Assembly: GCA_020184695.1 (NCBI GenBank)
Contig: JAANOX010000058.1
Span: 1-30,345 of the forward strand
Direction: 5' to 3'
DNA from: Histomonas meleagridis 2922-C6/04-290x
Taxonomy: Eukaryota > Protista > Parabasalia
Length of the DNA: 30,345 nucleotides
How positions within the stretch are numbered: the first letter of the stretch is position 1; each line of letters begins with the position of its first letter. Position numbers and translations under genes: made by a program. Positions 1 through 30,345 of the stretch are shown piece after piece. The notes below the pieces were generated by a model that did not search any database, was not told where the DNA came from, and worked only from the letters and a program-made list of their open reading frames with translations.

Positions 1-2
1 AC

Positions 3-494
3 CATCCAAATACGATAAAAAGTAGGAGTAATAGAAATAGGTCTCCAAGAATGAGGATTTTGAGCATCACCTTTTTTGTATAACATAATTGTTTTACTTA
101 ATTTAAATAATTCAGGACATTTTTTAGTTAACATAGTAATTTTAGTAGTAATTTTAATTAATTTAATAGTAGTAGTATCTCCTAATTTCCAAATATAATT
201 AGAAATACCATCGGGACCATAAGCAGCCGCATTAGATCTAGAAAAAATTGCATGTTTAATATTATCATCATCAAAAATATAATTTAATAATAATTCATTA
301 CTATTAGGGTTAATAATATCTTTAAAATCAAATTCCTGGGAGTCATTAATAAATTTTTCTTGACTCCAATTATTACCATATTCCATCATAAAATCTTCAG
401 GATTTAAGTTACATTCAGGAGTCGTATTATTAGTGATAAACCAACGTAAACATCTACTAGGATCTTCCATGTAAAGATTTTGTACTAAACCTTT
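3..494 (-). pseudogene. N-terminal part of the non-LTR reverse transcriptase domain (open at the window edge, so absent from the ORF track)
   Basis: Manual translation: KGLVQNLYMEDPSRCLRWF...SRSNAAAYGPDGISNYIWK...CPELFKLSKTIMLYKKGDAQNPHSWRPISITPTFYRIWM. GPDG, LYKKGD and WRPISI are hallmark non-LTR RT motifs. Confidence 0.9.
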
Positions 495-2415
495 ATAGTT
501 TATGATATAAATCTTTAAATTTGTTTAACCAAAACGTAATTTTACATAAATTATGTGTCTCCATTTCTTTGTTACGAAGATCTAATCTATCTTCTGTGCT
601 AGTGACTACTGTGTTCCTTCTGTTTAACATTTTATTCAACGGAATTTTTAAAATATCTCTTAATTCATCACGAATTAACATATTAATTTTAGAAAGGCAA
701 CCTTCCCAAATATAAAAATCTTCATCATTACAATTATTATAATCTTGAGGTTTGCAAATTTCTATTAAAGGTTCGATTTTATATTTAAATAAAATCTGGT
801 CATTTAGTTCTCTTTTTAAATTTATTTTTACCCCAAGTTTTAGGTAATGATATAAATTGAGATTCTTGTTCTTGCTTATCAGAAGTCCATTTTCTAGCTA
901 AAATTAATAATTGGTCTCTATTTAAATTTTTAATTTTATTTTAATAATATTCTTTATTAATTAAATTTAAATTTACTGGGGGATGTATTTGATCTGGAGG
1001 GGAGTTAAATTTAATGTTCTGGAATTTTGAATTGATTGTAATTGTAAATATCTATTTAAATTAATACGGTCATTTTTCTTCTCTTCTTTGTCTTTGTTCC
1101 ATAGCATTTGTTTGTTCATTATTTAAAATGAAAGGAATTTCTCTGACCGCTAATCTTTCTCTTTCTGTGATTGTTCTACTCATAAACACTTTATCTTCAT
1201 AATCTTTGATATCTTTTTTAATTACTTCTAATTCTGTTTCATTAAAATTTAAATACATTAAAGGACAACATTTAATTCTATAATAAGGTAAATTTGTACC
1301 TTCAATAGTATTTAATGCATGATTCTTTTTACAATGATTATGTAAACCTTTAGAATCAGAAGTCCAATATGTTTCACAATATTTACAAACAAAACCTTCT
1401 TTAAGTTTAATTATATCTAAACATGAAGGAATTTTTGTCGTAAGTATTAACATATTGTAACATTGTAGACCAAAACCAACCAATAGAATTCTTCATTTTT
1501 CTCAAAAATCTTTATGAGAATAAGTAATATGAGAGATAAGGGATTTATTTGTATTTGAAAAAAATATTTACAATTAGGTATTGGACAAACGTAAACATTA
1601 TTTCGATAACACTCAGGTTTATCTTCTTCATAAATTAATTTCCAATATAAATCATTATTGATTAAATATTTAATGCAACCATATAAATGATTTTGATCAG
1701 GTTTATGATTATGAACTTTAGTCATATGACTAATCAAATCATTACCTGATTTAGTTAATTTATAACATTCACATTGACAAGGGAATTGACCTGGTGCACA
1801 CCATTTATTTTCTCTAATCATAATATGAATTAATGGTTGTTTAGCTAAATTGATATCTTCATGTTTCCAACAATTTAAGTTATTTAAATTCTTCCATTTA
1901 TTAATAAAATCTTTAATATCATCAGGTAATCTACAAAGTTTTAAGTCACTAATTAATTTATTATAAATAATATCATCTGGTAATAAATCACTAATATCAT
2001 CAATTCCGGAATCTGAATCATCTGAACCCTCTGAATCAGAAGGATCAGGAAAAGAAGGATTATTTGATGGATCATTATTTGAAGTATCAGTAGAAGTAAT
2101 ATGATTAACATTATCATCTGAATAAGTATCTGAAGCCTTGTAATATGAATCATCTGAAGAAAAAGTAGATAAATTAGTAATTTTTAAAAATTTTGGAACA
2201 CTAATATAATTAAATTCCAAAATTGGGACTATAACATCTATTGTTTTAGTTTCTTTGATAATATTGATTTTCATTTGAGGAATTTCAGCATCATAAGTTA
2301 AATCCACTTCATTAACAGTAACTTTCAAACTTTCAACATTAGCTACTGAAGTTTTACAACCTTCAATAACTTTGATATCATGAGAAAGAACAGTTGGGGT
2401 TGAAGTAACGTTTTG

Positions 2416-2685
2416 ATACTCTGGTATAACAACATGACTTTCAGATATAGGATTTGAAGTTTTAGTTGTATATACAGGTTCATTAGTATGACTTTCTACC
2501 AAAGGTTTAGAAGTTTTAGTTATATTAATTGGTTCAACTTTATGTTCTTCATTTATTGGATTAGAAATTATAGTTTTATTTAATGGTTCAACTTTGTGTT
2601 CTTCATTAATTGGTTCAGAAATTATAGTTTTGTTAATAGGTATTACTTTATGTTCTTTATTAATCGGGTTGGAAGTAATAGTATT
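2416..2685 (-). repeat. Five degenerate 54-bp (18-aa) coding tandem repeats inside the retrotransposon ORF
   Basis: ggttcaacttt(a/g)tgttcttcatt recurs at 2531 and 2585. Units: NTITSNPINKEHKVIPIN / KTIISEPINEEHKVEPLN / KTIISNPINEEHKVEPIN / ITKTSKPLVESHTNEPVY / TTKTSNPISESHVVIPEY. Confidence 0.85.
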
Positions 2686-3840
2686 AATAATTGGTTTATT
2701 TATTAAGTTATCTACTTGAGCATCTTCTGTTATAATGTTATTAACTTTGCTGATATGTAATTTATCAATTCTAGGACTAGCAGTTAAAATGTTTCTCTTA
2801 GGTATAACTTCTAATGAATCTGATTCAGTTGTGATATTTCCGGGATTAAAGGATGGAGTAACTTGAAAAATCTTGAGAATCAGAATTTATTGTTGGATAT
2901 TCAAGTTCGGGTTCAAATGAAGGTTCTTCTGATTCCAAATCATAAGTAAGAGCCTGAGCATGAATATCTTCTGTTTCCTTCAACAAATGGTGAATTAGTA
3001 AAATTTAAAAGTTGCATTATTTTGATTAATTGATCTGTTATCTTGACCAAATGCAATAAAACCAATTTTGGTATTGTTTTGAACTGGTGAACATGAGTTT
3101 ATAAAGTTTTTCGAAAAATCATAATTGCAATTAATTTGTAATAAATTCCAAGTATTATTAGAAGAATTAATATTTATCTGTTGTTGATTAAGAATATTAT
3201 ACACAATGATCTGAGCTTCATTCCTAATGTGAGAAATCTGTTCATCATTCCAAAATAATCTAAACGGGGATTCTCTAAGTCTGTTTGGTCCTATAATAGG
3301 ACGTAAATCGAGTAGACCTCTGTCAAATTCCTCTATCGTTGTAGGAATGGGAGGATTGTGGGTATTAATTCTTAATATATCATGTTGAATAATAGCTTGT
3401 CCTCGTGCTAGAATAGCCCCATTCGAGTCATTACATTGTATAGGTAAAAATCTGAGAATATTAATATCTGATGAAATAATCACCCAATTTGGTGGTGGAG
3501 GTAATGGTGTTCCTTCTGGGCTTGTTGGTGTTGGGTGGTAATGACGACCTCGTATTAATAAAATTTCTTGTTGAAATGGAAGTTCTTGATTAATCTCAAG
3601 AACAAAATCTTCATCATTTTCTTTTTGTTCGAGGTCTGGGGCTTCCTCTTCAATAATCGGTTCTATCCTGTGGTCTTGTGCCGTTTTTTCATGAGTAGTG
3701 TCGGATTTTTCCGCAATATATTTATCTGATAATTTTTCCGACCGAACAAAACTGGTATCAATCGAGTGCCCTGGGGAGTTATTTCCGAAAATCGAGTTCT
3801 CGGACGCAAAAAATCAATATTCATGAAAAATCAAAAAAAT

Positions 3841-3914
3841 CTCCTCCCGTGTGGCTCGAACACACGACTTCCAGATTAACAGTCTGACACTCTAACCAAC
3901 TGAGTTAGGGAGGA
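3841..3914 (-). tRNA. tRNA-Asn (anticodon GTT)
   Basis: Cloverleaf: acceptor TCCTCCC/GGGAGGA with discriminator G, D arm ACTC/GAGT, anticodon arm TCAGA-CTGTTAA-TCTGG, T arm GTGTG-TTCGAGC-CACAC. A T7 Pol III terminator follows. Confidence 0.95.
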
Positions 3915-4073
3915 AGCCTGATTTAGTTTAGAAGTATATGATAACTTGTCAAAAACTACAACAAATGGTATATCATTTCGAAGTGGTACCATATATTATA
4001 ATTGAATATCTGTTTATTTTTACTATGTTTGTTTTTATATTCAATCATATAATCTACAGTTTCCAACAACTGT

Positions 4074-5560
4074 CTAACTCTTAAGCAAAACGTTCCTCAC
4101 CACAGGAATATTTGATGAAGATATCGGGATCATTATTAAAAAAAAACTACTGTTTGGTTTGATGCTTGCATGCAAATATTGATTGATATTCATCAGATAA
4201 ATAATCTTCTGAAACTTGATCAAGCAAAATACGAAATTGTTCTTGATCTGGATCATTTTGCCGCATTAATTGAATCAAATGTATTAATGTGAAACCTTCA
4301 AATCCAGCAATATGCATAAATTGTTCTACAAATTCAGCCATATCATCATGTGCATTGGTTACAGCATAAACTTGATAAGGATCACCAAAAAATATGACAG
4401 TTTTAACTGCAAAAAATATTTGAATGTGATTTCCTGTTTAACCACATAATTTAATTAATCTCTTTGATGCAGCATTAAAAACAGATCTATCCATCTTTGA
4501 AGCAGTTGTAATTAAATTATATAAATTGACAATGCAGAATTTTTGAATTAAATTAATTAAATAACTTTTTCCTGTACCTGCTTTGCCATAAATAAAGGAT
4601 GTTGAATCATTACCATCACTATCAATAATTGCTTCTTCAATTTTTGTAAATGCTATCAATTGTTCATCATTTAATTTGTAAATATTCTCATTTGATGAAT
4701 TTTCTGTAATTGCGCGATATTCGTCAGTATAATTTTAACAGATTAATTCCAGAATATCATCTGAAATTTCTTCAATAGAATTTGTTTGAGTATTTTCTGG
4801 ATTAATCGTATTAAAATGATTTAAACACTGACGAATTTGTGTTAATCTCTGTAATAAAGGAATTTGTAATAAATAATGGTAAGTGATGAATGCCGCGTGA
4901 GCATATGTTTAAGCGAACACTGCATTTCCTACTGATAAATTTACTTCATATGCAGATTCTGGTTTCATATTATATTTGAGAACATAGTGTACAGTTGAAA
5001 AAATCTTATCTGGATTTTCTACTGTCTTTAAGAACATTAGATGAAAATGACCTATCCACAACAATAATGAAAGTGGATTATATTCCACCTCTCGCTTTTC
5101 ATTTTCGTTTATCCTCAAATGATATTAACCATTTGAATCAAGAACTGTTTCGTCACATACAGGTTTGGGAAAACCCTATTTGCAATAAGGATGTTGTGGA
5201 TTTTTGAAACGTTCTGTTGGAATGCAAGAATGTATCATATTTCCAGTGACGTATTGATTCAATATTGGTGAAAAACCAATATTCGGGATATGCGCACTTA
5301 ATAAATTATCAATTTGATCAATTTATCATGAGTTTTTCAACCATAGTAGTACATGTGCATGTGGTGCCCCTCTTAATTGAGATTCAAGTCTTTACACATA
5401 TGTACTACATTTTCTAGGCTCAAATATTGGCAAATTGGTTTAAATTTATATACTGCCAATTTTTTATTATGTACATCCCAAACTTTCATCACATCAAATG
5501 GAGTATATTTAATGAACATTTCATTTTTATCGATAAATTTGAAAAAAATTGAAAAATGAG
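4074..5560 (-). mobile_element. Degraded, internally deleted Helitron RepHel (HUH replication initiator plus PIF1-type helicase)
   Basis: Rep HUH motif RLESQLRGAPHAHVLLW (5341-5391), then IDNLLSAHIP..MIHSC..FPKP, YNPLSLL and HYVLKYNMKPE. Helicase Walker A GKAGTGKS, plus FGDPYQ and LMRQNDPD motifs. Many stops and frameshifts. Confidence 0.85.
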
Positions 5561-5563
5561 TGA

Positions 5564-5593
5564 GATACTACAGTTGGGGTGGAACACCCTATA
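5564..5593 (-). repeat. Orphan Tc1/mariner-type terminal repeat
   Basis: Minus strand reads TATAGGGTGTTCCACCCCAACTGTAGTATC, resembling the mariner end at 25563 (TATAGGGTGTCCGGTTAAATTTTAGTATC). Confidence 0.5.
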
Positions 5594-6419
5594 TAAATAA
5601 TATAAAAATTGATTAAGTCATTTTTTTATAAATGACTGAGGAGCTTTCCTAGCTCATTCCTTTTTATGGCATTTGCGTGAGAGTGGCGGACGTCCCCTAG
5701 TTTTTTCTTCATCGTCTTTCGGTCTTGGAAACATTTCGGACGGAGACATTAATTCTTCTTGATCAGAATCAATGAAGCATTGCCTCAATTCTTCATAGGG
5801 TACTGCAGGAAACTTTTTCACTCGTCTATCTTTGCTCATTAGTTTGAAGACATAGTCGAAACCTAAACAGAACTCTAGCCTTCATTATGCTGAATACTTT
5901 TTTACTTCTTTCTCATAACTAATAATATATGCTTTAACGAGGTAAAATATTTTGTTTCCACTTTCAACAGTACTACTTTGGCTTCCACCGGGGGGCACTA
6001 TGTCCAAATTATCCCATTGTGCCACGTTACCAAAAACACAAACTGGACTTATGTTATTCTCAGATATTATGGTTGATTTGCTGGATACCTTTCGTTCACC
6101 CTCGTTCTCGATGCAATCATTCCTTTGCATGTTATCCAGTGAAGTCAATTGAATGCATACAATTTTGATATAATCTTACATGGCCAGGCTTTGATAGATA
6201 TAAAATAAAAACCATTTATTTTTCAAAGTTACGCTTAAAAACCGTTAAGCATTTCGGTACTTTTCACTTTTTGAATGACGATAGAACTGTATATTCAAAA
6301 GCAAAAAAATTCAGAATAACGATACAAAATAACGATTGCACTTTATATTTATTTATAATAGTTGTTAACGTCTCATTTTTCATATGTGGTCTCGGGAACT
6401 TTTCGACATAAGTGATAGT

Positions 6420-8152
6420 TTAATTAGGATTTAATTTAAATTTAGTAGTACCTAATAATAAATTAAATTCGATTTCATTATCATCATATAAAGAACGATA
6501 CAATTTCATGATACCATCATCATAATCAAGATTCGCATGGATATATCTAGTATCAGTAGGTATACCTATTGCCATATTCATAAAACTCATACCACCATCA
6601 TTATATAATAGTTTATCGATATAGGTTTTCTTCATGATGAAGTAGCTTTCAACTGCGCAGTTGAAATCGCTTCTATCATCATCACTAGTAAAATCGAAAT
6701 GAAATTGCCCTAAATTATTACCTATTAATTTTCTATTATATTTAGCCTCGAAGGCTGTTTCTAATTTAGGTAAATCCGATTTTACTATATGCATTCAGTC
6801 TGTATCTCGATAAAAGATTTTACAGCCAATGTCATATGCTAAGCACATCACTTCGTTCATGATTCTTTTTGACATGCTTAATACTTGAACGCCTAATAAT
6901 GATAAGTTAAAATGCTTATCTATAGGACGTTTTATATTGAAGGATTCTATATCAGAATCTTCAATTTTTATGCGTTCAATTATACGGAAGTGATTTTTAG
7001 AGGCGTAGTTATCAGCTTCATCGCCTTTCTTTAAATACTTCCATTCTTTGTTGATAGGCTTTTCTATCGTTTTGCCGTAGCAGCTATTCATAATTAATTT
7101 ATATATTTGTTGGAGAGGGTTATTTTGTCGTTTATATTCCACCCGTTTTTGGAATATTTCTTTGATTACATTTTGAATGGTGGGATCATAACCCTCATCC
7201 CAATAATAGCCTCTCACTATTTGGAATCGTATATTATGATATACTATAAGATCTTCCAAGGCTATATTGTCGACGACCATAGTGACTGGATTTTCTTCAC
7301 TTATGTTATTGTCGACATTAAGGTTTAAACCATTAATCTTTTGAAGTTTAAGTAATTTAAATTTAATTGATCTTCTTGAATAACTTTCGGTGGACCGTTA
7401 ATAACACTTATACGAGCCATAGCGGAGGGATATAATGATACGGCGTCAAAGTCACATAATTCTTCTTTGACATGCCACTTTTTGTTGTATGCAGTCATGC
7501 ATCGACCTCCATAAACTGCTCTTGATAAAAAGTGTCTAACGTGACCACCTACTTGAAATAAATTTTGATTAACTGAATAAACTTTGTTTGTAAATACAGC
7601 ATTGGCTAAAGAAGAAATAGATAAATAATTAAAAGGTGAAATATTAAATGATTGTTGAAAACCAATGCAGAATCTGTTAAACCCTTCCCGTAATATAGTA
7701 ACGTCTTGACGACAATAAAATATCGCATATTCCCACATGTTAAAAGTGGCTTCATCTATGCGACAATTAGGGATGTTATTGATATTCGTAAAGAATTCAA
7801 CATATTTGTCTTCATCCCATGGTTTGTCTTTGTAAATACCTGCTTCATCGATTAACCCTACCCCAGATTTTAATCGTTCTAAGGTGTAATGACGGTAGGG
7901 GAATAATTCTTTTTCGATTCCTTCAATACCAAACATTGAAGGTAATAATTTAAGTTTGCAGGTAAGAATTGGTAAAGTATCTTCGAAATAAATTAATTTG
8001 TTATTGAATTGAACGTCCATTGATAATACTTTTGTACCCTTAATTGTGGATCTTATTATTCCAAATTTAGCAATAAATTTAGAATCATAAGCTAAATTAT
8101 GGAAATAACAAGTTGAGTTATTTGGTAAGTAATTTGATAATTTAAATCCACA
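6420..8152 (-). pseudogene. Maverick/Polinton protein-primed DNA polymerase B, C-terminal part, frameshifted and truncated upstream at the Tc1-like element
   Basis: Exonuclease motifs YFHNLAYD and YCRQDV; KELFPY; AVYGGRC; motif A DFDAVSLYPSAM; motif B KLIMNSCYGK; motif C FYRDTD(S) split by a frameshift at 6795. Second frameshift near 7330. Confidence 0.9.
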
Positions 8153-8204
8153 ATAAGGGCCTTTAAATAAACTTGTGAAAATAAATCGGCATTGAGGAAA
8201 CTCT

Positions 8205-9438
8205 ATGAATTTTTTGAATACAGACCGTTTATTATTAGGGATAAACAAGGTCGAGAACATAATCAACCTTCACAAACAAGGATTCAGCCAAAAACAAATA
8301 GCAGACATACTGCATGTTGGAACTCATCGAGTTGGTGATACAATTCGACAGTTTACTTCAACGAATGAAATTACAAAAGAATCAAAACGTGGAAGGCCTC
8401 AAGTAATAAATAATCAAATAAAAGAATATATCGAAATTAAAACACTTCAAGACGCATCATTAACATCAGTTAAATTATCACAACAAATAGAAGATATTTT
8501 TCATCAATCAATTTCATTACAATATGTCTCAAAAATTAGAAACGAAATGAGATTTCAGTATCGACCTCCTAAAACAGAACAGCTTTTAAACTAAGAACAG
8601 ATTAATGGAAGAAAAAAATTTTGCTCAAAAATGTTAACACAGACACAATTTTCGGATAAATTTGCCTTTTCGGACGAATGTAAATTATTTATTAGGTAAA
8701 GACAATCGATGGGTGTGGGTAAGAAAAAAAGATTATACTCCAAATTCAATATCAAGAAATGTAAAATTTCCCCAGTCAATTATGATTTTTGGGGTAATTT
8801 CATGTAACTATAAGAGCAAACTTGTAGTAATTCAAAAATCTGTGAAGAGTGAGTAGTTGCTCTGAGCAATATATAGAAAATATGATTAAATATGATTTCA
8901 TCAATGGGATGAATGAACTTCGTGAAAAATTAGATTGGGTGTACATGAAGGACGGAGCTAGGTGCCACACATCTGTTGATTCTATTGATTGGCTGGAGGA
9001 GCGACTCGATGTGATTACTGATTGGCCACCCAACTCCATCGACTTAAATCCCATAGAATTACTATGGGCAATAATGAAGCGTATTGTAGCTGAACAAATG
9101 CCGAGCACTGTAGAGGAGCTTAAAAAACTGCTTGAAAAAAGTTTGAATTAACTTGACATGGAATTAATTAACAAGCTTTGTTCGGGTTTCGTCGACCGTT
9201 TACGCCTCTGCTTGGAAATGGAGGGGCAGTCGATTTCAAGATTCTTAGGATTAGCGAGAGATTCAAAAGAGGCTATTCTAAAAACTATACGCGATGGAAA
9301 TTGATTTCCCAACATATAAACAAATAAGATCCGATTTCATGCAAAAATAGATGGTACACATGTGTAAAAAAGAAGCAGCCAGAAATACTGGAAAAAAAAT
9401 TAAAAAATTTATTGATGAAAAGGTACTCTCCAACCTAA
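8205..9438 (+). mobile_element. Tc1-like (IS630-Tc1-mariner) DD34E transposase pseudogene with a C-terminal Myb-like extension
   Basis: N-terminal HTH (GFSQKQIADILHVGTHRV), GRP and YRPPK. Catalytic FSDE, KDGA and WPPNSIDLNPIELLW with 34 residues between the second D and E. In-frame stop at 8592-8594 and several frameshifts. Confidence 0.9.
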
Positions 9439-11279
9439 TATCAGAATTTGAATACCTTGTTTTCAAAGAGTGAAAATGCCTTTCAATCATGCGTGATTTT
9501 TTGAATAGCATTGAAAAAATCGCATTCGAAATATTTTTGTGAGAAAATATTCTGTCTCAAAATTGATTTATATGTTTTACATTTTTCGCCATAAAAATTT
9601 CTAAAGATTTATAAAATGCCTTCCAACGGATATTACATTCATCCTTTATCATTATTCCTAAAACCCATTATAAAAAATAATAAAAACTTGTGAAAATTGC
9701 ATTGCACGTGATTAAAACGAAATGCTTTAAATCGTAAATTTTCTCCATTAAAATCTTTAACACTTGAATTGAAATAAATTAATTTTAGATAATCATTGGG
9801 ATTAGTTAGATGAAAATATAAATTATTCGTACAATAAATTTCACTTATAGAACCAATAGAATTATTAATATCATTTTCATATAATATTCAGTTGGTATAT
9901 ATTTCATAACAACCCCTCATATCATAACTTTAAGTTAATAAAAAATATTATTTTTTATATAAGTTGTATGTACTAATTTAACCGATTAAAGTAAACTAAT
10001 TCCTTTTTGGTGAAGAAAAAAAAATAAATTTAAATTTTGTTACTATAGTATATATGAAGTGTGCAAAAAGACCTGATCCTACCCTTTTTTTTGATGAATA
10101 AAAAAATATATATTAACTATATACTTTTATTTAAAGGAGTGGTCTTCTTGATTCCTAGTCACTTATTAAAGTATTTTTTTCTTTAGTACCAATCTAGTTA
10201 AAGCTCTTAAAAAGTAGCAATTCCAAACATAAAAGCAATTTCATTTTTTAAATCATATTATGAATTTTTCTCCATACTCTTTCAATTTTCCTTAAATATT
10301 TCGATAAATAAAATATTATACTAACTTTAATCTAATGAATAATATAAGTAAAAATTTCTTTTAATGTTATTATATTTAGATTTTTGAATTATATATTTTC
10401 AATATGAATGATACAGTTAAATCTATATCCCTTTATTTATTTCATATGGATCCATTTTTTATTTATTTATTTATTTTGATAATCAATATTTTCGAGAAAT
10501 TTTAATTTATTTTGATTAATTAAGTATTATATATTAAATTTGTATTTATGATTTAATCTGTATATCCATATCATTTATGTCTATTTCATAAAATAATTAA
10601 ACATTATTTTTTACATTGAAATTTCTAATATATTATCATTTTCATTTTAATACTTTGTTTCATAAATATATTAATAAAATTATATATAGAAAATATTTTT
10701 TACCCCCTACTATTATTAAAAATTTATATTTATACTAGAAAATAATTAATGAATTATAAAAATTGTAAATTTCAATATAAATTAAAGATTAAGAATTACA
10801 AAAAAGACATCTAAGAGTTACCTTTGAAATGTATTAATGTTGAACTATACTTTTTCTTAATCAATAAACAGATTTTAATAATGGAATTTTTACTGAATAT
10901 TGTTTATCATCAAAATTATTTATTAGTCTTTCATTGACATTTTTCTATTTAATTATATATATATATTGACCAATTTTAAATAATTTATCAAATATTGAGT
11001 AATGCATATTTTTTGATAAATCTCTGGAATATATATAAAGAAGGAAAACATTAGAACTTATGTTTGGTGAACATATATCGAGGAAGTCTAGAAACAAATC
11101 ATTAATAAAAAGGCAATAATTATTAATTTTTTTCTATGGCTTTTTTAACTTTTTTCTTATTATACTTTCATAAATGACTAAGCACATTCATATCGATTAT
11201 TAATAATTAAATGAATATTTTTGATTACCTTAAGGAATGGGAAAAATTCATACTTTCATGAATACTTTTATGGTGCATG

Positions 11280-11541
11280 CACCCATGGTCTACGCCATGG
11301 GTGGAAAAAAAATTTAGCATTGTAACTGAATATAATTTAATTTTTTGTTTCAGAATAAACAAAATTAAGTTATGTGTTGGCATATTTTGATTAAGGTACG
11401 CATAACATTCTAAAAAATGAGGAAAAAAAATACATGTAACATTCACTCGAATATAAACACAAGATATATATTGAAAAAGTCATTTTGTGTGACTCAGAAA
11501 AATGACTTTTTCAATGATCAAAATATGCCAACACATAACTT
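11280..11541. repeat. Cluster of inverted repeats: GC-rich hairpin, 25-bp IR pair and nested 17-bp hairpin (MITE-like or element end)
   Basis: cacccatgg/ccatgggtg (11280-11303). aagttatgtgttggcatattttgat (11367-11391) is the exact reverse complement of 11517-11541. attgaaaaagtcatttt (11470-11486) pairs with 11499-11515. Confidence 0.8.
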
Positions 11542-11684
11542 TTTAATTTTCGATTACTTCACTCTTTTTCGAAAAATAAATAAATAAACTATAACTGCAC
11601 TTGCATTAGTGATAAATTAAGCAAACTTCAATAATAACACATATATGGAATAAAAAAAATTCGTTTGAAATGATTTATTATTCA

Positions 11685-14604
11685 TTATTCAGATTCTTCT
11701 TTCAACCTATAAATAACAACTTTGTTTCTTATGGATGAAAGCAAACTTTCATTGCATTTTATTCTCTTAGATGTGATTGGTTGACCATTTTTGCACATTT
11801 CAAGAATAGCCATCCATTTAGCGTAAAATCTTTCTGATTTTTTGGCCGTGAGCTTGATTTCTGCTTTAGCCCATCTTTTTTTGATCTCATTTTCCAGTGT
11901 ATCATCAAAAATGAGAGCTGTAGAATCAAAGTTTGCCATTTCCGTTTTTTGGAAGCCAAAATATGCTTCAACGACCTCATTCAAATGGTGGCTATATGGT
12001 ACTGTTGGGATTTCATTGATTTTCATATCTTTAATTGCCCTTTGAGTTTCGGATGTCTTATGGATCTTACAGTTATCGTGAATTATACAATTCTTATTAC
12101 TACCTGAGCATACTGCCCTTCTAATAAGATCTGTTACTTCACGGATAAATACAGCATAATCGTTACCATTTATGCTTCCTCTGAACCACCTACTTATAAC
12201 ACCGAACCCTGGGATGACACAGGAGAGAATTGAGAGTTTATGTTGTGCAAGGATTCCTTCTACAGCAGGAACTACTCCAATTAATGCTCTATCTTTAATT
12301 GTATTTGGTAACAGTGTTACAGCAGCCTCATCTACGAACATAAATATAACATTTGATAATCGTGCAATTTCCAAAACTATACTTGCCCAAAAAGCTCTTA
12401 GTATCATTAGTCCTATTGTATTTCTGGCCGGAGGGGAAAATTTGATTGATTTAGCACGGAAATGCAACTGTGATATCAATCGATTTACAGATCTAACTGA
12501 AATGCCACTACCTTTTTCGAATATACCTGATCTAAGGTTGAGATATTCTGTTCTTTGAATCCCAGTCCATTGAGGTTACTCCATAAGTGTTGTTATGACA
12601 CATAGGATTACTTCCTCTGTAATCTTACAACCTTTCCTATTTTTAGGCGTTAAATTTGATACTTTGCGTGTTTTCTTTGAATTTGCTATCCATGCTTTTA
12701 ATGTTGATTTACTGGGTTTCCGATTACCTAACATTTGCTGTGCGACAGCTTGCCAATTTTCGATAAGTTTTGCGTCGCTTGAATACATTCTTCTGTTATC
12801 TTTGTAAAATTGAATAAATTTTTCTTGAATGTTATATTTTTGTTCTCTTTTGAATGTGATGTTGAAATTTTACTTTATTTTTTCTTCATTGATATATTTT
12901 TTTATCTCTTGATATAGGTCATCTATATCAAGGATTATACAACGATCTCTCCAATCATATGAAAATTCATTATGATTGTCATCAAGAAAATCTGTTTTGT
13001 CTTCATTTGTTTGTGCATTCTGTTTCATGTATTGTATTTTGGTAATCAATTTATCGGCCAAAATATCGTCTATTTCAGTTTTATCATTTGTGTCTTCAAT
13101 TAATATTTCAGAAGAAGAATATTCTGGATTTTCTTCTTCTTCTTCAATATTTAATGATCGAAAATTAAAAAGATTATTTTGTAAAAACTCTCGAAATTCT
13201 TCAACACTAATTGAAGATTTGTGATAAACTACGAAGCTCTCATATAATTGAATTAATATTTGAGTCTGTTCGGAAATTTGAATATCATCATCAAATACTC
13301 TGAATGGCGTGTTGAATAATTTTCGAAGTGTTTCATTCCTCCTATTAATGCACCCAATATTGCTAGTTTTCCATTCAGCACTTGCAAAAACTTTTTGATT
13401 TGCTTTTATGAAACTAGTGAACAATTTCCATTCAGGCTCAGATGGTGTATTAATCACACTTGTGGGAATTATACCACCATTTACGTATAATCTTCCACAA
13501 AGGGAAGGGAAATTATTTTCAATATTAATCGAATTAATAGGTTCCGTATGAGGCACAAGTATATAATTTTGTGACTCCGGTGTATTCATTATTACTTGTT
13601 CCTGATGTAGAGGTATATATTTGCTATTGGTTAATGAAAATACTGGTGCATTAAATTGAAGTTCATCTTCTGACGTGTTTTCATAAACAAGAAAACATAC
13701 ATTACTTATTATTGTATCTTCAATCGACACAATAATACTTATTCTTTGAGTTCTAGCTGTAAGGCCAATAACTTCGATTTTTTTATCATCACAAATTACC
13801 CAATGTCCGAGAACATATTTTAATGTGATCCAATGTCCTGAATCAATTTCTTTTCCAATATGACAACAGATACTACGTAAGCGATAAAAGGGACATCCAT
13901 CAGATGTTTCGTTTGAATATTGCCTAAGATCAAGCTATGTTGGAATTGTTACACTTTGATTCGATTTACTACTATTAATTATACGATTGACATTTATACA
14001 TTAAGATTATTGGAAAAACAACAACATTTGTTGTCATTATCGAATTATTTTCAGTTTTGTCTTCTGCAAAATACTGCTTAATAGATCCTTCTATTAATCC
14101 ACCTTTTATTCCCAATGTAATCATTGATAAATTTTCCTGTAAAATTTCAATTGATCTTGTACTACTTTTAACAACCTTATCAATCTTAATCACGAATAAA
14201 TTCTTAACATTATCACTAATTATTGAGCTAATAACTACAACATAGAAATCTGAAACGTCCTGTTGCTCTAATACACCTCTGTATTGGGGTAAACATGAAT
14301 AACCCATCCAACCATTCCAATTTTTTATAATATCAGTTAGTTTGATAAATGCATCTTTAGTTTTAGTTGATTGAAGTGACTGGGTTATTTGGTATAATAG
14401 TTTGCTTGTATTATCAAGGTGATCATCATATCTAATAATCTCGTTCAAAAGAGGTTGAATACATTAAACGGCTTGCATCCAAGATATAATAAAACAGTAA
14501 TTGCCTTGGTTTGCATAGCCTTTGAATAGAGAAATAAATGAATCATCATATTCGGTTTGGTTAATGCGTTCCAAAGATCTGAGAATTTCGATTAAAGAAT
14601 TCAT
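11685..14604 (-). pseudogene. USP (peptidase C19) deubiquitinase domain fused to an IS630-Tc1-mariner DDE transposase, about 972 aa when repaired
   Basis: ATG at 14604. Cys box GYANQGNYCFIISWMQAV, EQQDVSDF, P-IIL-CINVNR..VTIPT*LDLRQY, His box YRLRSICCHIGKEIDSGHW..WVICDD..VCFLVY, acidic linker, then FVDEA / HDNCKIH / PYSHHLNEVVEAYFG. Stops at 14464-6, 13935-7, 12870-2 and 12576-8; one +1 frameshift near 14000. Confidence 0.85.
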
Positions 14605-14611
14605 CAAAAAA

Positions 14612-14616
14612 AGTGA
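14612..14616 (-). promoter_or_regulatory. Trichomonad-type initiator (Inr, TCACT) upstream of the USP-transposase ATG
   Basis: Minus strand reads cgaTCACTttttttgATG. This matches the trichomonad Inr consensus TCA(+1)YW with a 10-nt leader. Confidence 0.6.
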
Positions 14617-14670
14617 TCGAAATTATCTTGTCACTTTTCAAATACAATAACTTACTTCTCTCTATTTATC

Positions 14671-16876
<2,206 letters not shown>

Positions 16877-16954
16877 TTGACAAAATTAGTTTTAATTATT
16901 ATATTTATAAAAATAAATAAGGTAAAATTAAGATTTTTTATTTCCTAATTGAAG

Positions 16955-17147
16955 TGGACAGAAATTTCCGGCTAATGGACAATTTTTTCGGCTCGCGGCC
17001 GTTTACTTCAAATGCCGATCATTTCGTGGTCAGAAATTTCCGGCCGATGGACAGATTTTTCGGCTCGCGGCCGTTTACTCTAAACAACGGTTATTTTTTG
17101 GACAGAAATTTCCGGCCGATGGACAGATTTTCGTGTCCGGTACTGTA
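16955..17147. repeat. About 2.6 copies of a 72-bp GC-richer repeat ending in a Tc1/mariner-like terminus (..GTCCGGTACTG|TA)
   Basis: Units start at 16955, 17027 and 17099, each with two TGGACAG-like subrepeats 21 bp apart. The reverse complement of the end reads TA-CAGTACCGGACACG. Confidence 0.75.
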
Positions 17148-17295
17148 ATTCATATTCCAATTTTTATTCATGATTTGTTTTTCAATATTGTCAATCTTAT
17201 TTTTCTTGATCTTTTAAGTATTCAAAATATAGCTTGATTTATATTATTGTGCATAAATTAGAATTAACAAGTATAAATGATAAAAAACATATGTA

Positions 17296-17520
17296 AGTGA
17301 GAACGAATAATAATAAGTAACAATAAACACCCATAAGTGAGAATAAACTTCAAAAAGTGAGAATATCCACAGATAAGTGAGAATATATGTATATAAGTCA
17401 GAATAAATACAAATACGTATAAGAAAACACATATAAGTGATACCTTAACATAGAAGTGACATTAAACATAAAAAGTGAGAATAAACACATATAAGTGAAA
17501 ATTAACACAGATAAGTATGT
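17296..17520 (+). repeat. Degenerate AT-rich minisatellite with AAGTGAGAATA core
   Basis: aagtgagaa / aagtcagaa / aagtgaaaa recur at roughly 20-40 bp spacing. Related gagaataaaataaatat repeats continue to about 17790. Confidence 0.6.
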
Positions 17521-17958
17521 GTTAGATGCTGTGAGTGTTGGTGTGTGTCTGAGTTTATATATTGGTTCCTATTGATGTCTGAAAGAATATGATCAAGTTG
17601 GATATCATAGGTTGCAAACGCATGTTGAAATTGAGGTGTTAATCGAGAATAAATAAAGATATGAAAAAAATATGAAAATAAATATGAGAATGAAATAGTT
17701 ATAAGAATAAAATAAATATATAAGAATAAAATAAATATGAGAATAAAATAGATATAAGAAAAAAATAGATACGAGAATATATGTGAATACATATCCATTC
17801 AATATTATCTTATGTTCACTCTTGTTAATTCATGTTTATTCATATTTTCTCTTTTTTATTCTGTTTATTATGTTTCCTCATTCATATTTATTTGGTGTGG
17901 CGGTTAGAACTGTAACAGGAAAATAGCACTTTTTTACCGATGGCGTTTTGCCATTCAA

Positions 17959-20900
17959 ATGCTCACGAACGAGAACATTCTGATTCCCATTCTTCAAATA
18001 TTCACAAATAATACAGAACCAATACCACAGTCGACAAACTTATTTAAAATTGTAGATTCTTCTTCAATTCCAATTCTTGATTCTCAAATTATTGAAACAT
18101 TTCAAAATAATTTTGCCGAAAATAATGATTATTTTTCATCTCTTAAAATCTTTGATGGAATTTTTCATTATGATTCCAAAGTTATTAGTTCTATTCTTGA
18201 TCACAAAATTCAAACCGAAGAACTTGTTAAATATGGGAAACCAGTTATTTTCTCCAATGCGATAGGATTTCTTCTTTCTGATCCCATTGAATTCAACGAT
18301 TTCCAAGTAGAGTTATTAAATGTATTACGCATTATATTTCTTTTAACATATGATGACTATGAAATATCATATCCATTATATCTATTAACCTTAGAGCATG
18401 GAATCAATATATCTGCCGAGAATTTTTCAATTGATACAATTCTATTTATCTGCCAGAATTTTTTATTTCATCGGCAACCATCAGTCAAATCTCTTTATAT
18501 AATTTTTGAACTTTTTAAAAAATCACCATCATGTCAACTGAATAAACCACAAATCATGTCGACTATAACAAATCTTGAGAACACATTAATTGAAGCAAAC
18601 ATTGACTTTGATGACACTGAAATTTGTAATTTTCTTTTAACTAAACTAAATGAATTAGATGATAGTGATTTCCGTTTAATTTCTTTATTAGCCAAATCGC
18701 GAAGTAGTAAAAATGTACAAAATTTATATTCAAAAATTCCATCATTAATATTTGAATTATCGAACTCATTAAGGATTAAAATGAATTTTTCATCATCAGT
18801 TCATTTTCAATATTCCAAATTTTCATCACGAAACAATGATATTGATTGTGAATTTGAGATAAATGATACAATAGAAAATATATCACCAAAAACTGATTGG
18901 CCCAAAAGTTTATTTCCACAAGAATATTTATCAAAACTTGATTCTATTTTAAACATTTTTAAATATTATTTAAATAATGAATATTATGATTCTTTTGTTG
19001 AATCATTTAATGATTATTTAAAACGATCAAAAACGAATTTATTTTTATCATTTTTATACATATTATCAAAAATTGAAGTTAATTTTACATTAAAAGATAA
19101 TTCTTGTTCATATTTGTTTCATAGTGATTTATTTAATCCAAATGTTACTATTTATTTCCCAAATAAAGATTTCGAATTAATTTCAGCACTTAGAAATTGT
19201 ATTATAATGATCGTATTTAAACATAATCCAAAATATATGAATATATTTTTTCAAAACTGTAAAGAATTTCCATTTTTGTTTAGTGAATTACTTGTTAGAA
19301 GTTTATCTTATGATATAACTTGTTTATTTACAAATAATTTTTTGAATGCGTTTTGGAATATTGATATTTGTTTAAGGAATATTTATAAAGAAATGAAAGA
19401 TAATAAAAATATTTGTGTTTCTGCTCGATCTTCACTTTATTATTTTTTAACAACTCTTTTAAAAATTCCTTCGCTACCTTTTAAAACTATTAATATGAAA
19501 GAAATTTCTGTCGAAGTATTTTCGATTGTATCTGAACGAGCTTTTAAACAAAAGTTTTTTTGTGACATTGAAAATATTTTATTAAAAGAACAAAATAAAG
19601 AAAATATTGTTAATTCTGGATTACAACAAATTAGTAATTTATTAATAATTTTTGATTATTCTTCTTATTTGTCACCATTACAAAATATGGTTATTTCTTT
19701 ATTAAATTGTGTTATTAGTTCTATTTTAAAGAATAATTCAATTGCTTTTGCAGCTACACGTTTAATTAATCCTTTTTTATTATTTTTAAAACATTTTCAT
19801 TCACAAGAATTATTATCAAAAATTATTGAATTGATATCATTAACTCCATTTGATAATACATATCAATTATCTACATATATAATATCTAATGAAAAGAAAT
19901 TAAGTCAATTAATTATACGAAAATTATTTTCATTAGTATCATCAACATTATTAGAAATTAATTTAACCAAATTTTATATTAAGAAGCCATTTGTATTTCA
20001 AATGATATTATCAATTTATTCATATTATGAACTTACAGAAGAATTATTAAAAATCATTGATAAATTATGTGATTTTTCAAATTATAATAAAATCCAACTA
20101 CATGAAGGAGAATTTGATTTATTAATTCTTGATATATTATTAAATTATCCAGATGATTTTTGTTTTAGAGGTTTTCAAATATATAAAGTTGATAAAATTA
20201 ATATTGATTTAATTTGTTTAATATTTGCTAAAATTACTACAAATATTTCAAGTATTGTAGTAGCACAAAGATTAATGAAAGTTTTATTTCATTCCAAAAT
20301 TTCGGATAAATTTATAAAATTTTTTATGCCAATTTCTGAAACATTTAATAAATATCAAACTGTATGTTATCCTTTAGGTATTCAACAAGTATTTTTTGAA
20401 GCTGATAACTTAAGTTTTTTAGATTTATTTCATGGTTCAACTATAGGTTTTTGGTGTTATCCTGAAGAAGAATCTTTTAATGAATTAAATATAACATCAA
20501 CAATTTTAAGAATTTCTTCTTTACTTGAAATTTTTATTCAAGGAAATCAATTAACTTTAAGTGCTAATAAAACAAAATTTAACTTGACTTCAATTAAATT
20601 TAATCAATGGAATCCTATAATTATTAATTTTAAAGCTTCTGGTGAATCAATTTTAAGAACAGAAATTTATTCTGATTTAGAAAATCCAACAACAATTGAT
20701 ATTAATGTTAAAAATATTCAAGAAGATATCGCATTATTCTTTGGCAATTTCGAATTACATAAAACAGATAATACAAAACTTTTATTATCTGTGTATCAAT
20801 TATCATTTTTTGCATTCTTTCCTGATATGTTAACTCAAAAAGAAAGAGAACAATTTATAAATGATGGACATATAATTACAACATCAATTAATCAAAGACC

Positions 20901-23900
20901 ACTTTATATGTATCCTGAAAATCAACTTAATCCACCAATTAATAAAATAACTTTATTTATAGATCCTTCAGGTTGTTTTCAACAATTACCAAATTTATTA
21001 CATATTTTTAGAGGTGAATATCCTTTGGATTGTATTGGACCTTTATTCAGGAACTTCCAAAGTTTTAAAAATAATTTGTTATTATTAGATTGTATTGAAC
21101 AATTATTTTTAACTAAAATTAATGTCATATTTGAAATGATAACTTATTTATTACCTAATAGTGATCCTAAAGTATTAACTTATGATCTTTATTTAAACTT
21201 TTTTAATGACGCAAAGTTTTCTTCTAATCAAGAATATTTATTTGAATATATATTATTAAATTTTGATATTTGGATTAAAGCTTCAAATAATGAATTATTA
21301 AAAATATTAGAACATTGGTCAACTGAATTATTTGATACATTTACAAGTTATTTTTTGTCTGATAGTTTTATACAAACTTTTCTATCGAATATTCGAATTT
21401 ATTTTTATATAGATCCAATTGAAACTAATATTATAACAAAATATAAACGTGATCCGAATTTAAACATTAATAAATGTATAGCTTTTTTAGTAAAAATATT
21501 AATTCGTAGAGCTTCATTTCAATTTACACATTCTGATTCATTAGTTTATTTGACTAATTTAGTAAAATGTAAAGATTCAAAATTAGCATTACAATTCCTT
21601 GAAGTAATTCCTTCATTATTTCCATATTCTAATTCAAATATATTAAGTAATTTATTACATTTAATTGATTTACAAAAAAATCCAACATTTTTGCCACCAT
21701 TAATTCATGCTTTTTATATATTAAGTGGGGATTCATTTTATATTAATTCATTAATTTTAAGTTATCAAATCCCAGAAAGTTTTACTTATGATTTATTTAA
21801 AGATGAATTAGATCAATTTATTGAATTATTTTCTATATCTATTATAGCTGCATTAAATTCTAATCAAAGTTTACAAGATGAATTAGCTAAAAAATTATTT
21901 AATTTTTCTACAAAAAATCTTTATAGAGTTAGAATTAAAAAATGTGAATTTTGGTATATTTGGCCAATACTTTTTGCAGTACAAATTCAAGAAATTTCTT
22001 CAATTATTGTCTGCCAATCTTTAGCTAATATTGTATCAGAAGATTTTGAACTTTCTTTATTAAAATCAATTATGACATTTTTAGATTTAATTGAAATTAA
22101 TACAAGTTTTGATGTGCATAATTTTGGTATTTTATTTTTAAAGTTTGTATTTCAACAACTTAAATTTCAAGATGTACAAGAATTTGATGAAGGTTTAAAT
22201 GAAATTGGATTTAATGCATTATTTACTAAATGTGTATCAGAAACACATTCATTTGAAATATTAAAAGAATATTCATTATCAGTTTTTAATAAGAAACTTA
22301 AAGTACATCATAAACTTAATAGTGTAAAAAATTTTGTTGAACTTAAAGCTTGTTTTGCATTTAGTTTAATGAAATTTACACATTATTTACAATTAAAGAA
22401 ATTTAAATCATTTTCAGAAACAGAACGTGAATTTTATCAACTTTATTTAAAAATTATACCTAAAGAGCCTCGAATGGTATTTTCACAACATATATTTCAA
22501 GGTTGTTCAAGTTATCCTAATGCTAATGAACAAGAACGATTAAATATAATTTTATCATTATATAATGAAGATGAATCATTTACAGAATATATGAAATTAC
22601 TTGATATTAATACTGCTAAAAATGTTATAAAATTAAATAATTTCTTTAAGTTTCTTGAAGAACCTTTACAAAATGTTAATACAATTCATCTTAATGATCC
22701 AGTTTTAATTGTAGTTAAAAATAAAAATCATCAAGGAAAAATAGCTAAATTAAAATGGCAAAAAATTATTCAACAATTTGTACATCCACGTGCTTTATTT
22801 GATTTAAATTGTTTTGTTTATAAACGCGATTTTTATTTTTCTAATTCATTTGTATCAAATCGTTTAAAGCGTTCATTAAATATCCCTAAAACTCGAATTA
22901 AATGTTTTCCAAATCCTCCTACAAATGTAATTCTCACTAAGAAATGTCAACAAATAAAAATATCAGAAACTATACCATGTGAATTTACACTTACTACGAA
23001 ATCAATTATCATAAAATTTGAATATAAAGTTAAAAATATATCAAATGAAAACATTAAATATATCTTATATAGAAATAGATATCAAAAACTTACTGCTTTA
23101 GAATTCTTTATGACTAATAATCGATCAATATTATTAGATTTCTCACCTATATTATGTGATGATATAATGAAATATTTTGAAAAAGATTATTTCCCTAATT
23201 TATTAATATTAGGGAATTCTAATTTCTTAAGTTTAATTGAAGAATCAAATATAATTAAAGAATGGCGTAAAATGGATATATCAAGTTTTGATTTATTATT
23301 AAAATTAAATATATTATGCGGTCGTTCTTATCATGATCCAGAGAATTATATAATATTTCCTTGGATAATATTTGGTCCTAATAAAGAATTACGAGATTTA
23401 AATTTACCAATGGCAGCACAAACCCAAACAAAAATTGATTATTATCGACAAATGTTAATAATCAATAAAAATAATCCGGATGGTGCATATGTATTTGGTT
23501 CTGCACCTTCAAGTGCTATGTTATTAGCATATTATTTAGTTCGACAAAATCCTTTTACTGATTTACATTTACAAATTCATGATGGACATCTTGATAGTTT
23601 AGAACGATTATTTCGATCAGTTGATAATTATTTTGCAGGGTTAAATCAAAGTGATGAATCACGTGAATCTATACCTGAGTTTTATACAATGCCTGAAGCA
23701 TTTATCCAATTTGATGATGAAAGTATATTAAAATCATTAATCATTCCTAATTGGGCTAATAATAATATTTATGATTATATTTATTTAAGTAAGAAAATAT
23801 TAGAATCATTTTATGTATCTGAACATTTAAATCAATGGATTGATTTACTTTTCGGTATATGTCAAACAGGTGAAGAAGCTATTAAAAGATGTAATTTGTT

Positions 23901-24939
23901 TTTACCTTATTTATATAATAATGTATGGGAAAAACAACCACCTGAAAAAACAGAATTAATTTTAACAATGTTAAAAAATTTGGGATCTTTACCTAAACAA
24001 ATATTTAGATATGAATTCCCTCAAAGATATCCTTTTAGATTCGAATCTTCTTATTATGGTACTTATAAAGATTTCGATATTGGTTCAATATCTGAAGGAT
24101 TTGCATTTTCTTCGACTAAATCAATTTTATATTTAATATTTAAGAATTATGATGGAGGATTTTATTCATATAAAGTGAACATTGAAACAAAAGAATTACA
24201 ATTAATAAATAATCGTTCATTAGCTGTAGAACCTTCAGCTAAAACTATATTATATAATCAAGTTTTATATGTATTCGATAGTGATAAAAGTTTAATATAT
24301 TTAGTACAACCGAATTCTATTAGAACTATACATCAAAAATTTTCGACAATCGATTTTATTAATGTAGGAAATGATAATACAATTTATACCGCTTCAAAAA
24401 TGGGAATTTTTAAGATTTGGAAAACAAATCGATTCGGTGAAACTAAAACTTTACATAGAGTTATGAGCGATTCATTAAAATCCGCTTATGTTTCACAAGA
24501 ATTCGGTATCATAGTTTGTTCAACTTTCGATGGCTATATCGAAATTTATTCAATAACGAATCAAAGATATATAAATTCTTGTTTTTTGGATAACTCAATC
24601 GGAATAAAAGTTATTGTTACATACGAATTAGGATTTATTGTGGTTAAAACTGTAGACGAAATTTGGCTGTTCACTGTAAACGGGTTCTTAATTAAAAGAG
24701 CTAAAGTAGAAATGGAAATTAATGATTGGATAACTTGGAAAAACTTCGATGGATTCGATATGATAGCGTTCTTCGATTATGATGGAAGATTATACGTGTT
24801 CGAGGCTTATTATCCTGAAAATATTAAATTGTTGACTTCTTTCCAACAAAATATAGTGGGAATATCTTATATAGTACAAATAGATAAATTGGTGGCAATT
24901 ACTTCAGAACCTTCGGTTCATATCTTAAAGTATAACTAA
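17959..24939 (+). CDS. Beige/BEACH domain protein (PH-BEACH-WD40 C-terminus), 2326 aa
   Basis: Uninterrupted ORF with BEACH motifs GRSYHDPENYIIFPWI, YYLVRQNPFTDLHLQIHDGHLD..ERLF, IPEFY and SEHLNQWIDLLFG. A PH-like segment precedes them and WD40-like repeats follow. Confidence 0.95.
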   Translation: MLTNENILIPILQIFTNNTEPIPQSTNLFKIVDSSSIPILDSQIIETFQNNFAENNDYFSSLKIFDGIFHYDSKVISSILDHKIQTEELVKYGKPVIFSNAIGFLLSDPIEFNDFQVELLNVLRIIFLLTYDDYEISYPLYLLTLEHGINISAENFSIDTILFICQNFLFHRQPSVKSLYIIFELFKKSPSCQLNKPQIMSTITNLENTLIEANIDFDDTEICNFLLTKLNELDDSDFRLISLLAKSRSSKNVQNLYSKIPSLIFELSNSLRIKMNFSSSVHFQYSKFSSRNNDIDCEFEINDTIENISPKTDWPKSLFPQEYLSKLDSILNIFKYYLNNEYYDSFVESFNDYLKRSKTNLFLSFLYILSKIEVNFTLKDNSCSYLFHSDLFNPNVTIYFPNKDFELISALRNCIIMIVFKHNPKYMNIFFQNCKEFPFLFSELLVRSLSYDITCLFTNNFLNAFWNIDICLRNIYKEMKDNKNICVSARSSLYYFLTTLLKIPSLPFKTINMKEISVEVFSIVSERAFKQKFFCDIENILLKEQNKENIVNSGLQQISNLLIIFDYSSYLSPLQNMVISLLNCVISSILKNNSIAFAATRLINPFLLFLKHFHSQELLSKIIELISLTPFDNTYQLSTYIISNEKKLSQLIIRKLFSLVSSTLLEINLTKFYIKKPFVFQMILSIYSYYELTEELLKIIDKLCDFSNYNKIQLHEGEFDLLILDILLNYPDDFCFRGFQIYKVDKINIDLICLIFAKITTNISSIVVAQRLMKVLFHSKISDKFIKFFMPISETFNKYQTVCYPLGIQQVFFEADNLSFLDLFHGSTIGFWCYPEEESFNELNITSTILRISSLLEIFIQGNQLTLSANKTKFNLTSIKFNQWNPIIINFKASGESILRTEIYSDLENPTTIDINVKNIQEDIALFFGNFELHKTDNTKLLLSVYQLSFFAFFPDMLTQKEREQFINDGHIITTSINQRPLYMYPENQLNPPINKITLFIDPSGCFQQLPNLLHIFRGEYPLDCIGPLFRNFQSFKNNLLLLDCIEQLFLTKINVIFEMITYLLPNSDPKVLTYDLYLNFFNDAKFSSNQEYLFEYILLNFDIWIKASNNELLKILEHWSTELFDTFTSYFLSDSFIQTFLSNIRIYFYIDPIETNIITKYKRDPNLNINKCIAFLVKILIRRASFQFTHSDSLVYLTNLVKCKDSKLALQFLEVIPSLFPYSNSNILSNLLHLIDLQKNPTFLPPLIHAFYILSGDSFYINSLILSYQIPESFTYDLFKDELDQFIELFSISIIAALNSNQSLQDELAKKLFNFSTKNLYRVRIKKCEFWYIWPILFAVQIQEISSIIVCQSLANIVSEDFELSLLKSIMTFLDLIEINTSFDVHNFGILFLKFVFQQLKFQDVQEFDEGLNEIGFNALFTKCVSETHSFEILKEYSLSVFNKKLKVHHKLNSVKNFVELKACFAFSLMKFTHYLQLKKFKSFSETEREFYQLYLKIIPKEPRMVFSQHIFQGCSSYPNANEQERLNIILSLYNEDESFTEYMKLLDINTAKNVIKLNNFFKFLEEPLQNVNTIHLNDPVLIVVKNKNHQGKIAKLKWQKIIQQFVHPRALFDLNCFVYKRDFYFSNSFVSNRLKRSLNIPKTRIKCFPNPPTNVILTKKCQQIKISETIPCEFTLTTKSIIIKFEYKVKNISNENIKYILYRNRYQKLTALEFFMTNNRSILLDFSPILCDDIMKYFEKDYFPNLLILGNSNFLSLIEESNIIKEWRKMDISSFDLLLKLNILCGRSYHDPENYIIFPWIIFGPNKELRDLNLPMAAQTQTKIDYYRQMLIINKNNPDGAYVFGSAPSSAMLLAYYLVRQNPFTDLHLQIHDGHLDSLERLFRSVDNYFAGLNQSDESRESIPEFYTMPEAFIQFDDESILKSLIIPNWANNNIYDYIYLSKKILESFYVSEHLNQWIDLLFGICQTGEEAIKRCNLFLPYLYNNVWEKQPPEKTELILTMLKNLGSLPKQIFRYEFPQRYPFRFESSYYGTYKDFDIGSISEGFAFSSTKSILYLIFKNYDGGFYSYKVNIETKELQLINNRSLAVEPSAKTILYNQVLYVFDSDKSLIYLVQPNSIRTIHQKFSTIDFINVGNDNTIYTASKMGIFKIWKTNRFGETKTLHRVMSDSLKSAYVSQEFGIIVCSTFDGYIEIYSITNQRYINSCFLDNSIGIKVIVTYELGFIVVKTVDEIWLFTVNGFLIKRAKVEMEINDWITWKNFDGFDMIAFFDYDGRLYVFEAYYPENIKLLTSFQQNIVGISYIVQIDKLVAITSEPSVHILKYN

Positions 24940-24967
24940 ATGTTTTCGATATATATCATAAAAATTT
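24937..24967 (+). terminator. Trichomonad-type polyadenylation signal (TAAA overlapping the stop codon) with a downstream cleavage-like motif
   Basis: Stop TAA plus A gives TAAA. About 20 nt later, catAAAAATTTT resembles the Y|(A)nAAUU cleavage context described for Trichomonas. Confidence 0.5.
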
Positions 24968-25406
24968 TTATGTTTTGGAATGTTTTTAAAAATTAAGAAA
25001 AAATCCCACTACTTGCAGTTCTGTATATATTTTTTTAATTTTGGAAGATCAGAACTGGAGATCCTACACAACAATTATAACACCTTGAATGTAAACATTA
25101 GAAATATTGTTTTTTTATTCTGGAATTACGTACCCAGTTCATTTTTTGTTAAAAAATGAAGAATATGATTATGATTCAATTGCTTCGAAACAAATGAAGG
25201 ATAAGAATAGTAATGTTAGAATGTAATTCAATTAATTGTGTTGATACTGATAATTTATCTTTACCAGCACATTATCATGATGATCTTTTAAATAATACTT
25301 GTATTCTTTAAAAGATCATACGCATAATAAATATTTAACTGTATTGATACCAGTTATTTATTTATAAGGTAATACAAGAAAAATAGTGTGTAATATTGAA
25401 AACAAA

Positions 25407-25457
25407 TATAGGGGATGCATAAAGTCCTGACCCCCCACTTTTCTCGCATCCTCTGTA
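25407..25457. repeat. 51-bp TA-bounded mini element with 12-bp imperfect terminal inverted repeats
   Basis: TATAGGGGATGC ... GCATCCTCTGTA (10 of 12 match). Confidence 0.45.
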
Positions 25458-25562
25458 TCTAGAATAATAAATTATATATAAATAAAAACTATAATGTATG
25501 AACTCAATGTGTGTTTTAATATTTTTTAAAAATTTTATTTACGTAAAAATTTGTTAGAAAAA

Positions 25563-26300
25563 TATAGGGTGTCCGGTTAAATTTTAGTATCAGTGTTTCT
25601 GCTGAATAATATTTTTTGAAATTATTAATATAATAACATTAAATGTATGCGATATTATATTTAAAATTTTAGATCTTATTTTTATTTGGTTCATGAGTTA
25701 TAGTAAAAATAATAACACAAAATCAGTTTAAAATTTCATTTTTAAAATGAGTGATCATATGAAGCATCTCGTCATATTTTGGTACAGCTAAAATTTGAAT
25801 CCAAATGATTTATAAATCATGATTTATATATAAAATGTTGTAAAAACTTTGGAGAAAATGTTGTTAACTATAGTACAATCACAGATAGATGCAGAAAATT
25901 ATTATTAGGGGAAAACATATTTGTCAGAAGAACTGGCAGCGGTTTATCTACAAATAATTCTATCGACCCTTTAATTTGTGATCAATTAGAACAAATGCCA
26001 TTTCACAGTGTACGAACATTGAGCAGAACTTTAAAAATCCCAAGATTGATGACGTTTTTTTTAATTGGTTTTATTTTTTAGTGGATTTTGTAATTCAATG
26101 GCTTCTACCTGATTAAAAACCTTTTACAAAACCAAGAAGAATTATATCAACACCAAAATGAATGCCAACATTTTTTTGGTCTACTTTGAGATTTAGAATA
26201 GTCGAAATGTTACCTTCGAGTAATAAATTTAATAGCTTTGATTTTATTTAATCTATTCTAAAAAAAAATTGTTAAAATCAATTATCAGTAAAAGAGGGTG
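25563..26300 (+). mobile_element. Degraded mariner-like element (left terminus plus transposase fragments)
   Basis: TATAGGGTGTCC terminus. HTH-like FGENVVNYSTITDRCRKLLLG..LEQMPFHSVRTLSRTLKIP. Catalytic-domain-like QWLLPD*KPFTKPRRIISTPK*MPTFFWS..IVEMLP. Many stops and an internal deletion. Confidence 0.7.
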
Positions 26301-26657
26301 CAACCGAAAAGAAAAGTTTGGTACATATGTACACATTATAGGACAAATGAAACATAGAAGTTTGCCACTAAAAATGGGTCATCTTTAAGTCCACATTCAG
26401 CATTTCCGCCAGATTTTCCAACTCCTGCGAGACCCCAAATACAGAAATTCTTCAAATGTAAATCACTGTTATATACCACTGTTCTTGATTTTGTTCTAGT
26501 ATTGAATCTATACGTACTTGTTATATTTAGCTTTTATGTATTATCATTTATCTTAAGTAACGATTTTCCAATTTTTCAATTGATAAATTTTTAGTATAGT
26601 GTGTCAAACCTCAAGCGTAGCATCTCAATGTATGAACATAATTAAATAAATTTATTA

Positions 26658-26957
26658 ATGAAGTTAAGATATAATAACACATTAAGTGATGCTACTTCAT
26701 TTATGCTTAATATACAATGTGAACGTTCACGTGGTGGTTACGTATTTGATGGTTTAGATTCTGATGGTCAAAATATCCCGATACAAATTAATAGTCAACC
26801 AATTTATACCCAAGCTAATGATACATATTATAATGTTGATGATGCTGTAAATCATCCACCTCCACCACAATTATTCATTTGTCGTAATACTTATTTCACA
26901 TTAGATTTACACAACGGATTGAAATATTATTCTAATGGTACCCATGATGGTTATTAA
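26658..26957 (+). pseudogene. Probable C-terminal fragment of a trichomonad Maverick conserved (major capsid-like) protein
   Basis: CERSRGGYVFDGLDSDGQN..PIY..ANDTYYNVD..HPPPPQLFIC resembles my recollection of the multicopy T. vaginalis Maverick ORF; not searched. Confidence 0.55.
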
Positions 26958-27352
26958 ATAAAAAAATTTTTATTAATTATATAAAATGTCGTTTTACACC
27001 TAATAAATTTTGGAGGGAAAAAATAGTCAACATAGTCAATATTATTATTTTAAAGAATAATAACAAATAAGTGATGAAAATACATATAATATAATATTAT
27101 AAATAATAAATGAGAAATGATTAAAAATTAAGACATATTACAGTTGTATTTCCAAAACATGCTAATGCATTCGTTTTGCTATACATTATATAAATAATTT
27201 GTCGTAAAAAATGGTTTTAATAGTTGTCCTTTCGTAACATTTATTGCTAGTATTAAGAAATATACAGAAGAAGCATTTAGTAAAAGAATTGATGGAGTGG
27301 TTATCAGAGTATATAATCAAAGATTAGAAATCTATGATAAATATGGATCTTA

Positions 27353-27586
27353 TCACAAAAAAATAAATGAATTCAGAAGTATAAAAGTTTGTGAGTTAAG
27401 ATCCGTGTAGTCAATTGTGAAATAATATTTTTTCCCGTTAATCTGTATAAAATTATCTATCTCAGATATAATAATATAACATTTTGTCGTTAATGACGTA
27501 ACAATCATTTTGGCTAGTCTTGTCGGTGGCGATGGAAGATTAACGTCGATTCTATTATAATGTGCGGCGTCATAAGAAGTAATCAA
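27353..27586 (-). pseudogene. Probable N-terminal fragment of a Maverick minor-capsid-like protein
   Basis: YNRIDVNLP..MIVTSLTTKCYIII..YTDLN resembles recalled trichomonad Maverick ORFs and lies among other Maverick fragments; not searched. Confidence 0.4.
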
Positions 27587-27839
27587 TTACAGCATTATAC
27601 ATATTTTAAAAATAGAATTTTTATTATATTAAGATGTCATTTGTTGGTGTTTGGTTTTGTGTCAGCGGAACAATATATGTTTCAAACTCGATGATAAAAA
27701 CTTTATTAAAAGCTTAAATATTTAGTGTTGAGGAAGAAGAAGTAATGTCAGATGAAATTAAAAACATAATGTATTAATAAAACTGCAGTTTTACGATAAT
27801 TATATGAGAATACTAATTGAATAATAAATCGACAATATT

Positions 27840-28214
27840 AGGGATAAACACTATTTTTACCATTTGTGGTGAATATGATGTTGAAAATACTTCCGTCAGT
27901 AGAAGCATGATATAATCCTGTAAGCTTTTTGTAAATATATCTTTTGTTTCCGATAAATCTTATTTTTTAATCGGAAAATGATGCATGAAATTTAATATAT
28001 TCTATATTTCAAACATTACTAAATACTATTGTATTAAATAATTGGTAATATGATTCATATCAGTTTCATTTTGATTATAGAATCGTAAGAATTCTTTAGT
28101 ATTTATATTAGTAGATGCAGCATCAAATATTAAAAAATTAGCGGGAACTGATTCTGTATCATCACAATATAATGATAACATTTCGCTATCTTCATAAGTA
28201 TAAACTGAATTCAT
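27840..28214 (-). pseudogene. Probable N-terminus of a trichomonad Maverick DNA polymerase B
   Basis: MNS..LSLYCDDTESVPANFLIFD and downstream IEYIKFHASFSD*KIRFIGNKRYIYK resemble the recalled N-terminus of T. vaginalis Maverick pPolB; not searched. Confidence 0.45.
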
Positions 28215-28280
28215 AAATTTGAGCTGTTTAAAAAGTTATCAAAAGTGACACTAATAAACTATACATAATATAAGTAAAAA

Positions 28281-29629
28281 ATGCAAAACATTTTTTTAAT
28301 GTCAATCAAATATAAAAAAGATATCGATTTAAAAAAGTAACGAATTCGAGCAATAGCAACGTTTAAAAGTCTAGGTATGTCGCAACATGAAGCTAGGCAG
28401 CAGAGTTTTTATGGAAAACATATCAGTCATAATTTGATTATAAAGTTTTTACTTCTATTGATGATGGCCAGGATTACATGTGCCATGCTAAACCTCTAGG
28501 AAGACTGAATTCAATGAATGAGAATAAATTAAAAATTATTGATGATATACTCCGTAAAAATGGAAGACATATTTCAGAAGAAATAGGGGATGAAATTTAT
28601 TCGCAAACAAAAACACGAGTATCAAAATCCACATTATCCAAAGCTTTAAGTTTTATTGGTTACAAATATAGGCCGCCAAAAAAGCGCCCAAACTTAAACG
28701 AAATTCAAAACGAAAATCGTTTAAAATTTTGTCGGTCTTTGATTGGAAATCAAATTGAAGTTGAAAAATTTATTTTTTCAGATGAGAGTAGATTTTGCCA
28801 GGAATCAGATAAAAAATACGTCTGGTACAGATCTGGGAGGAATAATAAATCAATATATTCTAATTTATGCAAATTTCAAAACGGCATAATGATTTATGCT
28901 TCCATTTAATTGAACTACAAAAATAATTTGGTTATTTGTGATACTTCGATTGATGCTGTAAATTATCAAAAAAACATTATTTCCAGCGGAATGTTAAATT
29001 TAAACTCAAATAATTACATTATTATTCAAGACGGTGCACCAACAATAGTTAAACTTCGTAAAGGTATGGCCAGCAAATAGCCCCGATCTAAATCCGATCG
29101 AGCACCTGTGGGGGTACATGAAGCGAATTGTAGCAAAACATCAAATAGACAATAAGCAACAATTAATAGAACTTCTTAAGCAAATATGGGATGAAATACC
29201 AATGTATGTGATAAATAATCTAGTGTTAAGTTTTCGAGACAGAATCAAAATTGTTTGTAACTTAAACGGAGAATGCATAAACGATCATTTCCGAATGAGC
29301 AAAGAACATCGCTTCACGAATGATCCTGTCATCCTTGATGAATATTCATTGTATTCTAAATCTGAGATGATCGCAAACTGGACCCAAATCTTCCAAGCTT
29401 CTACGAAAAAGAAGGTAAGGAATTTACTGAATCCGACAAACAATATATTTTGAAAAAATTAGCTAAGTGGAACAAAAAAACCCCACCTCCATATGGACGG
29501 TGGTGTACTAATTTGGAAAGACTGAAAAATGAAATTGAAGAATTTGCGATCAAAATTCGTGCTCGAGCATTGGAAAATTTTTGCAACCCATGTTATTTTG
29601 AAAAAGTTGAAAATTTTCATTCAAAATAA
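28281..29629 (+). mobile_element. Second Tc1-like DDE transposase pseudogene with a C-terminal Myb-like extension
   Basis: LGR, YKYRPPK, FIFSDESRF, IQDGAP, WPANSPDLNPIEHLWGYMKRIVA (after a frameshift and an internal deletion between the second D and E). The C-terminal frame ends at 29627-29629. Confidence 0.88.
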
Positions 29630-30345
29630 ATTTGGGTTGCTCAAAAAGTAATTTTCAATTAGAGAATTCTGATATCTTATCGAAAATTCTGAAAATTTTG
29701 AAAACATGTTTCCTGGTTACCATCGCTTATCGTCTTTTTTTCAAACGAATTTAAATGAAACCGACAGTCCAGATTTATAAACTCAGTTTAGTGTAATCAA
29801 TAACTAGTCAATAATGAATTAAACAAGTAGTTACATATTCCTGTTAATATCTCAAGCAAAGTATTTTGTGCCATTATTTGATATGAAATTGCCTTCGGTG
29901 ATGGAGACGTTCCTGAAACATTTTATGGTTTCACTACATTAAAATGTAAAGATATAACACGTGTTTTCGGTATAATATCAAGTCTCCTAATACCTACCGC
30001 TTTATTCTGTGAAGGACTTTCTAATCAACGTTGAGGATAACGGAAAGTATATCCGTTCTGCTCATTGAGTGTTTCATACTGATCAATGTCAAGATCCTCA
30101 ATCGGAAGTTGCAATGCAGTCGTGCTAAATTAATTTACAGTTTTGAACATTTTTATACTATTAAAATGTCAAATTCACAACTCGAGAAAATAGAAAATAT
30201 ATTTAGAGCATTAATGAATAATAATAGTGTTGTTTACAGTAATCACTCAAAAACATCTGATACTTTGTCAAATTATATTTGTACGGTTAAATTTCAGTGT
30301 GGATAATAGTTTCGTTTCCACTTACGGAAGAAATCATATAGAAAT

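Follow-up and report, generated by a model that had tools for sequence, protein, structure and literature searches.

A very probable Tc1/IS630-type DNA transposon of Histomonas meleagridis, now decayed, with a USP domain joined to its transposase

The stretch of DNA analysed here (the window; 30,345 nt) comes from the poultry parasite Histomonas meleagridis and carries, on the minus strand, a single broken gene that runs from 14604 to 11685 (2920 nt, or 973 codons plus 1 nt). The gene and the sequence upstream of it comprise the following features, where L002 denotes a paralogous copy in a GenBank assembly:

16950..17147, minus strand: 5′ terminal region; TA at 17147-17146, then the terminus CAGTACCGGACACG..., with three 72-bp subrepeats
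14670..16949, no strand: compound (TA/CA-type) microsatellite of ~2.3 kb within the element, separating the 5′ terminal region from the ORF; found in the same place in L002
14467..14604, minus strand: ORF start and USP Cys box; ATG at 14604, oxyanion Asn at 14511-14509, catalytic Cys at 14496-14494; ends at TAA 14466-14464
14003..14463, minus strand: USP middle (the part with thumb and fingers); ends at a 1-nt insertion (frameshift) near 14002
13720..14000, minus strand: USP C-terminal part; in-frame TAG at 13937-13935 (TGG in L002), His of the His box at 13835-13833, Asp at 13787-13785
12873..13719, minus strand: family-specific middle region; ends at in-frame TAA 12872-12870
12579..12869, minus strand: Lys-rich linker and first helix-turn-helix-like part of the transposase; ends at TAA 12578-12576
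11685..12575, minus strand: second helix-turn-helix-like part and DDE_3 catalytic domain; terminal TAA at 11687-11685

The original prediction had described this gene as ORF fragments of one reading frame, and all of its coordinates and frame statements were confirmed. The ORFs at 12870-13730, 12576-12788 and 11685-12479 share one minus-strand frame and are separated by single TAA codons (12872-12870 and 12578-12576), with 81 and 96 nt of open sequence between them. That frame is open up to 14000, interrupted once by the TAG at 13937-13935, and the frame upstream of it, which begins at ATG 14604, contains one TAA, at 14466-14464. The 2920-nt span is thus broken by one insertion and four nonsense changes. 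The extra base is an A near 14002, which L002 lacks. The residues named for the two active sites are likewise in place. The USP boxes read N..GNYCFIISWMQ, SGHWITLK and WVICDDKKI, with the Cys of GNYC at 14496-14494, the His of SGHW at 13835-13833 and the Asp of CDD at 13787-13785; the DDE triad consists of D 12332-12330, D 12077-12075 and E 11969-11967, and the 84 and 35 residues between them make it DD35E. An alternative genetic code in which TAA and TAG are sense codons (compare ciliates and diplomonads) was considered and rejected. We conclude that the genome uses the standard code, since a 2343-aa BEACH-domain ORF at 17908-24939 has none of the three stops inside it and terminates in TAA, and since three of the four nonsense sites of the window hold sense codons in the paralog.

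The transposase part is recognised directly in the window: the piece at 11688-12575 matches Pfam DDE_3 (PF13358) with E=2.5e-9 (37.6 bits; cut-off 28.6). DDE_3 is the sole transposase domain in the window and in all intact relatives, none of which matches PF01609 (the IS5 / DDE_Tnp_1 type). When an intact relative was compared with the NCBIfam IS630 profile, the match was significant (E=2.8e-13), yet below the equivalog cut-off. A PDB sequence search with the DDE piece of the window returned nothing relevant and no significant match to Mos1 or Sleeping Beauty-type structures, and no Pfam helix-turn-helix model matched the window or the intact relatives. Residues 583-693 of P0025, an intact relative of 990 aa, are helical in an AlphaFold2 model of the full-length protein (36-row alignment), whose mean pLDDT of 47.3 is too low to judge fold or triad geometry. 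A KxRGK linker is conserved in the family.

For the USP (peptidase C19) domain, the fragments of the window gave no Pfam UCH match at E<=1, the pieces being too short to score. The expectation that profiles would find both UCH and DDE_3 was borne out in the intact relatives, and for DDE_3 in the window, but not for UCH on the window's own fragments. Intact relatives colinear with the window match UCH (PF00443) with E-values of 1.2e-20 (P0025), 6.4e-17 (P0034), 3.2e-19 (P0047) and 1.6e-20 (P0010). The probable assignment of the window's pieces to C19 rests on their motifs and on their colinear homology to these proteins. A USP profile built from the family found its best solved-structure matches in USP46/USP12 (PDB 5l8h, 5k16; E=2e-13 to 5e-13), and in the USP46 alignment the Cys box and the His box line up, including the catalytic Cys, His and Asp. 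Just ~125-140 residues align well with human USP46/USP12, and no WD-repeat activator context is known in the transposon family; the likeness is one of fold family, not of substrate. In a Foldseek search against AFDB clusters, the named proteins among the matches listed, several of which carried no name, were USPs or ubiquitinyl hydrolases, with E down to 2.8e-12 and low TM scores.

Intact single ORFs that exceed the Pfam cut-offs for both UCH and DDE_3 are P0025 and P0028 (990 aa), P0034 and P0039 (970 aa) and P0047 (943 aa). They form three subfamilies, come from gut metagenomes and were found in several samples and by several assemblers. The USP pieces of the window are colinear with these 990-, 970- and 943-aa proteins at 39-52% identity, and a tblastn search with P0025 covered its residues 5-985 in the window, in two frames. 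The prediction of a USP-DDE fusion in an IS630/Tc1/mariner-type transposon family, with both domains in one ORF in intact copies, is upheld in its structural part by these proteins.

It could be argued that the locus holds two separate genes or ORFs with a real stop near 12870, the fusion being an artefact of reading through stops. Every broken copy is indeed interrupted between P0025 residues 561 and 625, a stop at residues 622-623 occurs in three subfamilies, and gene callers give two ORFs on L003, L004, L012 and L001. We consider this reading very unlikely, and largely refuted by the uninterrupted ORFs of 943-990 aa that run across both domains in three subfamilies and recur across samples and assemblers. 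There is no conserved stop at 12870, where L002 has AAA and L001 and L006-L011 are open, and where the break is a substitution, both halves remain in the same frame. Nor are the two domains unlinked in relatives, given that the intact ORFs spanning both are bracketed by terminal inverted repeats. The breaks are located differently in different copies, and the ancestor was therefore one ORF. We conclude that the fusion is real, because intact versions of 943-990 residues flanked by inverted repeats exist in gut metagenomes.

At least five lineages, whose identity has fallen to ~40%, all carry the USP in frame at one and the same position. N31, C36, H258 and D274 of the USP and D777, D862 and E898 of the DDE domain are invariant across the family. 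In comparisons between lineages, the USP and middle regions give a pN of 0.38-0.44 and a saturated pS of 0.62-0.81; for the DDE region, pN is 0.15-0.21. These values bear on whether the USP is a passenger, that is, a fragment of a host gene captured by the transposon and without a role in transposition. Capture of host fragments by transposons occurs, the USP is less conserved than the DDE region (~40% versus 70-78% identity between lineages), and a role of the USP in transposition is so far a prediction from sequence. A passenger would nevertheless hardly be expected to keep the same in-frame position in at least five lineages diverged to ~40% identity, or an invariant catalytic Asn, Cys, His and Asp and a pN well below pS, and we regard this explanation as improbable to a high degree. 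Because the catalytic residues are invariant and pN is well below the saturated pS, the USP counts as a part of the transposase that is under selection, not as a chance neighbour; the fusion is ancestral and has been kept by selection.

Between the USP and the linker, the middle region comprises a ~65-residue segment that ends in a conserved GKLYVxGG (GG at 13478-13473), a helical part, an acidic stretch and the motif DDNHxExxYDWxxRC. The sequence L-Y-V-x-G-G (P0025 residues 370-375, ~65 residues past the USP domain) resembles a ubiquitin tail. The region had no Pfam, PDB or fold-family match, all of its ESM Atlas scores were below 0.75, and Foldseek against the PDB returned nothing below E=0.5. 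A match to S100-A9 (E=0.0015) was weak and was rejected as compositional. An AlphaFold2 model of the region (14 rows) reached a pLDDT of 49, too low to judge whether a ubiquitin-like fold precedes the GG.

Only the 5′ end of the element survives in the window, as TA followed by CAGT and the subrepeats (17145-16950). Each 72-bp subrepeat carries TCCATYRGCCGG, at 17123-17112, 17051-17040 and 16979-16968. Of 28 positions of the subrepeat motif compared, 24 agree with the 5′ end of L003, a relative from a metagenome, and the motif also matches the inverted repeat of L008. The terminus of L002 is identical to that of the window, TA followed by CAGTACCG, and the sequence outside is unrelated. In both copies TA stands directly before the CAGT terminus; the set contains no copy with both ends and flanks. 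Terminal inverted repeats in relatives are perfect over 77 nt (L008, L012) or 30 nt (L009), or extend over at least 245 bp at 99.2% identity (the L001/L007 subfamily). No 3′ inverted repeat was found in the window with a repeat finder, with patterns allowing 2-3 mismatches or by local alignment against 6000-11690, and a target-site duplication could not be shown there. The proposal that the flanks would reveal terminal inverted repeats and TA duplications thus held for the repeats around intact ORFs, whereas the window itself yielded the 5′ end only.

The window copy is dead, with four nonsense codons, one frameshift and no 3′ repeat found, and is drifting neutrally: 25% of the substitutions between it and L002 are synonymous, compared with 20% expected at random. 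Downstream of the terminus the two copies are 97.8% identical over 9.7 kb and are therefore not simply two independent insertions. Variants of the window type and of the L002 type occur together in the DNA runs of H. meleagridis, beside more diverged ones and a form that lacks 12594-14407 through an internal deletion. We found no evidence of activity of the element; the RNA contigs, which include a third copy diverged by ~9%, are few and may stem from carried-over DNA. In H. meleagridis itself the copy is a fossil, with nothing to connect it to virulence.

The same sequencing runs show which of the breaks recur in other data. The TAA at 14466-14464 is common to the window and L002, and that at 12872-12870 occurs in Logan contigs of independent DNA runs from 2021 as well. 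The base inserted near 14002 is absent from every X1 contig compared; in X2 it is absent from 918.8 of a depth of 2069.3, and since only this part leaves the base out, X2 probably also holds the inserted form of the window. The TAG at 13937-13935 is absent from contigs of two 2021 DNA runs, which have TGG there. If all of the breaks were sequencing or assembly errors, the H. meleagridis copy would really be intact and active. The frameshifts do lie in or near A-rich runs, the 2021 assemblies are Nanopore-based (PMC8529796), and the TAG reads TGG in contigs of both 2021 DNA runs. However, the TAA at 14466-14464 recurs in L002 as an independent assembly copy, the TAA at 12872-12870 recurs in independent runs, of which X2 probably has the 1-nt insertion too, the substitutions between the window and L002 are distributed neutrally, and the 3′ inverted repeat is missing. 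We judge error to be a very improbable account of the breaks as a whole.

The family is rare: 15 matches were found among 1.84 billion representatives, and neither JGI metagenomes (two scans, with N- and C-terminal patterns) nor IMG/VR contained relatives. This rarity, together with the purifying selection on the USP, middle and DDE regions between lineages, would suit a domesticated host gene: the parasite would have taken over the fusion for a task in the cell, and the window would hold a decayed paralog. Perfect 77-nt inverted repeats around intact ORFs argue against such a gene, as do the several diverged subfamilies and many broken copies that occur together in the same metagenomic samples, the internal-deletion derivative in the DNA runs, and the H. 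meleagridis copies themselves, which are dead and evolve neutrally; domestication has very little probability in our estimate. We conclude that the window from 17147 to about 11600 on the minus strand is very probably a decayed cut-and-paste DNA transposon of H. meleagridis of the Tc1/IS630 type, with USP-transposase architecture. This degree of confidence covers the architecture and the identity as a transposon, and not the role of the USP.

The family protein (~940-990 residues) begins with a USP (C19) of ~310 aa whose Cys/His/Asp triad is intact; a middle region of ~280 aa, specific to the family, follows, then a Lys-rich linker with two helix-turn-helix-like segments, and finally a DD35E DDE_3 catalytic domain. 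As in Tc1/IS630 (ITm) elements, it has a DDE_3 domain, a match to the IS630 profile and the Glu context E-x-x-[WF]-G-x-x-K, and the element has a TA/CAGT terminus followed by subrepeats that resemble binding sites, with terminal inverted repeats in intact relatives. Unlike Tc1 (DD34E), the family is DD35E, and its inverted repeats are long for Tc1/IS630 (at least 77 bp, up to at least 245 bp). The protein is ~2.5 times longer than in Tc1/IS630 because of an N-terminal extension of ~590 aa, made up of the USP and the middle region.

The USP would be an active isopeptidase tethered to the transposase. Our best guess, to which we give an even chance, is that it deubiquitinates the transposase or transpososome to which it belongs and so prolongs its life. 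A less probable but possible role would be to strip ubiquitin from chromatin or repair factors at the site of excision or integration, and polyprotein processing at the conserved GG motif is an improbable third. To our knowledge, what transposons gain from carrying a ubiquitin/SUMO protease has never been settled. Through the fusion, a transposon would gain access to the host ubiquitin system by a route that is little known. At 3.3-3.8 kb, with a single ORF, well-defined inverted repeats, natural copies that are intact and a textbook USP triad joined directly to a Tc1/IS630-type transposase, the family is a compact test case.

Proteases encoded by transposable elements are known from Ginger1 (OTU or Ulp1), KI-MULEs (Mutator-like; Ulp1) and Helentrons (OTU) (PMC2836005, PMC11417382). 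In these elements, as in the Histomonas family, a cysteine isopeptidase of the ubiquitin/SUMO system is encoded by or fused to the transposition protein. Their proteases mostly belong to another clan or family than USP/C19, and stand C-terminally on an integrase-like protein or beside Rep/helicase, whereas the USP is N-terminal on an ITm transposase. The closest precedent is Trichomonas vaginalis XP_001314237.1, a fusion of transposase_11 (IS5-like) and Peptidase C19 (Bao, Kapitonov and Jurka 2010; PMC2836005). It resembles the Histomonas family in that its host is a parabasalid and its DDE transposase is joined to a ubiquitin hydrolase of the C19 type; as far as it is described in that paper, it differs in having an IS5/transposase_11 domain in place of DDE_3/IS630-Tc1. 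UCH domains were also reported in some Helentron clades in 2024 (PMC11417382). The novelty claimed for the fusion is accordingly reduced by the C19-IS5-like protein of 2010 and the Helentron UCH domains of 2024. With the Histomonas family, the C19-transposase fusion is extended from the IS5 type of Trichomonas to a second superfamily (DDE_3), which suggests that parabasalid transposons recruited USP domains repeatedly.

A separate observation concerns P0025 residues 622-623, where a stop was gained independently at the same site in three subfamilies. The junction region is 1.2 times richer in nonsense-prone codons and ~4 times richer in A/T runs. Mutational bias was considered as the cause of the clustered breaks and accounts for the frameshifts, but not for three stops at one site. 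This recurrence hints at selection for a truncated regulator. A self-regulating two-module system, in which the USP self-cleaves the polyprotein after L-Y-V-x-G-G, or truncated USP-plus-middle proteins are positively selected regulators, or both, seems unlikely to us; the truncated proteins made from the 622-623 stops could then work in the manner of the P-element repressor KP, with a deubiquitinase attached.

The minus strand of the window, from the ATG at 14604 to the TAA at 11687-11685 (2920 nt), carries a single gene with five breaks. These are located below by their position in P0025, an intact 990-aa relative whose residue N is written qN.

TAA at 14466-14464, minus strand: nonsense break, q46
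One surplus base near 14002, minus strand: frameshift, about q201
TAG at 13937-13935, minus strand: nonsense break, q224
TAA at 12872-12870, minus strand: nonsense break, q575
TAA at 12578-12576, minus strand: nonsense break, q679

The break positions bear out the original prediction of approximately one ORF over 2920 nt, disrupted by one insertion and four nonsense changes, and re-reading of the window confirmed that three ORFs lie in a common frame, with open stretches of 81 and 96 nt between them. All of the predicted motifs were found in the window, both those of a ubiquitin-specific protease (USP; GNYC, SGHW and CDD) and those of a transposase (DEA, HDN and a Glu 35 residues later). The TAA at 12872-12870 also occurs in contigs of independent DNA runs, and the frameshift allele near 14002 is probably present in X2, one of two 2021 H. 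meleagridis DNA runs; the TAG at 13937-13935 was not found in the Logan contigs of these two runs.

We considered an alternative genetic code in which TAA and TAG are sense codons, and rejected it on two grounds. An intact 2343-aa BEACH/PH-BEACH domain gene adjoining the transposon (17908-24939, plus strand), which we used to check the standard code, is open without any of the three stop codons, and L002, a paralogous H. meleagridis copy of the element, reads TGG, AAA and TAT, all sense codons, where the window has three of its four nonsense codons.

The transposase part of the window copy (11688-12575) matches Pfam DDE_3 with E=2.5e-9, exceeding the curated cut-off, and its catalytic triad is spaced D-84-D-35-E, i.e. 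DD35E; the NCBIfam IS630 model matches an intact relative at 2.8e-13. Searched alone against Pfam, the window's USP fragments gave no match at all, because the pieces are too short and too decayed. Of the two profile matches expected, DDE_3 was obtained in the window itself, and UCH in relatives. A profile built from the family's USP domain hits the solved structures of USP46 and USP12 (about 1e-13) and brings the Cys and His boxes into alignment.

Window piece 12873-13934 (His box and middle region), run in an exhaustive HMMER search against 1.84 billion representatives, returned only 15 proteins. The best of these, P0010 (594 aa), is 49% identical to the window piece over 353 residues and scores 1.6e-20 against Pfam UCH. 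On its contig, L003, a DDE_3 ORF comes next in the same frame, and frame 1 contains just two stops from the ATG through the transposase end. Further relatives, obtained by a search with P0010 and then by listing cluster members, include uninterrupted ORFs:

990 aa: P0025 and P0028, on contigs L006 and L009-L011
970 aa: P0034 and P0039, on contig L008
943 aa: P0047, on contig L007

Every uninterrupted ORF contains PF00443 and PF13358 together, both above Pfam cut-offs, so that the intact copies sought by the original prediction do exist. The 990-aa form was recovered as the same 3612-bp contig (99.97-100% identity) from several samples and two assemblers. The window is colinear with P0025 over residues 5-985, identity being 39% for the first part of the USP and 52% elsewhere. 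We compared broken copies piecewise, with no sequence repaired or rebuilt. L002 is interrupted by six stops (q46, q103, q107, q113, q115 and q825) along with a frameshift at q578-586, and L003 by two stops (q593 and q925). The only stop common to the window and L002 is that at q46, and the stop at 12870, whose conservation would have counted against the original prediction, is not conserved across copies. Since the break sites differ among copies, the ancestor was one long ORF. The relatives settle the question of the fusion.

Between intact subfamilies, pS is saturated (0.62-0.87), whereas pN takes lower values: 0.38-0.44 for the USP and middle regions, 0.25-0.34 for the HTH part and 0.15-0.21 for the DDE domain. 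We therefore conclude that purifying selection has acted on all four regions, less tightly on the USP than on the transposase core. The catalytic residues of both the USP (N31, C36, H258 and D274) and the transposase (D777, D862 and E898) are invariant in the family. Between the window and L002, the share of synonymous changes among the 79 substitutions in the reading frame is 25%, where chance would give 20%; therefore, the divergence of these two copies reflects neutral drift.

The element is a transposon. Inverted repeats, which the original prediction had proposed looking for, were found at the ends of relatives: they are perfect over 77 nt in L008 and L012 and over 30 nt in L009, and the true repeats are at least this long, because these lengths are the assemblers' word sizes. 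The L001/L007 subfamily has an inverted repeat of at least 245 bp, with 99.2% identity. The window retains the 5' end:

17147-16950, minus strand: 5' end of the element, with TA, then CAGTACCGGACACG..., then three 72-bp subrepeats

The subrepeats have a GC-rich core, TCCATYRGCCGG. L002 has the same terminus after TA, with an outside flank unrelated to that of the window. The window subrepeat matches the L003 5' end at 24 of 28 positions and also resembles the L008 5' end. We take TA/CAGT followed by GGCC-A-rich-ATCCA motifs to be the Tc1 pattern. The 5' end is placed beyond a 2.3-kb compound dinucleotide-type microsatellite (TA/CA/TG blocks; 14670-16949) within the transposon; this lies between the 5' terminal repeats and the ORF, is present in L002 too, and yields spurious 500-760-aa ORFs in all frames. 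A 3' inverted repeat was looked for in the window and not found. Directly downstream of the ORF, where the element's 3' end would be expected, is a perfect 25-nt inverted repeat pair (11367-11391 and 11517-11541) with 125 nt between its arms, enclosing a perfect 17-nt hairpin at 11470-11515; the pair (11367-11541) may be a MITE-like insertion.

In all broken copies, at least one break falls within q561-q625. In three subfamilies, independent nonsense codons fall 1-2 aligned codons apart, at P0025 residues 622-623 (window ~12735-12725):

L012:2485-2487: TTA>TAA, in L012 and L013; L012 differs from intact L009 at 2 of 3672 nt
L001:532-534: AAG>TAG, the sole break in L001, which is 99.45% identical to intact L007
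L005:2111-2113: TGG>TGA; 99.15% identical to intact L008

Each stop is a different type of mutation, in a copy otherwise 99.2-99.95% identical to an intact one. Nonsense-prone codons are just 1.2 times more frequent in the region than in the remaining ORF, and by a rough, post-hoc estimate the chance of three coincident stops is about 1e-4. The stop divides the protein into USP-plus-middle (~621 aa) and HTH2-plus-DDE (~345 aa) parts. Selection might favour the truncated USP-plus-middle form as a regulator; alternatively, the two parts might together make up a working two-protein version.

The middle region (P0025 residues about 310-590) matched no Pfam family, PDB sequence or fold, and two AlphaFold models were both of low confidence. 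A conserved GKLYVxGG lies ~65 residues past the USP domain in seven of nine lineages, the exceptions being P0011 (broken copy L004) and P0014 (a 167-aa fragment). It resembles the Leu-x-aliphatic-x-Gly-Gly tail cleaved by USPs, and in a low-confidence model it is preceded by the order beta-beta-alpha-beta-beta-beta. Self-processing at this motif is speculative.

Transposon-borne Ulp1 and OTU proteases are established. The claim that a C19-ITm fusion is new stands in that our literature search found no paper describing a USP fused to an IS630/Tc1/mariner transposase, and none is mentioned in the H. meleagridis genome paper; it is narrowed by a T. vaginalis protein, XP_001314237.1, that combines transposase_11 (IS5-like) with Peptidase C19 (Bao, Kapitonov and Jurka 2010, PMC2836005), and by some Helentron clades that stably carry a UCH domain (HELIANO 2024, PMC11417382). 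Ubiquitin pathways in transposition or repair were suggested by Bao, Kapitonov and Jurka (2010, PMC2836005).

Our comparisons demonstrate a single polypeptide that links an apparently competent USP triad to a DD35E transposase and that selection has maintained inside an element bounded by inverted repeats. We infer that the USP would act in cis or locally. Most likely, it would strip ubiquitin from the transposase or transpososome, prolonging its life; next, it might deubiquitinate chromatin or repair factors at the break site; least likely, it would process a polyprotein at the GG motif.

L002 (H. meleagridis GCA_020186115.1, contig WSYJ01000029.1) matches the window, a whole contig of 30,345 bp, at 97.8% identity over 7.3 kb; the stretch that the two share (window 7394-17148, L002 4829-15382) amounts to 9.7 kb at this identity. 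One edge of the similarity is exactly at the TA/CAGT terminus and the other is inside a polymerase B fragment, which suggests either a transposon-bounded segmental duplication or an ectopic recombination. Logan contigs from the two 2021 DNA runs include window-type, L002-type and further diverged variants. In one contig from these runs, 12594 is joined to 14407 through TGA, with 1812 bp missing; it represents a non-autonomous derivative with an internal deletion. Window 12662-13041 is matched, with 27-30 differences, by RNA-library contigs (depth 5-14); their source is a third copy, about 9% diverged, without the TAA at 12870. H. meleagridis may thus hold a better-preserved, weakly transcribed member.

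The fragment at 6420-8266 (minus strand) is a broken protein-primed type-B DNA polymerase (Pfam DNA_pol_B_2, E=1.3e-32 and 1.8e-11), probably a Maverick/Polinton remnant, and is just 91.9% identical to L002, against 97.8% next door. Within the polymerase region, at 8205-9151 (plus strand), lies a second, unrelated Tc1-like transposase remnant with HTH_23, DDE_3 and DD34E spacing.
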